Shown here one piece after another: positions 1 through 64,000 of a stretch of 64,000 nt of DNA. The notes below the pieces were generated by a model. That model was not told the origin of the DNA, ran no database searches, and saw only the letters and a list, made by a program, of their open reading frames with translations. The translations under genes and the position numbers were made by a program. This stretch comes from Candidatus Binatia bacterium (lineage in GTDB: Bacteria; Desulfobacterota; Binatia; UBA9968): assembly GCA_046757725.1 (NCBI GenBank), contig JBHHYU010000006.1, positions 13,841 to 77,840 on the forward strand, written 5' to 3'. Positions within the stretch are counted from its first letter, which is position 1. Each line of letters starts with the position of its first letter.

Positions 1-35
1 ATATTAACGATAAGGGGAAAGAGGCCGCTTCCATC

Positions 36-755
36 ATGAACCGCCATCTTTACGCTACGATGGCTGGATTGCCTCAGTGGGAGATCGTTTCAGATCGGGA
101 AGTGAGGGAAGTAGGGCCAATCATTCCAGATGGCAGTGAAGCTGCACAAGCCAAAAAACTTGGGAATCTCGTTTATGCCGATGCTGTGTTGTTTGGCCGG
201 CTCCTTCGCTATCGTGAAAGGGTTGGAAAAGAATGGGGTGCCAAGCGTCCGGCGTCGGTATCCTTTGTTCTAAACCTATGGGATGTAAAACGGGGAGATG
301 TGGTTTGGTCCGCCCGTTTTGAGGAAACCCAGAAGGGTCTGACCGAAAATCTTCTTAGCCTGGGAGACTTCACCCAAAGGGGGGCGAGATGGTTAAAAGC
401 CGAAGATCTGGTTCTTGATGGGGTCAAGAAAGCGGTTAATCAATTGCACCGAACCCTCTATCCGAAAAGTAATCCTAAGAACGGGACCGTGACGAAGCCT
501 ACATCTTTCGAGGGTACCAGGCCGCAGGCCGTAAGTGAGTTGAGATCACTTCCAGCCCAAGCTTATGGTGATCGAACTCCTGGGGAGCGCAGTGGTTTTC
601 CGAGGGCTTCGCTTATATGCTTGCCAAGGGTTTCGAGCCTTCTTAAACCCCCGCGATCGAGTAAAACGGACTCCCCTTCTCTGAGAACCAGGCGTAGCGA
701 AGGGACGGGATACTTCTGGGCTGCGGAAGAACCGGCCACAGCAAAACCGCTATAG
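36..755 (+). CDS. hypothetical protein, possibly lipoprotein-like. The C-terminal ~80 aa are low-complexity, so the true 3' end is uncertain
   Basis: ORF with AAGGGG/AGAGG RBS-like sequence 10-20 nt upstream of the ATG at 36. There is no in-frame stop upstream within the window. It overlaps the convergent ORF 563..1156 by ~190 bp. Confidence 0.4.
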   Translation: MNRHLYATMAGLPQWEIVSDREVREVGPIIPDGSEAAQAKKLGNLVYADAVLFGRLLRYRERVGKEWGAKRPASVSFVLNLWDVKRGDVVWSARFEETQKGLTENLLSLGDFTQRGARWLKAEDLVLDGVKKAVNQLHRTLYPKSNPKNGTVTKPTSFEGTRPQAVSELRSLPAQAYGDRTPGERSGFPRASLICLPRVSSLLKPPRSSKTDSPSLRTRRSEGTGYFWAAEEPATAKPL

Positions 756-1156
756 ACCTCATCGTTCTCCAGCTGTAACGCTTGCACCTCATCATAGTTC
801 ACAGAAAGCTCGGTAGTACGAAAGATACTCCGTTTACGGAGCAGAACTCTCTGCTCCTTTTTGTGAAAGCTGATGCTTCTTTTAAGGGAGAAGAGGAACA
901 GGGAAATGCCTAGGAGGATCAAATTCATGATGGGAAAATACCATAGGGAACCGGCCGGGCCTTGGAGCCCTTTCTGTCGGATAGCCTCCAGGATCGGGAC
1001 AGAGAGGAAGAGGAGACCAGCGGCGATACCCAAACAGAGAAAGGTAGGGAAACCCCCGCATTTCCATACAAGGTTGAGACCTTCCCGTCCTTCGGCATCA
1101 ATGCGAAATCCGAGTCGGCTTCCCATAACCTCAAATTGTGCTGGGTTACCTTTCAT
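563..1156 (-). CDS. hypothetical membrane protein (two predicted TM helices followed by a soluble C-terminal domain)
   Basis: Hydrophobic stretches FPTFLCLGIAAGLLFLSVPIL and FPIMNLILLGISLFLFSL. It lies directly downstream, on the same strand, of the radical-SAM gene ending at 1250. Confidence 0.4.
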   Translation of the reverse strand: MKGNPAQFEVMGSRLGFRIDAEGREGLNLVWKCGGFPTFLCLGIAAGLLFLSVPILEAIRQKGLQGPAGSLWYFPIMNLILLGISLFLFSLKRSISFHKKEQRVLLRKRSIFRTTELSVNYDEVQALQLENDEVYSGFAVAGSSAAQKYPVPSLRLVLREGESVLLDRGGLRRLETLGKHISEALGKPLRSPGVRSP

Positions 1157-1249
1157 GAAAACATTCAGAAAACCGAATCCAGCAAATAGAATACGGAAGA
1201 AGAGGGGGGCTTCGGAATTTCAGCTATTGACAGCTGAATTCTACACTAG

Positions 1250-2539
1250 CTAGGAGCTCTTCCGAACGCGATAGAAGCTTCTAAAACGGTTCTCCTTCAT
1301 CTGTATGAGCTGGCTATAAGACCCGAATTGCTCCTCAGGGTGTTCTACCTCATCTAAGAGATCCACAGGGTTTTCCTCGGTCTCAAAGATTCTGACCTTT
1401 TTGTAAGTGGTCGATCGTTCACCCGGGACTCGCCCCATTTCACGAATCAGATCTCGGAACTGAGCCGGCTTCATCAGTTGACCATACCCGGCGCCGGCTG
1501 CCGTGGAAATACTTTCGTTAATGAGCGTTCCTCCAAAATCATTGGCACCCGCCATGAGGCTCGTCTGGGAGAGTTTAGGGCCTTCTTTGACCCAAGAGAC
1601 TTGCAGATTGGGAATCCAGTTGTTCAACATAATACGCGACACCGCGTACATTTTCATCACTTCAGCTCCGGTTGCCCCGGCACGTAGACCGGCAATCTTC
1701 CTTCGATGATACATCGGGGCCTCTTCAAAGACAAAGCTCAACGGTACAAACTCAGTAATTCCTCCAGTCCGCATCTGGATATCTCGTAATATGCCCAAAT
1801 GGACAGCCTTGTGATGCGAATTCTCAACGTGACCGTACATGATGGTGGAAGTCGTTGGGATCCCCAAGTGATGAGCGGTCTGAATGAGGTCCACCCAATC
1901 GCAAGTACTGATACGTCCTTTAGAGATCTTTTCACGTACATCATCCACTAATATCTCGGCAGAGGTCCCCGGTAGGCTTCCCACGCCGGCGTCTTTGAGG
2001 GCGGCTAGGTAATCTCTCACGGATACACCGGTGAGTGTAGCTCCATAAAGCACCTCTTCTGGAGAAAAACCGTGGATGTGCAGATCGGGCAGAGCTCGCT
2101 TCAGGGCTCGACACAGGGTAACATAGTGCCAGCCGTCCATCCCTGGAGCCAAGCCTGCCTGAACACACACCTCGGTGGCTCCAAGCTCCCATGCCTCCTT
2201 GGCACGTCGAAGGATCTCTTCCAGCGGCAGAAAATATCCCTCCGTCGCCAGGTGACCTCGGCTAAACGCGCAAAAGCCACAGCCTTTTACACAGACATTG
2301 GTAAAATTGATGTTTCGATTGACCACGTACGTTACGATATTGCCGACGGTTTTTTCGCGAAGGTAATTTGCTACGGCCATCATTGTGAGAAGGTCGCTCC
2401 CGGAGGCGTCGAATAACTCGGTACCTTCTTTTACGGTAATGTCCTCACCGGCAAGAGCGCGATCGAGAATCCGCCCGATCGTAGGTGTCACGGTACCTAA
2501 AAGGGAATCTAGCGATGATTTGAGATGCGATAACTCCAT
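1250..2539 (-). CDS. radical SAM enzyme, CofH/MqnC/MqnE family (aminofutalosine synthase or FO-synthase-like)
   Basis: CxxxCxxC radical-SAM motif in NFTNVCVKGCGFCAFSR. Overall similarity pattern to the CofG/CofH/MqnC/MqnE family. Length 429 aa. Confidence 0.7.
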   Translation of the reverse strand: MELSHLKSSLDSLLGTVTPTIGRILDRALAGEDITVKEGTELFDASGSDLLTMMAVANYLREKTVGNIVTYVVNRNINFTNVCVKGCGFCAFSRGHLATEGYFLPLEEILRRAKEAWELGATEVCVQAGLAPGMDGWHYVTLCRALKRALPDLHIHGFSPEEVLYGATLTGVSVRDYLAALKDAGVGSLPGTSAEILVDDVREKISKGRISTCDWVDLIQTAHHLGIPTTSTIMYGHVENSHHKAVHLGILRDIQMRTGGITEFVPLSFVFEEAPMYHRRKIAGLRAGATGAEVMKMYAVSRIMLNNWIPNLQVSWVKEGPKLSQTSLMAGANDFGGTLINESISTAAGAGYGQLMKPAQFRDLIREMGRVPGERSTTYKKVRIFETEENPVDLLDEVEHPEEQFGSYSQLIQMKENRFRSFYRVRKSS

Positions 2540-2604
2540 GGGATGCGCTTTCTGGTTTGCTGTTTTGAAGACGACGAGGCCTTTACAACTTTACCCTAAT
2601 TCAC

Positions 2605-3138
2605 TTATCTCTGCGACCAATAACGAGCAAATTCTTGGAGATGCGTCAGGCTCGATAAATCCTTCATGCGGTCGAGAAAGACCTTCCCGTTAAGGTGGTC
2701 CGTCTCGTGTTGGACGACCCGAGCGTGAAAACCTGAAGCCACAAAATGCAGTTCCTGACCGTTTCTATCTCGGGCCTGGACGCGAATCGTTTTATAACGT
2801 GGAACCTTTCCCCTTAGCTCTATGATGCTTAGACACCCCTCCCAGTCCTCCTCCATCTCTTCCGAAAGTGGTTCGAACCGTGGGTTAATCAGTACTGAAA
2901 GCGGGACACTAGGCTTTCCCGGGTAGCGGGGATTATCCGCTACCTCCAGGACTACGAGTTTTTTCGCCTCATGCACCTGTACTGCCGCAAGGCCTACCCC
3001 ATCGTACTCTTTCATGGTTTCAATCATGTCGTCAATAAATTTCTGTAACTCACTTGATGCGATCTGTTCAGCAGATAGTGTATTGGTAGCTCCGCGAAGA
3101 ACCGGGTGTCCGAGCCTTGCTACCTTAAGAACCGACAT
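2605..3138 (-). CDS. def: peptide deformylase
   Basis: GCLS motif and HEXXH metal site (QHETDHLNG) in a 177-aa protein. Confidence 0.9.
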   Translation of the reverse strand: MSVLKVARLGHPVLRGATNTLSAEQIASSELQKFIDDMIETMKEYDGVGLAAVQVHEAKKLVVLEVADNPRYPGKPSVPLSVLINPRFEPLSEEMEEDWEGCLSIIELRGKVPRYKTIRVQARDRNGQELHFVASGFHARVVQHETDHLNGKVFLDRMKDLSSLTHLQEFARYWSQR

Positions 3139-3145
3139 TACCTTT

Positions 3146-3164
3146 TCTTAACATAGTTAAGAAG
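3146..3164. promoter_or_regulatory. perfect dyad TTCTTAAC-ATA-GTTAAGAA, 8 bp upstream of the def start codon, in the def / Rrf2-suf divergent region
   Basis: 8-bp inverted arms with a 3-bp spacer read directly from the sequence. Candidate operator (Rrf2-type sites are palindromic). Confidence 0.3.
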
Positions 3165-3207
3165 TTAGAGAAAGGGTGGGGAACGGGTTGGTCTCTGTAA
3201 CGAGGCC

Positions 3208-3243
3208 TTGACAATGTGGACTTAAGGAGTCTATATTTATTCG
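3208..3243 (+). promoter_or_regulatory. candidate sigma70-type promoter for the Rrf2-suf operon
   Basis: TTGACA, then an 18-bp spacer, then TATATT, located just upstream of the Rrf2 ORF. Confidence 0.3.
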
Positions 3244-3250
3244 TGGTTTT

Positions 3251-3733
3251 GTGATGAGGTCATCTAAAAGCGAGATTGAGAGAAGCTCTCTGATGAATGT
3301 GGGACGGCGCGTGGATTACGCGGTTCGTGCGCTTTCCTATCTAGCCGCCCGGTCCCGGAGTGAGATCGTTAGCAAAGCTGAGATTGAACGGAAACAGGAC
3401 ATACCACCTTACTATCTTTCAAAGATCATGAAAGATCTCGTTGCGGGTGGTCTTGTTAGATCACATGTGGGCTGTAAGGGCGGTTTTAGCCTCGCCCGAT
3501 CAGGAAGGGCGATCAGCCTTAAAGAAGTTTATGAAGCCGTGGAACGACCACTGGTGCTTATGGAATGCATTGAAAAGGGTGAAGATTACTGCTCCTATTG
3601 CGCAGCGTGCACACAAATCACTATCTGGGAAAAGGCGCAGAGACTTCTAGCGACTTACCTTGATACGGTCTCCGTGGGTGATATCGCGGATCAAGAGGGG
3701 CTGAAAACACGGATGATCGCCCTTCAGAGTTGA
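3251..3733 (+). CDS. Rrf2-family transcriptional regulator (IscR-like, cysteine cluster present)
   Basis: N-terminal wHTH pattern typical of Rrf2 proteins (VDYAVRALSYLA...KIMKDL) and a C-x-C-x2-C-type cysteine cluster (ECIEKGEDYCSYCAAC). Alternative start at 3293 (MNVGRR). Confidence 0.85.
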   Translation: MMRSSKSEIERSSLMNVGRRVDYAVRALSYLAARSRSEIVSKAEIERKQDIPPYYLSKIMKDLVAGGLVRSHVGCKGGFSLARSGRAISLKEVYEAVERPLVLMECIEKGEDYCSYCAACTQITIWEKAQRLLATYLDTVSVGDIADQEGLKTRMIALQS

Positions 3734-3780
3734 TCGGTGTTTATTCAGGATGGTGTGTAACGGGAGAGGAATATAAAAGG

Positions 3781-4551
3781 ATGCTAAGCATCGAAAATCT
3801 TTATGCGAGTGCTGGGGGCAGAGAGATCCTGCGGGGAATCAATCTCACAGTCAATCCTGGCGAGATCCACGCGGTGATGGGGCCGAACGGCTCGGGCAAG
3901 ACGACTTTGGCTCATGTGCTCTCCGGGCAGGAAACCTACAACGTAACGGCGGGTAAAGTGACCTATCAAGGAAAAAACCTTCTAGGGATGTTACCCGAAG
4001 AACGAGCGCGGGAAGGTATTTTTCTAGCCTTCCAGTATCCGGTCGAAATCCCAGGAGTGAGCACGACCTATTTTCTTAAGGCAGCGCTGAATGCGGTTCG
4101 GAAGCACCGTGGTCTTGAGGAGCTGGATGCAATGGACTTTCTGGCTCTTGTAAAGGAGAAAATGCAGTTGGTTGATATGGATCAGAGCCTCCTAAACCGC
4201 CCTGTCAATGAAGGATTCTCCGGTGGAGAGAAAAAACGTAATGAGATTCTCCAAATGGCGACGCTAGACCCGAAACTTGCGATCCTGGATGAGACCGACT
4301 CCGGTCTGGATATCGATGCACTCAAGATTGTAGCTAACGGCGTCAATGCGCTCCGGAACGAGGAGCGTGCCATGATCGTTATTACTCACTATCAGCGGCT
4401 TTTAAATTATATCGTGCCTGACTACGTTCACGTGCTTTTCGAGGGTTGTCTTGTGAAGTCCGGCTCAAAGGATCTGGCACTGGAACTCGAGGCGAAAGGC
4501 TATGATTGGGTGAAACAGGAAGTCGAGGCATCTCGCCAAGCGGGACTCTAG
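3781..4551 (+). CDS. sufC: Fe-S cluster assembly ATPase SufC
   Basis: Walker A GPNGSGKTT, ABC signature SGGEKKR, and typical SufC length. Start moved from the track ORF (3730) to the ATG at 3781 (MLSIENL). Confidence 0.9.
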   Translation: MLSIENLYASAGGREILRGINLTVNPGEIHAVMGPNGSGKTTLAHVLSGQETYNVTAGKVTYQGKNLLGMLPEERAREGIFLAFQYPVEIPGVSTTYFLKAALNAVRKHRGLEELDAMDFLALVKEKMQLVDMDQSLLNRPVNEGFSGGEKKRNEILQMATLDPKLAILDETDSGLDIDALKIVANGVNALRNEERAMIVITHYQRLLNYIVPDYVHVLFEGCLVKSGSKDLALELEAKGYDWVKQEVEASRQAGL

Positions 4552-4570
4552 AGAAAAGAAATCTAAGGCG

Positions 4571-5914
4571 GTGGTTCATATTTCAGAAGTAATTAATCGA
4601 TATTTACGCGATTTCGAGAGGTTTGAGAAGGATCGGGGCCTAAAGAGACCTGGGTGGGTTCGATCGCTCCGCTCGGCGGCCATTGCCCATTTTGCTGAGT
4701 TAGGATTTCCTACTACTCGAAATGAGGAGTGGAAATATACTAGCTTGGCACGACTGTTGGGGATCCCTTTTAGCCCCGCCCCCGTTAAGACAAACGGCCT
4801 CACAGCGGATTCTCTTGTGCGTGTTGGTCTCGATAGATCAGATGGTAGCCGGCTGGTTTTTATAAATGGGTTCCATTCGCCTGAACTTTCCTGCGTTGAG
4901 TCCCTACCGGGCGGAGTAAGGGTTGGGAGTCTTTCAGCGGTTCTTAGCAGTACTCCGTCTTTGACGGAAACTCACCTGGCTCAATATGCCGGCTATGAGG
5001 GTCAGGCCATGGTCGCCCTGAACACGGCATTCATGGAGGACGGGGCGTTCGTCTACGTTCCAGCTGGTCAGATCGTTGAGGAGCCTATTTATTTACTGTT
5101 CATAGCGGCGGGTGCAAGGCAGCCGACAGTTTCGTATCCACGGAACCTGGTCGTTGCAGGGCCCGCAAGCCGGGCGACGATCATTGAGTGTTTCACGGCT
5201 TTAGAGGCTGACGTATATTTTACAAATGCCGTTACGGAAATCGTAGTCGGTGAAGATGCGGGCGTCGATTATTACAAGCTTGAGCGGGAGAGTAAAGGGG
5301 CCTTTCACATTGGGAGACTAGAGGCCCAACTAGGTCGCGGCAGTCGCTTCAACTCTCAGTCTATCACTTTGGGAGGTAGCCTGGTCAGAAACGATGTGAA
5401 CGCCGTGTTAGACGGTGAAGGTAGTGAGTGTACGCTGAATGGTTTGTACCTGGCAAAGGATGCGCAACATATGGACAATCACACAAGGATAGATCATAGG
5501 AAGCCTCAGTGTATCAGTCGCGAGCTCTACAAGGGCGTTCTCGATGGGAAGGGCCGCGGGGTGTTTAACGGAAAGGTGTATGTAAACAAGGCCGCGCAGC
5601 ATACTGATGCGAAGCAGACCAACAAGAATCTTCTACTTTCAGAAGGGGCGTCGATTGACACCAAGCCACAACTGGAGATCTATGCCGACGACGTGAAATG
5701 CACGCACGGGTCGACGATAGGTCGGCTTGACGAAGATGCTCTCTTTTATTTGCGAGCCCGAGGTCTATCCGTCGCGGCTGCGCGTAACCTTCTCACTTAT
5801 GCCTTTGCCGGTGAACTTATCGGCAAGATTTCGGTTGAGCCGATGAGGGCCCTGGTTGACAACCTGGTGCGGACCGGGCTTCGACAAGAGATGCAGGGAG
5901 GCCAAAGGCTATGA
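4571..5914 (+). CDS. sufD: Fe-S cluster assembly protein SufD
   Basis: C-terminal beta-helix region DTKPQLEIYADDVKCTHGSTIGRLDEDALFYLRARG...YAFAGEL matches the SufD signature rather than SufB. Confidence 0.85.
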   Translation: MVHISEVINRYLRDFERFEKDRGLKRPGWVRSLRSAAIAHFAELGFPTTRNEEWKYTSLARLLGIPFSPAPVKTNGLTADSLVRVGLDRSDGSRLVFINGFHSPELSCVESLPGGVRVGSLSAVLSSTPSLTETHLAQYAGYEGQAMVALNTAFMEDGAFVYVPAGQIVEEPIYLLFIAAGARQPTVSYPRNLVVAGPASRATIIECFTALEADVYFTNAVTEIVVGEDAGVDYYKLERESKGAFHIGRLEAQLGRGSRFNSQSITLGGSLVRNDVNAVLDGEGSECTLNGLYLAKDAQHMDNHTRIDHRKPQCISRELYKGVLDGKGRGVFNGKVYVNKAAQHTDAKQTNKNLLLSEGASIDTKPQLEIYADDVKCTHGSTIGRLDEDALFYLRARGLSVAAARNLLTYAFAGELIGKISVEPMRALVDNLVRTGLRQEMQGGQRL

Positions 5915-7182
5915 AGGCTGCCCGTGAAATCGGCCCTGCCGGTGTGAAGGGAGATTTCCGGCCTCCCTTGGATTTCGAAAAGATCAGGCGGGACTTCCCC
6001 ATTCTTTCGCAGCGCGTTCATGGGAAGCCGCTCGTTTATCTCGACAATGCGGCCACTAGTCAGAAGCCGCGGATTGTAATGGATACGGTGAATAACTATT
6101 ATTCAGCGCAGAACGCTAATATTCACCGAGGTATTCATTTTCTAAGCGAGCAAGCTACGGCGGACTATGAGAGTTCCCGGGAAAAGGTAAGATCCTTTCT
6201 CAACGCGTCTGACCGTCGAGAGATTGTCTTCGTCAGAGGTACCACGGAAGGTATCAACCTCGTAGCACAGAGTTATGGGAGGAAGTTTCTTAAAGAGGGC
6301 GACGAGATCATTGTCTCCGCTATGGAGCATCATTCCAATATTGTGCCCTGGCAGATCCTTTGCGAGCAGGTTGGCGCCAAACTGCGCGTTATTCCCATCA
6401 ACCATAAGGGCGAGTTGTTGATGGATGAATATAAAAAGCTCCTGAACCGAAAAACAAAGTTTGTCACCGTGGCTCATATATCCAATGCGCTCGGCAGCAT
6501 CAATCCCGTAAAGAAGATTATCGAAATGGCGCACCACGAGAGCATTCCGGTCATGATCGATGGAGCGCAGGCCGTGCCTCACGTAAAAGTGGATGTCCAG
6601 GACCTCGGTTGTGATTTTTACGCGTTTTCCGGACACAAGCTATTTGGCCCAACGGGTATCGGTATACTTTATGGCAAAGCGGATCGGCTGGAAGCCATGC
6701 CACCGTATCAGGGTGGTGGCGACATGATCAGTTTGGTGACCTTTGAGAAGACGCACTATAATGTGCTACCCTATAAATTCGAGGCGGGGACCCCGAATAT
6801 CGCTGGCGGGATAGGGCTCGGTGCCGCCATAGACTATGTGAACGGGATAGGGCTGGAGGTTGCGGCAGTTTATGAACGGGAGCTGCTTAGGTATGCGACG
6901 GAGGCTCTGTCGACGGTCGACGGTTTGAAAATAATTGGTACCGCAAGAGAGAAAGCAAGCGTTATTTCGTTCGTCCTTGAGGGAGTGCATGCCCATGACA
7001 TCGGGACCATCCTGGACCAAGAGGGAGTGGCTATCCGCGCCGGTCACCACTGTGCGATGCCGGTAATGCAGCGATTTGGAATCCCGGCTACGGCTCGCGT
7101 CTCCCTCGCGTTTTATAACACGAGACGAGAGGTGGATACTTTGGTATGGGCAATTCGAAAAGTCATTGAGGTGTTTCGTTAA
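5911..7182 (+). CDS. sufS: cysteine desulfurase SufS (class II)
   Basis: PLP-lysine context SGHKLFGPTGIGILYG, motifs HHSNIVPWQ and RAGHHCA. Confidence 0.9.
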   Translation: MKAAREIGPAGVKGDFRPPLDFEKIRRDFPILSQRVHGKPLVYLDNAATSQKPRIVMDTVNNYYSAQNANIHRGIHFLSEQATADYESSREKVRSFLNASDRREIVFVRGTTEGINLVAQSYGRKFLKEGDEIIVSAMEHHSNIVPWQILCEQVGAKLRVIPINHKGELLMDEYKKLLNRKTKFVTVAHISNALGSINPVKKIIEMAHHESIPVMIDGAQAVPHVKVDVQDLGCDFYAFSGHKLFGPTGIGILYGKADRLEAMPPYQGGGDMISLVTFEKTHYNVLPYKFEAGTPNIAGGIGLGAAIDYVNGIGLEVAAVYERELLRYATEALSTVDGLKIIGTAREKASVISFVLEGVHAHDIGTILDQEGVAIRAGHHCAMPVMQRFGIPATARVSLAFYNTRREVDTLVWAIRKVIEVFR

Positions 7183-7652
7183 TGTCCGAGATCAGTGAAT
7201 TGTATCAGGAGGTCATACTCGACCACAATAAAAGTCCGCGAAACTTTCACCGAATAGAAGGGGCGAACCTTACCGCGGAAGGGTACAACCCTCTGTGTGG
7301 CGACCAGATCACCGTCTACATTAAACTGAAGGATGATGTGATTGGGGATATTAGCTTTCAAGGCTCAGGTTGCGCAATTTCGAAGGCATCTGCCTCCATG
7401 ATGACCGCCAGCCTAAAAGGTAAAACCAAGGCTGAAGCACGGAGCCTGTTCGAAAGTGTTCATAAAATGCTTACTGACGGGACGGTCCCCAATTCCGACC
7501 CCACTGAACTTGGGAAACTTGCCGTTCTATCGGGGGTGTGTCATTTCCCTGCACGGGTTAAATGTGCGAGCCTGGCATGGCATACATTTCAGGCCGCACT
7601 CCAAGGGCGAGGAGGGGTGATGTCCACTGAGGAAACCGTCGGGAAAGGATGA
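7182..7652 (+). CDS. sufU: SUF-system sulfur-acceptor scaffold SufU (NifU/IscU-like, zinc-type)
   Basis: Conserved Cys in NPLCGD, GSGCAISKAS and CASLAWH. Confidence 0.85.
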   Translation: MSEISELYQEVILDHNKSPRNFHRIEGANLTAEGYNPLCGDQITVYIKLKDDVIGDISFQGSGCAISKASASMMTASLKGKTKAEARSLFESVHKMLTDGTVPNSDPTELGKLAVLSGVCHFPARVKCASLAWHTFQAALQGRGGVMSTEETVGKG

Positions 7653-7688
7653 ACCCGCAACCTGACTCATAATGAGAAGATCGCAAAA

Positions 7689-8246
7689 ATGAAGGGTAAC
7701 GGACCGATAACTCTAAAGCGGGATTGCGATGCGGTCCTAATACCTAGTGGTGATAAGCAAAAACTTCCGTCCGGCAGTCAGGTATGGATTACGCAATCCT
7801 TGGGAGGCAGCTTCACTGTGATGACGGACCGTGGAGATATGGCACGTATCGCCGCCACGGATGGGGATGCCCTCGGACTGGAAATCGAGGTCATCTCGCC
7901 GGCTGAAGTCTCCGCCGCAGAGGAGGGGACCACCGACCTCGAGAATACGGTTTGGGAAGAACTCAAGACATGTTTTGACCCGGAGATTGCGATCAATATT
8001 GTCGATCTCGGGCTTGTTTACCGTTGTCGCGTGACACCCATGAAAGGTGGGGGGAAAAAGGCCGAAATCAAATTTACGTTAACAGCGCCTGGTTGTGGCA
8101 TGGGGGAGACACTTAAACTAGATATTCAAAATAAGATTCTTAGGATACCTGGAGTTGAGGAAGTTGAGGTCCAGCTGGTTTGGGATCCCCCGTGGGATCA
8201 GAGCATGATCTCGAAATCCGGCAAACAGCAACTCGGGATAGTGTGA
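7689..8246 (+). CDS. sufT: SufT-like Fe-S assembly protein (N-terminal beta domain plus DUF59/MIP18)
   Basis: DUF59 core CFDPEIAINIVDLGLVY...APGCGMG. Position in the suf operon. Confidence 0.7.
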   Translation: MKGNGPITLKRDCDAVLIPSGDKQKLPSGSQVWITQSLGGSFTVMTDRGDMARIAATDGDALGLEIEVISPAEVSAAEEGTTDLENTVWEELKTCFDPEIAINIVDLGLVYRCRVTPMKGGGKKAEIKFTLTAPGCGMGETLKLDIQNKILRIPGVEEVEVQLVWDPPWDQSMISKSGKQQLGIV

Positions 8247-8283
8247 CAACGCAAGGGGCGCATAAGGAACGGGTGCAAAGGGC

Positions 8284-8595
8284 ATGAATAAACTTGTTTT
8301 GGAGGCTGAGGTCATTGAGGCGCTACGAACCTGTTTTGATCCTGAGATTCCGGTGAATGTCTACGATTTAGGATTAATTTACGGCATCGGAGTCGACGAT
8401 GCAGGTGTTGTTGGCATTCAAATGACTCTCACCTCGCCCGCTTGCCCGGTCGCGCAATCGTTACCGGTAGAAATACAGGCCAAAGTCAAGGGTGTGCCAG
8501 GAGTAACCGAAGCCACGGTCGATATCGTTTGGGATCCCCCATGGGAGCCGAGCAAGATGTCTGAGGCGGCAAAGCTTCAGCTCGGCATGTTATAA
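8284..8595 (+). CDS. standalone DUF59/MIP18-family protein
   Basis: CFDPEIPVNVYDLGLIY...SPACPVA. Confidence 0.7.
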   Translation: MNKLVLEAEVIEALRTCFDPEIPVNVYDLGLIYGIGVDDAGVVGIQMTLTSPACPVAQSLPVEIQAKVKGVPGVTEATVDIVWDPPWEPSKMSEAAKLQLGML

Positions 8596-8624
8596 GAGGT
8601 TCCTCCTGTTCCGCCACCCTTTTC

Positions 8625-10199
8625 ATGAGTAACCAGGAAATCGGAGCCGCATGGGCTTATCATAACGGAACAAAACATTCTTATCAGAGTATCCACACCA
8701 GGCCCCACTACCTTGATTGGGATAACCAGCCGATTCCGTTTAAGGTCTATTCGCAATTACATCCTATTCCGCTGCCACAACACCTCTCATCGTCAGGGGT
8801 AGCAGCGCTTTCCGCCATCTCTTCCGATGGCTCCAAGCGAGACAGGCTCCATGTTTCCAGTAACGACACCCTGGCAGAGATTCTCTTTCTCTCCGCGGGA
8901 GTCACCCGGCGTAGACATTACCCCGGAGGGGAAATTCTGTATCGCGCCGCGGCGTGCACCGGGGCGCTTTATCACATTGATCTATACATAGTCTGTGGCG
9001 ACCTGCCGGGTTTAAAGGCGGGGGTGTATCACTTCGGACCGCATGACTTTGCCCTGAGGAAGCTCAGAGCGGGAGATTATCGATCGGTTCTGGTTCGTGC
9101 GAGTGGTAAAGAGCCAGCCATTGCCGGAGCATCCGCTGTTATTATCTGTGCCTCGACCTACTGGCGAAACGCCTGGAAATACCAGTCCAGGGCTTATCGG
9201 CACTGTTACTGGGACAATGGTACGATACTGGCTAATCTGTTGGCGGCGGCGGATGCCCGTAAAGTGGCAACACAGGTGGTTCTTGGTTTCGTAGATTCTG
9301 CGGTGAACCAGCTGTTGGGTCTTGACACCGAGCGTGAAGGATCTCTGACTCTTGTAGCGACAGGGGCTGTCCCAGCTTTAGTGCCTGAGCACTCTGCGGA
9401 TGTTCCGCCCGTAATCCTCGCGACGGTGGCACTATCGGAAAGGGAGATCCATTATCCGGGTATACGGGCCATGCATGTGGCTTCGTCTTTGGAGAGTGAA
9501 GAGGAGGTACGAGCGTGGGGTAAGCAGACTATAGGCTCGCCGACGCCCAAGCGTAACTGGGGTGAGAGATTGTTCCCGCTTCGGCCATTGGGCGACCATG
9601 AGCTTCCTCGGGATACGATTGAGGAGGTCATCTTGCGCCGCGGTTCCACCCGGCAGTTTTCACACGAGTCAATCACCTTTACCCAGCTCTCCACGATGCT
9701 TGACCGAGCAACTCGTGGGGTACCAGCCGATTATCGCTTAGCTGTAAGTTGCCCCATTAATGACCTCTATCTCGTCGTCAGTGCGGTGGAAGGGCTACCT
9801 CCCGGGGCCTATGTGTTTCACCGGGATAAACGGGTATTGGAGTTACTTAAGGAAGGTGATTTCCGGCAACAGGCGGGATACCTTGGCCTGGGACAGGAGA
9901 TCCCGTCTGATGCCAGCGTGAATATTTTTTTTCTAACCGACCTCAACACTATCCTGAAACAATTCGGTTGCCGCGGTTATCGTGTAGCTCAGCTTGATGC
10001 CGCCATCACGGGTGGGAGGCTCTATCTTTCCGCCTATGCTCTACGCCTCGGTGCTTCGGGACTCACTTTCTTCGATGATGATGTTACGGAATTTTTTTCG
10101 CCCCATGCGGCGGGGAAAAGCGTCATGTTTCTAATTGCGTTGGGTAAATCGGTGAAGAAGAAAAAACCTAGATCCGCACTGAAAGAGGATGTAATGTAA
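8625..10199 (+). CDS. SagB-type dehydrogenase (two tandem nitroreductase-fold domains)
   Basis: N-terminal AYHNGTKHSY signature of SagB-type dehydrogenases. 524 aa, consistent with a double domain. Confidence 0.7.
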   Translation: MSNQEIGAAWAYHNGTKHSYQSIHTRPHYLDWDNQPIPFKVYSQLHPIPLPQHLSSSGVAALSAISSDGSKRDRLHVSSNDTLAEILFLSAGVTRRRHYPGGEILYRAAACTGALYHIDLYIVCGDLPGLKAGVYHFGPHDFALRKLRAGDYRSVLVRASGKEPAIAGASAVIICASTYWRNAWKYQSRAYRHCYWDNGTILANLLAAADARKVATQVVLGFVDSAVNQLLGLDTEREGSLTLVATGAVPALVPEHSADVPPVILATVALSEREIHYPGIRAMHVASSLESEEEVRAWGKQTIGSPTPKRNWGERLFPLRPLGDHELPRDTIEEVILRRGSTRQFSHESITFTQLSTMLDRATRGVPADYRLAVSCPINDLYLVVSAVEGLPPGAYVFHRDKRVLELLKEGDFRQQAGYLGLGQEIPSDASVNIFFLTDLNTILKQFGCRGYRVAQLDAAITGGRLYLSAYALRLGASGLTFFDDDVTEFFSPHAAGKSVMFLIALGKSVKKKKPRSALKEDVM

Positions 10200-10283
10200 A
10201 GAGCTTATCCAGCAATAGCGGTTGAGAATTAATTGAGTTAGGCATTGATGGGGTGTATCTTAATAAAAACACGTAAGGGATGA

Positions 10284-10709
10284 GTGATGGCACGCACACT
10301 GTATGAGCAGCTTGGTGGTGAAGCCGCGCTGCGCCAGATCATAGAGACTTTCATTGATCGGGTTTTTGAAGACAGAATGATTGGTTTCTTCTTCCGGAAT
10401 GCGGACAACAGACGGATTAAGGAGATGGAGTTTCAGCTGACTGCCCGCTTCCTCGGCGCTGACGTGGAGTATCAGGGGAGACCGCTCGATGAAGTTCACT
10501 CCAAACATCCGATCATGGGTGGACAATTTGCCCGTCGACTTCAAATCCTGCGTGAAACACTTGAAACGTATCAGGTCCCCAAGCACATCCGAGATGCTTG
10601 GTTCGAACATACTGAGAGTTTAAGGTCTCTGATTACGAGGGATGCAGGCTCAGATTGCGATCCTATGCTTGCACGAGAAAAAGTCCAGGGAACCTCTCAA
10701 GACTCTTAA
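10284..10709 (+). CDS. truncated haemoglobin (2/2 Hb, group I-like)
   Basis: LYEQLGGEAALRQIIETFIDRVFED N-terminal pattern typical of trHb. About 140 aa. Confidence 0.75.
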   Translation: MMARTLYEQLGGEAALRQIIETFIDRVFEDRMIGFFFRNADNRRIKEMEFQLTARFLGADVEYQGRPLDEVHSKHPIMGGQFARRLQILRETLETYQVPKHIRDAWFEHTESLRSLITRDAGSDCDPMLAREKVQGTSQDS

Positions 10710-10798
10710 ACCGGATCTAAACCGCAAGGAAAGAATTTGTTAAGGGTGGTGGGGATGGCTGAATCATATGAAAGCTGGCGGGGTCAGGAAATGCCTCA

Positions 10799-11662
10799 GT
10801 GAAGATACGTGACCTTTATGACCAACCCGGGCTGACTCTCTCGATTGAGTTCTTCCCGCCTAAAACGGAAAAAGGGGATGCGAACCTATTAAAAGAGATT
10901 GCTGTTTTAAAAACTCTCAATCCCTCTTTTTGTTCCGTGACGTATGGAGCTGGTGGTAGCACGCGGGGGAAGACAGTGGATCTGGTAGCTCAGATCCACC
11001 GTGAGTGTGAGCTTGAGGTAATGTGCCACTTGACCGTCGTAGGACAATCGAAAGACGAGGTCCGTTCGGTCTTGGAGAAGCTAAAAGGGGAGGGCATCGA
11101 AAACATGATAGCCCTCGGGGGGGACCCGCCTCAGGGAATTGTTGACTGGACTCCGCACCCTGACGGGTTTCATCACTCGGTTGAATTGGTCAGGGAAGCG
11201 GTCACTTACCAGTGTTTTTCCATCGCTGTGGCAGGTTTTCCCGAAGTCCATCCCCGTGCCAAGAGCCGGGATGCGGACCTCAGATATCTAAAGGAAAAGG
11301 TGGATGCTGGGGCGGACGTTGTGATCACGCAGCTGTTTTTTGAAAATGAGGACTATTATCGTTACGTCGAGGACGTGAGAAGACTTGGTGTGCGCGTGCC
11401 GATCGTCCCCGGGCTTCTGCCCATCCTTTCGGTGCCTCAGGTGCGCCGCTTTACTAAACTGTGCGGTTCGAAGATCCCCCCCGGATTGGAGCACCTATTG
11501 ACGGGGGTTGAGGATGACGAAGCCGGGGCGGTGCAACTGGGTATTGACTATGCCTCGCGACAATGTGAGGGCCTGCTGACTTTCGGCGTGCCGGGGATTC
11601 ACTTCTATTCCCTTAACAAATCCTATTCCATTAAAAGCATTCTGGGCAATCTTGGTTTTTAA
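10799..11662 (+). CDS. metF: 5,10-methylenetetrahydrofolate reductase
   Basis: LSIEFFPPKT...SVTYGAGGSTR MetF signature. GTG start. Confidence 0.9.
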   Translation: MKIRDLYDQPGLTLSIEFFPPKTEKGDANLLKEIAVLKTLNPSFCSVTYGAGGSTRGKTVDLVAQIHRECELEVMCHLTVVGQSKDEVRSVLEKLKGEGIENMIALGGDPPQGIVDWTPHPDGFHHSVELVREAVTYQCFSIAVAGFPEVHPRAKSRDADLRYLKEKVDAGADVVITQLFFENEDYYRYVEDVRRLGVRVPIVPGLLPILSVPQVRRFTKLCGSKIPPGLEHLLTGVEDDEAGAVQLGIDYASRQCEGLLTFGVPGIHFYSLNKSYSIKSILGNLGF

Positions 11663-11849
11663 GATTGCCCAGATTTCTCGCTTCATTGAATTCCTGGCTT
11701 GCGGATAGTATGTTGGGCGATACGCGTAAGGGAGGACACGATTAGAAAAAGGCCGCCGTCTTCCATCGTACAATCTCCCCGTCGATTGGTAACGTTATTC
11801 TTTCTCCTTTGTTCCGGCTTAACTCAAATGTTAAGGACAGTCTGTTTTT

Positions 11850-13097
11850 ATGAGATATGAACTCTTCATTGGGCTCAGGTATTTACGTGCGCGGAGGCGA
11901 GAGACTTTTATTTCTCTTATCACGGTTATCTCGGTTCTTGGAGTCGCCATTGCCGTGACGACCCTTATTGTAACCATGGGGATCATGACGGGCTTTCAGG
12001 AACGCATATGGGACCTACTGCTAGGTTTTAACCCGCATGTCAGCCTTTCCAAGCTAGGGGAGGGTTTGGAAAATGCTGATGAACTCATCAGCAAAATTGA
12101 AGAACAAAAGGGGATCGTGGCTGCCGCTGCTACCGTCGAAGGGCAGGCCCTGATGAAATCTCGGGATCGGCAGTCTGGGGCATTAGTTCGGGGAATTGAT
12201 CCTGACCGGATTGAGCGGGTGATTGACCTTGAACGTTATATCACTGAAGGAAAACTAGGAGCCCTGAAAGCACCACAGCGAATCGAAGTCAACAGCCGCC
12301 ATGTTCTATTACCGACAATTATTCTTGGTTCTTCTCTCGCAGAGCTGTTACGTGTGAAAGTAGGTGATCTGATCCAGGTGAACTCCCCTCAAGGTCAACT
12401 TACCTCGCTTGGAGTCCTCCCGAGGGTCAAACGTTTTGTGGTGGTGGGACTGTTCGACTCGGGGATTCAGGATTACGACAGTATCTTGGCGTATATGAAC
12501 CTTCGAGATGCGCAGAAGTTTTACGGATTGGGTGATTCGGTAACGAAGATCGATATCAGGGTTAAGGATATCTATGCGGCGAAGACGGTTGTGGAGCGCC
12601 TCCATGGCTCGTTACCTCAGCCCTATGTCATCGAGGAATGGTCACGGCGGTACTCCAATATCTTTATTGCGCTTCGCCTGGAAAAGATACTGTATTTTCT
12701 AGTGCTTCTTCTCATGATAATCATTGGGGCTTTTAACATAGCCTCCACGTTAATCATGATGGTGTTGGAGAAAAAGAAGGACATCGCTATTCTGAAATCA
12801 ATGGGGGCGGCATACCGGAGCATCTGGAGGATTTTTTTGATCAAGGGCCTGATGATCGGCTTGATGGGGACAGTCTTAGGTGTGCTGCTCGGTTACGGAT
12901 TGTGTTTTTTGATTCAACAATACAGAATCGAGCTACCTAAGGGTGTCTTTCTGATCTCAACCGTACCCGTAAGTATCTATTGGAGTAATATTGCCCTGGT
13001 TGTCCTGGCCTCTTTGGTCATTTGCCTACTGGCAAGCATCTACCCGGCGCGGCATGCCGCTAGAATAGACCCCGTGGAGATTATTCGCTATGAGTAA
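11850..13097 (+). CDS. lipoprotein-releasing system permease (LolC/LolE, FtsX-like)
   Basis: N-terminal LRYLRARRRETFIS plus a C-terminal 3-TM FtsX domain. Followed by lolD. Confidence 0.85.
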   Translation: MRYELFIGLRYLRARRRETFISLITVISVLGVAIAVTTLIVTMGIMTGFQERIWDLLLGFNPHVSLSKLGEGLENADELISKIEEQKGIVAAAATVEGQALMKSRDRQSGALVRGIDPDRIERVIDLERYITEGKLGALKAPQRIEVNSRHVLLPTIILGSSLAELLRVKVGDLIQVNSPQGQLTSLGVLPRVKRFVVVGLFDSGIQDYDSILAYMNLRDAQKFYGLGDSVTKIDIRVKDIYAAKTVVERLHGSLPQPYVIEEWSRRYSNIFIALRLEKILYFLVLLLMIIIGAFNIASTLIMMVLEKKKDIAILKSMGAAYRSIWRIFLIKGLMIGLMGTVLGVLLGYGLCFLIQQYRIELPKGVFLISTVPVSIYWSNIALVVLASLVICLLASIYPARHAARIDPVEIIRYE

Positions 13098-13767
13098 TCT
13101 TCTTCAAGTCGAAGGTCTACACAAGTATTTTGTCGAGGGAGGCAAAGAGATCCATGTCCTCAAGGACCTCGATCTGGAGTTAGGTGAAGGGGAACGGCTG
13201 GCGATCGTGGGAGAGTCGGGAGTGGGTAAGAGTACACTGCTTCATATCTTGGGTACGTTGGATCGCCCCAGCGATGGAAGAGTGATCTTTCGAGGGAAGG
13301 ATCTTTCAGGGTTTAGTGACGCTGCGTTATCCAATTTTCGTAATCATCAAATCGGTTTTGTCTTTCAATTTCACTATCTATTACCGGATTTCAGTGCCTT
13401 GGAGAATGTTATGCTTCCGGCCTTGATCCGGGGTTGGGAGTGGGCGCAGGCAGTGAAAGGCGCCGGAGAACTCTTGGAAATGGTCGGATTGAAGGATCGG
13501 ATCAGGCATCGACCCGGACAACTCTCCGGTGGCGAACAGCAGCGGGTGGCCCTGGCGAGATCTGTAGTTCTGAAACCGCCATTGATCCTTGCAGATGAGC
13601 CGACAGGGGACCTGGATCCACGAATCGCAGGCGAGGTGCAAGAGATCCTGTTTCGCCTCAACGAGGAGAAAGGAGTCGCCATCGTTGTAGCAACTCACAA
13701 TCGAGGATTTGCAGCAAAAATCGGGCAACAGAAGGAACTGCGTGAAGGGAGACTTTTCTTGCTATGA
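13090..13767 (+). CDS. lolD: lipoprotein-releasing system ATPase LolD
   Basis: Walker A GESGVGKST, signature LSGGEQQR, Walker B ILADEPTG. Confidence 0.85.
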   Translation: MSNLLQVEGLHKYFVEGGKEIHVLKDLDLELGEGERLAIVGESGVGKSTLLHILGTLDRPSDGRVIFRGKDLSGFSDAALSNFRNHQIGFVFQFHYLLPDFSALENVMLPALIRGWEWAQAVKGAGELLEMVGLKDRIRHRPGQLSGGEQQRVALARSVVLKPPLILADEPTGDLDPRIAGEVQEILFRLNEEKGVAIVVATHNRGFAAKIGQQKELREGRLFLL

Positions 13768-13852
13768 TTTCGGGTATTTATTGCCTTTACAACAGTTCGT
13801 GGATTTGCTAAAAGTTGTTAGGAAGTGTTTTCAGTTAATCGAGGCGCTATCA

Positions 13853-16225
13853 ATGGGAAAGCCAGTGCTGACCTATAGGAGGAAGATCGTATTTTTTTCT
13901 CTCCTTTCTTATCTGATCCTATTTCTTTGCCCGCCGTCTCACGCGATGGGGACGGTGAGATTAAAAAAAGTAAGAGTCCGAGGTAATGTAAGGGTTGAAG
14001 TTGATGGAATCCAACTTCATCTTAAGGTTCGGGCGGGGGACCTAATTGACGCGGCCGCTATAGACCGTGATGTAAAGGCAATTTACCGTATGGGTTTTTT
14101 CGATGATGTTAAGGCAGATCTCTCTCCTGACGGGATTCTGACCTATGTTGTCAGAGAAAAACCATATGTTCGGGAGATTCGTATCCGGGGTAATGCTCAG
14201 GTTACCAGAGATAAAATCAATACCGCCCTCGGCATCCAGCCGCGCGTGATCATGGACCGGACCAAGGTCGTAGAGGGAGTTGAAAGAGTCAAACGGCTAT
14301 ACAGGGAGCAGGGCTACGTAAACGCTCAAGTGGCGTTTGCCATTCAACTTTTAGATAACAACCAGGCGATGGTACAGGTGGAGATTGATGAGGGCCGTCG
14401 CCTCTTGATCCAGAAGATCAGTTTCGAAGGGAATCATGCCTTCTCTGATGGTGAGTTGAAAGGGCTTATGGCTACCAAGGAAAAATGGCTCCTTTCCTTC
14501 GTAACGAACAGGGGAGTGTTGGATAGGGATGTTTTAACCAACGATTTAGCGATCCTGGCCTCTCATTACTATGATGACGGGTACATCAATCATAAAATCG
14601 ATGAGCCGGTGATCCTAAGGCATCGCGCGGGGATTGAGGTGGTGATTCGGATCCAGGAAGGAGATCAGTTTCGAGTGGGGAAGGTGGAGATCGGCGGAGA
14701 CCTGATTGAAGATGGGCACAAGCTCCTTGAAAAGGTAAAATTGACTACGGGGCAGATCTTCCGGGGGAGCCGTCTACGCGGGGATATCTCGACTCTTTCC
14801 AAGTTTTATTCCAGCAAAGGATTCGCCTTTGTTAAAATTGATCCGCTCACTAAAATGAATCCCGGAAAGAAAGATGTTGATATTGCCCTTGTCGTTAAGC
14901 GTGGTCCCCCCGTTCATTTCAATCGGATCATTGTTGCCGGGAATACGAAGACACGAGATCATGTGATCCGGCGGGAGCTACGCGCCGCGGAGGGAGAGCT
15001 TTTTTCCGGTAAAAGAATAACGGAAAGCAGAAATGCGTTGCGACGGACGGGTTATTTTTCAGGTGTGGAGCTGAAGACTAAAAAGTCCTCGAGGCCCGGA
15101 GCCGTTGATCTCCTCGTTGACGTCAAGGAGGGTAAAACGGGCACGTTCAGCATCGGTGGGGGTTATAGCGGTGCAGACAATTTTGTGGCTAGCGCTTCGG
15201 TAACGGAAGGAAATCTCTTTGGTCGCGGTCAGAAGGTTAATGCTAGTTTCAGTTTAGGAACACAACAGCAGGATTTTGTTCTAGGTTTTACCGAACCTTA
15301 TTTTCGTGATACACCCTTGAGTCTCGGGGTGAGCGCCTTCAATTCCAGGACGGACTTTACCACGTTTTCCTCTCGACGGACGGGGTTTGGTACGACAACC
15401 AGCTATCCTATAAAATATTTAGGTCTTCCATTTTTGAAACCCATCCGTCGGGATCCGGCCTCGGACAGCTCTGAAAAGCAGTATTCGCCGTTCATCGAGC
15501 ATATGCGCGGCGGGGTAGGTTATCAGCTTGCACGTGAAAAGATTAATAATTTTGATGACGATACCCCGGAATCGATCAGAGCCGAAAAAGGGTCTTCCAC
15601 GACCAGCAGTATTACACCGATGCTGTCGTACGATTCCCGGGATCAGGTCTTTAATCCAACGGAAGGGACAAAATCCAGCCTTGAGATCAAATATGCCGGG
15701 TTGGGAGGAGAAAACCGCTTCCTTAAAACGGATGTGAGGGTCCGCCGGTACCTTCCGCTCCTTAATGACCCGGATTTGGGAGGCGCTTATACCCTTGCGT
15801 TGGGTGGAAATCTCGGCTATGGCGTCGGATTTGAGAGGCGCGTGAACGGGAAAAAAGATCTGCCGATTTTTGAACGTTATTTTCCAGGTGGCGCTGGCTC
15901 GGTGCGTGGATTTGAGGCGAGAAGTCTGGGTCCCCAGGACGATGGAGACTCCGTGGGCGGAGACAAACAGGCCATCCTCAACGCTGAGCTATTTTTTCCG
16001 ATTCTGGAGGAACATGGGCTTCGAGGCGTAGCCTTTTTTGATACCGGGCAAGCATTTGCGGAGTCCCAGAGTTTTAATTTAAGCGACTTCAGAAGGTCGG
16101 TAGGCGTAGGGGGCCGTTGGCTTTCTCCTTTCGGTCCGATCAGTATTGATTTGGGGTTTCCTCTCAATAAACAATCGGGCGACGACACCTCGGTTGTCAG
16201 TTTTTCCGCGGGCGGTCAACGTTAA
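13853..16225 (+). CDS. bamA: outer-membrane protein assembly factor BamA
   Basis: Signal peptide, POTRA repeats and a C-terminal beta-barrel. Start moved from the track ORF (13709) to the ATG at 13853 (MGKPVLTYRRKIVFFSLL). Followed by skp-lpxD-fabZ-lpxA. Confidence 0.9.
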   Translation: MGKPVLTYRRKIVFFSLLSYLILFLCPPSHAMGTVRLKKVRVRGNVRVEVDGIQLHLKVRAGDLIDAAAIDRDVKAIYRMGFFDDVKADLSPDGILTYVVREKPYVREIRIRGNAQVTRDKINTALGIQPRVIMDRTKVVEGVERVKRLYREQGYVNAQVAFAIQLLDNNQAMVQVEIDEGRRLLIQKISFEGNHAFSDGELKGLMATKEKWLLSFVTNRGVLDRDVLTNDLAILASHYYDDGYINHKIDEPVILRHRAGIEVVIRIQEGDQFRVGKVEIGGDLIEDGHKLLEKVKLTTGQIFRGSRLRGDISTLSKFYSSKGFAFVKIDPLTKMNPGKKDVDIALVVKRGPPVHFNRIIVAGNTKTRDHVIRRELRAAEGELFSGKRITESRNALRRTGYFSGVELKTKKSSRPGAVDLLVDVKEGKTGTFSIGGGYSGADNFVASASVTEGNLFGRGQKVNASFSLGTQQQDFVLGFTEPYFRDTPLSLGVSAFNSRTDFTTFSSRRTGFGTTTSYPIKYLGLPFLKPIRRDPASDSSEKQYSPFIEHMRGGVGYQLAREKINNFDDDTPESIRAEKGSSTTSSITPMLSYDSRDQVFNPTEGTKSSLEIKYAGLGGENRFLKTDVRVRRYLPLLNDPDLGGAYTLALGGNLGYGVGFERRVNGKKDLPIFERYFPGGAGSVRGFEARSLGPQDDGDSVGGDKQAILNAELFFPILEEHGLRGVAFFDTGQAFAESQSFNLSDFRRSVGVGGRWLSPFGPISIDLGFPLNKQSGDDTSVVSFSAGGQR

Positions 16226-16265
16226 GTTGAACCTTTCTCAATTCTTCTTTTATCTGGAGGTATAT

Positions 16266-16802
16266 GTGAAAAAGTGTCTAGTGTTGTTTTTCTTAGTTCT
16301 ATTCGTAACCCCGTTATGGGCGCAGGAGTCGGTTAAACCCATCAAAATCGGTGTTGTTGATATCCAAAAAGCAATTCGGGAATCCGAAGCAGGAAAAAAA
16401 GCAAAACAGACATTTCGCGCACGGGTAAAAAGAACGGAGGCACGGCTTCTTAAGGAAAAACAGGAAGTAGAGCGATTGCAGAATGAGTTTCAGAAGAAGA
16501 GTCCTCTTCTAAAAGATGAAGAGAGGCAAACTCTCGGGAGGAACATTCAAAAGCGACAGCGCGGTTACGAGCTTAACATGCGTGACTCCCAACAAGAGTT
16601 GCGGCAGCGGGAAGCGGACATGACACGAAAGATCCTGAAGGCGCTGCATGCGGTTATTATGGAGTTAGGGAAGCGCAATAAATTTACTCTTATTGTGGAA
16701 CGTTCCCAGATTCCTTATGCGGATGGTAGCATCGACATTACCGACCAGATCATAAAGATGTACAATGATCAGACCGCTTCAAAAGGTTCCAAGGGAAAGT
16801 GA
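16266..16802 (+). CDS. skp: periplasmic chaperone Skp/OmpH
   Basis: Signal peptide, then a Lys/Glu/Gln-rich coiled coil. GTG start at 16266 ([13 protein letters not shown]). Confidence 0.8.
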
Positions 16803-17875
16803 ACAGCCAACGGAAGACCCTTTCTGAACTGGCTCAGCTTGTTGGTGGTCGAGTCGTCGGGGATGAAAATGTTGAAATACAGCGAGTCGTATCCATTGAA
16901 CATGCGGAGCATGGAGATATTACCTTTGTCGCACATCCACGTTATCGGTCCTATTTGGCCGGCTGTGGAGCGAGTGCTATCATTGTTGGACCGGAGGTCC
17001 CGCTCGCCTCGTTAGAAGAAGCAGGAAAAGGTTTTCTTCAAGTCTCCCAGCCTTATCTCGCCTTTGCTAGGATTCTCCAGTTATTTACGCCAGGCCCGGT
17101 CTACGACGGTCAGGTCAGTGCCCAGGCTAGTATTGATCCTACCGCTGTTCTCGCGGAACGGGTTACGGTATTTCCGAACGTTTATGTAGGAAAGGGAGCC
17201 AGCGTCGGTCGTGGCAGCGTCCTTTTTCCTGGTGTGTATCTGGGGGAAGAAGTGGAGGTAGGAGAAGAATGCGTGCTACACGCACAAGTCACGGTAAGGG
17301 AGCGTTGTCGTATCGGGAATCGCGTTATTCTACATCCCGGCGTAGTTATTGGCAGTGACGGTTTCGGTTACGCCGGTGAGGGGGAAGAAAGGGTCAAGAT
17401 ACCGCAAGTGGGAGCCGTTGACGTTGAGGATGATGTAGAGATCGGGGCCAACACGACGATCGATCGCGGTACACTTGGGAAGACCGTTGTCGGTCGCGGG
17501 ACAAAAATAGATAACCTAGTACAAATTGCTCACAACGTAGTTGTTGGTGAACATACGATCATTGCAGCTCAGGCAGGGATTGCCGGAAGCACGCGGATTG
17601 GTAATGACGTGGTTCTAGCCGGGCAGGTAGGTGTCGTCAATCATATCGAGATTGGCGACAAGGTGACGATTGGGCCGCAATCCGGTGTCCCCCATTCGGT
17701 TCCTTCTGGTAGCTTGCTCTCGGGGGGATTGGCAGCGGCCCCGCATCTGGAGTGGTTAAAGGTCGTTACGATGCTCCCTCGTCTGCCAAAATTGTGGGCG
17801 ACCCTCCGGCATCTGGAGCGGAAGGTTTCACGTTTGGAGGACGTGAAAAAAAAAGGAGTCAAGACCCATGCTTGA
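16799..17875 (+). CDS. lpxD: UDP-3-O-acylglucosamine N-acyltransferase
   Basis: Left-handed beta-helix hexapeptide repeats. Conserved lpxD-fabZ-lpxA order. Confidence 0.9.
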
Positions 17876-18305
17876 CGTTAAGGAGATCTTTGCTTCTCTT
17901 CCTCATCGCTATCCCTTTCTTCTGGTAGACCGGATTCTGGAGATGGAAGCGAACCAGAGAATCGTTGGTATCAAAAACGTCACCTTTAATGAAGGTTTTT
18001 TTCAGGGCCATTTTCCTGGTCGCCCTGTGATGCCCGGCGTCCTAGTATGTGAGGCCTTGGCGCAGGTGGGAGCGATTCTTGCTTTTTCTTCCAGAGGTGG
18101 CAAGGACGGTCAAAGGGTTTTTGTGCTGACCGGGCTGGATCGAGTGAGGTTCAAACGGCCGGTTGAGCCTGGAGACCAATTACGCTTGGAATTGACCCGT
18201 GTGAAGCGGCGTGGCTCTTTCTGGAAGATGAGGGGAGAAGCCACTGTGGATGGGCAGATGGTAGCCTTTGCAGAGATCTCGGCCATGGAGGTGCCCATGG
18301 ACTAA
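17868..18305 (+). CDS. fabZ: 3-hydroxyacyl-ACP dehydratase FabZ
   Basis: [13 protein letters not shown]...[13 protein letters not shown]. Confidence 0.9.
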
Positions 18306-18333
18306 GTCCGTGCATTCTGAGGATGGGTGGAGA

Positions 18334-19110
18334 ATGACTAAGATCCATGAATCGGCATTGGTAGATCCTCAGGCAGAGTTGGATCTGGATGTGGAGGTGG
18401 GCGCGTACACGATCATCGGTCCGAAGGTTAAAATCGGCCGGGGGACAAAGATCAAATCCCATGTTGTGCTGGAAGGAAATACAACCGTCGGAGAAAATAA
18501 CGTTTTCTTCCAGTTTGCAACGGTGGGCTCGATTCCGCAGGACCTCAAGTACAAGGGAGAGGATAGCCGTCTCATCATCGGGAATCAGAACACCGTCAGA
18601 GAATTTGTTTCGCTGAATCCAGGAACCACAGGTGGTGGCATGGTAACCCGCGTCGGGAACGGTAATCTTTTAATGATGTACTGCCACATAGCTCATGATT
18701 GTATTCTGGGGAACCAAAGTATCATTGCGAATGCCGCCACCCTCGGCGGTCATGTTACGATCGAAGACAATGTTATTGTTGGAGGGCTTGTCGGTATTCA
18801 CCAGTTTATAACGGTAGGGACAAATGCTATCTTGGGAGCGGGCTCAATGGTTTCCAAGGATATTCCTCCATATTGTAACGCTACGGGAGATCGGGCGAGG
18901 CTGCGGGGACTGAATCTGGAGGGACTCAAACGTCGCGGATTTAACAAGGAACAGATAAACGGTTTAAAAAGAGCCTACCGGATCATTTTTCAATCCGGGT
19001 TGAGAACCCACGAGGCGCTGAAAAAGGTAAGGCAGGAAGTTCCGAAGTCTCCTGAAGTGGAGTATCTGGCTGCTTTTATCGAGCGGTCTCAGAGAGGGGT
19101 TTGTCGATAG
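18334..19110 (+). CDS. lpxA: UDP-N-acetylglucosamine acyltransferase
   Basis: MTKIHESALVDP start and hexapeptide repeats. Start moved from the track ORF (18268) to the ATG at 18334 (MTKIHE). Confidence 0.9.
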   Translation: MTKIHESALVDPQAELDLDVEVGAYTIIGPKVKIGRGTKIKSHVVLEGNTTVGENNVFFQFATVGSIPQDLKYKGEDSRLIIGNQNTVREFVSLNPGTTGGGMVTRVGNGNLLMMYCHIAHDCILGNQSIIANAATLGGHVTIEDNVIVGGLVGIHQFITVGTNAILGAGSMVSKDIPPYCNATGDRARLRGLNLEGLKRRGFNKEQINGLKRAYRIIFQSGLRTHEALKKVRQEVPKSPEVEYLAAFIERSQRGVCR

Positions 19111-19326
19111 ACCAGACCCTGGGTAATGGTTAAGAGTGAGGGTCAGATCGTACAATCCGTTTACCCCGGCCCGAGCATCCAGTTGTTTCCGCTCGCTTAA
19201 GTTGTTTAAGCTCTTTAGGTTGTTCGATTCGTTTAGCTGGTTCCCCGTGGTGCTTTAGTCCAGCGGTTCGACCCATTACAACCTAGACTACTCGGATGGC
19301 CTGAACGAGTTAAACGTCAACTTTTT

Positions 19327-20133
19327 ATGAGAAAGCTTGGACTGATCGCTGGTAATGGGAAGTTCCCACTGATATTTGCAAAACAGGCAAAACGGGAAGG
19401 GGTCTCCTTGGTGACGGTGGCGCATCACGGGGAAACCTCAAAAGAGATTGAAGAACTGGTGGAGGGAGTCACCTGGATCTATGTCGGGGAATTGGGAAAA
19501 ATTATTCGAACCTTTCATCGTGCCGAAGTCGGAGAAGCTGTAATGGTGGGGGGTATTCGAAAGATTAAGCTTTTTTCAAACTTCAGACCGGACCTTAGAG
19601 GGGCAGCGTTTTTAGCCCGGGTCAGGAGCAGGGAAGATGACCGCCTTCTGAGGGGTATAGCCGAGGAGTTGGAAAAAGAAGGTATTAAAATTTTGGAGTC
19701 TACTCTGTTCCTTGCTGAGATCATTCCCTCCGAGGGTGTGATGACCGACCGTTCGCCGACTCCGAAGCAGTGGGAAGATGTTCGGTTTGGATTTAAAGTT
19801 GCCAAGGAGATAGGACGCTTGGGGATCGGACAGAGCGTCGTGGTCAAGAATCGGGTTGTACTAGCTGTTGAAGCGATAGAAGGGACCGATGCGGCAATCC
19901 GCAGGGGAGGAGATCTAGGAAAAGGAGGGTTCGTGTTCGTTAAGGTAAGCAAGCCGGAACAGGACCTTCGCTTCGATGTCCCTGCGGTCGGCGTGAACAC
20001 GGTGAGAGTTTTGCATGAGTGGAAAGGTGCCGTCCTGGCGGTGGAAGCCGATAAGACAATCCTTTTGGAAAGAGAGGAATTGCTCCGGGAGGCGAATAAA
20101 CGGGGGATCGCCGTGGCTGCCGTGAGCGGGTGA
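19327..20133 (+). CDS. lpxI: UDP-2,3-diacylglucosamine hydrolase LpxI (DUF1009 family)
   Basis: LGLIAGNGKFP N-terminal motif. Located between lpxA and lpxB, as in LpxI-using lineages. Confidence 0.75.
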   Translation: MRKLGLIAGNGKFPLIFAKQAKREGVSLVTVAHHGETSKEIEELVEGVTWIYVGELGKIIRTFHRAEVGEAVMVGGIRKIKLFSNFRPDLRGAAFLARVRSREDDRLLRGIAEELEKEGIKILESTLFLAEIIPSEGVMTDRSPTPKQWEDVRFGFKVAKEIGRLGIGQSVVVKNRVVLAVEAIEGTDAAIRRGGDLGKGGFVFVKVSKPEQDLRFDVPAVGVNTVRVLHEWKGAVLAVEADKTILLEREELLREANKRGIAVAAVSG

Positions 20134-20220
20134 GGAACAATGATTCAATTTAGCGCGTCGAGTCTGCTCAGTTCCTTCAAGTATCGAACGGGGAAGTTAG
20201 TGCTTTATGGAGTGTAATGA

Positions 20221-21159
20221 GTGAAACCGGTAGAGGAAGGTAAAATTCCGGTTGGGGTGGTGGGTGTTGGGTATGCAGGCCGGTATCATGCAGAGAAGTA
20301 TACGGCGTCCAACATAGCGACTCTGATAGGGGTAGCGGATATTGATGGCGATCGATCCGGGGTGGTTGGGGAAACCCTCGGGGTGACTTCGTTTACGGAT
20401 TACCGTGAATTCTTTGGTAAGGCCCGCTGCGTTAGCATTGCTGTCCCGACACACCTGCACTACCAGGTCGCTCGGGATTTTCTGTCAGTGGGAATCGATG
20501 TGCTGATAGAAAAACCTATAGCGGTCACTCTGGGAGAGGGAGAGCAGTTGGTGAGGTTGGCCCGGGAGAAAAACCTTGTGCTCCAAGTCGGTCACCTGGA
20601 GCGATTTAACCCTGCTATTCGGCGGCTAGAGAGTGTCATCCGAGAACCCAAGTTTGTAGAGTGCCATCGCCTGGCTCCCTTCGTCGACAGGGGAACCGAC
20701 GTCGATGTGGTATTGGATCTCATGATTCACGATATTGATGTGATTACAAGCTTAGTAGACTCACCGGTTAAACGGGCCGAGGCGGTGGGGGTCCCTGTTT
20801 TAACGGACAAGCCGGATATCGCCAATGCTCGCATTACTTTTTCTAATGGCTGCATTGCCAATGTGACAGCGAGTCGGGTTTCTATGAAACGCGAGAGAAA
20901 AATCCGGTTTTTTCAGCCGGATGCCTATATCTCGATTGATTACGACCAAAAGCGGGCTCAGGTCTACCGTCGGGTTAAAAAGGGAGGTGGTTGGGGTGAT
21001 ATACGAGGGGAAACCGTGGAGATCAAAGACGGAGATGCCCTAGCTGATGAGATTGAATCGTTTTTGGAAGCTGTCCGCGCCCGTCACGACCCCGTCGTGA
21101 GTGGCGAAGAGGGCCTCAGAGCTTTGGAGATTGCTTCCATGATCAGTGAGCAACTGTGA
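20221..21159 (+). CDS. Gfo/Idh/MocA-family NAD(P) oxidoreductase (GnnA-like by context)
   Basis: Rossmann motif VGVVGVGYAGRYH and EKP motif LIEKPIA. Confidence 0.8.
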   Translation: MKPVEEGKIPVGVVGVGYAGRYHAEKYTASNIATLIGVADIDGDRSGVVGETLGVTSFTDYREFFGKARCVSIAVPTHLHYQVARDFLSVGIDVLIEKPIAVTLGEGEQLVRLAREKNLVLQVGHLERFNPAIRRLESVIREPKFVECHRLAPFVDRGTDVDVVLDLMIHDIDVITSLVDSPVKRAEAVGVPVLTDKPDIANARITFSNGCIANVTASRVSMKRERKIRFFQPDAYISIDYDQKRAQVYRRVKKGGGWGDIRGETVEIKDGDALADEIESFLEAVRARHDPVVSGEEGLRALEIASMISEQL

Positions 21160-21261
21160 GCACAGAACAGACAGGGACAGTCGTTTGCAAACCTCAAATC
21201 CAGATGTATGTTCCGCGTCACCTAACTTCGGGCTGTTGGCAGAGGGATCTCTGACGCACTG

Positions 21262-22410
21262 ATGGGCGGAGCGTCGAGGGAAATCAAGCGGGTCATGCTC
21301 GTTGTTGGAGAGGCATCGGGCGATCTACACGGTGCCAATGTGGCCAGGTGTCTCTACCAGCAGAGTCCCGGCATAGAGATTTTTGGAGTCGCGGGCGTAG
21401 CCCTTCGGCGTGTAGGCGTTGAGGTTCTTGTCGATGTAGCTCAGCTGACCGGGATGGGGTTTGCTGAACTTTTGGGAAATCTGAGAACCCTTTGGCAGAG
21501 CTACCGTCTCCTGCGAAGGGTTTTGAGGGAAAGAAGGCCGCACCTCCTGATTCTGATTGATTTTCCAGAGTTCAATTTGCGTTTGGCCCGCGTGGCCAAG
21601 AAATTAGAGATCCCTGTCCTCTATTATATCAGCCCGCAGGTATGGGCTTGGCGACGGCGGCGAATTCACAAAATCGCGAAACGGGTAGACCAGATGGCCG
21701 TCGTTTTTCCGTTTGAGGTTCCACTTTATGAGAGAGAAGGGGTGCCGGTCAGTTTTGTGGGCCACCCTCTCTTGGATGTGGTCCAGCCTAGCCAATCCCG
21801 CGAGATCACGCTGAAGCAGTATGGGCTTGATCCTTCCCGGAGTACGATCGCCCTTCTTCCCGGAAGCCGAGAGCGGGAAGTCGGTTACCTTCTTCCCCCA
21901 ATGCTTCAAGCCGCAGAGCGTCTAGGCCAGCAAATGGAGGTCCAGTTTCTTATCGTTCGTGCGAGCACCGTTAATCTCTGGGACCTGCAAGAGAAGGTTG
22001 CTCGGGCTTCCATTACGATTCCCATTGCCGAGGGGAATACCTATAATAGCCTAGGCGCTTCGGATCTGGTTTGGACAGCCTCCGGGACCGCTACGGTTGA
22101 GACTGCGTTGATGCTGCGCCCGATGGTTATCGTTTACCGATTAGCCTGGTTAACCTACGGAATCGCAAGGCTTTTGGTCCAAGTCAATCACATCGGGATG
22201 GTCAATATCGTGGCAGGTGAAACGGTTGTGCCGGAGTTAATTCAGACCCATGTGACGGCTGAGAGGATCATTAAGGAGAGCAGAAATATCCTAGAGGACT
22301 CGGCCGTTCGCTGCGAAATGGTGAAAAAGCTGGCGGCAGTCCGGGGAAAACTCGGGTCTCCGGGGGCAGCAAACCGGGTCGCGGATTTAGCCCGTGCGAT
22401 GATGGTGTAA
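21262..22410 (+). CDS. lpxB: lipid-A-disaccharide synthase
   Basis: VMLVVGEASGDLHGANV N-terminal motif. Confidence 0.9.
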   Translation: MGGASREIKRVMLVVGEASGDLHGANVARCLYQQSPGIEIFGVAGVALRRVGVEVLVDVAQLTGMGFAELLGNLRTLWQSYRLLRRVLRERRPHLLILIDFPEFNLRLARVAKKLEIPVLYYISPQVWAWRRRRIHKIAKRVDQMAVVFPFEVPLYEREGVPVSFVGHPLLDVVQPSQSREITLKQYGLDPSRSTIALLPGSREREVGYLLPPMLQAAERLGQQMEVQFLIVRASTVNLWDLQEKVARASITIPIAEGNTYNSLGASDLVWTASGTATVETALMLRPMVIVYRLAWLTYGIARLLVQVNHIGMVNIVAGETVVPELIQTHVTAERIIKESRNILEDSAVRCEMVKKLAAVRGKLGSPGAANRVADLARAMMV

Positions 22411-22450
22411 TAAGGACAGTTCACAGCTCAAGGCAGACCAGGAGTTAATT

Positions 22451-24205
22451 TTGAAATTGTACTTTCGCTTGCTGCGCTATCTTAAACCGTATATTTGGCC
22501 GTACTTCTCGATCGCGGTGGTCTGTATGTTGGCCTTCAGCGGTACGACGGGGGCGATACCCTTTCTAGCACGGAGTGTGGTAGATGACATTTTTGTTCGC
22601 AAGGATGAGACGGCGCTTGCGATTTTGCCTTTTGTGATTGTTGCGGTTTTCACCGTTCGTGGGCTCATGAATTTCGGCCAGAGTTACCTTACGGATTACG
22701 TAGGGCTGCGCATTATTAAAGATCTTCGCAACCTTCTCAATCAGCATCTCCAATCCCTTTCTGTCTCGTTCTTTCAGAGCCACCCCACCGGGACCCTCAT
22801 TTCCCGAGTCAACAATGATGTTATGTTGGTACGCTCCACGATTACGGATTCCGTGGCTTCTTTGATGAGAGATGTCACTTCCGTGTTGGCCTTGACCGCG
22901 GTCGCATTTTATGAGGATTGGTTCCTGGCATCCATGGCAGTGGTCGTGTTCCCAGCATCGGTCTTGCCCATTAGCCGTCTGGGAAAAAGGGTAAGGCGTT
23001 TCACCAAGCAGGGACAGGTTGCCATAGGGAACCTCGCGTCATTTCTCCAGGAGACTATACAGGGGAACCGTATCGTCAAGGCATTTGGGATGAAAGCCTA
23101 CGAAAGCAGGAGATTCGCCGCAGAAAATGAACGCCTGTTCAAACGATTTCTCCGAGCCAGTCGCATGAAAGCCCTGGTGGCACCGGCCCTGGAGCTTTTG
23201 GCTTCTGTCGCGATAGGAGCGGTCATGTGGTACGGAGGTTCGAGGGTAATCGATGGCCACCGAACTCCAGGAGAGTTTATGGCGTTTTTGTCAGCGATGT
23301 TTCTTATGTATCAACCCTTCAGGCATATAACGAGAACCTACGCAACTATCCAGCAAGGGATGGCCGGTGCTGAGAGGATCTTTGAGGTTCTCGATGTAGA
23401 ACCAGCGATCAGGGATCGTCCCGGTGCACGGGTGGTGACCGGATTTTCTCGGGAGATCGAGTTTGCCAACGTTAGCTTCGGTTACAGTCGGAGGCTGGTC
23501 CTGAAGAATATTAACCTCAAAATAAAGGAAGGTGAGATGGTAGCGTTAGTGGGGGTGAGTGGTGTGGGTAAGAGTACTCTTTCTGCGCTGATCCCGCGGT
23601 TTTTTGACGTTACTTCAGGGAAGATAACCATCGATGGAGTTGACATCCGAGAGGTCAAGCTCGAGTCGCTGCGTTCACAGATCGGTATCGTCGATCAACA
23701 TACTTTTCTTTTTAACGATACCGTGAAAAATAACATCGCATACGGAGACCTCTCCAAGGAAATGAGTTACATTACGGCAGCTGCGAAAGCAGCCCACGCA
23801 CATGATTTTATTATGAAGTTGCCGCAGGGGTACGATACAATTATTGGTGAGTTGGGCTTGAGCCTTTCAGGTGGGCAACGGCAGAGGCTTGCCATTGCGA
23901 GGGCATTAATTAAAAATGCGCCCATCCTTATTCTGGATGAGGCGACTTCATCGTTGGATAGCGAATCTGAGAATCTAGTTCAGAGGGCCTTAGAACACCT
24001 GATGAACCGGCGTACTACTCTAGTCATTGCCCATCGGCTCTCGACGATCCGCAAGGCTAGTCGTATCATCGTGCTGGTCGGTGGATCCATTGTGGAAGAA
24101 GGGACTCATGAGGACTTGTTGGCCAGAAAGACCGAATATAGCAGGCTTTATACGCTCCAGCTTTTAGGGGGCGAGAGGCCTTTACCGGGTAAGGTCCTGC
24201 ATTGA
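22451..24205 (+). CDS. msbA: lipid A export ABC transporter (fused permease-ATPase), MsbA-like
   Basis: 6-TM N-terminal domain plus an NBD with GVSGVGKST / LSGGQRQR. Located between lpxB and waaA-lpxK. Confidence 0.85.
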   Translation: MKLYFRLLRYLKPYIWPYFSIAVVCMLAFSGTTGAIPFLARSVVDDIFVRKDETALAILPFVIVAVFTVRGLMNFGQSYLTDYVGLRIIKDLRNLLNQHLQSLSVSFFQSHPTGTLISRVNNDVMLVRSTITDSVASLMRDVTSVLALTAVAFYEDWFLASMAVVVFPASVLPISRLGKRVRRFTKQGQVAIGNLASFLQETIQGNRIVKAFGMKAYESRRFAAENERLFKRFLRASRMKALVAPALELLASVAIGAVMWYGGSRVIDGHRTPGEFMAFLSAMFLMYQPFRHITRTYATIQQGMAGAERIFEVLDVEPAIRDRPGARVVTGFSREIEFANVSFGYSRRLVLKNINLKIKEGEMVALVGVSGVGKSTLSALIPRFFDVTSGKITIDGVDIREVKLESLRSQIGIVDQHTFLFNDTVKNNIAYGDLSKEMSYITAAAKAAHAHDFIMKLPQGYDTIIGELGLSLSGGQRQRLAIARALIKNAPILILDEATSSLDSESENLVQRALEHLMNRRTTLVIAHRLSTIRKASRIIVLVGGSIVEEGTHEDLLARKTEYSRLYTLQLLGGERPLPGKVLH

Positions 24206-24211
24206 GTCGCC

Positions 24212-25510
24212 ATGGGCTATTGGATCTACAATTCCCTTCTTACTCTGGCTCTTATTTTTGCCTCACCCGTTATTCCTATACTGTTCCTGATGAAGGGAAG
24301 ATTCAGTGAGGGGCTCCTTCAAAGGCTTGGGTTTTATCCAAAGGAGATTTCGACCAAGATCAAGGGCAAGCGTCCCATTTGGATTCATGCCGTGTCAGTA
24401 GGTGAGGTGCTGTCGGCTCACCATCTGCTGCGGGAGGTCAGTAAAAGATTTCCAGAACGGAAGATTGTTCTATCTACTTTTACAGCCACAGGTAATGAGA
24501 TAGCCCGAAAATTCATGGGCCCATGTGGCGTCGTTGTTTTTCCGCCCCTAGATCACCCTTGGATTGTTTCCCGCGCCTTGAGCCTTTTTGACCCCGCAAT
24601 GTTGATAATTTTAGAGACGGAGATCTGGCCTAACCTACTTGATTTCACGCATCGACGGGGGATTCCGACGGTCCTGTTAAGCGGGCGGATTTCCGCCGGG
24701 GCGTTCCGTCATTATCGGCTTCTCAGGCTCCTTTTTTCCAGAGTCGTCCGGAAGTTCACGGCTCTCGGAATGCAAAGCGAGGAAGATGCGACGCGCATGG
24801 TCCGTTTAGGAGTCGATCCGGAAAAAATCTGGATAACAGGAAGCCTCAAACACGTGCTGCACGAGGAGATTGATCGTGATCAAACCTCTGACGCGGGAAA
24901 AGCGAGTCTCAAATTAGATCTGAAAGGCATTAGGCAAGTTTGGGTTGTGGGAAGTACGCACCGGGGAGAGGAAGAAGTGGTTTTGGATGCATTTGCGTCG
25001 CTAAAATTGCGTTTTCCCGAGCTTTTCATGGTGCTCGCACCAAGGCATCCAGAGCGCTTTGGTGAAGTCGAGCGCCTTCTGAAAAAGAGGAAAATAATTT
25101 ATCAGAAGAAAAGCGAGATGAATGGACGGGTAGGTAGAGTCGGGGATGTTATCCTTTTAGATACCTTGGGAGACCTGGACGGTTTTTATTCCATAGCGGA
25201 CGTTGCTTTTATCGGCGGGAGTTTAGTTGATGCGGGGGGGCATAACCTCCTGGAACCAGCTCGGTTTCGCAAGCCTATCCTCTTCGGCCCTTACATGACC
25301 AATTTTGCCGAGTTAACCGAGGAACTGAAGCAAATGGGTGGTGGAAGGGAGGTCCGCGGGAGGGATGATCTGGTCCGTGAGATCTCTTGGATCTTGACTG
25401 ACCAAGAACAGGCTGAGAGGATGGGAGAGCTTGCATATGGCGTGGCTCAGCGGGATCGTAGTGTGATGCAACATAGTATAGCATTGCTCTACCGATACCT
25501 GCACGAATGA
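24212..25510 (+). CDS. waaA: 3-deoxy-D-manno-octulosonic acid (Kdo) transferase
   Basis: IWIHAVSVGEV motif and GT30 family pattern. Confidence 0.9.
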   Translation: MGYWIYNSLLTLALIFASPVIPILFLMKGRFSEGLLQRLGFYPKEISTKIKGKRPIWIHAVSVGEVLSAHHLLREVSKRFPERKIVLSTFTATGNEIARKFMGPCGVVVFPPLDHPWIVSRALSLFDPAMLIILETEIWPNLLDFTHRRGIPTVLLSGRISAGAFRHYRLLRLLFSRVVRKFTALGMQSEEDATRMVRLGVDPEKIWITGSLKHVLHEEIDRDQTSDAGKASLKLDLKGIRQVWVVGSTHRGEEEVVLDAFASLKLRFPELFMVLAPRHPERFGEVERLLKKRKIIYQKKSEMNGRVGRVGDVILLDTLGDLDGFYSIADVAFIGGSLVDAGGHNLLEPARFRKPILFGPYMTNFAELTEELKQMGGGREVRGRDDLVREISWILTDQEQAERMGELAYGVAQRDRSVMQHSIALLYRYLHE

Positions 25511-25588
25511 GCGTGCGCCCAATCACTAGTCCTTCTCAGATCAGCGCAAAAGCTGACCGTTTCTCGCCCATCGCTAAATAACAGATCA

Positions 25589-26683
25589 ATGAAGCGATCG
25601 TGGGTTCAAAGAGTCTGGAAAAGGGAAGGCCTTTTTGCTTCCCTCCTTTGGATCCTCGTTCTGCCTTTGTCCTTTCTCTATGGGGCTGGAGTCCGAGTTC
25701 GTAATGGTTTTTATTCACTTAGATGGAAACAGTCGAAACACTTGCCGTGTATGGTGGTCAGTGTGGGAAATCTCACCGTGGGGGGTACGGGTAAGACGCC
25801 GACAACCTTATGGCTGGCACAGGCACTCAAAAAAAATGGGTTCAGAGTTGCAATCTTGAGCCGTGGATATAAGAGAACAGCAGGCGCCACCGTGATCCTG
25901 GACCCCGGCCTTAGTCGAGTGGTTTCTGGTGAGGGAGGGGCGGAGAACGCCATAGACGCGGGGGATGAACCCTTCATGATGGCGAAACTTTATTCGCACA
26001 AAGTGGGTGTGGGAAAGAAACGATACGAGGCAGGGAATCAAATACTCCAGAGTGAGCACGTGGACGTCTTTATTCTCGACGATGGTTTCCAGCACCGGCA
26101 GTTGAGTCGGGATATCGATCTTGTACTTTTAGGCCTGGAACATAAAGGATGGCTGATGCCTGCGGGTCCTTTTCGGGAGCCGAGAGGTGTCTTGCGTCGT
26201 GCGGACCTCTGTTTGGTCACCGGTGCCAGGGAAGAATGGGGAGCATTTTTAGCCGGTAGACAGGAAAAATCAGCCGTATTCTTCGGTTCCCTTCGACCAA
26301 AAGTCTTAGTAAGCTGGGAGGGTGAGCAGTGGCAAGAAGCTTCCTTGGGTCTATTGGTAGGGAAGAAGATCGTAGCGGTCTCTGGCATAGCCAGTGCCGC
26401 CCCTTTTTATAGAATGATTCACGACTGGGAGGGAGAGATCCTAGACACCGTTGAGTTTTCTGATCATCACACCTACTCCGCTGAGGATTGGCAAAGGATC
26501 AATCGTGCTGCCCGGCATGCCGACCTCATTATTACTACCGAAAAAGATATATTTAAATTGATGCGCTTTCCCTTCGCAAAGAAACAACTTTTGGCGTTAC
26601 GGGTAGAAATGGTTGTGGAAAATGGGTGCGCGCTGATTAAATGTGTTGCGGATGCGGTTCGAGCAAAGATGAGAGATGCCTAA
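25589..26683 (+). CDS. lpxK: tetraacyldisaccharide 4'-kinase
   Basis: P-loop [13 protein letters not shown]. Confidence 0.9.
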
Positions 26684-26692
26684 GTAGGAGCT

Positions 26693-27772
26693 ATGATTGC
26701 GGTGACCCGTGCAAGCCCAGCTGTCTTTGTCGATCGGGATGGTACGCTGATTCGCGACGTCGGTTATCTTAGCCGCCCGGGGCAGATCGAACTGTTGCCT
26801 CGGGTTCCCGAGGCCATCCGTTCAATGCAGCAACATGGACTCAAGGTAACGGTTATAACGAATCAATCAGGGGTCGCACGAGGCTTTTTTGGTGAAGAAC
26901 AGCTTCAACGGGTTCACGAGGCGTTGAAAGCACGCTTGGCGGAAAAGGGTGTTTGTCTGGATGGAATCTACTATTGTCCCCATCATCCATCCGAAGGAAG
27001 AGATCCTTACCGGGTTTCTTGTAACTGTCGGAAACCGAAGGATGGTCTTCCCAGACGGGCGGCAACCGATCTGAATGTGGATCTTGGTTGTTCCTATGTC
27101 GTCGGCGATCGGTTGTCCGACATGAAAATGGCTACTGGCATCGGAGCCAAAGGGATCCTGATCGAAGGTGAGAAAATCCTGGAGGAAAAGGAGAGCGGTT
27201 CGAAAAACCTGGTGGTAAAGGACCTTTGGGAGGCTGCACAGTGGATTATCAGTGACCTCGGCCAAGAAGAAAGAAGAAGCGCGGCGATGGAAAAAGCAAT
27301 GTTTGGAGCTGGGTGCTTCTGGGGGGTAGAAGAAGTCTTTCGTCAGTGTAAAGGCGTTATTGCTACTGCCGTGGGATATGCTGGCGGTTCCTTCGAAAAC
27401 CCAACCTACGCAGATGTGTGTACCGGAACCACGGGGCATGCCGAGGTAGTGGAGGTGGAATATGATCCGTATCAGGTGTCTTACGGGGAGCTTCTTACCT
27501 TGTTCTGGAAAAACCATGATCCAACGACATTGAACCGGCAAGGGCCGGACATAGGGTCACAGTACAGGTCCATCATTTTCTTTTATAATCCAGAGCAAAA
27601 AGCATTAGCCGAGGTCGCGAAAGAGACGCTTCAAAAGAGTGGCAGGTCCATACGGCCAATCGTCACAGAGATTATTCCAGCAGCGCGGTTCTATCGCGCG
27701 GAGGAGTATCATCAAAATTATCTTATCAAGTCGAGGTTGGGTTCTCTGTCTGGTTTTCTAAAAAAGGTGTGA
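26693..27772 (+). CDS. fusion ORF: an N-terminal HAD domain resembling D,D-heptose-1,7-bisphosphate phosphatase (GmhB), and a C-terminal peptide-methionine-(S)-S-oxide reductase (MsrA)
   Basis: N-terminal DRDGTL HAD motif plus Zn-site CPHHP...CNCRKP. C-terminal [11 protein letters not shown] MsrA active-site region. One continuous 359-aa frame with no internal stop. Confidence 0.8.
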
Positions 27773-27815
27773 AAAAAGTTAGGCACTCGAAGGACTTGCC
27801 TTCAGGAGAGCTCCA

Positions 27816-28277
27816 ATGCCGGTTCAGTTCGTCGATGTTATTCATCACAAGAAGTTAAGGGTTGGCTATAGCAAGAAAGTGCTTGCGAAAACAGATGAGT
27901 TCCATGTTTGGATTCACGGGGACCGCCCGGGTGTGAAAGGGCCGATGCATAGACACACGGCGGATGAGACCTTTTACTGTATACAGGGGGAGTGTACCAT
28001 TGTACTCAGAAAAGGCTTGAAGACAAAATTAAAGCCTGGAAGGCTCGTGTTCATCCCGAAGGGAGAATACTATCGACTGCACAATAGCGGATCTGATTAC
28101 ATGATGCTTCTGGGATCTCGGTCTGAAGCCCACAGGCATCCCCGGTTTAGTACGAAAGGCAAAAAAGTAGGTGGAAACCGCACAGCGCTGAAAACATCAT
28201 CCGGTTTCATCCGGAGAAGAACCAGAAGGGCTAAGGACAGGCAGGCAGCCGCCAGGGGGCCCGTTAGGGGTTCCTGA
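27816..28277 (+). CDS. cupin-domain protein with a basic low-complexity tail
   Basis: HRHTADETFYCIQGE...FIPKGEYYRLHN, a two-motif cupin pattern. Confidence 0.6.
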   Translation: MPVQFVDVIHHKKLRVGYSKKVLAKTDEFHVWIHGDRPGVKGPMHRHTADETFYCIQGECTIVLRKGLKTKLKPGRLVFIPKGEYYRLHNSGSDYMMLLGSRSEAHRHPRFSTKGKKVGGNRTALKTSSGFIRRRTRRAKDRQAAARGPVRGS

Positions 28278-28732
28278 GAAACTACGGTTTGATTACCCAG
28301 AAGGTAGCGAGGTGCGAGTTCGGCTTCAGAAATATCGCAGATCCGGAGTCAGGGCAGGGCAATCTCGGCTCTCCGTTAACGAGAGCGGTTCCTCAGGAGA
28401 AAACCTTCCGGCCTGAGTCAATAAGTCTGTGCCTTGACGGCCACCCCCCCCCGTCCCCTTTAGCTGGGCTCTCCAATGGCCTGCGCCTGCCTCCAACCTC
28501 CACGTCCCTATGCCTCATGTTTCCTCCCTCCGAACCGGATGCAAGGACAAACTGGTTTTGCCGGCCTGCTGACCAGGCTCTTGTTGATAAATAAGCACTT
28601 ATGGGATACTCTCGCTTAAAAACGAGCCGTGGTTGGTAGTAGTTTTTGCTATACGGACTTCCGGTGGGCTTCAGAAAAACTCGCGCTGTGATATAGGCAG
28701 TCGGGTACTAGCGTCCGAAAGCATACCCAAAG

Positions 28733-28918
28733 TTGACGGAGGAATTAGTGATGGCGATTAGTAAGGATCTTTTGGATATTCTCGCGTGCCCCAAATGTAA
28801 AGGGGACATCCATTTAAACCCATCAGAGGATGGTCTCATTTGTGAGGCATGCCATTTAATGTACCCTATTAAAGACGACATCCCCGTCATGTTGATAGAT
28901 GAAGCGGTCCAATTGTAG
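28733..28918 (+). CDS. Trm112/UPF0434-family small zinc-ribbon protein
   Basis: DILACPKCKG...CEAC...YPIKDDIPVML. Confidence 0.7.
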   Translation: MTEELVMAISKDLLDILACPKCKGDIHLNPSEDGLICEACHLMYPIKDDIPVMLIDEAVQL

Positions 28919-30062
28919 TTTTTCCCTTCGGTTTTTGGCATCAAGGCCTAAGGTTCCGATCCGAGACCTAGGCCGTGGCGAGAAGATCCTTGTGGTTCAA
29001 ACGAGCTTTCTTGGCGATACCGTTTTGAGTACCCCTCTCTTTGCGGCAATCAGAGACCGTTTTCCGGAGTCGCACTTGACTGTTCTTTCGACGCCTCAGG
29101 GTAAGAGCCTATTGGTGGAGAATCCAAATATCGACGAAATTATAACTGACGATAAAAAAGGAGAGGGACGCGGCTTGTTCGGTCTATGGCGCAAGGCCGA
29201 AGATTTAAAGCACCGAGCGTTTACCATTGCCATCACTCCCCATAAATCTTTGCGTACCGCTCTGCTCTTGTGTCTTGCGCGAATTCCGTGTCGTATTGGC
29301 TTTCGCCAGAGTGCCGGCTGGTTCTTGTATCACTGCCGGGTGGATAGGGATTCTGTCCGGCATGATGTGGATAGAAACCTGTCTATTCTCAAGGCGTTTG
29401 GAATAAACCCGGATACGTGTGCGCATAAGCTGCAGGTTCCCGTCCATCCGCGCACCCGTGAAACCGTTGAGCAACTCTTCAACTCCCTCGGAATTACCCG
29501 CAACGGGATCACGGTTGGTTTAAATCCTGGGGCGGTCTGGGCAACTAAAAGATGGACTGCCGTGGGGTATTCTGAGTTAATGATCGAGCTGAAGCAAAGG
29601 TATGGTTACCAGATCGTGCTTTTTGGAGGTCCCGAAGACCTAGGAATCATAGCTGAGATTCAAAGGCTTGCGGGTCATGTCGGCATCAGTCTGGCGGGCA
29701 AAATCGATCTTTGTGATCTAGCCGCGGCAATCGAGCGTTGCGATCTTTTTATCACGAACGATAGTGGACCGATGCATGTGGCGGTGGCATGCGGGGTACC
29801 CGTACTGGCTGTATTCTGTGCTACTACTCCCTCGCTGGGTTTTTATCCTTATTCTTCTAAGGCAGTGGTTGTGGAGAAGGCCCTAGCCTGTCGTCCGTGT
29901 AGCTCTCACGGAGGGCGGCGTTGTCCGCTTGGCACGGAAGACTGTATGCGTTTGATCAAACCCAAAGATCTGCTGAACGGTGTGGAGCAACTGCTGCATG
30001 GAAAACCTCAGGTCGGTCTTTCAGGATCGGATGTTTGCTTCCCGCAGTTTATTACTTGTTAG
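28899..30062 (+). CDS. ADP-heptose:LPS heptosyltransferase (GT9)
   Basis: KILVVQTSFLGDTVLSTPLF N-terminal GT9 motif. C-terminal region typical of heptosyltransferases. Exact start uncertain (28899 ATG or a TTG near 28935). Confidence 0.85.
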   Translation: MKRSNCSFSLRFLASRPKVPIRDLGRGEKILVVQTSFLGDTVLSTPLFAAIRDRFPESHLTVLSTPQGKSLLVENPNIDEIITDDKKGEGRGLFGLWRKAEDLKHRAFTIAITPHKSLRTALLLCLARIPCRIGFRQSAGWFLYHCRVDRDSVRHDVDRNLSILKAFGINPDTCAHKLQVPVHPRTRETVEQLFNSLGITRNGITVGLNPGAVWATKRWTAVGYSELMIELKQRYGYQIVLFGGPEDLGIIAEIQRLAGHVGISLAGKIDLCDLAAAIERCDLFITNDSGPMHVAVACGVPVLAVFCATTPSLGFYPYSSKAVVVEKALACRPCSSHGGRRCPLGTEDCMRLIKPKDLLNGVEQLLHGKPQVGLSGSDVCFPQFITC

Positions 30063-30075
30063 TTGTCTTCCTTCT

Positions 30076-30849
30076 ATGTCCACTCTTGGTGTTGTTGTTT
30101 TTAGCCTGCAAGGGATGAAGCCGCTTGCGCAATGCCTGGAGAGTGTGCGATGGGCCGATTCCATTGTGGTGCTTCATGTCGGGGAGGGAGAACCCGCAAT
30201 CGAGCCCGGCTCGCTCTCTTATCGCGTTTTTCGGGGGCTTGATGCGGCACAGCCGGTGGAGAGGATTCAACAGGAGATTCGGACGGACTGGGTGTTGCAT
30301 CTATGGGGTGAAGAGCGGGTAGGGACTGAGCTTAAAGAAGAGCTCCAAAGACTTTGCCAGACGACATCGCCCAAGGCTTCTTCCGGCTATCGAATACCTA
30401 TACGCTCCCGTGTCTTGGGCCGTTGGGTTCAAGGGAGTCTTTGGGGAACGAGTCCCTCAGTTCGCCTCCTTCATGAGGTTAGGGATCTATCGCTCGGATG
30501 GTGGGATACGGAGTGCAGAAACTTTAAAGAGGTTCCGGGGCTGGTCCAAGCTTGGATTGGGGATTATAGTTTGGCTGAACTTGATCATGGTATGGACCAT
30601 GTGCAGAGTGCTTCCGACCTCTGGATGAGCCGACTGCAAGCTATAGGCGAGGCTCCGAGTCCAGGCAGAATCGCGAAAAGTTCCGTTCATGTGTTTATGC
30701 GGCTCATGTTTATGAACGGTCTCTTTGCCGGCGGACTTGCGGATTTGACTTTGTCCACACTGGCCGCCTACGCTACCTTTTTGAGCGGTGCAAAACTATG
30801 GGAGAAAAGAAATGTTAAGGAAAAAGAAGTAAGGTCTAGGGTTCCATAG
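30076..30849 (+). CDS. degenerate GT2-like protein, paralogous to the GT2 at 41080 but lacking the DxD/DSxSxD motif
   Basis: LGVVVFSLQGMKPLAQCLESVRWADSIVVLH aligns with ISAIIVCFNEEHNIRDCLESVKWCDEIVVVDSFSTD in the GT2 at 41080. The Asp residues are replaced here (VLHVGEGE). Start moved from the track ORF (29980) to the ATG at 30076 (MSTLGVVVF). Confidence 0.55.
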   Translation: MSTLGVVVFSLQGMKPLAQCLESVRWADSIVVLHVGEGEPAIEPGSLSYRVFRGLDAAQPVERIQQEIRTDWVLHLWGEERVGTELKEELQRLCQTTSPKASSGYRIPIRSRVLGRWVQGSLWGTSPSVRLLHEVRDLSLGWWDTECRNFKEVPGLVQAWIGDYSLAELDHGMDHVQSASDLWMSRLQAIGEAPSPGRIAKSSVHVFMRLMFMNGLFAGGLADLTLSTLAAYATFLSGAKLWEKRNVKEKEVRSRVP

Positions 30850-30850
30850 A

Positions 30851-31621
30851 ATGTTTGAGGCAAAGGTGTGGGGGGATGCGCCCGCAGGTTTCAGAAGGCT
30901 CCCTATGGGCCGTAATCAGGTGATAATGATTCGCGAAGGACTAGAGAGTCTTATTCACAAAAATTGCGTGCTGCAGGGGGACCTAAAAAAAGAAGAAAGC
31001 CCCTTTTACGGGAGAGACAAGCTCTACCGCTTGCGCCTGGAAAACGGGGAAACTGCTGTGATTCGCCATTATCGCCATGGTGGTCTCATACGCTTTCTCT
31101 CGGGGGATGTATTTTTTTCGTGGCCCCCGCGTCCATTTAAGGAATTGGCTATAACCGAAGAGGTGCGTCGGAGAGGGATACCAACGCTTGAGATTTTGGC
31201 CGCCTGGATAGAAAAACTATGGGGGCCTTTTTACCGTGGGTGGTTAGTGACCCGTGAACTCAGAGGTGCAGACGACCTTTGGGCAGCTAGGCAAAGCTGC
31301 GGCTCTGGAGGCGATGATGGGGGTGCCGTGCTTAGGGCTGCGGCTCGAAGCCTTCGACGGATGCACCGGCAGGGGATATATCACAAGGATCTCAACCTGA
31401 AAAATATTCTCATTCGGCGCGAAGCAGAGGAGATCAGGAGTTATATCATTGATTTCGATAAGGCGCGACTTTTCCCGGCTCCGGTCCCCTCGGAAAAATC
31501 CCGGAAAAACCTCAAACGCCTTTATCGATCGGTCTGTAAGCTAGATTCGAAAAGGTACTATTTTTCGGAAGAGGATTGGAGCCGATTCATGAGTTTTTAC
31601 GAGGAGGCCGGGGAAGGGTGA
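30851..31621 (+). CDS. LPS kinase, Kdo/WaaP family (paralog 1)
   Basis: HKDLNLKNILI catalytic loop and IDFD motif. Confidence 0.8.
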   Translation: MFEAKVWGDAPAGFRRLPMGRNQVIMIREGLESLIHKNCVLQGDLKKEESPFYGRDKLYRLRLENGETAVIRHYRHGGLIRFLSGDVFFSWPPRPFKELAITEEVRRRGIPTLEILAAWIEKLWGPFYRGWLVTRELRGADDLWAARQSCGSGGDDGGAVLRAAARSLRRMHRQGIYHKDLNLKNILIRREAEEIRSYIIDFDKARLFPAPVPSEKSRKNLKRLYRSVCKLDSKRYYFSEEDWSRFMSFYEEAGEG

Positions 31622-32658
31622 CGCTCAATCCAACGCGTGTGCTCATTGTCCTTCACGGCTCCATCGGCGACGTAACCCGGGCCCTTCCCCTCGCCAATCT
31701 GATTCGAAGGGGTTATCCGAAAGCCAGGCTTACTTGGGCCGTCGAGTCGGCTGCCTATCCTCTAATCGAGAACCATCGATCTGTAGACGAGGTGATTCTG
31801 TTTAAGCGCGGACAGTGGTGGAAGCATTTTGTTCCCTTTCTGCAGCGAATTCGTTCAAAGCGTTTTGATCTCGTGCTTGACCTCCAGCGTCATCTCAAAA
31901 GCGGACTCATTAGCTGGGTGTCCGGAGCCCGTTATCGGCTGGGCTTTCATAGACATGACACAAAAGAGTTTAACTGGGTATTTAATAATCGGTATATTGA
32001 CGCTGCTGGGAATGGAATACCAAAGTTAACCCATTACTTGAAGTTCGCTGAGTTTCTCGGCATTGAGCCTTATCCCATTGAGTGGGGGTTCCGCTTAACC
32101 CCTGAAGAGGATGCTAGTGTCCAGCGAATCGTGGGGCGGATAGAACGGGGCTTTGCCGTATTTTTTGTTGGCAGCCGGTGGGAGAGCAAGCGCTGGTTTC
32201 CTGTGCAGGCGGCGAGATGCGCGGCGGAAATCCAAAAACGGTACGGATTAGCAGTTATCCTTTTGGGAGGAAAAGAAGATGGCGCTTTTGGAAAGGAGGT
32301 AGAGAATTCACCGTTGCTTCGGGTCTCCAATCAAGTGGGGCAGACCACCCTGCGCGAAGCCGTCGGAATACTCTCTAGGGCTGAAGTCGTTGTCGGACCG
32401 GATACGGGTCTTATGCATATATCCGCAGCGGTCGGAACGCCGGTAGTTTCCCTTTGGGGAGCGACGAACCCACTGCGAACCGGTCCGTATGGCTACCAAG
32501 ATCTGGTTGTCCGCGGGAAGGCCTCCTGTTCCCCCTGCTACCTTCGAAGATGTCCGATTGGCCGCCTGTGTATGCAGTCGATCGACATTGAGGAGGTTAT
32601 CCGTAAGGTTGACACGGTACTCTCTCAAAAGCGTCAGGTGAATGGGAATCGGATCTGA
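31618..32658 (+). CDS. LPS heptosyltransferase (GT9), second copy
   Basis: RVLIVLHGSIGDVTRALPL GT9 N-terminal motif. GTG start at 31618 overlaps the upstream TGA stop (GTGA). Confidence 0.85.
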   Translation: MTLNPTRVLIVLHGSIGDVTRALPLANLIRRGYPKARLTWAVESAAYPLIENHRSVDEVILFKRGQWWKHFVPFLQRIRSKRFDLVLDLQRHLKSGLISWVSGARYRLGFHRHDTKEFNWVFNNRYIDAAGNGIPKLTHYLKFAEFLGIEPYPIEWGFRLTPEEDASVQRIVGRIERGFAVFFVGSRWESKRWFPVQAARCAAEIQKRYGLAVILLGGKEDGAFGKEVENSPLLRVSNQVGQTTLREAVGILSRAEVVVGPDTGLMHISAAVGTPVVSLWGATNPLRTGPYGYQDLVVRGKASCSPCYLRRCPIGRLCMQSIDIEEVIRKVDTVLSQKRQVNGNRI

Positions 32659-33514
32659 ATACCGCTTCCACCGCGATGGAAGATGGAACCTACTGGTCTT
32701 TACTCAGAAATGGAGTCGGGGGTTGTGGGCGGAGGTGTTGGATTACCTGAAAGATCCAGCCGTTTCTGAACATCCGCAAATCAATCGTTTCCGTTACCCT
32801 CGAGGAGAGAATGGCGAAGAATTTTTTCTGAAGATCTATGATCGCTCCCGTTCTTTTGGGGCCTTTAAGGATACGTTTCGTGATTCCAAGGCGTTTCGGG
32901 CTTTAAGACAGGGGATATCCTTATCGGAACATGGGTTTCATGTACCTCTTATCATCGCAGCAGGAGAGGAAAGAAGTTTTAGGTTTTTAAAAAGGGCATT
33001 TCTTGTAAGTTCAGCTATAAAGGGGGTCTCTCTTCCTCAGTTTCTGGAGGAATATGCTGCCATTCCTGTTAATGTCGGGAACGTGAGAAAGAAAACGGAG
33101 TATATAAAAAAACTCGCACTGGAGACCCGTCGACTTCACCAACAAGGGTTTATTCATGGCGATCTAGTTCCGTCCAATATCGTCGCTCGAGTTGAAAAAG
33201 AAGAAGTCACCTTTTTCTTTATAGATAACGATCGAACCCGCCACTATCCCGGTTGGTTCCCCAATCTTCTTTGGAAAAGGAACCTGGTTCAGCTCAACCG
33301 CTTTGCATTGCCCGGCATCTCGCTTCAAGACCGCATGCGTTTTCTACATTTTTACGCGGGGGAGAAAACCTGGGGAAAGCAGAATCGGGGACTCATCCGG
33401 TGGCTGGAGAAAAAGACGCGACAGAGACGTGCAGAGTGCGAGCAAATTGCGAGCCAAGATAGCTTTAGGGAGCTTATGCGCTGGAAAGGTCGATTATCGC
33501 GTTATATTAAATAG
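32642..33514 (+). CDS. LPS kinase, Kdo/WaaP family (paralog 2)
   Basis: HGDLVPSNIV catalytic loop and FIDNDRTR. Confidence 0.8.
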   Translation: MGIGSEYRFHRDGRWNLLVFTQKWSRGLWAEVLDYLKDPAVSEHPQINRFRYPRGENGEEFFLKIYDRSRSFGAFKDTFRDSKAFRALRQGISLSEHGFHVPLIIAAGEERSFRFLKRAFLVSSAIKGVSLPQFLEEYAAIPVNVGNVRKKTEYIKKLALETRRLHQQGFIHGDLVPSNIVARVEKEEVTFFFIDNDRTRHYPGWFPNLLWKRNLVQLNRFALPGISLQDRMRFLHFYAGEKTWGKQNRGLIRWLEKKTRQRRAECEQIASQDSFRELMRWKGRLSRYIK

Positions 33515-33530
33515 ATAACGCATATTTATA

Positions 33531-35261
33531 ATGTATAACATTAACTCAAGATATTCCCTCGTCTTGCATCTGGCTGTGCTCGTGGGTATCTGCGGGTTAC
33601 TGTTCTTCTCTCAGTTGCCCCGTTTCCCCTTTTTTAACAAGGGGGAACCCAGGGAGGCACTAGTAGTAAAGGAAATTTACCTCCACGGTCAATGGTTGTT
33701 CCCGTTAAAACGAGGCGAGGTTGTCCCCTCCAAGCCACCACTGTTTCACTGGTCTGGCGCGCTGGCGTCCTTAGCCTCAGGTCATGTGACGGAAGCTACA
33801 GTGCGATTTCCCTCAGCTTTCTTCGCTACGATGGGTGTTTTGCTCCTCTATCTTCTGGGGTGGAAATTGTTTGACCCCCATGTCGCCTTTTTTGGCGGGA
33901 TCATCTTGGCCACGTCTGTAGGCTATCAAAACCAAGCGATCAATGCGCGGGTGGACATGACGCTGACCTTTTTTATGATTTTGATTCTCGTCATCTTTTA
34001 TCTCCTCTACCAAGGTCTTCTGGCGGGTGCTTTCTGGACCTACGGTTTTTATATCATCCTTGGGTTTAGTGTTCTGGCAAAGGGTCCTGTTAGTCTCATT
34101 CTTGCGGGTTTGATCGCAGGCGCTTTCATCGCGATAAGAAAGAGATGGGAGGCTTTATCTCGGCTCCGGTTCCATAAAGGGATCGTCCTTACGTTGCTCA
34201 TTGCGGTTTCGTGGTATGGGATAGCCTTAATGCGAGGGGGAGAGGATTTTTTTTTGCGGCAGATTATTCATGAAAATATCGCGCGCTTTTTCGTCCATGG
34301 CGCAGGGGGTGCAGGTCATCAGAAACCTTTTTATTATTATTTTCCTTATCTCTTTCTCGAGGGGCTGCCTTGGACCTTGTTTTTGCCCTTTGTGCTCTGG
34401 GAATGGTTTGCGAGCAAGGCATTTACCGACGAGCGGTCTCTATTCCTCATGTTATGGGTGGGGATAGTGTTTCTTTTTTTCTCCTTGTCCTCTGGAAAAC
34501 GTGCTGTTTATTTACTCCCGTTGTACCCGCCACTTTCTCTCCTTACAGGATTCTGGCTCAGTCAACCAGCCGAGGATAAAAGGATACGCATCATAGGGCT
34601 GAAGTGTGTGGGTTGGATTTGTCTTGTAATGGGCCTGATCTGTTTTGTTTCATTCTTGGGTATCGCGATACGGAAGGGTATCCTCGGATACCTTACCTCT
34701 TTTGGAGGGATGCTTGGTACTAAGGACCTGGCTAATCTCACCATCGTCAATACCGCGTTGAGCCAGGCAGGCGGATTGTTTCTCTTCTTTCTAGGTTTCT
34801 CGGTTATTCTCTGGACCTCATCCGGGTACCATTTCATTCGCATCAAGCCCAAGACAGCAACGGTCTGGCTGGGGTGCATCTCATTTCTTATGGGTTTGTT
34901 CGTACAGGGAATGGTCATCCCAGCTCTTGCAAAGGCCAGGAGTTATAAATTCTTTGTAACTAAGGTTCATCGTCAGTTAGGAGAAAACACGCCCCTTTCG
35001 ATCTACGGAGCGGGTTGGGACGCTACCTCAGTCGAGTTTTACAGCAACGACCGGGTTCCAGTGATTAGAGGTGATCGATTATCGCTCCTGAAGAGACTAC
35101 GAGAATCGGGGGAGTATTGCATTATGAGCGAAAGGGAATGGAAGAAACTGGGTGTATCAGGGATGCTGGCATTGCCCCCGTTGTTAAGAAGTAAGGCCAC
35201 CGGCCCTGGCGGAAAAGATCCTATTATATTAGTTCGAGATGTGTATGCCGGAGAACGATGA
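33531..35261 (+). CDS. ArnT/PMT-like glycosyltransferase (GT83/GT39 family, polytopic membrane protein)
   Basis: N-terminal KGEPREALVVKEIYLHGQW...KPPLFHW pattern. About 12 TM segments. Confidence 0.8.
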   Translation: MYNINSRYSLVLHLAVLVGICGLLFFSQLPRFPFFNKGEPREALVVKEIYLHGQWLFPLKRGEVVPSKPPLFHWSGALASLASGHVTEATVRFPSAFFATMGVLLLYLLGWKLFDPHVAFFGGIILATSVGYQNQAINARVDMTLTFFMILILVIFYLLYQGLLAGAFWTYGFYIILGFSVLAKGPVSLILAGLIAGAFIAIRKRWEALSRLRFHKGIVLTLLIAVSWYGIALMRGGEDFFLRQIIHENIARFFVHGAGGAGHQKPFYYYFPYLFLEGLPWTLFLPFVLWEWFASKAFTDERSLFLMLWVGIVFLFFSLSSGKRAVYLLPLYPPLSLLTGFWLSQPAEDKRIRIIGLKCVGWICLVMGLICFVSFLGIAIRKGILGYLTSFGGMLGTKDLANLTIVNTALSQAGGLFLFFLGFSVILWTSSGYHFIRIKPKTATVWLGCISFLMGLFVQGMVIPALAKARSYKFFVTKVHRQLGENTPLSIYGAGWDATSVEFYSNDRVPVIRGDRLSLLKRLRESGEYCIMSEREWKKLGVSGMLALPPLLRSKATGPGGKDPIILVRDVYAGER

Positions 35262-35342
35262 CGGGAGGTAGCGAGGGAAGGGCAAGAAAAACCGGCAGGC
35301 AATGGATTTACCTCCTGTGCCAGTTAAATAGAAAGGAACTGA

Positions 35343-36260
35343 ATGCCAAATCCATATATAATGCGTTCGGTTGCGGGTGCCTGGTCCGGCGAAATGGCAC
35401 CCGGAAAACGTATCTGTGATCTTAGTTGCGGAAAGGGCGGGGAAACCTCGCGTATGCTGGCGTCACGGGGGTGCCAGATTGTGGCTACCGAGTATAAAAT
35501 ACCGCCCCCGATGGGGGATTCTATTCGCCGGGTCGGAGGGGTCGATCTGAACCAATACCTGCCGTTCCAGGAGGCGACTTTCGATGGGGTTAATCTGATT
35601 GAGGTGATAGAGCATATCGAAAACCAGGCTCAGCTGGTGAGAGAGATAGCAAGGGTACTTAAAGAGGGAGGAGTAGCGGTGATCAGTACCCCCAATATTC
35701 TCAATGCTCTCTCACGTCTCCGTTTTCTCTTTACAGGGTTTCTTCGGGGAAGAGTCAGGCCGGCTCACTATACAAAGGGCCCGGGCCAAGCGCCGAATAT
35801 CTATCTCATTCACTTTTACGAGCTTTACTTTCTTCTTTTTCATTATGGCTTTGAGATCGAAGAGCTGAGGAGGACGAAGGTGAAGTCTGCCCCTGTTTTC
35901 TGCACGGTATTTCTCTACCCTTTGATGTGGCTTTTCAGTTTGGAAGCTGTCATCCGGGCAGAGAAGGATCCGCTCCAGAGGCGACTCAATTGGCGGATCC
36001 TGAAATATCTGTTCAGTCTCCCGTTGCTACTCTCCGATAATATCGTTGTGAAGGTTAGAAAGAAGACAGGTAACGAGGTCGCTCATTCGCGGGCGGGGAA
36101 GACCGCGCAGCTAGAACTTAAAAACGGATTGCGGAAGTCACGTTTGCGTTTGATTGGCGCACCTTTCATTGTGCCTGCCCTATTTAGAAGACTTCGAGGG
36201 AGATGCGGATCGAGCCTTTGCGAAAAATTTTTCTGGAGATCCTCGGGAGTAAAAAACTGA
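35343..36260 (+). CDS. class I SAM-dependent methyltransferase
   Basis: Motif I ICDLSCGKGG and motif post-I/II NLIEVIEHIEN region. Confidence 0.65.
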   Translation: MPNPYIMRSVAGAWSGEMAPGKRICDLSCGKGGETSRMLASRGCQIVATEYKIPPPMGDSIRRVGGVDLNQYLPFQEATFDGVNLIEVIEHIENQAQLVREIARVLKEGGVAVISTPNILNALSRLRFLFTGFLRGRVRPAHYTKGPGQAPNIYLIHFYELYFLLFHYGFEIEELRRTKVKSAPVFCTVFLYPLMWLFSLEAVIRAEKDPLQRRLNWRILKYLFSLPLLLSDNIVVKVRKKTGNEVAHSRAGKTAQLELKNGLRKSRLRLIGAPFIVPALFRRLRGRCGSSLCEKFFWRSSGVKN

Positions 36261-36267
36261 CCCCCTT

Positions 36268-37410
36268 ATGAAAGTAGCTCTGGCACATAAGCGATTAGAC
36301 CGGAGGGGAGGGACTGAGGCCATCTTCTTCCGAACGGCGGAAGGACTGAGGGACCGAGGGCATGAAGTGCATCTCTTCTGTGGAGAGTTTCATATAGCTC
36401 CTCCCACGGGTACTTTTTCTCATAGGGTTCCCTATTGGCCTATGGGGCGCACGGCGCGTCTGATGAGTTTTGCCTTTTTGGCTCCGAAGGTCATCAGTCA
36501 ATTCCACTGTGATCTGGTTGTGAGCTTCGGTCGGATGGTTTGCCAGGATGTGCTTCGTAGTGGCGGCGGTTCTCATCAGGTCTTTCTCCAAAAGATGGCT
36601 CAAGGATGCGGAGCGTGGAAGAAGCTTTGGTACAGGCTCAGCCCTTACCATGCGTGTGTGTTGGCTATTGAACGACGCCAATTTCGAGATGGCGGGTACA
36701 AGAAGATCTTGGCTATTTCTAAGGAAGTCAAAAGCGAAATTGTTAGTTCCTGCGGGGTCCCGCCGGATAAAGTCGTCGTGATCTATAATGGCGTGGATCT
36801 AGAACGATTTCATCCCCACAACCGGGAAAAATGGTTTGAGGAAATTCGTGCGCGTTGGGGAATTCCCTTGGAGAAACCAGTTGTGCTTTTTGTTGGAAAT
36901 GGGTTTCGGCGTAAAGGAGTGGACTTGTTACTGAAGACTTGGAGTATGGGACGCTTGCGCCAGATGGTCCTTCTCCTCGTGGGGGGAGATAGAAATATGC
37001 CCCACTATCTCCGTCAGGTCCGCTCACTCGATTTGGCAAAGGCAGTCATCTTTGCGGGAAAGGACCCAGAGGTCGAAAAATATTATGCGGCAGCGGACCT
37101 TTTCGTAATGCCCTCCTTCCAGGAAGCCTTCGGAAACGTATCTCTAGAAGCCCTGGCGTCGGGGCTACCTATTATTATCCCTTCTGGATCCGGGGCCTCT
37201 GAAATACTCGAGGGTGAACTAACGGAGGGTATCCTCCAGGATCACTCAAGCCCAGCTGAGCTGGAAACCCGTATCCTGGCGCTGCTTGATGCAAAACGCT
37301 TGCCTGTTCTATCGCGAGCGGCGCGGTCTCTAGCGGAAAGGTATTCATGGGATAAGTATTTTACAGAGTTCGAAAGGCAGATTTTGGAACACCCAGGAAA
37401 TGGAAGATGA
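36268..37410 (+). CDS. GT4-family glycosyltransferase
   Basis: C-terminal EAFGNVSLEALASGLP (EX7E-type) motif. Confidence 0.8.
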   Translation: MKVALAHKRLDRRGGTEAIFFRTAEGLRDRGHEVHLFCGEFHIAPPTGTFSHRVPYWPMGRTARLMSFAFLAPKVISQFHCDLVVSFGRMVCQDVLRSGGGSHQVFLQKMAQGCGAWKKLWYRLSPYHACVLAIERRQFRDGGYKKILAISKEVKSEIVSSCGVPPDKVVVIYNGVDLERFHPHNREKWFEEIRARWGIPLEKPVVLFVGNGFRRKGVDLLLKTWSMGRLRQMVLLLVGGDRNMPHYLRQVRSLDLAKAVIFAGKDPEVEKYYAAADLFVMPSFQEAFGNVSLEALASGLPIIIPSGSGASEILEGELTEGILQDHSSPAELETRILALLDAKRLPVLSRAARSLAERYSWDKYFTEFERQILEHPGNGR

Positions 37411-38246
37411 TCATGATAGCTGCGCCCGAGAGTAGCGAGGCTTTTCAGTCAGTCCAATCAAATAATGGCGTGACAGGCTGGGTACAGAAGGGTTTGCCGG
37501 AAGGCCTTTTCAGTGAGTTCATACGAGATCCCGGCCGTTTTCTCGATGTTCCATCCCCGCAAGTCTTAAAGAGTGAACGCAAAGTCCGAGTTATCAGGCA
37601 GACTCTAATAGATCACGAAGGAATGCCCCGGGAAGTAGTTATTAAGCAATTCCACTATTCCTCCCTCCGGCGCCGCGTGGGATCGTTTTTGACGCCGTCT
37701 TCGGCTGCCAGATGTGTCAGAGGTGCGCTGCTGTTAAAGCAATATGGGTTTGGTACGGCTAATCCGCTAGCCGTTTTTGAGTATCGAACCTGGAGAAATT
37801 GGGGCATCAGCTACTATATTACTGACGAGATCAAGGAGAGCTTTACTTTGCCCGCCTTTTGGCGTGATGTCTTGCCGACGCTGTCGAGGAAGCAAGCGCT
37901 GAGGAAAAGACGGGAGGTACTGGGAGAGGTTGCGCGGCTTTGCTACCGGCTTCATTCACTAGGGATTTATCACGGGGATTTTAAGGGGAGCAACATCTTG
38001 ATCCGACCGGGGGATGATGGAGAGTGGCAGTGTTTTCTAGTTGACGTTGACCGCATCCGAAAAAGCCGACGACTGCGCTGGTCGAAAAGGGTTAAAAACC
38101 TCGTTCAGTTGTACCGCACCCTCGGCAGACGAATGAGCATTAGAGACAAAATCTTTTTCCTCAAACGGTACTCTGAATTTTCCTGTCTATTGAGAAAAGA
38201 TCGTAAGAACCTAGCGCGTAAGGTTTTGGCTCTTAGCACGGAATAG
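37407..38246 (+). CDS. LPS kinase, Kdo/WaaP family (paralog 3)
   Basis: HGDFKGSNILI catalytic loop and VDVDRIR. Confidence 0.8.
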   Translation: MIMIAAPESSEAFQSVQSNNGVTGWVQKGLPEGLFSEFIRDPGRFLDVPSPQVLKSERKVRVIRQTLIDHEGMPREVVIKQFHYSSLRRRVGSFLTPSSAARCVRGALLLKQYGFGTANPLAVFEYRTWRNWGISYYITDEIKESFTLPAFWRDVLPTLSRKQALRKRREVLGEVARLCYRLHSLGIYHGDFKGSNILIRPGDDGEWQCFLVDVDRIRKSRRLRWSKRVKNLVQLYRTLGRRMSIRDKIFFLKRYSEFSCLLRKDRKNLARKVLALSTE

Positions 38247-38282
38247 TCCGTGCCACTGGGGTGTCAAGGGGCGGAACAGAGG

Positions 38283-39413
38283 ATGAAACTAAGAAAGGCG
38301 AAAATTTCCGTTTTATTTGTGGTGGGTGGACTTCCTTACGGTGGAATCGAAAATCTACTTTTAGACCTTCTTAGGTACCTGGACAAGAGTCGCTTCAATT
38401 GTAAGGTCATCAATCTTTCGGGCAAGGGAGTGCTTACAGAAAGGTTTTTGGAGCAAGGTGTTGAGGTTCTAAATTTGGGTTTCCACCTTTCTACACATCG
38501 TTTGGATAATACATGGCGGCTGCGGCGCCTGTTTGTGCAACTGGACCCTGACGTTGTTTTTACCTCTCAATTTGCGGGGAATCACCATGCTCGGTTGGCA
38601 GCTTTGGGCCTCGAGTTTAAGGTGATCACCCAGGTGCACAACACGAAGCGGGAGCGATACTGGGAACGAAGACTTTCGGATCGGCTTTTGGGGCGTTGGA
38701 TCACGGATCATTTTATCGCTGTTTCTAGAGGAGTACAAAAGTCTCTGAAAAATGCCGTACCGGCCTCGGCAGTAAAAACCACTCTGATCTACAATGCGGT
38801 AGGTCGTGACCGACTCGCTCTGCCGCCGGGTTATTCGCAGGAAGAATTCAGAGAGCGAGAAGGAGTTCCAACCTCTAGTTTTTTGGTTACGGCTGTTGGA
38901 CGTCTCGTTTATCAGAAAGGGTTCGACATCCTTCTTTCCGCTTTTCAACGAGTCGTGGCCGGTGCACCAGATGTGTTTCTTCTCCTAGCGGGAGATGGCG
39001 AACTGTTTCAACAGTTGGACAAGTTGATCGACACCCTGTCGCTCCGGGAGAACGTTCGCCTTTTGGGTTACCGGCGCGACGTTTCCGCTCTTCTCAGTGC
39101 TAGCGACGCATTTGTACTCCCTTCTCGCTGGGAGGGTTTTAGTATTGTGGCCCTTGAGGCAATGGCCTTGGGGGTTCCTACGGTTTTGACGGAGAGTGCA
39201 CCAAATTCGGAGGTGATCCACCACGGTCACACAGGATGGGTAGTCACGTGTAAACCTGATGCCATTGCCGACGGTATCCTATCCCTCTACCGTGATGCCG
39301 AGTTACGTTGCAAGCTGGCTGAAAATGAAAAAGCTTTGTTTCAGAGCCGGTTCAGTGCAGAGAGCTATGCTCGGAAAGTAGGTGATTTAATTTGGCAGAC
39401 AGCGAGGGGATAA
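38283..39413 (+). CDS. GT4-family glycosyltransferase
   Basis: EGFSIVALEAMALGVP motif. Start moved from the track ORF (38250) to the ATG at 38283 (MKLRKAKISVLFVVGG). Confidence 0.8.
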   Translation: MKLRKAKISVLFVVGGLPYGGIENLLLDLLRYLDKSRFNCKVINLSGKGVLTERFLEQGVEVLNLGFHLSTHRLDNTWRLRRLFVQLDPDVVFTSQFAGNHHARLAALGLEFKVITQVHNTKRERYWERRLSDRLLGRWITDHFIAVSRGVQKSLKNAVPASAVKTTLIYNAVGRDRLALPPGYSQEEFREREGVPTSSFLVTAVGRLVYQKGFDILLSAFQRVVAGAPDVFLLLAGDGELFQQLDKLIDTLSLRENVRLLGYRRDVSALLSASDAFVLPSRWEGFSIVALEAMALGVPTVLTESAPNSEVIHHGHTGWVVTCKPDAIADGILSLYRDAELRCKLAENEKALFQSRFSAESYARKVGDLIWQTARG

Positions 39414-39431
39414 CTGGATCAGCGTGGTAGA

Positions 39432-40562
39432 CTAGGTGTTCCCGACATGAGACTTGAGACCATCGTAAAGCTCCAAGGGGCTAAAATGGCGTGGCACGTC
39501 GACTTTAAAACAAGCGGCTTCTGAGAAACTTTTTTCATAAAAACTTTTATTCTTATCAAATAACTGAGTCGTGTCGAGATTACTGATCTCCAGGGCGCAG
39601 AGGTTCAGCTTTTCCAGAAATTTGCGGTATTCGTCTAAAATGATGTGTGCGGAACGTCGTGCGACATCCTCAACCGCCATGGTTTCCACCTTGAGATTGT
39701 GAGTATCGGTGCGTCTGAGGTAAAAGACCTGCCGGATCTTGCTTTTTGTGCCTATTCGCTCAGCCCCGAATAAACGTGCCGGGGATATTCTACGACGTAC
39801 CTTGTGAGGTCCATGCATCCACGATCGTAGCTTCCACTGGGAGATGTCATCCAATGAGCGGCCCCGGAGGACTCTATTCAAAAGCTTGGGACTTCTAATT
39901 GTATTATAGCCGTAGACCTGCATGTGCATGGGATACGCGTAGGCCTGCGCTTCTTCATCCGTAAGCAATATGTCGTCACTCAGATACAACCAATGACCCT
40001 CCTCCATGAAACAGAAGCCGGCGCTTGTTTTACCCGATCCGCCACACCCGGTGAAAAGAATGGCTCCACGGGAAGTGTCCGTTATAGCGCTAGCGTGACA
40101 GAAACCTTGCCCTAGTCTAAGCATGGAGAGGTGAAAGATAGGATGGATGAAGTCATAGAGAACGTTTTTAGCCAATCGCTCGGTTCGAGAAAGGAAGCTC
40201 CAGTTACGCCGTTTGTCGATCCAATGAGCTAATGCCTGGGGCCCATTGTTCGCCACCGCCCATGAGTGGCAGCTGATGACGACCCGAAGTGGGTACTCTG
40301 CGGCGATATCACCGCTCACTGTAAAAGTATAACCTGACCTTTTTTCTACTCCGCTAAATGTTTTACCCTGGGAATACAAGGAATCCCTTAAGTAAATCCT
40401 TCCGCTTTCCTGACTAGGGACGACATCCCGCACCTCAATAATCAGGTGTGGGGATTCATTTGTCGTTGGCAGTGAGTCGTATTCCTCTCGTAGGAGCGTC
40501 GCGGCGCGGTGCGAGCCTTGAATGGAGAAAATAAACCGTCCTAGCCTTTTGGCCTTTTGCAT
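39432..40562 (-). CDS. HPr-kinase C-terminal-like P-loop protein (HprK-related kinase family), function unknown
   Basis: AILFTGCGGSGKTSAGFCFMEEGHWLYLSDD matches the HprK C-domain Walker A plus the downstream G-H-x-L-[IV]-x-DD pattern. The ~170-aa N-terminal region is unassigned. Confidence 0.6.
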   Translation of the reverse strand: MQKAKRLGRFIFSIQGSHRAATLLREEYDSLPTTNESPHLIIEVRDVVPSQESGRIYLRDSLYSQGKTFSGVEKRSGYTFTVSGDIAAEYPLRVVISCHSWAVANNGPQALAHWIDKRRNWSFLSRTERLAKNVLYDFIHPIFHLSMLRLGQGFCHASAITDTSRGAILFTGCGGSGKTSAGFCFMEEGHWLYLSDDILLTDEEAQAYAYPMHMQVYGYNTIRSPKLLNRVLRGRSLDDISQWKLRSWMHGPHKVRRRISPARLFGAERIGTKSKIRQVFYLRRTDTHNLKVETMAVEDVARRSAHIILDEYRKFLEKLNLCALEISNLDTTQLFDKNKSFYEKSFSEAACFKVDVPRHFSPLELYDGLKSHVGNT

Positions 40563-41079
40563 AATCGGGCCTCAGGGTTTATGTTCTTTTGCACAATCAC
40601 ACTGGGATTGGGAACGGGGTGTTTCAAGTTATCTAGGTGGCCTCAGAGTCCGGTGCATGCCTGTTTTATGGGCCACAGAATAAAGCGAGTCGTAACCGGC
40701 AGGTCTAAGCAAAGATCCTCCTCATGGGCAGCCACGATGGCACCCGTCTCTTTAATTAACTATTGTAAAAGTATATGATTCAATTTTAGTTTTCAACATT
40801 AACTGAAAGAAAGAACTTAAGGTTCATCAGCCCAGCATCTGCTGCCTGAGCGTTTTAGTTTTTCTCCAACTTCTCTTCATTGCCCGCGTTTCATGCTCTA
40901 CCCGTGATCATAAAGACCTTTTAAGAGAGGGGTTGCTATCATTCCGAAGGAAAACTCCAGTTATTATTTGGGCAGTTCCGGGCCGGTCTGCAGACCTAAG
41001 TTGCATCGGTTAAGGAACCGATTTATTTTCTATTGATCCAGTCTCTATTTCTCCGGACAGCTACATTCGAGCTCGGAAT

Positions 41080-41871
41080 ATGGAAGATCACAGGCCTGAG
41101 ATTTCTGCTATCATCGTCTGCTTCAACGAGGAGCATAACATTCGCGATTGCCTGGAAAGCGTCAAATGGTGCGACGAAATTGTAGTAGTGGATTCTTTCA
41201 GTACCGATCGGACAGTGCAAATCTGTCGCCAGTATACGGATCGTGTTATCCAGCGTCCCTGGGCGGGATATCGTGATCAGAAGGCATTCGCACATTCCCA
41301 AGCTACCAGTGAATGGGTTTTCCTGGTAGACGCGGACGAACAGGTCTCTCCAGAACTAAGGAAGGAGATCCAGGACGCCTTGAGTCGTTTTCGGACTCGT
41401 TTTGCTGCCTTCTCGGTTCCAAGGCTGGTTTATTATCTGGGAAGATGGTGGTGGCGGGGAGGATGGTATCCCGATTATGATGTCAGGGTATTCCGCCGCG
41501 ATCGCGCTACCTGGGCTGGAACAGACCCTCACGAGAAGATTATGATTAACGGAAAGGTACTGCGGTTAAAGAAGTCCCTTTATCATTATTCGTATTCGGA
41601 CATTAGGGATCATTTAAACCGAATCAATCACTTTACCAGTGTTTCATCGAGAGAGCTGAGAGGGCAGGGGAGGCGTTGGGCGTGGGTGGATAACCTGTGT
41701 CGGCCGGCTTTCCGCTTTTTTTATTTCTATGTCTGGAAGAGGGGATTTGTCGAAGGGTTTGCAGGGCTCTTTGTTGCTGCCACGGCCGCGATCTATGTTT
41801 TTGTTAGATATGCTAAACTCAGAGAGCTCGAAATAATTGAGAAAAATGAGACAGGTGATGGAGACGGATAG
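41080..41871 (+). CDS. GT2-family LPS-core glycosyltransferase (KdtX/WaaE-like)
   Basis: ISAIIVCFNEE...VVVDSFSTD...FLVDADEQ motifs. Confidence 0.85.
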   Translation: MEDHRPEISAIIVCFNEEHNIRDCLESVKWCDEIVVVDSFSTDRTVQICRQYTDRVIQRPWAGYRDQKAFAHSQATSEWVFLVDADEQVSPELRKEIQDALSRFRTRFAAFSVPRLVYYLGRWWWRGGWYPDYDVRVFRRDRATWAGTDPHEKIMINGKVLRLKKSLYHYSYSDIRDHLNRINHFTSVSSRELRGQGRRWAWVDNLCRPAFRFFYFYVWKRGFVEGFAGLFVAATAAIYVFVRYAKLRELEIIEKNETGDGDG

Positions 41872-43006
41872 GCGACCTCTCAAAGTTCTCCATATCGATT
41901 CGGAAGAGTTATGGGGAGGTGGAGAAAACCAGGTCCTAGGGCTTGTGGACTACCTTTCCTTCCGGGGTCATACGAATCACCTTCTGTGCCACCCTGGCGG
42001 TGTCTTGTCTCGGGCCGTCCGGCAAAAAGGGTTTGCTACCTTTCCTCTCCGCATGCGGAACGATCTTGATCTGAGGCCGATGCTTCGGCTCCGTCGGCTC
42101 ATGCGGCAGGAAGCCTATGACATCGTTCATTTTCACACCAAGAGGGCTCACGCCTTGGTACTCGGGCTCGCACGGGTTCACGGTGGGCCAGGGTATGTGG
42201 TAACGAGGAGGATGGATTATCCGGTTCGAAGGGGCTGGTATAGCCGGTGTCTTTACGACAAAAAGGTAGACGGAGTTGTCGCTATCTCCCGCAAGATAGC
42301 TGACGTTTTGGTAGCGGGAGGTGTGGGGAGGGAGAGGATCCGTGTTATTTACAGTGGAATCGACCCCACCCCGTTTCAACGATCCCAACGAACTGAACAG
42401 AACATCGCTCCCATGGTGATCGGAACGGTGGCGGTGCTGGAGGAGAGAAAAGGACATCGGTTTTTATTGGAAGCGGCCTCACTGCTGAAGCGACAGGGCT
42501 TTCGGCTGAAGTTTCGGTTTGCCGGGGACGGTTCTCGCAAAGAAAGCCTCCAAAAGCTTGTGTCGCGATTGGGCCTGCGGGAAGAGGTGGAGTTTATGGG
42601 TTTTGTTTCAGATATCCCGAGTTTTTTATCTTTGACGGATATTGTGGTGTTGCCTTCTCTATATGAAGGTTTAGGGGTTGCCGTTTTAGAGGCCATGGCT
42701 GCACGAAAGCCCGTTGTGGCAACTCAAGTGGGGGGCCTCCCGGAGTTGATAGAGGATCAGATTACCGGTTTACTCGTACCGCCGAAAGATCCCAATGCAT
42801 TGGCCCAGGCTATATCCGGATTAATCAATCAACGAGGTAGCATCCAACAGATGGGGGACGAAGCCTGGAAACGCATTCAGCAGGATTTCACAGTGGAACA
42901 GATGGCAAAAAAGAACGAAGGCTATTATTATGACATTCTAGCCGGACGTAGCGATAGAGAGCTTCGAGAAATGGAAGGAAAAAACATTGCCGTCGAAAAG
43001 GACTAA
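41846..43006 (+). CDS. GT4-family glycosyltransferase
   Basis: YEGLGVAVLEAMAARKPVVA motif. Possible starts at the TTG at 41837, the ATG at 41846 or the ATG at 41858. Confidence 0.8.
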   Translation: MRQVMETDRRPLKVLHIDSEELWGGGENQVLGLVDYLSFRGHTNHLLCHPGGVLSRAVRQKGFATFPLRMRNDLDLRPMLRLRRLMRQEAYDIVHFHTKRAHALVLGLARVHGGPGYVVTRRMDYPVRRGWYSRCLYDKKVDGVVAISRKIADVLVAGGVGRERIRVIYSGIDPTPFQRSQRTEQNIAPMVIGTVAVLEERKGHRFLLEAASLLKRQGFRLKFRFAGDGSRKESLQKLVSRLGLREEVEFMGFVSDIPSFLSLTDIVVLPSLYEGLGVAVLEAMAARKPVVATQVGGLPELIEDQITGLLVPPKDPNALAQAISGLINQRGSIQQMGDEAWKRIQQDFTVEQMAKKNEGYYYDILAGRSDRELREMEGKNIAVEKD

Positions 43007-43982
43007 GCTTTCAGGTCCCTTAAGCAGATTTCGGCAAAGCCATATCCTAGTGGTCGGGGATTTGTTGTTGGATCGCTTCATTTGGGGAGATGTGCAGAGG
43101 ATTTCGCCTGAGGCGCCTGTTCCAGTGCTGCAGGTGACATCAGAGAGCTTCCGATTAGGGGGCGCCGCGAATGTCATTCATAATATCCGAACCCTCGGTG
43201 GCCGCGTTACGGCCTGTGGCGTTATAGGGCAGGATGCGATGGGGCGGAAATTACTTCGACAGCTCAAAGAGATCGGTGCTTTGACCCACGGTGTCTTTTT
43301 GGAACGAGGCTTTCAAACAATCCAAAAGACCCGTGTTATTGCCCGTCCCCGGCATCAACAAATAGTCCGGCTGGATCGGGAAAATCGTGGTAAGATTCAC
43401 AAGGGTATCCTGAAGAAAATTCGCCAATTCGTGGCAAGGCAAGTTCGTCGGTGCGACGCCTTGGTTATCTCAGATTACGGGAAGGGAGTCGTCCACTCTG
43501 AGTTATTGAACCTGGTAGCAAGTCTGATTAGGGACAGAAATCTGATCTGCGTGATGGACCCAAAAAAGGAGAACTTTGAAGGCTATCGCGAGGCTACACT
43601 GGTTACTCCGAACAAAGAAGAAGCAAGCCAGGCATCACGGATTGAGATACGGGATGAGGTCTCACTGCATGAAGCGGGCAAAAGACTTCTGCGGATGTGG
43701 CAGGCCAAGGCGATCCTAATCACTCGTGGGCCGGATGGAATGAGTCTGTTTCGACCCGCGAGGCAGGCCCGACATTTTTCCACTGAACGTCGTGAGATAT
43801 TCGATGTTACCGGAGCTGGAGATACCGTTGTTGCGGCATGTTCCTTGGCGTTAGCGAGTGGGTCGACGTACGAGGATGCAGCTGTCATCGCAAATGCGGC
43901 GGCCGGACTTGTGGGAGATGAAGTTGGAACTGTGGCGGTTTCGTTTCAGAGGCTAAAGAACTTTATCCAGGAGCAGCGATGA
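42987..43982 (+). CDS. hldA: D-glycero-beta-D-manno-heptose-7-phosphate kinase (RfaE domain I, PfkB family)
   Basis: HILVVGDLLLDRFIWGDVQRISPEAPVPVL and DVTGAGDT PfkB motif. The domain II partner is a separate gene at 47910..48383. Confidence 0.85.
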   Translation: MPSKRTKLSGPLSRFRQSHILVVGDLLLDRFIWGDVQRISPEAPVPVLQVTSESFRLGGAANVIHNIRTLGGRVTACGVIGQDAMGRKLLRQLKEIGALTHGVFLERGFQTIQKTRVIARPRHQQIVRLDRENRGKIHKGILKKIRQFVARQVRRCDALVISDYGKGVVHSELLNLVASLIRDRNLICVMDPKKENFEGYREATLVTPNKEEASQASRIEIRDEVSLHEAGKRLLRMWQAKAILITRGPDGMSLFRPARQARHFSTERREIFDVTGAGDTVVAACSLALASGSTYEDAAVIANAAAGLVGDEVGTVAVSFQRLKNFIQEQR

Positions 43983-44842
43983 AGAGCATGACGGGTTACG
44001 GTGAGGCATCATCTCAGAGTAAGTGGACGAAGGTCGTGGTCCAAGTGCGCACGCTAAACCATCGACATCTGGATATTCAGATCAGGGGCCCGCGAGAATA
44101 CCTGTCCATCGAAGAAGGGATTCGTAAAATTATCCGGCAAAAAATCTCTCGCGGGCGAGTTGACGTTTTTATGATCCGTTCACCCGTGAAAGGGCAGGGT
44201 CGAAAGTTGGAGATGGACGAAGGACTCATAACCCAGTATCTCCAATCTCTGCATCGAGTAAAGAAAAAATTTGGCCTAAAAGGGGAAATCGACATCTCCC
44301 TTTTTTTTAATTTCCCCGAGCTTTTTCATCTTCAAGACAAGGAGGTGAACAGAGGAGACGAGAGAGCGTTGGTCTTGCGTGCGCTAAATTCCGCATTAGA
44401 GAAATTGGAGGGTTCCAGGAAAAGAGAAGGAGACCATCTGAACTTGGATGTTCAATCTCAGATTCGGTGTCTTAGAAAGATTTGCGCCGGGTTAGCAAGT
44501 GAAGCGAGAAAACTTCGTCCGCAGCTTAGGAATTCCCAGGTCGTGAAGAATGGGAGAAACTCCGCTGAAACACCTAGGGAGACTCCGGAAATTAGTAATT
44601 GGACCCCTAAGGGTGATATTCATGAGGAAACGGTACGGCTCAGGAGTCACCTGGTGGAAATGACGCGATTAGTGCACCGGCGAGGCCCAATGGGCAAGAG
44701 GGTTGAATTTTTCCTTCAAGAACTACAGCGGGAGCTGAACACCATTAGCTCGAAAGTCCCTTTCTTGTCTGTTGTCCAATTGGTGCTTGCAGGGAAGGAA
44801 GCGGTGGAAAAGATAAGAGAACAGGTGCAAAATTTAGAGTAA
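43979..44842 (+). CDS. yicC: YicC-family stress-induced protein
   Basis: MKSMTGYGEAS N-terminus and the conserved yicC-gmk arrangement. Confidence 0.85.
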   Translation: MKSMTGYGEASSQSKWTKVVVQVRTLNHRHLDIQIRGPREYLSIEEGIRKIIRQKISRGRVDVFMIRSPVKGQGRKLEMDEGLITQYLQSLHRVKKKFGLKGEIDISLFFNFPELFHLQDKEVNRGDERALVLRALNSALEKLEGSRKREGDHLNLDVQSQIRCLRKICAGLASEARKLRPQLRNSQVVKNGRNSAETPRETPEISNWTPKGDIHEETVRLRSHLVEMTRLVHRRGPMGKRVEFFLQELQRELNTISSKVPFLSVVQLVLAGKEAVEKIREQVQNLE

Positions 44843-44846
44843 GCCG

Positions 44847-45500
44847 GTGGACGAATTCTCGATAAAGCGTGAAGGCGTCATTTTCATTGTATCGGCTCCC
44901 TCGGGTGCAGGTAAAACCACTCTAATTAACGGTCTTATCACGATCTTTCCGGAGATCTCGCTTTCGGTATCCTATACCACTCGTGCTCGCCGGTCAGGTG
45001 AAATTCCAGGCCGAGATTACCACTTTGTAACAGAGAAAAAATTTCAAGGCATGCGGGCTCGGAAGGAATTTGCGGAATGGGCCACCGTGCATGGGTGTCT
45101 CTACGGTACTCCGCGATCGGGCCTGGAACAAACCATCCGGCGAGGGAGGGATGTGTTGCTGGATATTGATGTGCAGGGTGCGGGGAAGATCAAAAGGTAT
45201 TATCCTCACGCAGTCTCTATTTTTGTGCTTCCTCCCTCCTGGCAAGAGCTCGAAAGGAGGCTGGCACACCGGGGGACCGATCAGCGGGAAAGTATTCAGC
45301 AACGTCTCCAAAATGCCAGGAGTGAAATCGGAAGGATTTTGCGATATGATTATTTCGTGATCAATCAAGAAATACGAGATGCGTTGGAATCTCTCAAGTT
45401 TATCGTGAAAGCAGAGAGACTCAGAATCTCCAGGATTAGAAAATGGCGGATTCCTTCTCTCCAACGTGCGCTGCCGTTGAGGCATAAGGATCATGCGTAA
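44847..45500 (+). CDS. gmk: guanylate kinase
   Basis: P-loop SAPSGAGKTT. Confidence 0.9.
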   Translation: MDEFSIKREGVIFIVSAPSGAGKTTLINGLITIFPEISLSVSYTTRARRSGEIPGRDYHFVTEKKFQGMRARKEFAEWATVHGCLYGTPRSGLEQTIRRGRDVLLDIDVQGAGKIKRYYPHAVSIFVLPPSWQELERRLAHRGTDQRESIQQRLQNARSEIGRILRYDYFVINQEIRDALESLKFIVKAERLRISRIRKWRIPSLQRALPLRHKDHA

Positions 45501-47685
45501 AGAGCTTCGGATCGGTGACTTAGTTGGAAGGGTTCAAGGTTATCATCCTACGGCCAATGTCGAGTTGATCCGGCAAGCGTATGATTTCTCGGCAAGGGTT
45601 CACCAGGGACAGAAGCGCCTATCCGGTGAACCTTATTTGATACACCCAATTGCGGTGGCAGGGATCATTGCCGACTTGAAGCTCGATGTGCCGAGTGTTG
45701 TGGGCGGGCTGCTCCACGATACGGTTGAAGATACCCTGACGAGTCTGGACGAAGTAAGAAATATTTTTGGTGAAGAGGTCGCCACGTTGGTAGATGGGGT
45801 GACAAAAATAAGCCGTGTCAACTTTGCCAGCCAGGAAGAAAAACAGGCAGAGAACTATCGTAAGATGATACTCGCCATGGCGCATGATATTCGCGTTATA
45901 CTCATTAAATTAGCCGACCGTACCCATAACATGCGGACTTTGAACCACCTTTCCGCAGACAAACAGATTCTAACAGCGCAGGAAACCTTGGACATCTATG
46001 CGCCCCTGTCGCATCGTTTGGGGATTGCCTGGATCAAGTGCGAGCTGGAGGATCTGGCCCTTAAATACCTTCAGCCTGAGATCTACTATCAGTTGAAACG
46101 GAACGTGGCTAAACGAAAGGTGGATCGAGAAAAATATATTAGTGAGGTTATTTCCATTATCAAAAAAAAGTTAGGAGCAGAGGGAATCGAAGCCGAGGTA
46201 TCCGGTCGGCCTAAGCACTTCTACAGCATTTATCAAAAGATGGAGAGTCAAAACCTCGGCTACGATCAGATTTTCGACCTCGTGGCGTTCCGAATTTTAG
46301 TGGATACCGCAAGAGAATGTTACGAAACCTTAGGAGTGATCCATTCCCATTGGAAACCGGTGGTAGGTCGTTTTAAGGATTATATTGCGTTGCCTAAGCC
46401 GAACATGTATCAGTCCCTTCATACGACCGTGATCGGTCCGCACGGGGAACGCACGGAGATTCAGATCCGAAGCCATGAAATGCATCGGATAGCGGAGGAG
46501 GGGATTGCCTCTCATTGGCGTTACAAAGATAGCGAAGCCTTCCAATTCAATGAGATTCAGCGGTTTACCTGGTTTCGGCAACTCCTTGAGTGGCAGCAGA
46601 ACCTCCAGGACCCACAAGAGTTTCTCTACAGCATCAAAGAAGACCTCTTTTCCGAGGCGGTTTATGTTTTTACACCGAAAGGCGATCTCCTCAACTTTTC
46701 CAAGGGATCTACCGTGATTGATTTTGCCTATCGCATCCATTCAGAGGTGGGTCAACACTGTTCCGGGGCCAGGGTGAACGGGCAGCTAGTTCCCCTTAAA
46801 TATATTCTACGAAGCGGGGATACGGTTGAAATTATCACGACCCCTCAGCAGAGTCCGGCCCGGGATTGGCTCAAGCTGGTCAAAAGTCCAAGGGCAAAAG
46901 GAAGGATTAGAAATTGGCTCAAATCCCAACAGAGAAATAAGAGCGTAGCCCTCGGACAGCAAATTCTGGAGGGAGATTTCAAGCGTTACAAACTCCATTA
47001 CACCGCCTTGCGGCGGGAGGGTAAGATAGAGGCCATTGCCAGGGAACTCGGAATGAAGGATGAGGAGTCCCTCCTGGCAGGTACGGGATATGGCAAAATT
47101 ATGCCGCGTCAAGTCTTGGCTAAATTGCTCCCGCCGGAAAAACTGGAGGATGGCAAGCAACAGTCAGAGGGGACTCTGGAACGCTTGTTCCGCCTTGTCG
47201 CGGGCCAACGACGAGGTTTCGGCGTTAAGGTTAACGGCGTGGGGGACAGCCTGGTTCGGTTTGCTCGGTGCTGCCATCCGTTACCGGGAGAGGCGATTAT
47301 CGGCTATATCACCCGAGGTAGGGGGGTAACCGTTCATATCTCCAACTGTCCTACTGTCCTGGAGAGCGACCCACAGCGTAAGGTTGACGTGAGTTGGCAG
47401 GATGACGGGCAGATTCCGCGCCCCATAAAGGTTCAAGTTAGCTGCGTGGATCGACCCGGACTCCTCGCAGCGATCAGTGCGGCTATCACGGGTGCGGACG
47501 TCAATATTATTCGTGCTCAGATTCGGACCTTTCCGGATCAGAAGGCTGTTAATACTTTTGAGGTCATGCTCTCGAATTCAAATCAACTCAAGCGCGTCCT
47601 CCGCAATGTCTTGAAGGTAAAAGGCGTATATAAGGCAGTCAGGGCGAAGGGTGAGGAAGCCGCCGTTAAAGAGATAATGGATTAA
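45493..47685 (+). CDS. rel: bifunctional (p)ppGpp synthetase/hydrolase RelA/SpoT
   Basis: HD domain HPIAVAGI...HDTVEDT, synthetase domain, and TGS/ACT regions. 730 aa. Confidence 0.9.
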   Translation: MRKELRIGDLVGRVQGYHPTANVELIRQAYDFSARVHQGQKRLSGEPYLIHPIAVAGIIADLKLDVPSVVGGLLHDTVEDTLTSLDEVRNIFGEEVATLVDGVTKISRVNFASQEEKQAENYRKMILAMAHDIRVILIKLADRTHNMRTLNHLSADKQILTAQETLDIYAPLSHRLGIAWIKCELEDLALKYLQPEIYYQLKRNVAKRKVDREKYISEVISIIKKKLGAEGIEAEVSGRPKHFYSIYQKMESQNLGYDQIFDLVAFRILVDTARECYETLGVIHSHWKPVVGRFKDYIALPKPNMYQSLHTTVIGPHGERTEIQIRSHEMHRIAEEGIASHWRYKDSEAFQFNEIQRFTWFRQLLEWQQNLQDPQEFLYSIKEDLFSEAVYVFTPKGDLLNFSKGSTVIDFAYRIHSEVGQHCSGARVNGQLVPLKYILRSGDTVEIITTPQQSPARDWLKLVKSPRAKGRIRNWLKSQQRNKSVALGQQILEGDFKRYKLHYTALRREGKIEAIARELGMKDEESLLAGTGYGKIMPRQVLAKLLPPEKLEDGKQQSEGTLERLFRLVAGQRRGFGVKVNGVGDSLVRFARCCHPLPGEAIIGYITRGRGVTVHISNCPTVLESDPQRKVDVSWQDDGQIPRPIKVQVSCVDRPGLLAAISAAITGADVNIIRAQIRTFPDQKAVNTFEVMLSNSNQLKRVLRNVLKVKGVYKAVRAKGEEAAVKEIMD

Positions 47686-47715
47686 AGGAGTTAGAAATGA
47701 ATCCAAGGCGCGGGG

Positions 47716-47907
47716 TCATGCGACCTTTTCAACCCGACCAGAGTGGATGCATTGGGTACAGACCAGAATGCGCTGGACGTGACCCTTTAACCGGGCCCGC
47801 ACTCTTTGGAGATTGGGCCGCCAGATTCTCTTTGTTTTATTGTTAGCGTGACTGACGTTATGTCCGACGGATCGTCCTTTTCCACAAATGGAACAAACTC
47901 TTGCCAT
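47716..47907 (-). CDS. rpmB: 50S ribosomal protein L28 (zinc-ribbon variant)
   Basis: [10 protein letters not shown]...[17 protein letters not shown]. Confidence 0.85.
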
Positions 47908-47909
47908 GG

Positions 47910-48383
47910 TTACCTCTTACACATCCTTTCAATTATCTGCGTGGAGGAATAGCCTTCCAGGTAAGGAATAACAACCACGCTCCCCCCGTCTTTTTTAACT
48001 AAATCCGCGCCAACGATCTTGCTCTTGTCCCAATCCCCACCTTTGACCAACACATTGGGTCGTAATTCGCGAATGGTCGCGAGCGGATCCGGCTCTTCAA
48101 ATAACGTAACCAAGTCTACCATTTCCAGCGCGGCAATCAACTCCGTTCTATCCTTTTCACGAAGGACCGGCCGATCGGGCCCTTTAATTCGTTTCACTGA
48201 CCTATCGCTGTTCAGAGCAACGATCAGCAGATCGCCCAGTTTGCGAGCCTCTTGAAGTAGATGTAGGTGCCCCGGGTGCAGGACATCAAAGCAACCGTTG
48301 GTGAAAACAACTTTTTGGCCTTCCTTTTTCGCTTTAGCGACAATACTCTTGACCTCGTCGATGCGCCTAATTTTTTCGTGCAC
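47910..48383 (-). CDS. hldC: D-beta-D-heptose-1-phosphate adenylyltransferase (RfaE domain II, cytidylyltransferase fold)
   Basis: [19 protein letters not shown]. Confidence 0.85.
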
Positions 48384-48659
48384 TATAGATAAACGGGTAG
48401 CATGTTCCTAAATCGAAATCAACGACAGGAACCTTCCAACGAAGCTTTGGTGGAACAGAGAAATCGCGTAGTTAGATCAAACACTTTATCCTGCTGGCTT
48501 ACCTGTCTGGCAGTAGCGCATGATCCTTATTGACTCTTTCGACCTTACGCGTTTATATTGCGGGCGATCTCGTGGGGGGGGTAGGGAATTTCTGTAAGTG
48601 CTTTGACTGGCATCGCAAAACATGCGTTATTAGAAACAAACACGTGATAGGTAACGATA

Positions 48660-49580
48660 GTGAGCGGCAAACAGTTTACAGACGATGCCTCTGGCATTAT
48701 CTTGGTCGGCGGCAAAAGCTCGCGTATGGGGCATGCTAAGGCATTGCTTCTCTTTGATGGTGAGCCGCTTATCGTGCACATCGTGCGCAACCTTAGGGGC
48801 CTGTTTGGTGAACTTGTTGTTGTGGCTGCCCCCGAGCAGGAACTGCCCTCGTTGCCGGTGAGGCTGGTACGAGACGAGGTCGCTTATCAGGGGCCGGTAG
48901 GCGGGATTTACTACGGGATCAGTGCGGCGACCAGCAATAACTGCTTTGTAACTTCGTGCGACGTGCCCTTTCTAAATCTTTCCTTGGTTTCATACCTCTT
49001 ATCTCAGATCTCGGATCACGACGTGGTTGTACCCACCTGGGAGGGTCGTCTTCAGCCATTGCAAGCCGTTTACCGGAGAAGTGTCGCCCCAATCCTAGAG
49101 AAGCAGCTGAACCGAGGCGAGTTGCGGCCGGTCTTCCTGTTTCCAAAGGTCCGTACTCGGAAGATTACTGAACAAGAGATCCGTACTGTTGATCCAAAGG
49201 GATTGAGTTTTCTCAATATGAACACGCCGGAGGCATACCAAGCGGCTTTGGCGCGGTGGCACGAGTTGCATGCTCATAGCGACTCAGCTCATGAAAAAGT
49301 TGTTTCTTGTACCGTGGAACTTTTCGGTGTCGCTCGCCTACTGGCAAAGACCCGAAAGGTCTCTCTTGCGCTGCCACAGGAGGCCACTCTCTCCCACGTC
49401 TTTTCGGCTCTGGCCGAAAGGCTGCCGACTTTGGTAGGCCCGGTTATCACCCCTGATAGAAATAACCTCACCAGCGGTAACGCTTGCAACATGAATGGTC
49501 TAGACTTTGTGCGGAACCCGAGCGTCAAGGTCAATCCGGGGGATAGTATTTTTCTTATCTCTGCCGACGCGGGAGGCTGA
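48660..49580 (+). CDS. fusion ORF: an N-terminal MobA-like molybdenum-cofactor nucleotidyltransferase domain and a C-terminal MoaD/ThiS-like beta-grasp domain ending in Gly-Gly
   Basis: N-terminal IILVGGKSSRMG.AKALL MobA motif. The last ~95 aa (VELFGVARLL...PGDSIFLISADAGG) follow the MoaD pattern with a C-terminal GG. Stop is 4 nt before the AOR start. Confidence 0.75.
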   Translation: MSGKQFTDDASGIILVGGKSSRMGHAKALLLFDGEPLIVHIVRNLRGLFGELVVVAAPEQELPSLPVRLVRDEVAYQGPVGGIYYGISAATSNNCFVTSCDVPFLNLSLVSYLLSQISDHDVVVPTWEGRLQPLQAVYRRSVAPILEKQLNRGELRPVFLFPKVRTRKITEQEIRTVDPKGLSFLNMNTPEAYQAALARWHELHAHSDSAHEKVVSCTVELFGVARLLAKTRKVSLALPQEATLSHVFSALAERLPTLVGPVITPDRNNLTSGNACNMNGLDFVRNPSVKVNPGDSIFLISADAGG

Positions 49581-49583
49581 GCG

Positions 49584-51491
49584 ATGTACGGGTTTCATGG
49601 TCGACTGCTCCATATTGATCTTACCACGAGAACTCACCGGTGGCGTAACCTTGAAGAACGCCGCCTGCGGGCGTTCTTAGGCGGCATCGGTCTTGGCACT
49701 AGCCTGCTCTACGATTTCGCCCCATCAGGGGTTGAGCCCCTTTCTCCAGCCAACCCGTTGATCTTTACCAGCGCGCCACTGGTGGGCACCGGTCTCACCA
49801 CCACAGCGAAATTTGCCGTAGTCACCAAATCCCCGCTCACCGGGTTTATCGCTGATTCACTTTCCTCCAGCTTCTTTGCCCTCGAGCTGAAGCGCACCGG
49901 TCTTGACGCTGTGGTGATCACCGGCCAGGCTGCTTCTGCAGTATACCTGTTTATCAGCAACGAAAATGTAGAGATGAGGGAAGGAAAACACCTGTGGGGA
50001 AGAAGCGCCAGCGAGACTGAGACCATCATTCGTTCTGAGCTCAAGGATGAGGGGGTACGGGTAGCGGCCATTGGCAAGGCCGGTGAAAATCGCGTACGTT
50101 TCGCCACTATCAGCAACGAGGGCCGCCATGCTGGGCGGGGCGGCGTTGGCGCGGTGATGGGGTCAAAAAACCTGAAGGCCATTGCTCTGTGTGGCCATGA
50201 TGGGGTCCATGTAGCCGATCCAAAAGGGGTCGAGGCCATCGCCGAGTCAATGCGGCACCGGAGCCTGGGCACGCTAACCGCCAAGTACCGACAGATCGGC
50301 ACTGTGGCAAATCTGGCGGTGTTCAACCGTCTCGGCACCTTGCCCAGTCGAAATTTTCAGCAGTCGACCTTCGACCACGCCGAAGCTCTGAGCGGGGAAA
50401 GCCTAACGGAGAACAACTTCAGCCGCAGGCATGGCTGTGCCTCCTGCACGATCCAGTGCGAACGCCTGTTCAAATCTCTGGCTGGAGAGGAACAACGCCT
50501 GGAATACGAGACTCTCTTTGCCCTCGGTCCCCTTTGTGGCATTGAGGATCCGGATGTGGTCCTACGCGCTGCCCATCTTTGTGACCTCTATGGCCTCGAT
50601 ACCATCAGCACCGGTGGTACACTTGCCTGGGCGATGGAGTGTGCGGAGAAGAGGTTGTTGCCTGAAGCCCCCGGCGGCGGGCTGCGCTTTGGTAATGGTG
50701 ATGGTCTGCTGGCAATTATTCCGGCGATTGCCGGGCGCAGTGGCCTCGGCGCCCTGCTGGCCGAAGGCTCAAGGGGAGCCGCTATGAAGGTTGGCAAAGA
50801 CGCGATGTACTGTGCAATGCACGTCAAGGGGCTGGAACTACCCGGGTATGAACCGCGCAGCATGAAAACCATGGCACTGGGGCTAGCGGTAAGCCCACGC
50901 GGAGCCTGCCACAACCGTTCTGGCGCCTACGAAGCCGACTTCTCAGGACAGGTCGATCGCTTGAGTGGAGATGCTGGCCGGGGCGCTCTGGTTGTGGCCT
51001 CGGAAGATTTTGCTGCGGTGCTGGACTCGCTGATTGTTTGCAAGTTCCTGCGCAAGTGCTTTAACGACTTTTATGCTGAGAGTGCGGATCTGCTCAGCAA
51101 GGTTACCGGCTGGCCTTGCTCTAACGGTGAGCTACGCCGGGTCGGCGAACGGATCCATACGCTCAAGAAACTGTTCAATCTGCGTGAGGGGTGGCGGCCG
51201 GAGGATGACTGGCTACCTCCACGATTGCTGGGCGAGGCCCTCCCGACCGGCGTGGCCCAGGGCGTAGGGTTGGCCCCGGCCGAGCTGCGAGAGATGATCC
51301 AGGGGTATTACCGGGAGAGAGAATGGGATGAGAGCGGTTTTGTTCCGGAAAAGAAGTTAAAGGAGTTGGGACTGCTGATGCCTTACCATGTCTCTCCCTT
51401 TGTACAAGAAACAAAGGGAGGAGACGGAGATGTGCCACCGAACCTCTCTGTCCCTGTCTCAAACCTCTATCTTAAACCAAGGGAGGAATAG
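49584..51491 (+). CDS. aor: aldehyde:ferredoxin oxidoreductase family (tungstopterin enzyme)
   Basis: MYGFHGRLLHIDLTT N-terminus and GLDTISTGGTLAWAMEC region. 635 aa. Confidence 0.85.
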   Translation: MYGFHGRLLHIDLTTRTHRWRNLEERRLRAFLGGIGLGTSLLYDFAPSGVEPLSPANPLIFTSAPLVGTGLTTTAKFAVVTKSPLTGFIADSLSSSFFALELKRTGLDAVVITGQAASAVYLFISNENVEMREGKHLWGRSASETETIIRSELKDEGVRVAAIGKAGENRVRFATISNEGRHAGRGGVGAVMGSKNLKAIALCGHDGVHVADPKGVEAIAESMRHRSLGTLTAKYRQIGTVANLAVFNRLGTLPSRNFQQSTFDHAEALSGESLTENNFSRRHGCASCTIQCERLFKSLAGEEQRLEYETLFALGPLCGIEDPDVVLRAAHLCDLYGLDTISTGGTLAWAMECAEKRLLPEAPGGGLRFGNGDGLLAIIPAIAGRSGLGALLAEGSRGAAMKVGKDAMYCAMHVKGLELPGYEPRSMKTMALGLAVSPRGACHNRSGAYEADFSGQVDRLSGDAGRGALVVASEDFAAVLDSLIVCKFLRKCFNDFYAESADLLSKVTGWPCSNGELRRVGERIHTLKKLFNLREGWRPEDDWLPPRLLGEALPTGVAQGVGLAPAELREMIQGYYREREWDESGFVPEKKLKELGLLMPYHVSPFVQETKGGDGDVPPNLSVPVSNLYLKPREE

Positions 51492-51493
51492 GC

Positions 51494-51673
51494 CATGCCG
51501 ACGGATGAAACACGGCGTTTACTAAAGGTGTTTGGCGTTGCAGTGACCGCGCTCGAGGATGCCGTTGAAAAAAGTGCACCGGCCGAAGAGCTGTCGAGGG
51601 CAAAAACGGAAGTGAAAAACCGCCTTGGGGAGGTTCAGGCCCTCCTGAATAGGCTTAGCTCCAAGAAGGAGTG
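51494..51673 (+). CDS. small 59-aa helical protein, coupled to the end of aor
   Basis: GGGAGG 8 nt upstream of ATG 51494. The coding frame MPTDETRRLLKVFGVAVTALEDAVEKSAPAEELSRAKTEVKNRLGEVQALLNRLSSKKE is below the 60-aa cut-off of the ORF track. Confidence 0.4.
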
Positions 51674-51720
51674 AGCCGCCGGCAGGTTCATATATGCTCC
51701 GGGTCTCAGAGAGGTAAGGC

Positions 51721-52476
51721 ATGTCTGAGTCCAGTTTTTTACAGGGGTTTCGCTTCCTTCAGGAGGGGCTTTACGATCAGGCGATTACGGCCTTTCAAGA
51801 GCTTCTGAAGCATCAACCGGACCTCGCAGAAGGGCATTTTAACCTCGGAAATGCCTACATAGGACAAAGAGATTATACGCGTGCCCTGGTGGCTTATCGG
51901 GAAGCCATCCGTCTGAAGCCTCGATTCCCCCAGGCCTATACCAATGTAGGTTTTATTTATGCGAGGCTGGGGCAGCCTGAGCGAGCCCTGGCAGCTTTTC
52001 ATGAGGCCATTGAGACGCAGCCGGATTTTGCGGAAGCCTACGTGCAGATCGGACTCACGTACCTTGAGCAAGGGCGCTATGATGATGCTGTAGCCAGCTT
52101 ACAGAAGGCGACGCAATACGCTCCGCAGCATGGGGTAGCCTACAGAGCTTTGGGGCTCGCCTATCTGCGATGTGCCGCGTACGCAGAAGCGGCTGAGGCC
52201 TTAAAAACGGCTATGCGGCTACTTCCGGAGGATGCCGAGACGCACTTCCATCTCGGCATGGTGCTGTATGAACAGGGTAATTATGCCGCTGCGTGTGACC
52301 TACTTACCTGTGCGGTGAGCCTCGAGCCTGAAAATCCACAGGCACATTTTAATCTAGCGCTGGCCTATCTTGCCTGGGGTAATAGTAAGAAGGCCGAGGA
52401 GCACTGCGTAAGGCTCCAAGGCCTCGAATCTTCTCTTGCCGCCGAGCTGCGTCAGGAGATTGATCGCTTGCGTTGA
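51721..52476 (+). CDS. tetratricopeptide-repeat protein
   Basis: Repeated 34-aa A/Y/L pattern (e.g. [33 protein letters not shown]). Confidence 0.75.
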
Positions 52477-52489
52477 GGGGTGATAGCGT

Positions 52490-53605
52490 TTACCAAAGCT
52501 GTGACTTCCCTCCTTGCACCCACCAATTGTCGCGTGCACGGATCTCCATTTCATATCCCTTCCCCGATTGCCGTGCCAGCTCATAACACCTCTTGGCCAA
52601 GGCTAAATCAATGATGCCTTGGCCGCCCTGGTTCTTGTAAAGAATGATTTGCCTGTCGTCCGTTCTCCCCTTGGCATTTCCAGCGAGCACATCCGCGATG
52701 TCCACCACCCTGTCCCAGGTGATGACCCCCTCCTGCACGGGCCAGTAGATATCTCCTTGCTGGGAATCTATCGCTTGCTCCTTAGAGAGGGCCACAATGA
52801 AGCTACATCTCCTGAGGGTCCCATCATCGATCTCTCTGCGCGGGGCGGAGATGTTTCCGCTCTTGACCAATTCGATATTGCTGCCGATGACTGAAATTAT
52901 ATACTGCCCTTCTTCGAGCCAGGAACCGTCAATGACAGGCACATTGGTATTCGTCATGCACAGGATAATATCGACATCTTTGGCCGCCAACCGAGGATCA
53001 TCCACGGTTTCAATCGGCACACCGGTGGTCTCACCCATCCTCGTGGCAAATGCCTCTCTATGGGATGGCGTTGGGCTGTAGACCTTCGCGCTCTCAATCT
53101 TTCTCAGCTCTGTTAGGCCTAGAAAGGTTGAGCTGGCTTGGTGACCTGAGCCAAAAATACCAACCCGTGTAGCATCGCGGCGCGCAAAGTGATCAAGGCC
53201 GGCCAAGCTGGTAGCAGGAGTGCGCAAGTCCGCCGTACCCCCTACGTGTCGGGGGCGATGAGCCATTATTCCCAAAAGAGTTCCGCTATCGACATCGTAA
53301 ATCAGCGCAAGCTCAGTCTGGTCGGGATTATAAGGAGGTCTTTTCTGGACAGTCCCTTGTATGGCCTTGCGATGGAGGGCCACCTGGGCTCCGATAGCGC
53401 CGTAACTCGACGATCCGCCCGCGTAGATATTCAGAACGGTATCATAGGGTACTTCTCCCATATTTCGGTGGATGTGTAGCCTCTTGCGGGGAGCATTGGT
53501 CCCTAGCGGACTGGAAATGTCCTTCAGGGCGCTTTCAGCAATGCTGACGGCTTCTTTCAATGGAATAAGTTCATCTACATCATCTGAATGAAAAAAAAGC
53601 GCCAT
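52490..53605 (-). CDS. ornithine cyclodeaminase / mu-crystallin family protein
   Basis: Rossmann GIFGSGHQA and overall OCD-family layout. Confidence 0.7.
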   Translation of the reverse strand: MALFFHSDDVDELIPLKEAVSIAESALKDISSPLGTNAPRKRLHIHRNMGEVPYDTVLNIYAGGSSSYGAIGAQVALHRKAIQGTVQKRPPYNPDQTELALIYDVDSGTLLGIMAHRPRHVGGTADLRTPATSLAGLDHFARRDATRVGIFGSGHQASSTFLGLTELRKIESAKVYSPTPSHREAFATRMGETTGVPIETVDDPRLAAKDVDIILCMTNTNVPVIDGSWLEEGQYIISVIGSNIELVKSGNISAPRREIDDGTLRRCSFIVALSKEQAIDSQQGDIYWPVQEGVITWDRVVDIADVLAGNAKGRTDDRQIILYKNQGGQGIIDLALAKRCYELARQSGKGYEMEIRARDNWWVQGGKSQLW

Positions 53606-54030
53606 AAATCAACTCCTCCCTCTATGCCGGCCTAAGTTTTAACAGCGAGCAGCAGACTGATTTCTGCTCGATCCGCTCTGCCTTTCTAAAAAACAATGAA
53701 AAGGGACAGAACAGGAAAAGAACTATCGTACCACTGTTTGGTCGTCAAGCTTGGTTAACTTCCAAAAGCGCTAGCGGAGTGGGCCGGGAGGGGAGACGGC
53801 CGTCTCTTAAAATTTAAACTTTGCCAGCAACACACAGCACCTGTTTGAGTCGCAACATCAGACTAAATAGACTCCCTCTTACCTATTCCTGCTGAACCTG
53901 CCGCACAGCACATTGAGCAAGGGGTTACATGGTGATTCAGGAGAATTGACCGGCTTGAGCCCACTTCAGTCCATAGCAGTGGGACACCCCTTTGGTGGGA
54001 GTGCAGATGCGGGTAAGAAGCGTCCGCCCC

Positions 54031-54061
54031 AAAAAAGGGGACGGGTATGGCTCCCGTCCCC
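54031..54061 (-). terminator. rho-independent terminator for the minus-strand gene ending at 54090
   Basis: On the minus strand: GGGGACGG-gagccata-CCGTCCCC followed by TTTTTT. Confidence 0.6.
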
Positions 54062-54089
54062 TTCTCGATCTCAAAAAGAGAACTACTTA

Positions 54090-54377
54090 TTATTTTACAC
54101 TGACTTTGCTAGCGGTCTTGCGATCATCGTCCGCGTCATAGGTTGCCTTGATTGATTGGCCTTCCTTGATGTCGGAGCGGTCGTCCACGCCCTTTAAATC
54201 GGTGCGGCTACCGCTAATCCGGATCTTCACCGACTTGCACGGGTTCTTAACAGTAATGTAACGGCCATCCCGCTCGATTTTCACCACCTTTCCTTTGATC
54301 TCGGCGGCTACGAGCCAGCCTGCTACGGAAAGGGTAAAAAGGGTCATTAAAACAAGGCTTAATAGTTTCTTACTCAT
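54090..54377 (-). CDS. small secreted or periplasmic protein (signal peptide plus a ~70-aa Lys/Asp-rich beta domain)
   Basis: N-terminal LLSLVLMTLFTLSVAGWLVAA signal-like segment. Own terminator downstream. Confidence 0.6.
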   Translation of the reverse strand: MSKKLLSLVLMTLFTLSVAGWLVAAEIKGKVVKIERDGRYITVKNPCKSVKIRISGSRTDLKGVDDRSDIKEGQSIKATYDADDDRKTASKVSVK

Positions 54378-54653
54378 CTTTTCTCACCTCCTTAATCTAT
54401 TCAGCATTAGGGCACCTTGTTGGATAGCAGAATTTACGTTTTTACCTATGCAGTTGCCAAGGTTTAAAAGCCTCTGCCCAAACGTGTGATTTGGATAGAA
54501 CCGCAGGGGGGGCCACACCTTCCGCCCTGCCACGTTAGAGAGTTAAAGGGTTGAAAAATCGAAAAACTCTTGTGCCCGTAGACCCTTCAACTTTTTCAGG
54601 CCCCGAGGTATCTTCCAGAGGGACAAAAATATTAGCAATCCGCGGGTGGTTCT

Positions 54654-54885
54654 ATGAACTACCCCGTAGCAAGCTGCTGGGTATCAAAAGGAACGGACTC
54701 ATGTCAACACATTGCTATCGCGCCAAGAGCCTACTCCGCCGAAGCAGGCGCTTCCGCTGCGAAGGCCGGGCGCCAAGGGCGCAAAGAAAAACATGACCCT
54801 ATTTCTCCGAACTTGGCGTGCTTTGCGTCTTTGCGGGAGCCATCGTTTTGCCATTTCCGTAAGCCACATTTTAACCGATTGCTGC
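54654..54885. repeat. 232-bp element, inverted copy 1 (partner at 59254..59485)
   Basis: The reverse complement aligns to 59254..59485 with about 11 differences. A ~165-bp core differs by a single base. Confidence 0.85.
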
Positions 54886-54902
54886 AAACAGATGAGCTGT
54901 TT

Positions 54903-55886
54903 CTACCGGTTATTCCACCCCTCACCAAACGCTTCGGCCTCCCTAAATCCTTCTTCCCTCCATTCATCAATGAGTTCGCGGACAGGAATTTTACGATGCA
55001 TCAGCCCTTTCATGAGGCTCTTATACAGAGGCGCAGATTCCGTCTGGGCGTTAACGGGGCATACGGTTAGACAAATCTTGCAACCTTCGTAGTCCTCGAA
55101 ATAGGGGCGGCAAGCCGGGGTATCCACATGCCAGCGAACGGTACCAAAAACCTCTTGTTTCTTGGGAACAATGGCATTGCCGGGACAGAAATTAGTACAC
55201 GCATTGCAGCGCAAGCACAAATCATCAAAACCGTAATCGGCAGGCGCCGGTTCGGCAACGAGCGGTATCTCAGTTGTCACAACACCAAGACGCACACTGG
55301 GGCCAAATTTCTTGGTAATCAAGGACCCATGGCGACCCAACTCGCCTAATCCGGCCTTCCAGGCAATGGGTATAAAGAGAGCGGGCCCTTCATTCGGATA
55401 GCCCACGGCATGGTAACCAAACGAACGAATAAATTGCGCCAACCGCACGGATAGATCCGAGAGCCTGTAGTAAACCCTATGAACTTCCATTTGGGACAAC
55501 GGACCCAACCGTTTCATCTCATCGAAATCCATGTGAATGGCGAAGGAGATCCCACGGTTGTGACCTTGAGGGGGTGCAGTACCGCGGACAAAGTCGAACC
55601 GATCCACGGGGGCAATACCGACGAGATCGGCACCCAGCTGCAGGGCGGTCTCCTTTACGAATCGTGTTACTCCGTCCCAATCCTTCGTTTCCAGTTTTTC
55701 GGGATTGAGGGGGCCATCGTAAAGACCGCGTTGCGCATGCTCGGCCCTCATGAACATGAAGCGACGGGTTTGCGGGTGCCGCTTCGCCTTCGTGGCTTCA
55801 CCGCGCTTTTTATCTGGGAACGGCGACTGCTTGATGGCCGGTTCTCTACCAGGTGTGAAGATGATACCTTTAGGCTCCATGGGCAC
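54903..55886 (-). CDS. QueG/RdhA-superfamily protein with two [4Fe-4S] ferredoxin motifs (epoxyqueuosine-reductase-like)
   Basis: CLRCNACTNFCPGNAI and CKICLTVCPVN motifs. N-terminal VKETALQLGADLVGIAPVD resembles the QueG N-terminus. The start appears to be GTG. Confidence 0.6.
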   Translation of the reverse strand: MPMEPKGIIFTPGREPAIKQSPFPDKKRGEATKAKRHPQTRRFMFMRAEHAQRGLYDGPLNPEKLETKDWDGVTRFVKETALQLGADLVGIAPVDRFDFVRGTAPPQGHNRGISFAIHMDFDEMKRLGPLSQMEVHRVYYRLSDLSVRLAQFIRSFGYHAVGYPNEGPALFIPIAWKAGLGELGRHGSLITKKFGPSVRLGVVTTEIPLVAEPAPADYGFDDLCLRCNACTNFCPGNAIVPKKQEVFGTVRWHVDTPACRPYFEDYEGCKICLTVCPVNAQTESAPLYKSLMKGLMHRKIPVRELIDEWREEGFREAEAFGEGWNNR

Positions 55887-56178
55887 AATCCCCTGAACTA
55901 CGAACTAACTTGAGTAATGTATTTCAAATGAAACTCATATTCAACGTGAATTTATGAGCTTTAAGGGGCGGACCGGCCCTTATTCCCAATTTAGGACAGA
56001 GAATAGTCGGTACTCCGGTCTTATTTTCAGCTTCAGTGCGGGTTTACGGAAGAGATACTGAGCCGGGTACTCCCGCCCGTGACCGGCGTAAGGTCCTCAA
56101 GCAGCCCGTTGGGGGCTCTCGCAAGGTTCCTGATCGGAACCTTCAAGGACGTTGCAAAAGAAACCCCGCACAGCTAGG

Positions 56179-56197
56179 TTGACAGAGCACCTGTCAA
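56179..56197. promoter_or_regulatory. perfect dyad TTGACAG-N5-CTGTCAA in the divergent promoter region of the cassette
   Basis: 7-bp inverted arms read directly from the sequence. Lies between the divergent starts at 55886 and 56354. Confidence 0.3.
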
Positions 56198-56353
56198 TTC
56201 GATAACGTCTGGTTCAAACCACCGGTTCGAAAGGCAGCCTTGTCTTGCCCCACTAAAGCTTGATTCTGCTAAACGTAGCCTGGTGGACGGTCATTTGCAG
56301 AAATTCCCTGCTCTTTACGGGCTTATCTGCCATAACGAGGTTTTCATTATCCT

Positions 56354-57883
56354 ATGTGTGGAATAGCGACATACGTCGGATGTCAGTCGAGTACGGTCAC
56401 CAACATGATGGACGGTATAGCTGGACGTCTCCAGCACCGAGGGCCCGACGATTCTGGGGTCTTCCACGTCGGTTCGACGGTGCTCGCTCATCGGCGCTTG
56501 TCGATCATCGACGTCGCCGGGGGAAAACAACCTATATACAACGAAAACGGCGATCTGGCCCTTGTTTGCAACGGTGAGATCTACAACCATGAGCGGCTGC
56601 GCCATGAGTTGCGGGACCGACACCGCTTCCGCACACACTCCGATTCCGAGGTTATTCTTCACCTATACGAAGATTTGGGCCCGGCATTCGTGACAAAGCT
56701 TGACGGCATGTTCGCCTTCGTGTTGAGCGACGGCGAGGAGGTCTTCGCAGCGCGTGATCCCCTCGGTATCAAGCCGCTGTATATGGGAAGCGATGCCGAG
56801 GGTGGACTGTGGTTTGCCTCCGAACTCAAGGCGCTGATCGATGTGTGTGTAGATATCAAGGAGGTCCCACCAGGATTTGCGTACACTCGCGGCACCCTGG
56901 AGCAATGGTATCATCCATTGTGGCGGGAGCCGCCGGATCGGTCTTTGATGCTCGACCCAAGTTCAATCCGGGATAGGCTTGAATCCGCGGTTGTCAAGCG
57001 GTTGATGAGCGAGGTTCCAGTGGGGGTGTTCCTTTCCGGCGGGCTCGACTCGAGCATCATCGCTGCGCTGGTGCGCCAGCACGTGGATGAGCTGCACAGC
57101 TTCTCGGTCGGATTGGAGGGGTCACCGGACATCCTCGCCGCCAGGAAGGTGGCCGAACATCTCCGCACGCGTCACCACGAGTACGTTTACACCTCTGGAG
57201 AGGTCATCCGTGTGCTCGAAGAGGTGATCGCCCATCTTGAGTCCTACGATCCCGCGTTATTGCGCAGCGCTGTGCCGTGTTACTTTGTCTCCAAGATCGC
57301 CTCGGATCACGTCAAGGTCGTGCTGAGCGGAGAGGGCTCCGATGAGGCCTTCGCAGGCTACCTTTACTTCGACAGCGTCGGTGATCCGGCTGCCCTCCAT
57401 CGCGAGTGCGTGCGATTACTGACCGGCCTGCACAACATGAACCTGCAGCGAGTCGACCGCATGACGATGGCTCATTCCATCGAGGGTCGCGTTCCCTTCC
57501 TCGACATTGACTTTCTCGATACCGTAATGGCAATCGATCCGGGTGAAAAACTTCACCGGCGCGGTCGCCCGGAAAAATGGCTACTGCGCAGCGCCGTGAC
57601 CGACCTTCTGCCGGAGTCCATTCTGTGGCGCACGAAACAGGAGTTCGCCCAGGGATGCGGTTCCGAATGGACCCTGCGGGAGTATTGTGCAGAGGTAGTC
57701 AGCGAAGGCGACTGGGCCCAGGCCACCCGGAGCTACCCCGTCGACGCGCCTCGGACAAAGGAAGAGTTCCACTACCGACGCATCTTCGAGGAGATCTTTC
57801 CGGGGGAGACATCGCGTCGGACGGTAGGGCGCTGGCGCGGTGCATTTACTTCACCAAGTGAACAGGAGGAATACAATGCCTAA
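56354..57883 (+). CDS. asparagine synthetase B-family glutamine amidotransferase
   Basis: N-terminal MCGI class-II GATase nucleophile and PP-loop SGGLDSS. Confidence 0.85.
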   Translation: MCGIATYVGCQSSTVTNMMDGIAGRLQHRGPDDSGVFHVGSTVLAHRRLSIIDVAGGKQPIYNENGDLALVCNGEIYNHERLRHELRDRHRFRTHSDSEVILHLYEDLGPAFVTKLDGMFAFVLSDGEEVFAARDPLGIKPLYMGSDAEGGLWFASELKALIDVCVDIKEVPPGFAYTRGTLEQWYHPLWREPPDRSLMLDPSSIRDRLESAVVKRLMSEVPVGVFLSGGLDSSIIAALVRQHVDELHSFSVGLEGSPDILAARKVAEHLRTRHHEYVYTSGEVIRVLEEVIAHLESYDPALLRSAVPCYFVSKIASDHVKVVLSGEGSDEAFAGYLYFDSVGDPAALHRECVRLLTGLHNMNLQRVDRMTMAHSIEGRVPFLDIDFLDTVMAIDPGEKLHRRGRPEKWLLRSAVTDLLPESILWRTKQEFAQGCGSEWTLREYCAEVVSEGDWAQATRSYPVDAPRTKEEFHYRRIFEEIFPGETSRRTVGRWRGAFTSPSEQEEYNA

Positions 57884-59156
57884 CGCCAATACACTATCAC
57901 CTACAAACGAAACCAACGGTCTCCGAACATACAGCGAGACCGTCGCTAAAGGACTATACAACAAATATATTGGTGGTCTGTTTGGAAAACACGACAACGT
58001 ACGGACCTACTGGGAGGACCAGCTAACCCGGCTCGCCCTGCGCCCGTTCGTTAATCGGATTGCCCAAGCCTGCCGCGCCGAAAACCGCGGCGTGCGCATC
58101 TTGGACCTGGGATGCGGTGCGGGGCAGGGATACGAATTGCTGACGCGTATCAACCAGAAAGACCTGAATATGGACACCGATTTGCCCTATGTGCTGCCCC
58201 CAGAAGAGATAGGTCAGTTTCTCGGCGTTGACATAAGCGATGCCATGGTTGAACAGGGCCGGCAGAACTACTCCGGCGTTTCGAACGTCGCCTTCGAGCA
58301 AGCGGATCTGTCCGAGGGACTCGGGATGGTCAAGTCGGAGTCACCCTTCGACATCTACTTCTCGTCGTACGGCGCCTTGTCTCATTTAGAAACCGCCGCC
58401 CTCCGTCAATGCTTGACTGATATCCTCTACCACGCGAGACCGGGAGCACTGGTGGTATTAGATATGGTTGGACGCTACTCGCCGGAGTGGCCGCTCTATT
58501 GGAGCACGGATAATGAAGTCGAGGACATGCACCCATACTCGATGAGTTACATGTACGACGAACAGGAGCGGCGGAAAGGCGAGATAGAGCAATTTCCCCT
58601 CCGCTTCTGGAGTAGTGTTGACGTACGTCGTATGTGCGACGAACTGGGTCAGCATCAAGGTGTCTCCTTGAAGCCGATCGAGTTCTTAGATCGCTCGATA
58701 TTCGTAGGGCGCCACACCGACACACGGGAATACCAGTGTAGCCTCCCGCGCCTCCGCAGGGTCGTAAACAAGCTGTACGAACTAAACGTCCGAACGCATA
58801 TCGAACAGCTCCGATTGGACTATCGGCCCTCGGATGGTCCCGAGGAACTCAACCGTTTCTTTAGTGAATTGGCCATGAGCTGGACGAAGGTCGTTGACTT
58901 TACGCTGAACCGGATTCAGGGCGACCGCATGGACCTCGTAGCCCTCGATGGCTGGCGCACGTTCGCTCCCGCTTTGCAGACGGCCCTGATGACAATGGAC
59001 CGAGTGATCGACAGCGTGTCCTGGATCAGTCTTGGCGATGTCCGCGCCAACATCCTGGAACCGCAGCTGGCCTACGTGCTGCAACGTCTCGAGTATACCA
59101 TGCAGCACGGATGGGGCTGTGGGCACGGTCTGGTCGTTGTGTTACAAGTGGAATAG
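57876..59156 (+). CDS. SAM-dependent methyltransferase with a ~250-aa C-terminal extension
   Basis: Motif I VRILDLGCGAGQG. The ATG at 57876 overlaps the asnB-like stop by 8 nt and has AGGAGG upstream. Confidence 0.7.
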   Translation: MPNANTLSPTNETNGLRTYSETVAKGLYNKYIGGLFGKHDNVRTYWEDQLTRLALRPFVNRIAQACRAENRGVRILDLGCGAGQGYELLTRINQKDLNMDTDLPYVLPPEEIGQFLGVDISDAMVEQGRQNYSGVSNVAFEQADLSEGLGMVKSESPFDIYFSSYGALSHLETAALRQCLTDILYHARPGALVVLDMVGRYSPEWPLYWSTDNEVEDMHPYSMSYMYDEQERRKGEIEQFPLRFWSSVDVRRMCDELGQHQGVSLKPIEFLDRSIFVGRHTDTREYQCSLPRLRRVVNKLYELNVRTHIEQLRLDYRPSDGPEELNRFFSELAMSWTKVVDFTLNRIQGDRMDLVALDGWRTFAPALQTALMTMDRVIDSVSWISLGDVRANILEPQLAYVLQRLEYTMQHGWGCGHGLVVVLQVE

Positions 59157-59253
59157 ATTCCGGGAAGCGTATTTATTGAAGCGTGAACCATATAAGGAGG
59201 TACCGAGGTGGCTAAGCTGTACTTTCATTCAATCGCTACGGGTTAATTCCCCG

Positions 59254-59485
59254 CAGCTATCGGTTAAGATGTGGCTTACGGAAACGGCAAAATGATGACT
59301 TGCGCAAAGGCGCAAAGCACGCCAAGTTCGGAGAAATAGGGGTCATGTTTTTCTTTGCGCCCTTGGCGCCCGGCCTTCGCAGCGGAAGCGCCTGCTTCGG
59401 CGGAGTAGGCTCTTGGCGCGATAGCAATGTGTTGACATGAGTCCGTTCCTTTTGATACCCCGCAGCTTGCTGCGGGGTAGTTCAT
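59254..59485. repeat. 232-bp element, inverted copy 2
   Basis: See copy 1. Contains a perfect hairpin CCCCGCAGC-ttg-GCTGCGGGG. Confidence 0.85.
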
Positions 59486-59562
59486 TTCGATTCGAATCTA
59501 CGGCGATGGGTTCCCTTACGAGCAAATATGTGTTATCCAGAAGCGTAAAAGGGAATCCTGTG

Positions 59563-60075
59563 ATGGGCAAACCGAGTTCAGATAGAATACTACCCAATGG
59601 GCTGGTTTTGTTCGTGGTTTTATTGTCATGGATATCATACGGCTATGCAGAGGCACCCGCTACTAAGGAAACCGCGGAACAATGGGAGGAGATAGCCTCT
59701 TTAAGGTATGAGGCTGCCATAGGCCACGAGTCACGGGCCGAACAGAAGGAAGCGCTTGGGAGTGAAACCCCTGGTGTGGCTCTTAGCGCTGCCGGTGATG
59801 AGAAGGTATCCGCTTCAGGCGGTTACAAAACCGCAAGCGAGCATTGGAAAAAAGCAGCTGAGGCGTACAAGGCGACGGGTGATTTAGATAATGCAAAAAA
59901 AGCCCGATACAACTCCGATCTGGCTTGGGAGTCGGCTAAACGTACGCTTCGCGAGGCAGCGGAATTGCATAAGAGGGCCGCAAAGGTGTTCGAAGACGCG
60001 AACAAACTGGGCGAGAAAATAGACGCGCTCAAAAAGGTGGCTAGTGATCTCGAAGCCTTACTGAACATGAAATAA
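59563..60075 (+). CDS. hypothetical secreted or membrane-anchored helical protein
   Basis: Signal-like MGKPSSDRILPNGLVLFVVLLSWISYGYAEAP followed by an Ala/Lys/Glu-rich helical region. Start chosen downstream of the repeat. Confidence 0.5.
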   Translation: MGKPSSDRILPNGLVLFVVLLSWISYGYAEAPATKETAEQWEEIASLRYEAAIGHESRAEQKEALGSETPGVALSAAGDEKVSASGGYKTASEHWKKAAEAYKATGDLDNAKKARYNSDLAWESAKRTLREAAELHKRAAKVFEDANKLGEKIDALKKVASDLEALLNMK

Positions 60076-60189
60076 TTGGAGTTAATTAGCAGTTCAAAGG
60101 TTTTAAAAGCGGCGGTCATTGGTGACAAGTCAATACCAACCGCCAGACAGCTTGACAAATCGTGCCCTTAAGATCTAATAGGGGCCAGT

Positions 60190-62151
60190 ATGGCAGCCAA
60201 ATGGGGGCTTTTCCTCTGTAATTGTCACCGCACACTTTCCCTCGATCCTGAGCGGCTTGTCCTTCCTACCGTCCCCAGCGTTCTCTCATTCGCAAGGGAT
60301 CCAGAGACTGAGGCTCCTAAATTTGCCTCAAGTGTCCAGAGTGAGGGACCCGATCAGGTACTGATCAGTTGCTGTGCCGGTCCCGGTCTGTTTAATCAGG
60401 CGATCAATAATGGCACGGCACCGTCTACGAAGCTGCGATTTGTTGATCTAAAAGGCCTCTGTTTTCAGGTCCATTCGGATCCCGCAGAGGCCCATGCCAA
60501 AGCAAACCGGTTGTTGTGTGCCGCGATGGAAACCGCCGAAGCGGAGACACAGGTGACCTATAATCCCTTGAATGTCGGGGGTCGTATCGTTATTGCGACC
60601 GATTCGACCCAAGGGATACAGTTCGCAGAAAAACTCCGAGACATCGCCCAGACAAGTTTTATTATCGCCCCGGATGTCCTGCCGGATCTGTCCCCGACGC
60701 TGGAGGTGACCAGGGGTCGGGTTCTGGGTGTCCAGGGCTCCTTGGGCGGCTTTCGGGTGACCGTTGAGACTAATGACGGGCCTAAACGGGGTCATCGGGA
60801 CCTGCAGGCGGATCAATTCGTATCCATATCAGAGAACGACACACCGGGTATTAAACGGCGTACGGGCTGTCATTTGCTTGTCAAGCCGGACAGGGCTGAC
60901 CTCGACGAACTTGCAATGCGCGTCCGTGACCTCATCGGTGACTTTGTCAAGCCGGTTCAGGTGGCATATAACGGCGATATCTGTGCGGGAGGGACGGCAG
61001 ACCAGAAGGGGTGTGGAATCTGCATAACCTCGTGTCCGTACGACGCCATCAGCCGCGACCCGCAAAATCATTTTCGGATGCAGGTTGATCACATGGCTTG
61101 CGAGGGGTGCGGCGCCTGTGCCTCGGCTTGTCCCACAAGCTCCCTGCGCTTTACGGAGCCCTCCCCGCATGAGCTCTATACGCGGCTCGCCGCTCTGCTC
61201 GGGCACAGACCAGGGCACAGTAACGGGGAACGTTTGACTGTTCTCTTCCATTGCGGCGAGCAGGGCAGGCGTGTACTCGAAGAGGCAGGCCGGCGGCCAC
61301 TGCCATACCCGGCGAGCGTGTTTCCCGTCGAGGTGCCGTGTCTGCGCTATGTTTCCGAGGCCAACATCCTGGCCGCTTTCCGCTTGGGTGCGGCCGGAGT
61401 CGGTCTCCTGGGCTGCGAGACATGCCAGCACGGGGAGCGGGAATTACTCTATCAGAAAGTTGACTTCTGCCGTCTGACTCTGGATGCCTTTGGCATGGGC
61501 TCTGAACGGTTGCGCCTCATGACTGCAGACCATGGTACGGAGGTGGAAGTCGTCACAGCCCTATCGAGCTTTGCCGAGAAGCTGGATAAGGCGCCTATCC
61601 ACTGGGACGGCAAACGCATCGATTCCTGGGGTAACCGGGAGGTAGTAGCCGACGCGATTCGGACCTTTATCGAACAGACAGGCCGGGAGCCCGGACGCAG
61701 GGCCCTCGATCCCTCGCAGCCCTTTGCTCTTGCGGATGTTGAGAGCTCTGGTTGTACCCTGTGTCGCTCCTGCGTGAATGTTTGTCCGGTACATGCCTTC
61801 AGCATCGAGGAGGGAAAAGGCTCATTGAGGTCTAAGGCCATTGCCTGTGTGGCCTGTGGTCTCTGCGAGAAGGTCTGCCCTGAAAACGTAATCACGCTTC
61901 GGCGGGAAATTTTCTTTGAACGGGACGCCCTCGATTACCAGACAGTAGTAGAAGACCCAATGGTCTCGTGTGGCAAGTGCGGGAAGCCCTATATCAACAA
62001 AAAGGCTCTGGAGACCATTGAGACTCGGCTGTTTTCACTTGAGTCGTTGATGGATACTTTTAGCGGTAATCGGCGAAAACTGCTCAGATTGTGTCCTGAC
62101 TGCCGTGCCGCAGAAGCCATGCTGGAAGTGGAGAAAGGCTGGAAACCGTGA
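60190..62151 (+). CDS. polyferredoxin with an embedded MvhD/FlpD-like domain (two 2x[4Fe-4S] modules plus a C-terminal CxxC...CxxC)
   Basis: Four CxxCxxCxxxCP motifs (CGICITSCP, CEGCGACASACP, CTLCRSCVNVCP, CVACGLCEKVCP). MvhD-like block VLFHCGEQG...VPCLRYVSEANILAAFRLGAAGVGLLGCETCQH. Confidence 0.75.
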   Translation: MAAKWGLFLCNCHRTLSLDPERLVLPTVPSVLSFARDPETEAPKFASSVQSEGPDQVLISCCAGPGLFNQAINNGTAPSTKLRFVDLKGLCFQVHSDPAEAHAKANRLLCAAMETAEAETQVTYNPLNVGGRIVIATDSTQGIQFAEKLRDIAQTSFIIAPDVLPDLSPTLEVTRGRVLGVQGSLGGFRVTVETNDGPKRGHRDLQADQFVSISENDTPGIKRRTGCHLLVKPDRADLDELAMRVRDLIGDFVKPVQVAYNGDICAGGTADQKGCGICITSCPYDAISRDPQNHFRMQVDHMACEGCGACASACPTSSLRFTEPSPHELYTRLAALLGHRPGHSNGERLTVLFHCGEQGRRVLEEAGRRPLPYPASVFPVEVPCLRYVSEANILAAFRLGAAGVGLLGCETCQHGERELLYQKVDFCRLTLDAFGMGSERLRLMTADHGTEVEVVTALSSFAEKLDKAPIHWDGKRIDSWGNREVVADAIRTFIEQTGREPGRRALDPSQPFALADVESSGCTLCRSCVNVCPVHAFSIEEGKGSLRSKAIACVACGLCEKVCPENVITLRREIFFERDALDYQTVVEDPMVSCGKCGKPYINKKALETIETRLFSLESLMDTFSGNRRKLLRLCPDCRAAEAMLEVEKGWKP

Positions 62152-62173
62152 CACAGAAGCTGATAAAGGGAGA

Positions 62174-62245
62174 GTTCAAAACGTTCAACTTGTTCAAGGC
62201 GTTCAAACGATTCAAACCATTTGAACCATATTGAACAATTGGAAC
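62174..62245 (+). repeat. hexamer array: five direct (G/A)TTCAA at exactly 9-bp spacing, then two inverted TTGAAC and a TGGAAC, ending 10 nt before ATG 62256
   Basis: Hexamers at 62174, 62183, 62192, 62201 and 62210. TTGAAC at 62221 and 62231. TGGAAC at 62240. Confidence 0.8.
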
Positions 62246-62255
62246 AAGTGGAAGT

Positions 62256-62699
62256 ATGGAGACGAGAGAGAAGCAGAAACGCAGAAAAGGCAAACGTGGG
62301 AGGCGGAAGAGTAAGGAGTTGATGGATGCGGCCCTTGATGCCTATATCCGCCATCTGGCACTGGAAAAATGGCGTCAGGTGACCGATCTCCAAGAGACTC
62401 TTGGGGTTGATGTGGGGCAGGCGGTCCGTGATGTCGGATGCTTTCCGGAAAGGGGAGCCTATGGAAACATCTGGGAGCGATGGTGGCAGACCCATGTTGT
62501 CGGCATTCATAATGCGGAGACCTCACCGCTAATCGAGCACATTGAGGCGGCGGTTCAGGGTGCGCTCGAAGAGGAGATCGTCACTCGACAGAAGCAAGAA
62601 GATGTAACGGTAGAAGATACCCTGGGCTACAAAGCCTTTCTGGATTCCGCTATGGACCACTTGTTTGAGGAAGAAGAGGGGTCCATCGAGGAGATGTGA
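62256..62699 (+). CDS. hypothetical protein (basic N-terminus, acidic C-terminus)
   Basis: Stop overlaps or abuts the start of the TorD-like gene (TGA-ATG at 62697-62702). Preceded by the GTTCAA array. Confidence 0.55.
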   Translation: METREKQKRRKGKRGRRKSKELMDAALDAYIRHLALEKWRQVTDLQETLGVDVGQAVRDVGCFPERGAYGNIWERWWQTHVVGIHNAETSPLIEHIEAAVQGALEEEIVTRQKQEDVTVEDTLGYKAFLDSAMDHLFEEEEGSIEEM

Positions 62700-63434
62700 A
62701 TGGATCAGGTAACGGTCAGAGACAAAGCGCTGGTACAGTTCCGCTACAACTATTACGGCTTGTTCGTTCGGTTCTGGTCGAGGGAACCGGCAGCGGAATT
62801 CATTGCGTCTCTAGAAGAGGGTATTCAAGATCGAATGGAGGCTGCTGCTACGCTTCACCCGCGCATGGGGGAAGGGTGGCGGCACATTCGGCAGTTTCTA
62901 GCCCAAGGCAAACCCGAGGAGGCAGCCGAAGAGTTTACCGAGCTTTTTCTCAGTCCCTTTGGTTCTCAAGTCAACCCCTATGAGTCCTATTATCTCACGG
63001 GCCACCTGTTCAGGGCTCCCCTTGTGGTCCTTCGTGGCTTCCTTGAACGTCTCGGTTTGGAGAGAGAACAGCAAGAATTTTCTGAGCCTGAAGATGTGCT
63101 GGCGTTCGAACTGGAAGTCATGCGCTGGCTGATTGGCAAGCAGATGGCGACAGAAAATGAAGGGGAAGAAACGAGTTGGTTGCAACTTCAGGCTGATTTT
63201 CTCAGAGAGCATTTGCTCGTCTGGGTTCCCACCTGTACGGAGGATATAGAGAGGGCTCAACAGGCGCACTTCTATCGTGGCGCTGCCATAATGCTCCGTG
63301 CCTTTCTTGAGTTGGAGCACACTCTCTTCCGCGACTGGGGACTGGATCAGATAGTGTCCCTTGCGGAGGCTAGAAAACGTTACGGGGTGAAACCAATCTG
63401 GAAAGGTCCAACCTTTGATGTATCCGGCGATTAG
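62700..63434 (+). CDS. TorD/DmsD/NarJ-family redox-enzyme maturation chaperone
   Basis: ELFLSPFGSQVNPYESYYLTGHLF region typical of the TorD family. Confidence 0.7.
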   Translation: MDQVTVRDKALVQFRYNYYGLFVRFWSREPAAEFIASLEEGIQDRMEAAATLHPRMGEGWRHIRQFLAQGKPEEAAEEFTELFLSPFGSQVNPYESYYLTGHLFRAPLVVLRGFLERLGLEREQQEFSEPEDVLAFELEVMRWLIGKQMATENEGEETSWLQLQADFLREHLLVWVPTCTEDIERAQQAHFYRGAAIMLRAFLELEHTLFRDWGLDQIVSLAEARKRYGVKPIWKGPTFDVSGD

Positions 63435-63582
63435 CCTGAAAATTCCTTGCCTTCCGGCGAACAGCACCTTGAACGATTTCTTTTGTCGCGCAGTTTTTTT
63501 TCCTTGACAGGTATTTGACTAAGTGATACCGGAGACAGTACATAGACGTAAGTTTCTCACTTAGGAGAGGAGGTCACCGACC

Positions 63583-63831
63583 ATGATCGAAGGCTACATA
63601 AAGAAAATGGACCTGGTGCAACGAACTGCGGTTATTACTACTGAGGACGATCAGGATATAACAATCACTTTCCCTGAGGAAGCTAACATTGAAGTCGCTG
63701 AAGAAGAAACCATGGGAACTGTTGGGGGGGAACTGGCAGACCTCCAGGAAGGATTTTACGTAGAGGTAGAGGTGGGGAGGCAGGATACTGAAGGCAAGTG
63801 GAGCTGCGGTTCCTTGGTCTGTGTGAGCTAG
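63583..63831 (+). CDS. small acidic hypothetical protein
   Basis: GGAGAGGAGG RBS immediately upstream. 82 aa. Confidence 0.5.
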   Translation: MIEGYIKKMDLVQRTAVITTEDDQDITITFPEEANIEVAEEETMGTVGGELADLQEGFYVEVEVGRQDTEGKWSCGSLVCVS

Positions 63832-63874
63832 GGGCTGTTTGACATGGCTCTTTCATGCATGGGGGGGCATACAT

Positions 63875-64000
63875 ATGAAACGAAACGTGAAGCCTAAAAA
63901 TATTCATCCGCGACGGCAATTTCTTGCCGGTGTCCTGGCAGGTGTTGGTGGCGTCGTGGCTTGGTTGTGGACCCGAAAAGCGGTGCGCGCGGCACCAAAT
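63875..64000 (+). CDS. N-terminal fragment of a Tat-exported protein (runs off the window)
   Basis: MKRNVKPKNIHPRRQFLAGVLAGVGGVVAWLW contains a twin-arginine RRxFL motif plus a hydrophobic core. Confidence 0.55.
   Translation, partial: MKRNVKPKNIHPRRQFLAGVLAGVGGVVAWLWTRKAVRAAPN

What the first reader, a model, noticed from the sequence alone, without database searches (positions are those of the whole stretch)
54654..59485. Two ~95% identical 232-bp inverted repeats bracket a 4.4-kb three-gene cassette
Direct reading shows that 54654-54885 is the reverse complement of 59254-59485. There are about 11 differences in 232 bp, and a central core of about 165 bp differs by a single base. Each copy lies just 3' of a cassette gene: 17 bp after the stop of the minus-strand QueG-like gene, and about 100 bp after the stop of the plus-strand methyltransferase. 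The cassette is transcribed divergently from its centre, so both transcription units would carry the same-sense version of the element in their 3' ends. The element is GC-rich and full of local dyads. Examples are CCCCGCAGC-ttg-GCTGCGGGG (perfect in copy 2, degraded in copy 1), tandem CTTTGCGC units and GGCGCCAAGGGCGC. No transposase, integrase or recombinase ORF is inside or adjacent. It is therefore not a canonical IS or Tn. Candidate explanations: (i) a shared structured 3'-UTR, terminator or sRNA element; (ii) ends of a non-autonomous mobile cassette; (iii) long inverted repeats that allow RecA-mediated inversion of the 4.4-kb segment. The near-identity of the core against more diverged flanks suggests either recent gene conversion or selection on the core.
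Basis: seen in the sequence. Interest (0 to 1): 0.75.

Follow-up and report, generated by a model that had tools for sequence, protein, structure and literature searches.

The report
Two decayed IS200-type miniature transposon copies
The two inverted repeats are worn-out copies of a small transposase-less mobile element of the IS200/IS605 kind, an ordinary sort of selfish DNA, and they sit on the two edges of a three-gene block that has lost the neighbours it has in related genomes.

Summary
Window 54654-54885 is the reverse complement of 59253-59485 (95.3% over 233 nt, with a 146-nt stretch at 99%).

It is not a new RNA element and not a special cassette bracket. Each arm is a copy of a roughly 250-290 bp non-autonomous element of the IS200/IS605 family, of the PATE type.
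- One end, CTTTTGATACCCCGCAGCTTGCTGCGGGGTAGTTCAT, matches exactly in 60 metagenome contigs.
- There it pairs with a second conserved hairpin end around very different interiors, giving elements of 85 to 292 bp.
- In several contigs a Y1 transposase gene (Pfam Y1_Tnp, NCBIfam transpos_IS200) lies next to this end; in one (L128) both ends bracket it as a 523-bp element.
- Flanks show no target duplication, and the second hairpin covaries.
- The interior of the window copies is a different dispersed repeat, common in Binatia and 'Deltaproteobacteria' MAGs.

Both window copies are damaged at their left end, and there is no transposase in the window.

In eight contigs from related genomes the three genes have different neighbours (an ABC transporter, a phosphatase) and no element. 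Homology stops at the two copies, so they mark rearrangement breakpoints.

The 3'-UTR/sRNA reading and the composite-transposon reading are not supported. Occasional RecA inversion is possible but untested.

The parts
54654..54906 (-). Copy 1: a truncated non-autonomous IS200/IS605-type element (read LE to RE on the minus strand). It keeps the right end and the cargo. The left-end hairpin is missing.
   Evidence: The alignment to full-length relatives L121 and L153 runs from the right end to ...AAACAGCTCATCTG and stops at the Fer4 stop codon. About 89% identity to L121 over shared positions.
54654..54690 (-). Right end (RE) of copy 1: CTTTTGATACCCAGCAGCTTGCTACGGGGTAGTTCAT. The hairpin at 54662-54681 carries two substitutions that create a C/T mismatch and a G/T wobble.
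   Evidence: Pattern scan. Sequence.
54729..54770 (+). A 42-nt inserted module (GCCTACTCCGCCGAAGCAGGCGCTTCCGCTGCGAAGGCCGGG) shared by both window copies and by L001, but absent from L121, L153, L114 and L061.
54807..54827 (+). Most conserved block of the cargo (CCGAACTTGGCGTGCTTTGCG). It belongs to a separate dispersed repeat family of Binatia and 'Deltaproteobacteria' MAGs.
   Evidence: 105 genome stretches carry it. blast and printed alignment.
54903..55880 (-). Gene for a 4Fe-4S dicluster (QueG / reductive-dehalogenase-like) protein, 325 aa, full length.
   Evidence: Pfam Fer4 families. The C-terminus aligns to the end of homologues. The exact sequence is NCBI MFQ5682124.1.
56354..57883 (+). 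Asparagine-synthase-like amidotransferase gene.
   Evidence: Pfam Asn_synthase and GATase_7. Conserved next to the methyltransferase in all relatives.
57876..59156 (+). Class I SAM-dependent methyltransferase gene, 426 aa.
   Evidence: Pfam Methyltransf_25/31. P0003 is 100% identical over 426 aa, from a Candidatus Binatia MAG.
59228..59258 (+). Left end (LE) of copy 2: TTCAATCGCTACGGGTTAATTCCCCGCAGCT. The 3' arm of the main hairpin and about 35 nt behind it were deleted between two GCAGC repeats.
   Evidence: Compared with L121 and L128 left ends. Pattern hit at 59236-59256.
59228..59485 (+). Copy 2: a non-autonomous IS200/IS605-type element with both ends (read LE to RE on the plus strand). 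The 5 nt at 59223-59227 are unassigned.
   Evidence: Homology with relative L172 stops at 59221-59222, just before this element.
59449..59485 (+). Right end (RE) of copy 2, intact. The hairpin at 59456-59479 also scores as terminator-like on the plus strand.
   Evidence: Exact pattern match. Terminator scan. DNA fold.

Best explanation
Each arm of the inverted repeat is a copy of a small, transposase-less mobile element derived from an IS200/IS605-family insertion sequence, that is, a palindrome-associated transposable element (PATE). Such elements are cut out and re-inserted as single-stranded DNA by a Y1 (HUH) transposase supplied from elsewhere. The transposase recognises a hairpin near each end, and insertion leaves no target duplication.

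The window copies belong to a sub-lineage whose interior is a captured copy of another dispersed repeat plus a 42-nt insertion. That shared history, possibly with later gene conversion, explains their near-identity. Both copies have lost part of their left end, and copy 1 also has a damaged right hairpin, so they are probably immobile fossils.

They lie on the two borders of a conserved three-gene block whose ancestral neighbours are gone. I infer that insertion was followed by recombination or deletion at the copies. Their position next to gene 3' ends and their inverted arrangement are by-products of this history, not a designed bracket.

Shown: family membership, the ends, the associated transposase in other contigs, the absence of target duplication, the synteny breaks. 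Inferred: trans-mobilisation in this genome, and the role of the copies in the rearrangement.
For: (1) The 29-nt right-end pattern occurs in 60 metagenome contigs.
- It sits in front of many unrelated interiors.
- In 24 distinct complete copies it is paired with a conserved second end, ...GCAGCAAGCTGCGGGGAATTRGACCCGTAGAGATTRAA.
- Element sizes are 85-87, 154, 197-220, 247-250 and 292 bp, plus one 523-bp autonomous copy.

(2) In L128 both ends bracket a 146-aa ORF, and in L118 the same right end and a related left-end hairpin bracket a 147-aa ORF.
- Both ORFs hit Pfam Y1_Tnp (E = 3e-36 and 6e-35) and NCBIfam transpos_IS200 (130 bits, cut-off 55).
- The stop codon of the ORF overlaps the right end.
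- The L118 copy interrupts a long ORF.

(3) Over about 50 distinct flanks, conservation stops sharply at ...GTTCAT(T) and at TTNAATC... No direct repeats flank the element.

(4) The left-end hairpin is kept by compensatory changes: 4 of 9 pairs, 14 cells, 0 of 500 shuffles, and it collapses when the register is slid.

(5) L121 and L153 are full-length relatives of the window element and have both ends.

(6) The cargo block occurs in 105 genome stretches, mostly Binatia and 'Deltaproteobacteria' MAGs, including at least 24 contigs of one MAG.

(7) Synteny evidence.
- Six contigs (L173, L174, L175, L177, L179, L180) keep Fer4 next to asnB-MTase; in L178 an IS3-type insertion lies between Fer4 and asnB. 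L174 and L177-L180 have an ABC/OpuAC transporter after MTase, and L173-L175 and L177-L179 have LMWPc/glyoxalase after Fer4; L173, L175 and L180 each end before one of those two flanks is fully seen. None has the element in about 110 kb.
- Homology with L172 (91% methyltransferase) ends at 59221-59222, just before the left end of copy 2.
- Homology with L180 ends at the Fer4 stop codon.

(8) A short-read contig identical to the window breaks inside the repeat, as expected for a multi-copy sequence.
Against: - No transposase gene lies in the 64-kb window, and the rest of the source genome could not be read. Copy number and a cognate tnpA in this organism are therefore unknown.
- No true empty site was found for either window copy. 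Because the flanks are rearranged, insertion is inferred from family behaviour, not seen directly.
- The conserved TTNAA next to the left end could be either target or element; this was not resolved.
- The differences between the two copies are unevenly spread: none in about 118 nt, nine in the last 89. Simple decay does not predict that, so gene conversion is invoked without a direct test.
- The right-end hairpin of copy 2 does look like an intrinsic terminator, so a secondary host function is not excluded.
Confidence: 0.85

Rival explanations
1. The repeat is a host-functional, strand-specific 3'-UTR element (a terminator, mRNA stabiliser or sRNA) shared by the two divergent transcription units.
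For: Both copies are read in the same sense by the gene upstream of them. The right-end hairpin of copy 2, followed by GTTCATTTCG, passes a terminator-like scan. Both strands of the element fold better than shuffles, z = -3.3 and -2.9.
Against: - No Rfam hit, even at E <= 1.
- The hairpin of copy 1 is broken by two non-compensatory changes and is not picked up by the terminator scan.
- Across family members with two scorable neighbours the element lies in both orientations: 5 against 4 between tandem genes, 4 convergent, 1 divergent (crude ORF calls).
- The same ends bracket a transposase gene and unrelated cargos.
- Syntenic relatives lack the element downstream of the same genes.
Confidence: 0.08
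2. The two copies are the ends of a composite, non-autonomous mobile cassette that moved the three genes as one 4.8-kb unit.
For: The three-gene block sits in a neighbourhood different from that in the eight related contigs examined, and both edges of the block coincide with the copies.
Against: - A Y1 transposase needs a left end and a right end on the same strand. Here both left ends face inward on opposite strands, so no LE...RE pair encloses the genes.
- Both inward ends are defective.
- The block shows no base-composition anomaly.
- No second copy of the unit was seen in any collection.
Confidence: 0.05
3. The long inverted repeats serve as a recombination switch that inverts the 4.4-kb segment.
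For: 232 bp at 95% identity, including 146 nt at 99%, is ample for RecA-dependent recombination. The identical core could reflect gene conversion between the arms.
Against: Inversion would not change what is expressed, because each transcription unit keeps its own promoter region in the 55887-56353 spacer. No site-specific recombinase is nearby. Only one orientation is seen, in the window and in the identical Logan contig fragment. Occasional inversion as an accident is likely; a regulatory role has no support.
Confidence: 0.03
4. The elements are REPIN-like doublets maintained by a domesticated REP-associated tyrosine transposase (RAYT), not by an IS200-type transposase.
For: The minimal 85-nt elements are two related palindromes in inverted orientation with a short spacer. 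A GTAG follows the right-end palindrome. There are weak matches to the RAYT model.
Against: - The associated transposases score 130 bits on transpos_IS200 (cut-off 55) but only 20-28 bits on REP_Tyr_transpos (cut-off 80).
- The transposase gene occurs in several contexts and once inside another gene, like an active IS.
- The closest plasmid-borne relatives are annotated as IS200/IS605 tnpA.
Confidence: 0.04

Closest known systems
PATEs (palindrome-associated transposable elements), the transposase-less derivatives of IS200/IS605-type elements, first defined in Haloquadratum walsbyi (PMC3119063) and noted in Geobacillus stearothermophilus (PMC10055086)
   Same: Too short to encode a transposase. 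Palindromes close to both termini. No target duplication. Extreme termini are not inverted repeats of each other. The ends are shared with an element that carries a Y1 transposase. They are often nested with other small repeats.
   Different: This family comes from uncultured soil and sediment bacteria (Binatia and others). Its autonomous partner is very small (523 bp, tnpA only). The cargo of the window copies is a copy of another dispersed repeat, not an omega-RNA or IS remnant. The two subterminal hairpins resemble each other.
IS200 / IS608 / ISDra2 (IS200/IS605 family, Y1 HUH transposase, single-strand 'peel and paste' transposition)
   Same: The transposase found next to the same ends passes the Pfam Y1_Tnp and NCBIfam transpos_IS200 thresholds. 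The hairpins are subterminal. Short conserved motifs sit at the boundaries (TTNAA at the left, TTCAT at the right), like the target and cleavage motifs of IS608.
   Different: The window copies carry no tnpA or tnpB. The cleavage sites and target motif were not determined. Activity has not been shown.
REP / REPIN elements mobilised by RAYTs (PMC3116915, PMC3337134, PMC8266576)
   Same: GC-rich extragenic palindromes. The minimal elements are doublets of two palindromes. They are intergenic, high in copy number, and use a related HUH Y1 enzyme class.
   Different: The associated enzyme is IS200-type, not RAYT-type. The elements carry long and variable cargo. The tnpA behaves as a multi-context IS.
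Classical MITEs with terminal inverted repeats and target duplications (Correia, ERIC, RUP, Nezha)
   Same: Small, non-coding, dispersed and intergenic. They can sit in 3' UTRs and at rearrangement breakpoints.
   Different: Those are mobilised by DDE transposases and have TIRs and target-site duplications. Neither feature is seen here.

Membership tests
PATE / non-autonomous IS200/IS605 derivative | Palindromes (hairpins) close to both termini | tested here: met
   The family has an RE hairpin CCCCGCAGC-NN-GCTGCGGGG and an LE hairpin. Window copy 2 has the RE intact and the LE partly deleted. Copy 1 has only a damaged RE.
PATE / non-autonomous IS200/IS605 derivative | Ends shared with an autonomous element encoding a Y1 (HUH) transposase | tested here: met
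   In L128 and L118 a tnpA lies between an LE hairpin and this RE; in L128 both ends match the family's, while the L118 LE lacks the outer small hairpin. Y1_Tnp E = 3e-36 and 6e-35; transpos_IS200 130 bits against a cut-off of 55.
PATE / non-autonomous IS200/IS605 derivative | No target-site duplication and no terminal inverted repeats at the extreme ends | tested here: met
   24 complete copies have unrelated 10-nt flanks. The termini TTNAATC... and ...GTTCAT are not inverted copies of each other.
PATE / non-autonomous IS200/IS605 derivative | Too short to encode a transposase | tested here: met
   85-292 bp. The ORFs inside the window copies have no Pfam hit.
PATE / non-autonomous IS200/IS605 derivative | Hairpin structure, rather than sequence, is conserved | tested here: met
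   LE hairpin: 4 of 9 pairs have double changes, 0 of 500 shuffles reach the observed score, and slid registers give 21-54% paired against 83%. The RE could not be tested because it was the search pattern.
PATE / non-autonomous IS200/IS605 derivative | Insertion 3' of a specific short target motif next to the LE | tested here: inconclusive
   TTNAA is invariant in 24 of 24 copies at the LE boundary. Without an empty site it cannot be assigned to the target or to the element.
PATE / non-autonomous IS200/IS605 derivative | Multiple dispersed copies and a cognate tnpA in the same genome | not testable with these tools
   Only 64 kb of the source MAG is available, with two copies and no tnpA. A short-read contig breaking inside the repeat hints at more copies.
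REPIN / RAYT system | Associated transposase belongs to the RAYT (TnpA-REP) clade | tested here: not met
   REP_Tyr_transpos scores 20 and 28 bits against a cut-off of 80. The IS200 model is far above its threshold.
REPIN / RAYT system | Single-copy domesticated transposase flanked by REPs | tested here: not met
   tnpA with these ends occurs in several unrelated contexts. Two versions are 46% identical. One copy interrupts a long ORF.
Composite transposon | Two element copies that provide a functional outer end pair around the cargo genes, plus a transposase | tested here: not met
   Both left ends face inward on opposite strands and are defective. There is no transposase in the window.
Structured 3'-UTR RNA / sRNA family | Fixed orientation relative to the upstream gene, and a match to a known RNA family | tested here: not met
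   Both orientations occur among family members. There are zero Rfam matches at gathering score or at E <= 1.

The most novel reading that the evidence does not exclude
Pairs of these miniature IS200-type elements may act as portable homology that lets host recombination, or an unrecognised activity of the Y1 transposase on inverted ends, relocate whole gene blocks. On this reading the Fer4-asnB-methyltransferase block was moved as a unit into a new neighbourhood. That would be a mode of cassette mobility not described for IS200/IS605 elements. The evidence does not exclude it, because both edges of the conserved block coincide with the copies and the outer flanks could not be compared with relatives.
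Probability: 0.06. Interest if true: 0.65.

Novelty: new member of a known kind. Interest (0 to 1): 0.3.

Why it matters
The practical value is mainly for annotation. Strings such as ...PRSLLRGSSF... or MNYPAASCGVSKG... in predicted proteins of Binatia and other soil MAGs are read-through of this element's hairpin end, and short-read assemblies break inside it. Recognising the family would remove spurious ORFs and false N-terminal extensions, and it explains contig ends.

Biologically, it documents an undescribed, widespread PATE family with a very compact 523-bp IS200-type partner and interchangeable, chimeric cargo. It also gives one clear case where such copies coincide with both breakpoints of a synteny block, and shows that the methyltransferase operon here has lost the ABC transporter genes that follow it in relatives. 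It opens no long-standing question.

Tried and rejected
- Rfam at gathering score on the whole window, and at E <= 1 on 53600-59700: nothing.
- Protein search with the ORF read through the element: only two weak hits. These nevertheless gave the first related copies, L001 and L002.
- Exact look-ups of the window's asnB product and of P0003: not on record.
- tblastn of the element-associated TnpA against the window: no hit better than E = 0.18.
- Looked for the ancestral neighbours (OpuA-type ABC transporter, LMWPc, glyoxalase and others) anywhere in the window, to test a simple inversion between the two copies. Only paralogue-level ABC hits at 22-37% identity were found far from either copy (3.8, 13 and 23 kb in window coordinates), so a single inversion does not explain the flanks.
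- Looked for the element in nine syntenic or related loci: none.
- Base composition of the block against its flanks: no anomaly.
- I first thought that the Fer4 gene had been truncated and took its stop codon from the element. Rejected: the protein ends at the same position as its homologues.
- Scan of viral contigs for the right end: 0 hits.
- Literature search for Binatia together with IS200/MITE terms: none of the eight papers listed mentions Binatia.
- Orientation and context statistics rest on crude longest-ORF gene calls and 14 informative loci. The shortage of divergent-promoter sites (1 of 14) is not significant.
Full report
**Observation**

The inverted repeat is real. The repeat finder gives arms 54654-54799 / 59340-59485 (146 nt, 99%) and 54797-54885 / 59253-59341 (89 nt, 91%). 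blastn gives 95.3% over 233 nt with E = 7e-104, and no further copy in the 64-kb window.

The genes between the arms are:
- a 4Fe-4S (QueG / reductive-dehalogenase-like) gene, 54903-55880, minus strand;
- an asparagine-synthase-like gene, 56354-57883, plus strand;
- a class I SAM methyltransferase gene, 57876-59156, plus strand.

The window comes from an 85.6-kb contig of a Candidatus Binatia MAG, carrying proteins MFQ5682119-128.

**What the repeat is made of**

The unit is a mosaic of two things.

The first part is its gene-proximal two-thirds: ATCGCGCCAAG...CCGAACTTGGCGTGCTTTGCG...AACCGA. This belongs to a dispersed repeat.
- A 21-nt block of it occurs in 105 stretches of species-representative genomes.
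- These are mostly Binatia and 'Deltaproteobacteria' MAGs, with at least 24 contigs in one MAG. A few are Syntrophobacteraceae, Acidobacteria, Verrucomicrobiia and Chloroflexota bins.

The second part is the outer 37 nt. Read on the strand that I call element-sense, it is CTTTTGATACCCCGCAGCTTGCTGCGGGGTAGTTCAT.
- This is a separate module. An exact 29-nt pattern from it is present in 60 metagenome contigs.
- There it precedes many unrelated interiors.
- In the 24 distinct copies that are complete, it is paired at a distance of 85-292 bp with a second conserved end, TTNAATCNCTRCGGGTNNAATTCCCCGCAGCTTGCTGCG.
- The shortest elements (85-87 bp) are just the two ends.

**Link to a transposase**

In L128 the same two ends bracket a 146-aa ORF, and in L118 the same right end and a related left-end hairpin bracket a 147-aa ORF.
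- Both ORFs hit Pfam Y1_Tnp (E = 3e-36 and 6e-35).
- Both hit NCBIfam transpos_IS200 at 130 bits (cut-off 55). The RAYT model reaches only 20-28 bits (cut-off 80).
- The stop codon of tnpA overlaps the TCAAAAG next to the hairpin, so that end is the right end (RE) and the other is the left end (LE).
- The whole L128 element is only about 523 bp.
- The L118 copy sits inside a long ORF, whose reading frame resumes after the element.
- The two transposases are only 46% identical yet keep the same RE hairpin.
- The closest plasmid-borne relatives (about 69% identity) are annotated as IS200/IS605 tnpA.

**Signature of the family**

- Over about 50 distinct flanks, conservation ends abruptly at ...GTTCAT(T) on one side and at TTNAATC... 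on the other. The 10-nt flanks of complete copies share no direct repeat.
- The LE hairpin varies among sub-families by compensatory changes (GCAGC/GCTGC, ACAGC/GCTGT, ACGGC/GCCGT, GTAGC/GCTAC, TGAGC/GCTCA). That is 4 of 9 pairs with double changes and 14 cells. No shuffle out of 500 reaches the observed score, and the signal disappears when the register is slid.

These are the features that define IS200/IS605 elements and their transposase-less derivatives, the PATEs: palindromes near the termini, no terminal inverted repeats, no target duplication, and too short to code (PMC3119063; also PMC10055086).

**Anatomy of the two window copies**

L121 and L153 are full-length relatives (about 250 bp, about 89% identical over shared positions) with both ends.

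Copy 2 lies in element-sense on the plus strand.
- Its LE is at 59228-59258 and its RE at 59449-59485.
- The RE is intact.
- The LE has lost the 3' arm of its main hairpin, plus about 35 nt, by a deletion between two GCAGC repeats.

Copy 1 lies in element-sense on the minus strand.
- Its RE (54654-54690) has two hairpin-breaking substitutions.
- Its homology to L121 runs inward to about 54906.
- The LE hairpin is missing. The junction ...CGGTAG|AAACAGCTC... shows a GGTA microhomology between the end of the Fer4 gene and the element.
- The Fer4 protein itself is full length.

Both copies share a 42-nt insertion (54729-54770 and 59369-59410). L121, L153, L114 and L061 lack it, and one other metagenome fragment (L001) has it. 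So the two copies belong to one sub-lineage. Their near-identical core is a sign of recent common origin or gene conversion, not of selection on a core that relatives do not even possess.

No tnpA is present in the window.

**Context**

The three-gene block is conserved, with Fer4 divergent from asnB-MTase, in L173, L174, L175, L177, L179 and L180 (Fer4 78-91% identical at the protein level). In L178 an IS3-type insertion lies between Fer4 and asnB.
- An ABC/OpuAC transporter follows the methyltransferase in L174, L177, L178, L179 and L180; L173 ends inside an ABC-like gene at that position and L175 ends before it.
- Fer4 is followed by an 81-aa gene, LMWPc and glyoxalase genes in L177-L179, and by LMWPc in L173-L175; L180 ends just past Fer4 but its 3' flank matches those of L173, L174 and L177.
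- L168 and L172 also have the ABC gene after the methyltransferase.
- None of these loci, about 110 kb in all, contains the element.

Nucleotide homology with the window covers only about 54904-55946 and 56342-59162.
- With L172 (91% methyltransferase) homology continues for 65 bp past the stop codon and ends at 59221-59222, just before the LE of copy 2.
- The ancestral neighbours are nowhere in the window.

Hence both copies lie on the two edges of a synteny block that has lost both of its neighbourhoods. A single inversion between the two arms cannot produce that. Deletions or inversions involving further copies elsewhere, or relocation of the block, can. Which of these happened could not be tested, because the context look-ups were exhausted.

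**Rivals**

- A strand-specific RNA or terminator role is not supported.
  - There are no Rfam matches.
  - Family members lie in both orientations relative to neighbouring genes (crude gene calls).
  - The hairpin of copy 1 is broken.
  - The RE hairpin of copy 2 does look terminator-like, so an incidental effect on the methyltransferase transcript is possible.
- Composite transposition is mechanistically implausible for a single-strand Y1 transposase, because the two left ends face inward on opposite strands and both are defective.
- Inversion by homologous recombination is possible as an accident, but it has no evident regulatory consequence and no evidence.

**Verdict**

This is an ordinary kind of object: a PATE-type miniature element of the IS200/IS605 family. 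It belongs to a family that appears to be undescribed and is widespread in soil and sediment metagenomes. Here it is present as two decayed copies that mark rearrangement breakpoints.

Noticed in passing
L003-L107 (genome-contig loci), e.g. L103:250-460, L022:3700-3900: At least two larger repeat families of Binatia and 'Deltaproteobacteria' MAGs share the ~37-nt block CCGAACTTGGCGTGCTTTGCGYCTTKGCG. 'Family A' (~190 nt) starts near TAGATTCTAAC..AAATGTTCAAC and ends ..CAAATATGTTTGGCTAG. 'Family B' is longer. A 27-nt module, GCATGTCCTGAGCGAAGTCGAAGGGAC, is nested in some copies in either orientation. Their own mobilisation mechanism was not worked out.
   Followed up: partly
window 59157-62151, compared with L172, L168, L174, L177-L180: In all sampled relatives asnB-methyltransferase is followed by an ABC ATPase and a fused permease/OpuAC gene, which looks like one operon, perhaps for a compatible solute. 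The window genome has lost these. A Pfam-less gene (about 59566-60075) and a FlpD/4Fe-4S gene follow instead.
   Followed up: partly
window 53606-54653: About 1 kb left of copy 1 has no convincing gene: only ORFs of 64-95 aa, with no Pfam hit better than E = 0.035. The NCBI protein numbering leaves room for one annotated gene here (MFQ5682123).
   Followed up: partly
window 59437-60075 (+): The longest ORF starts inside the right end of copy 2 (MSPFLLIPRSLLRGSSF...). This N-terminal extension is read-through of the hairpin. The real start is probably near 59566 (MGKPSS..., signal-peptide-like). Neither start that I tried matched a database protein exactly.
   Followed up: partly
L118:4266-4800: An autonomous tnpA-bearing copy with the same right end is inserted inside a long ORF (the 790-aa and 303-aa pieces are in frame across the element). 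The ORF looks like a restriction/helicase-type gene. This is evidence of recent activity of the family.
   Followed up: partly
L178:8001-9163: In one relative an IS3-type element (HTH_Tnp_1 plus rve genes) sits in the spacer between asnB and the Fer4 gene, so this locus has been hit by mobile elements more than once.
   Followed up: no
L176 (Logan SRR29324609 contig), 1597-1689: A short-read contig identical to window 54812-55000 ends inside the repeat at ...CGCCAAGTT. This is the typical assembly break at a multi-copy sequence. Many JGI contigs likewise end 110-120 nt into the element.
   Followed up: yes
L134:789-1081 compared with L114:2053-2301 (reverse strand): Two sister elements differ by a nested ~80-nt insertion of yet another hairpin-rich repeat (..GACCGAAGGGAGAAATCTTTCTTAGATCCTTCGCGCTCGCTCAGGATGACGGG..). 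It replaces the centre of the cargo, so small repeats insert into one another here.
   Followed up: no
window 55887-56353, compared with L173:3436-4402 and L174:6177-9000: The divergent spacer between the Fer4 gene and asnB is 467 bp here. In relatives it holds extra genes: a 107-aa ORF in one, and a prepilin-type N_methyl protein plus a UbiD-family decarboxylase in another.
   Followed up: no

What the first reader, a model, noticed from the sequence alone, without database searches (positions are those of the whole stretch)
54903..59156. Cassette cargo with no assignable pathway: a QueG/RdhA-like Fe-S protein diverging from a coupled AsnB-like amidotransferase and long SAM-methyltransferase
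Inside the inverted repeats there is a 327-aa protein on the minus strand with two CxxCxxCxxxCP-type cluster motifs and a QueG-like N-terminus. This places it in the epoxyqueuosine-reductase / reductive-dehalogenase superfamily. It diverges across a 467-bp control region from a class-II glutamine amidotransferase of the asparagine synthetase B family (MCGI nucleophile, SGGLDSS PP-loop). The amidotransferase stop overlaps the start of a 427-aa SAM methyltransferase by 8 nt. That overlap indicates translational coupling and hence a functional pair. AsnB paralogs outside asparagine synthesis usually amidate carboxylates on glycans, lipids or peptides (established family knowledge). Paired with a dedicated methyltransferase and a putative cobalamin/Fe-S reductase, this looks like a small-molecule or glycan tailoring module. 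The specific substrate cannot be named from the sequence. To my reading the amidotransferase and methyltransferase ORFs have visibly higher third-position GC than the LPS genes upstream. That is compatible with horizontal acquisition. However, the whole right-hand part of the window, from about 48.6 kb, is also GC-rich, so this is weak evidence.
Basis: partly seen in the sequence, partly recalled or inferred. Interest (0 to 1): 0.6.

Follow-up and report, generated by a model that had tools for sequence, protein, structure and literature searches.

The report
Uncharacterised amidotransferase–methyltransferase pair, probable betaine synthesis
Two of the three genes form a widespread, unnamed enzyme pair (an asparagine-synthetase look-alike plus a methyltransferase) that in most genomes sits beside a betaine importer and probably makes an unknown stress-protective small molecule; the third gene, an iron-sulfur reductase, appears to be only a neighbour.

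Summary
The three ORFs, their motifs, the 8-nt stop/start overlap and the flanking 232-nt inverted repeats are all real. The block is not one pathway.

The AsnB-like gene (56354-57883) and the 426-aa SAM methyltransferase (57876-59156) form a deeply conserved pair:
- They are adjacent in many phyla and fused into one polypeptide in two database proteins.
- In relatives they are usually followed by a ProX/OpuC-type betaine ABC importer, and sometimes by an MscS channel.
- The amidotransferase passes NCBI's AsnB model. However, it lies outside the E. coli/human AsnB clade and lacks two conserved synthetase-site features: the Thr-Thr pair and the Asp of the substrate amino-group pocket.

I infer that the pair makes an N-methylated amino-acid amide, a betaine-type compatible solute. 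The product is unknown, and I found no description in the literature I could search.

In this genome the pair has the two highest GC3 values in the window and lacks the transporter. It looks like a foreign replacement copy.

The 325/327-aa Fe-S protein is a minimal, signal-less RdhA-type (not QueG) reductase. It neighbours the pair only in a narrow Binatia lineage and elsewhere sits beside aromatic-catabolism genes.

The parts
54654..54885 (.). Left arm of the 232-nt inverted repeat. Its outer end (about 54659-54682) carries a copy of a dispersed REP-like hairpin.
   Evidence: 146 nt at 99% plus 89 nt at 91%, complementary to 59253-59485. Searches show that only the roughly 40-nt hairpin is shared with at least 120 metagenome contigs.
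54903..55886 (-). Minimal cytoplasmic RdhA-type (reductive-dehalogenase-like) protein with predicted corrinoid and two [4Fe-4S] clusters. It is 327 aa from the GTG start; the likely true start is the ATG at 55880 (325 aa). I judge it a neighbour, not part of the pair's pathway.
   Evidence: RDH 104 bits, QueG 57 bits. PceA 4e-25, NpRdhA 5e-23. Y139, R199 and 8 Cys invariant; model TMq 0.72-0.75 to NpRdhA and 0.46-0.50 to QueG. Contexts.
55887..56353 (.). Divergent intergenic region of 467 bp. No recognised RNA family, and not conserved with relatives at the DNA level.
   Evidence: no Rfam match up to E=1. (DNA homology to L001 starts at about 56343 and to L210 at 56354, i.e. at or within about 10 nt upstream of the ATG). 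(no convincing promoter).
56354..57883 (+). AsnB-like glutamine-dependent amidotransferase/adenylating enzyme, 509 aa. It belongs to the non-canonical 'x-L / N384 / Q386 / W430' clade.
   Evidence: E. coli AsnB 1CT9, 6e-125. (signature and tree). (fusions).
57864..57869 (+). Shine-Dalgarno AGGAGG for the methyltransferase, lying inside the 3' end of the amidotransferase gene.
57876..59156 (+). 426-aa class I SAM methyltransferase with a family-specific C-terminal helical domain. Its start overlaps the amidotransferase stop by 8 nt.
   Evidence: (970 relatives; P0001 at 100%). (about 90 invariant columns). (only the Rossmann core matches solved structures).
59253..59485 (.). Right arm of the inverted repeat. 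A REP-like hairpin lies at 59456-59479. The arm starts 97 nt after the methyltransferase stop, where relatives carry the ABC-transporter genes.
   Evidence: 10-bp stem; homology to the closest relative L005 ends at 59208, and L005 continues into an ABC ATPase.

Best explanation
The block holds two unrelated functions.

(1) Genes 56354-59156 are a two-enzyme biosynthetic module.
- The AsnB-like enzyme hydrolyses glutamine at Cys1. It uses ATP at the PP-loop to adenylate a substrate carboxylate, which it then amidates.
- The coupled SAM methyltransferase N-methylates the same small molecule.
- The likely product is an N-methylated amino-acid amide: a zwitterionic, betaine-type compatible solute, for example an N-methylated asparagine.
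- Either order of steps is possible. The altered amino-group pocket of the amidotransferase would suit a substrate that is already N-methylated.
- In most genomes the pair is followed by a ProX/OpuC-type betaine importer, presumably for recapture or uptake, and sometimes by an MscS release valve.
- In this genome the pair is a compositionally foreign copy that has lost the transporter.

(2) Gene 54903-55880 is a signal-less, minimal RdhA-type enzyme with a predicted cobalamin and two [4Fe-4S] clusters. It probably acts on an aromatic or halogenated substrate and is adjacent only through lineage-specific synteny.

What is shown and what is inferred:
- Shown: the family memberships, the coupling, conservation and fusion of the pair, the transporter association, and the active-site differences.
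- Inferred: that methylation is on nitrogen, the identity of the product, and its osmoprotective role.
For: Pairing:
- In 80 species-level loci carrying the methyltransferase, an AsnB-like gene lies directly upstream on the same strand in 29 of 73 and within 8 kb in 43 of 73.
- P0122 (934 aa) and P0123 (901 aa) are AsnB-like::methyltransferase fusions.
- The window shows an SD sequence plus an 8-nt overlap.

Not canonical AsnB:
- The window protein and the methyltransferase-linked homologues (38 aligned) replace the conserved Thr-Thr with x-Leu (second position Leu in 35 of 38).
- They replace Asp384 with Asn (36 of 38). Glu348, Asp351, Arg387 and SGGLDSS are kept.
- Among 150 representatives the T-T/D384 and x-L/N384 signatures separate cleanly. 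The T-T/D384 proteins, including E. coli AsnB, form one clade that excludes the window protein.
- In human ASNS, Asp400 (equivalent to Asp384) helps form the pocket for the substrate's charged amino group. [quoted passage not shown]

Betaine link:
- An ABC ATPase plus a permease fused to an OpuAC domain follows directly in 41 of 76 loci.
- Its binding domain matches A. fulgidus ProX at 2e-52.
- It keeps K13, Y63, T66, Y111, R149 and Y214, with Y190 changed to F, in 20-21 of 21 sequences.
- MscS channels flank the module in 4 loci.
- MttB-family genes (13 loci) and tandem glutaminases (13 cyanobacterial loci) recur nearby.
- Carriers include marine or halotolerant organisms: Crocosphaera, Nodularia, Leptolyngbya PCC 7375 and Scalindua.

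Foreign copy:
- GC3 in the window is 0.692 and 0.674 for the pair against 0.576 for the Fe-S gene. In relatives L001 and L085 all three genes are 0.56-0.59.
- The closest relative of the pair (L005, 88-91% identity) keeps the ABC ATPase.

Fe-S protein: for family; for context.
Against: - No product has been observed. N-methylation rather than O- or C-methylation is inferred only from context; structural matches to the methyltransferase are generic.
- The amidotransferase scores above NCBI's equivalog cut-off for asparagine synthase B (621 against 499 bits). It is close to E. coli AsnB (6e-125), so it may still make asparagine as a dedicated supply.
- The window itself has no betaine transporter.
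- The transporter ATPases are short (about 255 aa) and Pfam finds no domain in them besides the ABC cassette.
- Many carriers are soil or groundwater bacteria.
- MttB and glutaminase neighbours could equally indicate catabolism.
- Methyltransferase homologues at 39-45% identity occur without AsnB, next to ProA-like and GCS2-like genes. That arrangement does not obviously lead to the same product.
- The Fe-S gene does stay next to the pair in at least four related contigs (L001, L006, L085, L210). A lineage-specific functional link is therefore not excluded.
Confidence: 0.55

Rival explanations
1. The amidotransferase is ordinary housekeeping asparagine synthetase B. The methyltransferase is an unrelated gene that happens to overlap it.
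For: NF006949 (asparagine synthase B) scores 621 bits against a 499 cut-off, and TIGR01536 scores 450 against 267. E. coli AsnB matches at 6e-125 with catalytic Glu348, Asp351, Arg387 and the PP-loop kept. No second asnB is present in the 64-kb window.
Against: - Adjacency is conserved across phyla and there are two natural fusions with this very methyltransferase family.
- The window protein lies outside the clade that holds E. coli AsnB.
- The Thr-Thr pair and Asp384 are lost, and T336I inactivates human ASNS.
- GC3 is foreign.
Confidence: 0.1
2. All three genes form one tailoring module in which the RdhA/QueG-like reductase, the amidotransferase and the methyltransferase modify a glycan, lipid, peptide or other small molecule.
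For: The divergent arrangement is kept in Binatia relatives L001, L006, L085 and L210. The inverted repeats bracket exactly these three genes, 18 nt and 97 nt from the gene ends.
Against: - The reductase is absent from about 80 other loci that carry the methyltransferase.
- Its homologue at 81% identity sits beside Amidohydro_2, an AMP-ligase, UbiD and a phenylphosphate-carboxylase gamma subunit. Those at 43% sit beside Amidohydro_2.
- Its composition and divergence differ from the pair's.
- No glycosyltransferase recurs next to the pair.
Confidence: 0.08
3. The pair is a real pathway, but its product is not an osmolyte. It could be a nitrogen-rich storage or signalling compound, or a precursor of a secondary metabolite. 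Alternatively the pair modifies an imported betaine-like nutrient brought in by the adjacent ABC system.
For: - The transporter ATPases are short (about 255 aa) and show only ABC-cassette domains in Pfam.
- MttB-family and Rieske/LigXa_C genes (families known for quaternary-amine demethylation; my own knowledge) and glutaminases lie nearby.
- Many hosts are non-saline soil or groundwater bacteria.
- The window copy has no transporter.
Against: Both enzymes are anabolic, consuming ATP and SAM. MscS channels are adjacent in 4 loci. The module is simple (two enzymes plus an importer) and very widely distributed, which is typical of compatible-solute systems rather than secondary metabolism. The betaine cage is conserved.
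Confidence: 0.22

Closest known systems
Asparagine synthetase B (E. coli AsnB, PDB 1CT9; human ASNS, 6GQ3)
   Same: It has the same two-domain architecture: an N-terminal Cys1 Ntn glutaminase and a PP-loop adenylating synthetase. It matches 1CT9 at 6e-125. Glu348, Asp351, Arg387 and SGGLDSS are kept. It passes the NCBIfam equivalog cut-off.
   Different: It is shorter (509 against 554 aa). The conserved Thr-Thr is Ala-Leu, Asp384 is Asn, and 386 is Gln. It lies outside the clade that holds E. coli AsnB. It is coupled or fused to a methyltransferase.
Glycine betaine synthesis by glycine-sarcosine and sarcosine-dimethylglycine N-methyltransferases (GSMT/SDMT)
   Different: There is no specific sequence relationship. 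This methyltransferase is 426 aa with an extra C-terminal domain that matches no solved structure. It is partnered with an amidotransferase, implying an amide-bearing product rather than glycine betaine.
N-acetylglutaminylglutamine amide (NAGGN) pathway amidotransferase (AsnO; TIGR03104)
   Same: An AsnB-family enzyme dedicated to amidating a compatible solute so that it becomes uncharged. This is the same chemical logic.
   Different: TIGR03104 scores 277 bits against a 570 cut-off. No Ngg-type ligase/acetyltransferase is present, and the partner here is a methyltransferase.
Catabolic and respiratory reductive dehalogenases (NpRdhA 4RAS; PceA 4UQU) and QueG
   Same: The fold matches (TMq 0.72-0.75 to NpRdhA). 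Both Fe-S motifs are present, along with the Tyr (Y139, equivalent to NpRdhA Y426 and PceA Y246) and the basic residue (R199, equivalent to PceA R305).
   Different: It is only 325 aa, with no TAT signal and no reductase module. It scores below the TIGR02486 cut-off (104 against 160) and far below the QueG cut-off (57 against 200). The substrate is unknown.
ProX/OpuC-type betaine ABC importers (A. fulgidus ProX 1SW2; OpuCC; EgtUC)
   Same: In relatives the module is followed by an ATPase and a permease fused to a binding domain. That domain matches ProX at 2e-52 and keeps the aromatic cage and carboxylate ligands.
   Different: It is absent from this window. The ligand is unknown, and Tyr190 is Phe throughout.

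Membership tests
Asparagine synthetase B (glutamine-hydrolysing, housekeeping) | N-terminal Cys nucleophile directly after Met, and class-II GATase domain | tested here: met
   MCGI N-terminus. GATase_7 at 4.9e-44.
Asparagine synthetase B (glutamine-hydrolysing, housekeeping) | PP-loop SGGxDS and catalytic Glu348/Asp351/Arg387 | tested here: met
   SGGLDSS, E, D and R are conserved in the window protein and in 37-38 of 38 methyltransferase-linked homologues.
Asparagine synthetase B (glutamine-hydrolysing, housekeeping) | Score above the curated equivalog cut-off | tested here: met
   NF006949 scores 621.4 against 499. TIGR01536 scores 449.8 against 267.1.
Asparagine synthetase B (glutamine-hydrolysing, housekeeping) | Conserved synthetase-site residues: the Thr-Thr of YD(V/I)TT(I/V)RAS and Asp384 of the amino-group pocket | tested here: not met
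   The window protein has Ala-Leu and Asn. Roles are taken from PMC6748925.
Asparagine synthetase B (glutamine-hydrolysing, housekeeping) | Groups with E. coli/human AsnB in a tree | tested here: not met
   In a neighbour-joining tree of 172 sequences, the T-T/D384 proteins plus E. coli AsnB form a 56-leaf clade that excludes the window protein. This is a simple distance tree without support values.
Asparagine synthetase B (glutamine-hydrolysing, housekeeping) | Only route to asparagine in the genome | not testable with these tools
   Only 64 kb of the genome is available. No other asnB is present in the window.
QueG (epoxyqueuosine reductase) | Score above the TIGR00276 cut-off, and closest structural relative is QueG | tested here: not met
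   57.2 bits against 200. QueG structures match at E 5e-9 and TMq 0.46-0.50, against RdhAs at E 5e-18 and TMq up to 0.75.
Reductive dehalogenase catalytic subunit (RdhA) | Two Fe-S cluster motifs (CxxCxxCxxxCP, plus C...CxxCxxxCP) | tested here: met
   C224/227/230/234 and C259/269/272/276 are invariant in 20 family members.
Reductive dehalogenase catalytic subunit (RdhA) | Active-site Tyr and basic residue (PceA Y246/R305; NpRdhA Y426/K488) | tested here: met
   Y139 and R199 align to these positions (my reading of the alignments) and are invariant. NpRdhA R552 is not conserved; the window protein has Phe there.
Reductive dehalogenase catalytic subunit (RdhA) | Score above the TIGR02486 cut-off | tested here: not met
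   104 bits against 160.35.
Reductive dehalogenase catalytic subunit (RdhA) | TAT signal and RdhB anchor (respiratory type), or a fused reductase module (NpRdhA type) | tested here: not met
   The N-terminus (MEPKGIIFTPGRE...) has no twin-arginine motif. The protein is 325 aa with no extra domain, and no rdhB-like gene is adjacent.
Reductive dehalogenase catalytic subunit (RdhA) | Binds cobalamin and dehalogenates | not testable with these tools
   Requires biochemistry.
Class I SAM-dependent methyltransferase | Rossmann fold with glycine-rich motif I | tested here: met
Betaine-type compatible-solute gene cluster | Biosynthetic genes linked to an OpuA/ProX-type importer with an aromatic cage | tested here: inconclusive
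   Met in relatives: 41 of 76 loci, cage conserved. Not met in this window, where no such transporter exists.
Betaine-type compatible-solute gene cluster | Product accumulates under osmotic stress | not testable with these tools
   No expression or metabolite data are available. No literature was found.
Mobile insertion cassette / composite element | Terminal inverted repeats bracketing passenger genes | tested here: met
Mobile insertion cassette / composite element | Target-site duplication, and other copies of the whole arm elsewhere | tested here: not met
   Reading the flanks shows no direct repeat. Only the roughly 40-nt hairpin of the arm recurs in other contigs. No transposase lies between the arms.

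The most novel reading that the evidence does not exclude
The AsnB-like/methyltransferase pair, with its importer, would be the biosynthetic system for a so-far undescribed betaine-type compatible solute, for example N-methylated asparagine. It is present across Binatia, Myxococcota, Acidobacteriota, Gammaproteobacteria, marine diazotrophic cyanobacteria (Crocosphaera, and the Rhopalodia spheroid-body endosymbiont) and marine anammox bacteria (Scalindua). For Scalindua rubra, a genome study reported no known betaine or ectoine synthesis (PMC5486813).
Probability: 0.4. Interest if true: 0.75.

Novelty: new variant of a known kind. Interest (0 to 1): 0.62.

Why it matters
If the inference holds, a whole clade of genes annotated as 'asparagine synthase B' is mis-named. 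It would belong to an unrecognised pathway for a methylated, amide-bearing osmolyte. That pathway occurs in ecologically important organisms: oceanic nitrogen fixers, marine anammox bacteria and abundant soil lineages. Such a compound would matter for marine and soil pools of methylated nitrogen compounds. It would also fill a gap for organisms whose osmoprotectant is unknown. The pair is short (2.8 kb), has cultured carriers and exists as a natural fusion protein, so it can be tested directly by heterologous expression. Separately, the 325-aa RdhA-like family is a compact, signal-less member of the cobalamin/Fe-S reductase superfamily with unknown chemistry.

Tried and rejected
- An exact-sequence look-up of the window methyltransferase's contig found nothing.
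- An Rfam scan of 53500-60300 at E up to 1 found no riboswitch or other RNA in the 467-bp leader or in the repeats.
- The promoter and terminator scan was at background level, apart from the repeat hairpin.
- A sequence search of the methyltransferase profile against the PDB gave only generic class I enzymes.
- The AlphaFold-database fold library was unavailable.
- Six literature searches for an AsnB-plus-methyltransferase osmolyte pathway, or for asparagine/aspartate/glutamine betaines in bacteria, found nothing relevant.
- The Scalindua rubra genome paper does not mention the cluster.
- I considered that the inverted repeats are two copies of a mobile MITE. I rejected this for the whole arm, because only a roughly 40-nt hairpin is dispersed and no target duplication is visible.
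- I considered QueG. I rejected it on model score and on fold ranking.
- I considered homoserine betaine, glutamate betaine and proline betaine as products. None can be tested with these tools.

Full report
OBSERVATION

The three ORFs exist as described.

Fe-S protein. It runs 54903-55886 on the minus strand and is 327 aa from a GTG start. All homologues begin two codons later, so the likely start is the ATG at 55880, giving 325 aa.

Amidotransferase. It occupies 56354-57883 (509 aa) and carries the MCGI N-terminus and the SGGLDSS PP-loop.

Methyltransferase. It starts at the ATG at 57876, six bases after an AGGAGG. It overlaps the TAA stop of the amidotransferase (57881-57883) by 8 nt. The product is 426 aa and is identical to a database protein from a 'Candidatus Binatia bacterium' MAG (P0001).

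Inverted repeats. The block is bracketed by inverted repeats at 54654-54885 and 59253-59485, the only long repeat in the window.

GC3. The amidotransferase (0.692) and methyltransferase (0.674) are the two highest of 53 ORFs (mean 0.546, sd 0.042). The Fe-S gene is unremarkable at 0.576.

THE AMIDOTRANSFERASE-METHYLTRANSFERASE PAIR

The methyltransferase family. It is a tightly conserved, unnamed family. There are 970 relatives with E below 0.001, at 55-77% identity across phyla, and about 90 columns are invariant over the whole length. Pfam sees only generic class I domains in residues about 65-220, and NCBIfam has no model for it. An AlphaFold model (pLDDT 80.9) matches solved structures only through the Rossmann core. 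The C-terminal helical part has no counterpart.

Gene neighbourhoods. A scan of one genome per species returned 80 loci. The hosts include:
- Binatia, Nitrospiraceae, Myxococcota, Vicinamibacterales and Gammaproteobacteria;
- marine cyanobacteria (Crocosphaera watsonii WH 8501, C. chwakensis CCY0110, Leptolyngbya PCC 7375, Nodularia, Calothrix and the Rhopalodia endosymbiont);
- Scalindua and Brocadiaceae, Opitutaceae, Armatimonadota, Actinomycetota and others.

In these loci:
- an AsnB-like gene lies directly upstream on the same strand in 29 of 73, and within 8 kb in 43 of 73;
- an ABC ATPase plus a permease fused to an OpuAC binding domain follows directly in 41 of 76;
- both are present in 22 of 72.

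Fusions. Two database proteins (P0122, 934 aa; P0123, 901 aa) are end-to-end fusions of the AsnB-like enzyme and this methyltransferase.

Together with the SD sequence and overlap in the window, this makes a shared pathway very likely.

IS THE AMIDOTRANSFERASE SIMPLY AsnB?

For: it exceeds NCBI's equivalog cut-off for asparagine synthase B (621 against 499 bits). It aligns to E. coli AsnB at 6e-125.

Against, from an alignment of the window protein with 38 methyltransferase-linked homologues:
- The glutaminase residues, the PP-loop, Glu348, Asp351 and Arg387 are kept.
- The Thr-Thr pair of the YD(V/I)TT(I/V)RAS motif is x-Leu (second position Leu in 35 of 38).
- Asp384 is Asn in 36 of 38, residue 386 is Gln in 37 of 38, and residue 430 is usually Trp (29 of 38).

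Against, from wider comparison:
- Among the 150 best cluster representatives from a 1.84-billion-protein library, two signatures separate cleanly. One is T-T/D384, as in E. coli, with lengths of about 530-620 aa. The other is x-L/N(G)384/Q386, with lengths of about 490-520 aa.
- In a neighbour-joining tree, the T-T/D384 sequences plus E. coli AsnB form one 56-leaf clade. It excludes the window protein, the linked homologues and the fusions.

The human ASNS structure paper gives the roles of these residues. The substrate's charged amino group sits in a pocket formed by Glu364, Asp367 and Asp400 (E. coli 348, 351 and 384). [quoted passage not shown]

The coupled enzymes therefore have a remodelled substrate pocket: less polar, with one negative charge fewer. 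That would suit an aspartate-like substrate whose amino group is already methylated. This last step is my inference.

THE BETAINE LINK

- The binding domain of the transporter next to the pair is most similar to A. fulgidus ProX (2e-52). After that come OpuCC, OpuBC and the ergothioneine-binding EgtUC.
- In 21 such domains, the ProX ligand residues Lys13, Tyr63, Thr66, Tyr111, Arg149 and Tyr214 are conserved in 20-21 of 21. Tyr190 is always Phe. I assign the residue roles from my own knowledge of the ProX structure.
- This indicates an aromatic cage for a methylated ammonium group, plus carboxylate ligands.
- MscS-type channels flank the module in 4 loci.
- MttB-family proteins, a family that includes quaternary-amine methyltransferases (my own knowledge), recur in 13 loci. 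Tandem glutaminases recur in 13 cyanobacterial loci.

Amidating the second carboxylate of an N-methylated acidic amino acid would give a net-neutral zwitterion. Other amide-bearing solutes such as NAGGN follow the same logic.

I therefore propose a betaine-type compatible solute, with N-methylated asparagine as the simplest candidate. I stress that the product, the site of methylation and the physiological role are all inferred.

I found no description of such a pathway. The Scalindua rubra genome paper states that Scalindua species cannot make glycine betaine or ectoine yet encode a betaine transporter. S. rubra contig MAYW01000018 carries this module (L054).

THIS GENOME'S COPY

- The window has no OpuA/ProX-type transporter.
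- The closest relative of the pair is a 1.8-kb contig binned to Nitrospiraceae (L005): 91% identity for the methyltransferase and 88% for AsnB. Its homology with the window ends at 59208. About 205 nt after the methyltransferase stop, L005 begins an ABC ATPase (MIELQNVTKRYG...).
- In the window, the right repeat arm starts at 59253 instead.
- In the Binatia relatives that share the Fe-S gene at about 89-91% protein identity, the pair is only 70-77% identical.
- In those relatives (L001, L085) all three genes have GC3 of 0.56-0.59. In the window the pair stands at 0.67-0.69, and L005's methyltransferase at 0.74.

The simplest reading is that a higher-GC allele of the pair replaced the resident one next to the Fe-S gene, and the transporter was lost.

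THE Fe-S PROTEIN

Family placement:
- It belongs with reductive dehalogenases rather than QueG. TIGR02486 scores 104 bits and QueG 57 bits, both below their cut-offs.
- PDB sequence matches are PceA at 4e-25, NpRdhA at 5e-23 and QueG at 7.5e-9.
- The model (pLDDT 86.4) superposes on NpRdhA with TMq 0.72-0.75, on PceA with 0.61-0.67, and on QueG with 0.46-0.50.
- Family members are about 320 aa, lack a TAT signal or any extra domain, and keep all eight cluster cysteines.
- They also keep Tyr139 and Arg199. In the HMMER alignments these align with NpRdhA Tyr426 and Lys488 and with the PceA Tyr and Arg that I take to be Tyr246 and Arg305.

Gene context:
- It neighbours the pair only in close Binatia relatives (L001, L006, L085, L210).
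- An 81% homologue lies in a cluster with Amidohydro_2, an AMP-dependent ligase, UbiD and a phenylphosphate-carboxylase gamma subunit.
- 43% homologues from marine Vicinamibacterales sit next to Amidohydro_2.

I conclude that it is an independent enzyme, probably acting on an aromatic (possibly halogenated) compound. It is retained beside the pair by synteny.

THE REPEATS

- The arms end 18 nt from the Fe-S gene stop and 97 nt from the methyltransferase stop.
- Only the outermost roughly 40 nt recur elsewhere. This is a perfect 8-10-bp GC-rich hairpin, CCCCGCAG-CTTG-CTGCGGGG.
- That hairpin was found in at least 120 metagenome contigs, often at contig ends, as expected of a REP-like dispersed element.
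- I saw no target duplication and no transposase.
- The repeats mark a local rearrangement. They do not demonstrate a mobile cassette.

VERDICT

The interesting object is the two-gene module: an unannotated and probably mis-annotated pathway of wide distribution, with a testable prediction. Confidence levels:
- about 0.9 that the two enzymes work together;
- about 0.55 that they make a betaine-type solute;
- about 0.25 for an asparagine-derived betaine specifically.

Noticed in passing
window 54654-54885 and 59253-59485; hairpins at about 54659-54682 and 59456-59479: The outer roughly 40 nt of each repeat arm (TTGATACCCCGCAGCTTGCTGCGGGGTAGTTCA) is a dispersed REP-like hairpin. It occurs in at least 120 soil and groundwater metagenome contigs, often at contig ends. 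The other roughly 190 nt of the arms are found only here. A partial third copy lies at 59243-59258.
   Followed up: partly
window 59437-60075 (+): The first 16 codons of this 212-aa ORF (MSPFLLIPRSLLRGSS...) lie inside the repeat arm and translate the hairpin. The real start is probably downstream, for example the Met before a signal-peptide-like LVLFVVLLSWISYGYA. The protein has no Pfam family.
   Followed up: no
L055, L061, L066, L067, L073, L083 and others (Planctomycetota, Armatimonadota, Actinomycetota): Methyltransferase homologues at 39-45% identity sit in a different operon: a ProA-like aldehyde dehydrogenase, a GCS2-like ligase, an MttB-family protein, the methyltransferase and the betaine-type ABC transporter, sometimes followed by MscS. 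There is no AsnB-like gene. It may be a variant pathway to a related product.
   Followed up: partly
L029, L030, L032, L035, L036, L038, L060 and other cyanobacterial loci: In Crocosphaera, Cyanothece and relatives, a 650-aa protein with two glutaminase domains lies on the opposite strand, directly next to the methyltransferase. In several of these loci the AsnB-like gene lies beyond it.
   Followed up: partly
proteins P0172, P0188, P0262 (1064-1201 aa) and P0145 (808 aa): AsnB-like proteins with the same non-canonical x-L/N384 signature are fused to long C-terminal regions that have no Pfam match. The first three look eukaryotic, with a leader sequence and low-complexity linkers. The function is unknown.
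   Followed up: partly
L001 13189-14421 (-) and L006 9862-11091: A Rieske/LigXa_C oxygenase lies a few kb from the module in Binatia relatives. By my own knowledge this is the same domain pair as betaine and carnitine demethylating oxygenases, so it is possibly the catabolic counterpart.
   Followed up: no
window 48660-51491 (+): A MobA-like nucleotidyltransferase with a C-terminal extension (306 aa) is directly followed by an aldehyde:ferredoxin oxidoreductase (635 aa). This begins the GC-richer right-hand part of the window (GC3 0.59-0.63).
   Followed up: no
window 60190-63434 (+): A 653-aa polyferredoxin with a FlpD (MvhD-like) domain and HdrA-like segments is followed, after a 147-aa ORF with no Pfam family, by a NarJ-type chaperone (Nitrate_red_del). 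This looks like the start of a redox-enzyme maturation or assembly cluster.
   Followed up: no
window 53606-54653: About 1 kb is almost free of coding sequence, holding only a 95-aa ORF at 54090-54377 (-) with a hydrophobic, signal-peptide-like N-terminus. It lies between the ornithine-cyclodeaminase-family gene (52490-53605) and the left repeat arm. No RNA family was detected.
   Followed up: partly

What the first reader, a model, noticed from the sequence alone, without database searches (positions are those of the whole stretch)
60190..64000. Uncharacterised redox module: polyferredoxin-MvhD fusion, GTTCAA-regulated small gene, TorD-like chaperone and a Tat-signal protein
A 653-aa protein combines two 2x[4Fe-4S] ferredoxin modules with a central MvhD/FlpD-like domain and a C-terminal CxxC…CxxC pair. 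This architecture is typical of electron-bifurcation-associated Hdr/Mvh-type carriers. It is followed by an unusual small protein (basic N-terminus, acidic C-terminus). Next come a TorD/DmsD/NarJ-family maturation chaperone, an 82-aa acidic protein with a strong RBS, and then a gene that opens with a twin-arginine signal (RRQFLAG) as the window ends. TorD-family chaperones service Tat-exported molybdo- or tungsto-pterin enzymes (established). The partial gene at 63875 is therefore probably the first subunit of such an enzyme, and the MvhD-polyferredoxin would be its cytoplasmic electron partner. The specific enzyme cannot be identified from the ~40 residues available.
Basis: partly seen in the sequence, partly recalled or inferred. 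Interest (0 to 1): 0.55.

Follow-up and report, generated by a model that had tools for sequence, protein, structure and literature searches.

The report
Accessory genes of a periplasmic formate dehydrogenase
The region is the front, helper-gene half of an operon for an exported, membrane-bound formate dehydrogenase in a Binatia bacterium. It includes an uncharacterised many-cluster iron-sulfur protein that is always encoded beside the enzyme's assembly chaperone, so it more likely helps build the enzyme than carries its electrons.

Summary
Two identical Logan contigs extend the window by 1.5 kb and answer the open question.

- **Tat ORF at 63875:** it is a complete 69-aa peptide and a weak relative of TIGR02811 ('formate dehydrogenase region TAT target').
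- **Next gene:** it starts 166 nt past the window and is a Tat-signal formate dehydrogenase alpha subunit with a Cys active site (HQARICH). Nine relatives have TGA (selenocysteine) at that codon.
- **Conservation:** in about 50 related loci from at least six phyla the order is polyFd-[FdhD]-p147-TorD-like-p82-tat69-FdhA-FdhB(FDH3-beta)-NrfD-cytochrome c. The TorD-like gene follows polyFd in 43 of 43 informative loci.
- **The 653-aa protein:** it combines an HdrA N-terminal domain, HdrA's C-terminal ferredoxin domain, MvhD and a HycF-like ferredoxin with a Cys4 tail. HdrA's flavin domain is reduced to a remnant without GxGxxG, so it cannot bifurcate electrons by itself.
- **SAR324 arrangement:** polyFd stays with p147, the TorD-like gene, MoeA, a TupA-like transporter and MobB, not with the structural genes.

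I favour a NapF/FdhE-like cytoplasmic maturation role (about 0.5) over a respiratory electron partner (about 0.2).

The GTTCAA array is real and restricted to Binatia. It behaves more like an imperfect hairpin than a fixed operator.

The system is of a known kind, with uncharacterised accessory proteins.

The parts
60190..62151 (+). polyFd: a 653-aa cytoplasmic multi-cluster Fe-S protein. Its modules are an HdrA-type N-terminal domain (about 1-130; C10, C12, C61, C62), a degenerate Rossmann remnant (about 130-262), an HdrA C-terminal-type 2x[4Fe-4S] ferredoxin (265-314), an MvhD/FlpD domain (351-467; C355, C384, C409, C412), and a HycF/HyfH-like 2x[4Fe-4S] module with a Cys4 tail (519-648).
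   Evidence: Pfam and NCBIfam. PDB profile search: HdrA 9sfi_A residues 7-177 and 586-646, MvhD 9sfi_K E=2e-12, HycF 7z0s_F residues 36-163 E=4.7e-11. Invariant Cys in the 16-sequence alignment A1. The NCBI name is only '4Fe-4S dicluster domain-containing protein [Candidatus Binatia bacterium]'.
62174..62255 (.). Hexamer array between polyFd and p147: four GTTCAA at a 9-bp period (62174, 62183, 62192, 62201), one ATTCAA, then inverted TTGAAC (62221, 62231) and TGGAAC/TGGAAG. The array ends 1 nt before the p147 ATG. It forms an imperfect hairpin.
   Evidence: hairpin -19.9 kcal/mol, z -0.78. Equivalent arrays occur in L004, L005 and L010, and arrays built from other words occur in L003, L006, L008 and L030.
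62256..62699 (+). p147: a conserved unannotated helical protein with a basic N-terminal tail, a FMDAALDAYxRHLALEKWR motif and an acidic C-terminus. Its stop codon abuts the ATG of the next gene (TGAATG).
   Evidence: 62 homologues, all named 'hypothetical' with no Pfam domain. Alignment A3. AF2 pLDDT 85, five helices. No PDB fold match, Foldseek E>1. Present in 40 of 45 informative loci.
62700..63434 (+). TorD/NarJ/DmsD-family redox-enzyme maturation chaperone, FdhM-like by its context.
   Evidence: PF02613 E=2e-31. TorD NF003442 scores 67 bits, below the 132 cut-off. It follows polyFd in 43 of 43 informative loci. FdhM precedent: PMC4148689.
63583..63831 (+). p82: a conserved acidic OB-fold protein (pI 4.05) with a C-terminal C75...C80 pair and a strong Shine-Dalgarno sequence at 63564-63573.
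63875..64000 (+). tat69: the first 42 of 69 codons of a small twin-arginine-signal peptide. The full gene ends at window-equivalent 64084. The C-terminus reads ILYRRTEEAERYYKTLYK.
   Evidence: TIGR02811 'formate dehydrogenase region TAT target' scores 18.7 bits, E=0.0017, covering profile positions 10-66 of 66. Orthologues score 25-31 bits. The cut-off is 48.45.

Best explanation
Window 60190-64000 is the accessory (5') half of an operon for a Tat-exported, membrane-anchored formate dehydrogenase of the 'FDH3'/FdhA-FdhB-NrfD kind. The catalytic gene fdhA (Cys variant) begins 166 nt beyond the window end.

**Proposed mechanism.**
- The TorD-like protein acts as FdhM does in Campylobacter. It binds the RR-signal of pre-FdhA and holds it in the cytoplasm while the sulfurated W/Mo-bisPGD cofactor (delivered by FdhD) and the Fe-S clusters are inserted. 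FdhAB is then exported.
- The 653-aa polyferredoxin and p147 form a conserved cytoplasmic module with that chaperone.
- I propose that polyFd works at this pre-export stage, as NapF does for NapA or FdhE for E. coli FDH-N/O. It would be a redox-active or Fe-S-donating maturation or proofreading factor, for example supplying electrons for cofactor sulfuration or reduction, or clusters to apo-FdhA/B.
- After export, formate electrons go from FdhA through FdhB to the NrfD subunit and quinone and/or to the cytochrome c. None of these steps needs a cytoplasmic partner.

**Shown:** gene identities, domain make-up, loss of the flavin motif, synteny.

**Inferred:** chaperone-client pairing, the maturation role of polyFd and p147, and any role for p82 and tat69.

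**Confidence split:** operon identity about 0.9; maturation role of polyFd about 0.5.
For: **Downstream gene.** L001 and L002 are identical to the window. They show tat69 as a complete gene, followed by a Tat-signal FDH alpha subunit. The active-site codon is TGC here and TGA in 9 relatives.

**Structural genes in relatives.** FdhB scores 303 bits on NF038355 FDH3_beta (cut-off 240). The next genes are a NrfD-family membrane subunit (PF03916), a cytochrome c and an FG-GAP protein.

**Synteny across Binatia, Tectomicrobia, SAR324, NC10, Nitrospinota and Lambdaproteobacteria.** TorD-like 43/43, p147 40/45, p82 34/39, FdhA 32/36 informative loci.

**Every conserved immediate neighbour of polyFd that has a known function is a maturation gene.**
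- FdhD lies directly after polyFd in Tectomicrobia, with start and stop codons overlapping or within about 30 nt (TIGR00129 204 bits, cut-off 141).
- In SAR324 the structural genes sit upstream, while polyFd-p147-TorD is followed by MoeA, a TupA-like ABC transporter and MobB.

**No flavin site.** HdrA's GAGIAG aligns to TDSTQG, and the 130-262 segment is far too short for HdrA's FAD domain.

**Literature precedents.** FdhM is a TorD homologue specific for FDH (PMC4148689). NapF is a cytoplasmic 4x[4Fe-4S] protein that binds NapA and is needed for its Fe-S assembly, and FdhE is an iron-binding CX2C protein tied to periplasmic FDHs (PMC10609526). No FdhE-like sequence was detected in polyFd.
Against: - There is no direct evidence of any interaction or maturation phenotype. 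The argument rests on gene neighbourhood.
- All homologous modules (HdrA, MvhD, HycF, MvhB/FwdF) come from true electron-transfer complexes, and a chain of about six clusters looks oversized for a chaperone.
- The NapF match is below its cut-off (49.9 against 102 bits).
- FdhD was not found in the 64-kb window itself.
- Two loci (L034, and L017 where an IS element interrupts the cluster) keep polyFd and TorD without a nearby FdhA.
- The remainder of the operon in this genome (FdhB, NrfD) is inferred from relatives with 56-62% identity, not seen directly.
Confidence: 0.55

Rival explanations
1. One reading: polyFd is the cytoplasmic electron-transfer partner of the exported enzyme, an Hdr/Mvh-type carrier. 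It would accept or deliver low-potential electrons linked to formate oxidation across the membrane, possibly as part of a bifurcating or confurcating system.
For: - Homology to HdrA N- and C-terminal domains, MvhD, the MvhB/FwdF polyferredoxins and HycF of formate hydrogenlyase.
- 28 of the 32 cysteines are invariant and fit about six metal sites.
- The periplasmic FeS subunit, NrfD subunit and cytochrome c resemble the DsrJOP/Hmc-type modules that pair with cytoplasmic Hdr-like proteins. FdhB's second-best hit is DsrO at 108 bits. The analogy itself is from my own knowledge.
Against: - There is no flavin domain or motif, so bifurcation has no site in this protein.
- NrfD-family subunits carry no redox cofactor (established knowledge), and no heme-b or HdrE/DsrM-like membrane gene was found among the neighbours annotated. 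A 223-aa no-family ORF in L010 was not examined.
- In SAR324 polyFd segregates with the chaperone, MoeA, TupA-like and MobB genes rather than with fdhAB-nrfD.
- FdhD is inserted between polyFd and p147 in Tectomicrobia.
Confidence: 0.2
2. polyFd is a redox or oxygen sensor, or a gatekeeper. It would couple the cellular redox state to export or expression of an O2-sensitive W/Mo enzyme in these largely aerobic lineages, without taking part in cofactor chemistry or respiration.
For: - It occurs in Binatia, SAR324, NC10, Nitrospinota and Entotheonella, which I know as largely aerobic or microaerobic lineages (own knowledge, not tested here).
- It is strictly coupled to the proofreading chaperone.
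- Labile Fe-S clusters are classical O2 sensors (established knowledge).
Against: - There is no DNA-binding or signalling domain.
- Six clusters are far more than sensors normally use.
- The evidence does not distinguish this model from the maturation model.
Confidence: 0.1
3. For the GTTCAA array, there are two competing readings. Either it is a protein operator (periodic hexamers bound by an oligomeric regulator), or it is a structural hairpin (attenuator, processing or stabilising element, or cruciform) that decouples polyFd from p147-TorD expression.
For: **Operator reading.** The same hexamer, at a 9-10-bp period, is kept in four Binatia genomes whose polyFd proteins share only 56-62% identity with the window protein. 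The spacers between hexamers vary.

**Hairpin reading.**
- Other relatives have different words in the same slot (TCTCAAAT/ATTTGAGA; GGCAGTA/TTGCCT), but always as a direct arm plus an inverted arm.
- L004 and L030 fold with z about -5.3. L004's hairpin is followed by T7.
- In L010 the arms pair in the minimum-free-energy fold across a 200-nt insert, though not in the centroid structure.
Against: - The window's own hairpin is weak (z -0.78), and L008 and L007 do not fold above background.
- No regulator gene is linked to the array.
- The arrays are absent from SAR324, NC10 and Tectomicrobia clusters, where the genes abut.
- No Rfam family and no consensus promoter or terminator was found here.
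Confidence: 0.15

Closest known systems
Campylobacter jejuni fdh locus (fdhM = cj1514c, a TorD homologue upstream of the fdh operon; fdhD in the same operon)
   Same: A TorD-family chaperone is encoded directly upstream of a Tat-exported FdhA and is dedicated to FDH (PMC4148689; PMC10609526). From my own memory, not checked here, a small Tat-signal ORF also sits between the chaperone and fdhA there.
   Different: As far as I know, C. jejuni has no polyferredoxin, p147 or p82 in its locus. From memory, its membrane subunit is a cytochrome b rather than NrfD. No sequence comparison with Cj1514c was made.
FDH3 of Methylobacterium extorquens (fdh3DABC), periplasmic formate dehydrogenase
   Same: FdhB orthologues in the related loci pass the NCBIfam equivalog model 'FDH3 subunit beta' (303 bits, cut-off 240). 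The enzyme is Tat-exported and periplasmic, and an fdhD is associated with it (PMC12180729).
   Different: The alpha subunit reaches no equivalog cut-off. The polyFd/p147/TorD/p82/tat69 accessory set is not part of the fdh3DABC description. I did not examine the gamma-subunit type of FDH3.
NapF (cytoplasmic poly-[4Fe-4S] protein of periplasmic nitrate reductase systems)
   Same: It is a cytoplasmic, signal-less protein with multiple [4Fe-4S] motifs, encoded with a Tat-exported bis-PGD enzyme. It binds the pre-export catalytic subunit and is needed for its Fe-S assembly (PMC10609526). One family member is even annotated 'NapF' (P0073).
   Different: polyFd is four times larger and carries HdrA-N, MvhD and HycF-like modules. 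The TIGR00402 score is 49.9 against a cut-off of 102. Its client would be FDH, not Nap.
HdrA2 / HdrA-MvhD of methanogens (flavin-based electron-bifurcating heterodisulfide reductase)
   Same: The order of homologous modules matches: N-terminal cluster domain, then C-terminal ferredoxin domain, then fused MvhD. The best NCBIfam hit is HdrA2 positions 580-770 of 777. The best PDB hits are 9sfi_A, 5odc_A and 8rvv_A.
   Different: The FAD-binding thioredoxin-reductase-like domain and the inserted ferredoxin are missing, with no GxGxxG. The score is 102 bits against a cut-off of 1100. No HdrB/C or Mvh hydrogenase genes are nearby. The host lineages are bacterial, not methanogens.
FdhE (accessory protein of E. 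coli periplasmic FDH-N/O)
   Same: It is a cytoplasmic, Cys-rich metal-binding accessory protein tied specifically to Tat-exported FDHs (PMC10609526). polyFd ends in CxxC...CxxC.
   Different: No detectable sequence relationship. The Cys4 tail of polyFd instead aligns as part of a HycF/HyfH-like module.
TIGR02811 'formate dehydrogenase region TAT target'
   Same: A peptide of about 70 aa or less with an RR signal, encoded next to FDH genes. The match covers nearly the whole profile.
   Different: Scores are 18.7-31 bits against a trusted cut-off of 48.45. It is a divergent relative at best. The function of that family is itself unknown.

Membership tests
NarJ/TorD/DmsD chaperone family (PF02613) | Pfam model match above the gathering score | tested here: met
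   109.3 bits against 22.2, E=2e-31, residues 53-180.
NarJ/TorD/DmsD chaperone family (PF02613) | Assignment to a named subfamily (TorD NF003442, DmsD NF008632, type II DMSO-reductase chaperone TIGR03482) | tested here: not met
   67.2/132, 36.5/162 and 49.0/152 bits respectively. It is a family member without a subfamily.
NarJ/TorD/DmsD chaperone family (PF02613) | Binds the twin-arginine signal of its client enzyme | not testable with these tools
   Only context is available: a Tat-signal FdhA lies 730 nt downstream.
FdhM-type FDH-specific chaperone | TorD homologue encoded upstream of, and co-conserved with, a Tat-exported fdhA | tested here: met
   The TorD-like gene is present in 43 of 43 informative loci, and FdhA is in the cluster in 32 of 36. 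Precedent: PMC4148689.
FdhM-type FDH-specific chaperone | Sequence orthology to Cj1514c; loss abolishes only FDH activity | not tested
The phenotype needs an experiment.
TIGR02811 formate dehydrogenase region TAT target | Small protein (about 70 aa or less) with an N-terminal RR signal, encoded beside FDH genes | tested here: met
   69 aa, PRRQFLAG followed by a hydrophobic stretch, 81 nt upstream of fdhA.
TIGR02811 formate dehydrogenase region TAT target | HMM score at or above the trusted cut-off (48.45 bits) | tested here: not met
   18.7 bits for the window protein; 25.3, 29.4 and 30.9 bits for orthologues.
HdrA (bifurcating heterodisulfide reductase subunit A) | N-terminal cluster domain and C-terminal 2x[4Fe-4S] ferredoxin domain | tested here: met
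   Residues 6-164 align to 9sfi_A 7-177, and 275-334 to 9sfi_A 586-646.
HdrA (bifurcating heterodisulfide reductase subunit A) | FAD-binding thioredoxin-reductase-like domain with a GxGxxG motif | tested here: not met
   GAGIAG aligns to TDSTQG. None of the 16 aligned sequences has the motif. Only about 130 residues lie between the N-terminal domain and the ferredoxin. NCBIfam scores are 78-102 bits against cut-offs of 1100-1400.
MvhD/FlpD (PF02662) | Pfam match above the gathering score, with conserved Cys ligands | tested here: met
   58.9 bits against 22.3, covering profile positions 2-121 of 123. C355, C384, C409 and C412 are invariant. MvhD chains 9sfi_K and 9sw2_D match at E=2e-12 and 9e-9.
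NapF (TIGR00402) | Model score at or above the cut-off | tested here: not met
   49.9 bits against 102.2.
NapF (TIGR00402) | Cytoplasmic poly-[4Fe-4S] protein encoded with a Tat-exported bis-PGD enzyme (functional analogy) | tested here: met
   Four CxxCxxCxxxC motifs, no signal peptide evident on reading the N-terminus (no predictor was run), and synteny with FdhA.
FdhE (PF04216) | Sequence or profile similarity to FdhE | tested here: not met
   No Pfam hit even at E up to 10 for the C-terminal 79 residues. No 2fiy-type hit in the PDB profile search.
Formate dehydrogenase alpha subunit (downstream gene, outside the window) | Fe4S4 and molybdopterin domains, Sec/Cys-His active-site motif, best match to FDH models | tested here: met
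   PF04879 and PF00384. TIGR01591 is the top hit at 403 bits on a 454-aa fragment. HQARI[C/U]HSTTV, with TGC here and TGA in 9 relatives.
Formate dehydrogenase alpha subunit (downstream gene, outside the window) | Equivalog cut-off of a specific FDH model reached | tested here: not met
   The full-length orthologue in L019 scores 474 bits against 666 (TIGR01591) and 341 against 814 (TIGR01553). The window lineage is only seen as a fragment.

The most novel reading that the evidence does not exclude
polyFd could be the cytoplasmic end of a previously unseen transmembrane or low-potential electron route. Electrons from periplasmic formate oxidation (E0' about -420 mV) would reach a flavin-less HdrA/MvhD/HycF-type wire in the cytoplasm of aerobic or microaerobic bacteria, yielding ferredoxin-level reductant without a heme-b subunit.

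A less radical but still new reading is more probable (about 0.35). In this reading polyFd, p147 and the TorD-like protein form a redox-driven maturation machine. It would supply the electrons for FdhD-dependent sulfuration or reduction of the W/Mo cofactor, and it would replace FdhE in these phyla.
Probability: 0.07. Interest if true: 0.85.

Novelty: new variant of a known kind. Interest (0 to 1): 0.42.

Why it matters
How Tat-exported formate dehydrogenases are assembled is only partly understood. The roles of FdhE and FdhM, and the source of electrons for cofactor sulfuration, are still open questions (PMC10609526).

This work identifies a conserved gene set spanning several phyla: an HdrA/MvhD/HycF-derived polyferredoxin, two unannotated small proteins, a TorD-like chaperone and a small Tat peptide. 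The set accompanies FDH3/NrfD-type enzymes in uncultured, environmentally abundant lineages (Binatia, SAR324, NC10, Nitrospinota, Entotheonella).

If the polyferredoxin is a redox-active maturation factor, it would be a concrete candidate for the missing reductant or cluster donor. It would also be a useful co-expression partner for producing W/Mo formate dehydrogenases heterologously for CO2 reduction.

If it proves to be an ordinary accessory ferredoxin, the practical outcome is better annotation of roughly 270 protein clusters that are now labelled only '4Fe-4S dicluster domain-containing protein'.

Tried and rejected
- **The source contig.** The 85.6-kb NCBI contig was not retrievable. The look-up of encoding contigs returned only two short Logan contigs, so FdhB and NrfD of this genome were not seen directly.
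- **FdhE homology of the C-terminal CxxC...CxxC domain.** There was no PDB or Pfam support when it was searched alone. It is better explained as the tail of a HycF/HyfH-like module.
- **RNA and transcription signals.** Rfam at gathering thresholds on the window and L001 gave no hits, so no Moco riboswitch or other known RNA is present. The sigma-70 promoter and intrinsic-terminator scan of 59300-64000 gave nothing above shuffle expectation.
- **Folds of the small proteins.**
  - p147 has no structural relative in the PDB (Foldseek E>1).
  - The AFDB50 library was unavailable.
  - p82 gives only a generic OB fold. I considered a TOBE/Mop-like molybdate-binding reading but did not establish it.
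- **The upstream 212-aa ORF (59437-60075).** It has no counterpart in any related locus, so I excluded it from the module.
- **Other genes in the window.** FdhD, MoeA, MobB, SelB, FdhB and NrfD were searched by tblastn in the 64-kb window and none was found.
- **Literature.** Searches for this polyferredoxin in an FDH context and for TIGR02811 returned nothing relevant. PMC3119410 (Pereira et al. 2011) is not held in the library.
- **'Simple operator' reading of GTTCAA.** I did not adopt it, because the repeated word changes between close relatives. The pure hairpin reading is not adopted either, because the window's own fold is not better than shuffles.
- **More distant same-architecture relatives** (25-34% identity). 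None falls into a curated NCBIfam family.

Full report
**1. Observation**

- The 653-aa protein (60190-62151) carries two dicluster ferredoxin modules and a central FlpD/MvhD domain (PF02662, E=6.7e-16). It has 32 cysteines, including C594xxC597...C635xxC638.
- The 147-aa protein has a very basic N-terminus (pI 11.7 over 22 residues) and an acidic C-terminus.
- The 244-aa protein is a clear NarJ/TorD/DmsD-family member (PF02613, E=2e-31). It reaches no subfamily cut-off.
- The 82-aa protein is acidic (pI 4.05) and is preceded by GGAGAGGAGG.
- The last ORF opens with PRRQFLAG.
- The GTTCAA cluster is real. Six exact hexamers lie in 63 bp, against 37 in the whole 64-kb window, and 37 is exactly the chance level.

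**2. What lies beyond the window**

Two Logan contigs carry the same proteins. They are 100% identical to the window over 4528 and 2602 nt and extend about 1.5 kb further.

They show that the Tat ORF is a complete 69-aa gene. It is followed 81 nt later by a gene of more than 454 aa with these features:
- its own Tat signal (NRRNFLRAAG);
- a CxxCxxxC Fe4S4 domain and a molybdopterin domain;
- a best match to formate dehydrogenase alpha models (TIGR01591, 403 bits on the fragment).

Its active site reads HQARICHSTTV with TGC. Nine related loci have TGA at that codon, and an NC10 locus carries SelB nearby. This is the classic Sec/Cys alternation of formate dehydrogenases.

The small peptide matches TIGR02811, 'formate dehydrogenase region TAT target', over almost the whole profile. 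The score is below the trusted cut-off: 18.7 bits here and 25-31 bits in orthologues, against 48.45.

**3. Anatomy of the 653-aa protein**

NCBI names it only '4Fe-4S dicluster domain-containing protein [Candidatus Binatia bacterium]'. A profile of 16 family members searched against PDB sequences resolves five modules:

| Residues | Match |
|---|---|
| 6-164 | N-terminal domain of HdrA and the start of its flavin domain (9sfi_A 7-177; also 5odc_A, 8rvv_A) |
| 275-334 | HdrA's C-terminal ferredoxin domain |
| 348-472 | MvhD |
| 504-576 | MvhB/FwdF polyferredoxins |
| 519-644 | Almost all of HycF of formate hydrogenlyase (7z0s_F residues 36-163; NF009053 positions 37-168 of 180); this includes the CxxC...CxxC tail |

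The decisive negative concerns the flavin site. HdrA's Rossmann GAGIAG aligns to TDSTQG, and none of the 16 sequences has GxGxxG. Only about 130 residues separate the N-terminal domain from the first ferredoxin. The protein is therefore a flavin-less HdrA-MvhD-HycF chimera. It is an electron wire or cluster carrier, not a bifurcating unit.

Twenty-eight cysteines are invariant, in sets that fit about six metal sites.

No curated NCBIfam model reaches its cut-off for this protein or for more distant relatives with the same architecture. An exhaustive search finds 269 clusters (at 50% identity) with E<=1e-30, about 25 of them at 40% identity or more.

**4. Gene neighbourhood**

A scan of GTDB species representatives returned about 52 loci with full-length or clearly orthologous partial relatives. 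They come from Binatia, Tectomicrobia/Entotheonella, SAR324, NC10/Methylomirabilales, Nitrospinota, Lambdaproteobacteria and Eisenbacteria.

tblastn with the window proteins and with neighbours from the loci gives a consistent order:

polyFd-[FdhD]-p147-TorD-like-p82-tat69-FdhA-FdhB-NrfD-cytochrome c/FG-GAP

Counting only loci long enough to be informative:

| Gene | Present / informative |
|---|---|
| TorD-like | 43/43 |
| p147 | 40/45 |
| p82 | 34/39 |
| FdhA | 32/36 |

Of the four loci without FdhA, two are SAR324 contigs that lack the upstream side, and one (L017) is interrupted by IS-type transposase ORFs.

The neighbours are identified as follows:
- FdhB passes the equivalog model 'FDH3 subunit beta' (303 bits, cut-off 240).
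- The membrane subunit is NrfD family.
- A cytochrome c and an FG-GAP propeller follow.
- FdhD passes TIGR00129 (204 bits, cut-off 141). In Tectomicrobia it sits directly after polyFd, with stop and start overlapping or within about 30 nt.

In SAR324 the cluster is permuted. The block p82-tat69-FdhA-FdhB-NrfD-cytochrome c comes first. Then polyFd-p147-TorD-like is followed by MoeA, a TupA-like binding protein with its ABC partners, and MobB. So p82 and tat69 travel with the structural genes, while polyFd and p147 travel with the chaperone and the cofactor genes.

**5. The two unknown small proteins**

Both families are annotated only as 'hypothetical' and have no Pfam domain.
- p147 is predicted with confidence (pLDDT 85) as five helices and has no fold relative in the PDB.

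Their functions remain open.

**6. The hexamer array**

Across 1.18 Mb of window and loci, arrays of three or more GTTCAA/TTGAAC occur only in Binatia-type loci. With one exception (L030 at 18.7 kb), they lie in this accessory block.
- A (GTTCAA)n arm and a (TTGAAC)n arm are present. The second arm ends 1-14 nt before the start codon of p147 (window, L004, L010) or of the TorD-like gene (L005).
- L003, L006, L008 and L030 have different repeated words in the same slot, again as a direct arm plus an inverted arm.
- Predicted RNA hairpins vary in strength:
  - strong in L004 and L030 (z about -5.3);
  - moderate in L003 and L006;
  - not better than shuffles in the window (z -0.78), L007 and L008.
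- In L010 the arms pair in the minimum-free-energy fold across a structured 200-nt insert, but not in the centroid.

I read this as a lineage-specific, repeat-built hairpin element whose function is unresolved. It could be an attenuator, a processing site or an operator. 'GTTCAA-regulated' is a hypothesis, not a finding.

**7. Mechanism**

The shown facts fit a Tat-exported FdhAB on a NrfD anchor, with a dedicated cytoplasmic assembly set.

The TorD-like protein is most simply an FdhM-type chaperone. FdhM is a TorD homologue upstream of fdhA in C. jejuni and is required only for FDH (PMC4148689).

For polyFd I favour a pre-export role analogous to two known proteins (PMC10609526):
- NapF, a cytoplasmic poly-[4Fe-4S] protein that binds NapA and is needed for its Fe-S assembly;
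- FdhE, an iron-binding CX2C protein tied to periplasmic FDHs.

The reasons are as follows:
- Its constant partner is the chaperone.
- Its variable immediate partners are FdhD, MoeA, MobB and a tungstate-type transporter.
- The mature enzyme is periplasmic and needs no cytoplasmic partner.
- NrfD subunits have no cofactors for transmembrane electron transfer, and no heme-b subunit was found among the annotated neighbours.
- The protein has no flavin.

A specific but speculative version is that polyFd supplies the electrons needed to turn an FdhD persulfide into the sulfido ligand, or to reduce W/Mo before insertion.

The rival model, a true electron-transfer partner, is kept alive by the pedigree of every module (Hdr, Mvh, FHL) and by the length of the cluster chain. 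I give it about 0.2.

**8. Comparison and novelty**

The enzyme type is known. A periplasmic FDH linked to quinone through NrfD has been proposed for SAR324 (PMC4782131). FDH3 is the periplasmic FDH of M. extorquens (PMC12180729). A TorD-type chaperone at an fdh operon is also known.

What I could not find in the searchable literature is the conserved polyFd-p147 pair, together with p82, as part of such operons.

I therefore class the finding as a new variant of a known kind. It is a well-defined candidate maturation module, not a new system. The unknown enzyme is now identified, and the most exciting reading (bifurcation) loses its flavin.

Noticed in passing
window 54654-54885 and 59253-59485: A 232-nt inverted repeat (95% identical, only these two copies in the window) brackets a 4.4-kb block. 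The block holds a reductive-dehalogenase/QueG-like Fe-S protein (54903-55886, minus strand), asparagine synthase B (56354-57883) and a 438-aa methyltransferase-like protein (57840-59156). The right arm ends about 700 bp before polyFd. It could be a composite insertion or an inverted duplication.
   Followed up: partly
L001 5282 (window-equivalent about 64754); L006, L007, L010, L030, L031, L038, L041, L045, L051: The FdhA active-site codon is TGC (Cys) in the window lineage and in most relatives. It is TGA (selenocysteine) in nine loci. SelB is encoded next to the NC10 cluster in L031.
   Followed up: yes
L022, L023, L027, L040, L048, L054 (SAR324): The cluster is permuted. The FDH structural genes come first. 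polyFd-p147-TorD-like is then followed by MoeA, a TupA-like (tungstate-type) binding protein with an ABC permease and ATPase, and MobB. This hints that the enzyme uses tungsten in these lineages (TupA model 223 bits, below the 400 cut-off).
   Followed up: partly
L010 18718-20237; L023 7525-9177: A mono-heme cytochrome c and an FG-GAP beta-propeller protein are conserved after the NrfD subunit. In SAR324 they are fused into one 550-aa protein. This is an unusual companion for a formate dehydrogenase.
   Followed up: no
L010 12013-12208: A strongly structured insert of about 200 nt sits between the GTTCAA arm and the TTGAAC arm (whole region z -5.7). It may be a small mobile or REP-like element that landed in the hairpin loop.
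   Followed up: no
L017 14225-14966: The Entotheonella cluster is interrupted right after p82 by IS-type transposase-like ORFs, and FdhA is absent from the following 7 kb.
   Followed up: no
L032, L033, L036, L037, L042 (NC10/Nitrospinota); L031, L038: In NC10-type loci p147 lies upstream of polyFd rather than between polyFd and the TorD-like gene. In L031 and L038 it was not detected at all, and the polyFd stop overlaps the TorD-like start.
   Followed up: partly
window 59437-60075: A 212-aa ORF directly upstream of polyFd has a hydrophobic N-terminal segment and a helical, charged remainder. It has no family match and no counterpart in any related locus, so it is probably not part of the module.
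   Followed up: partly
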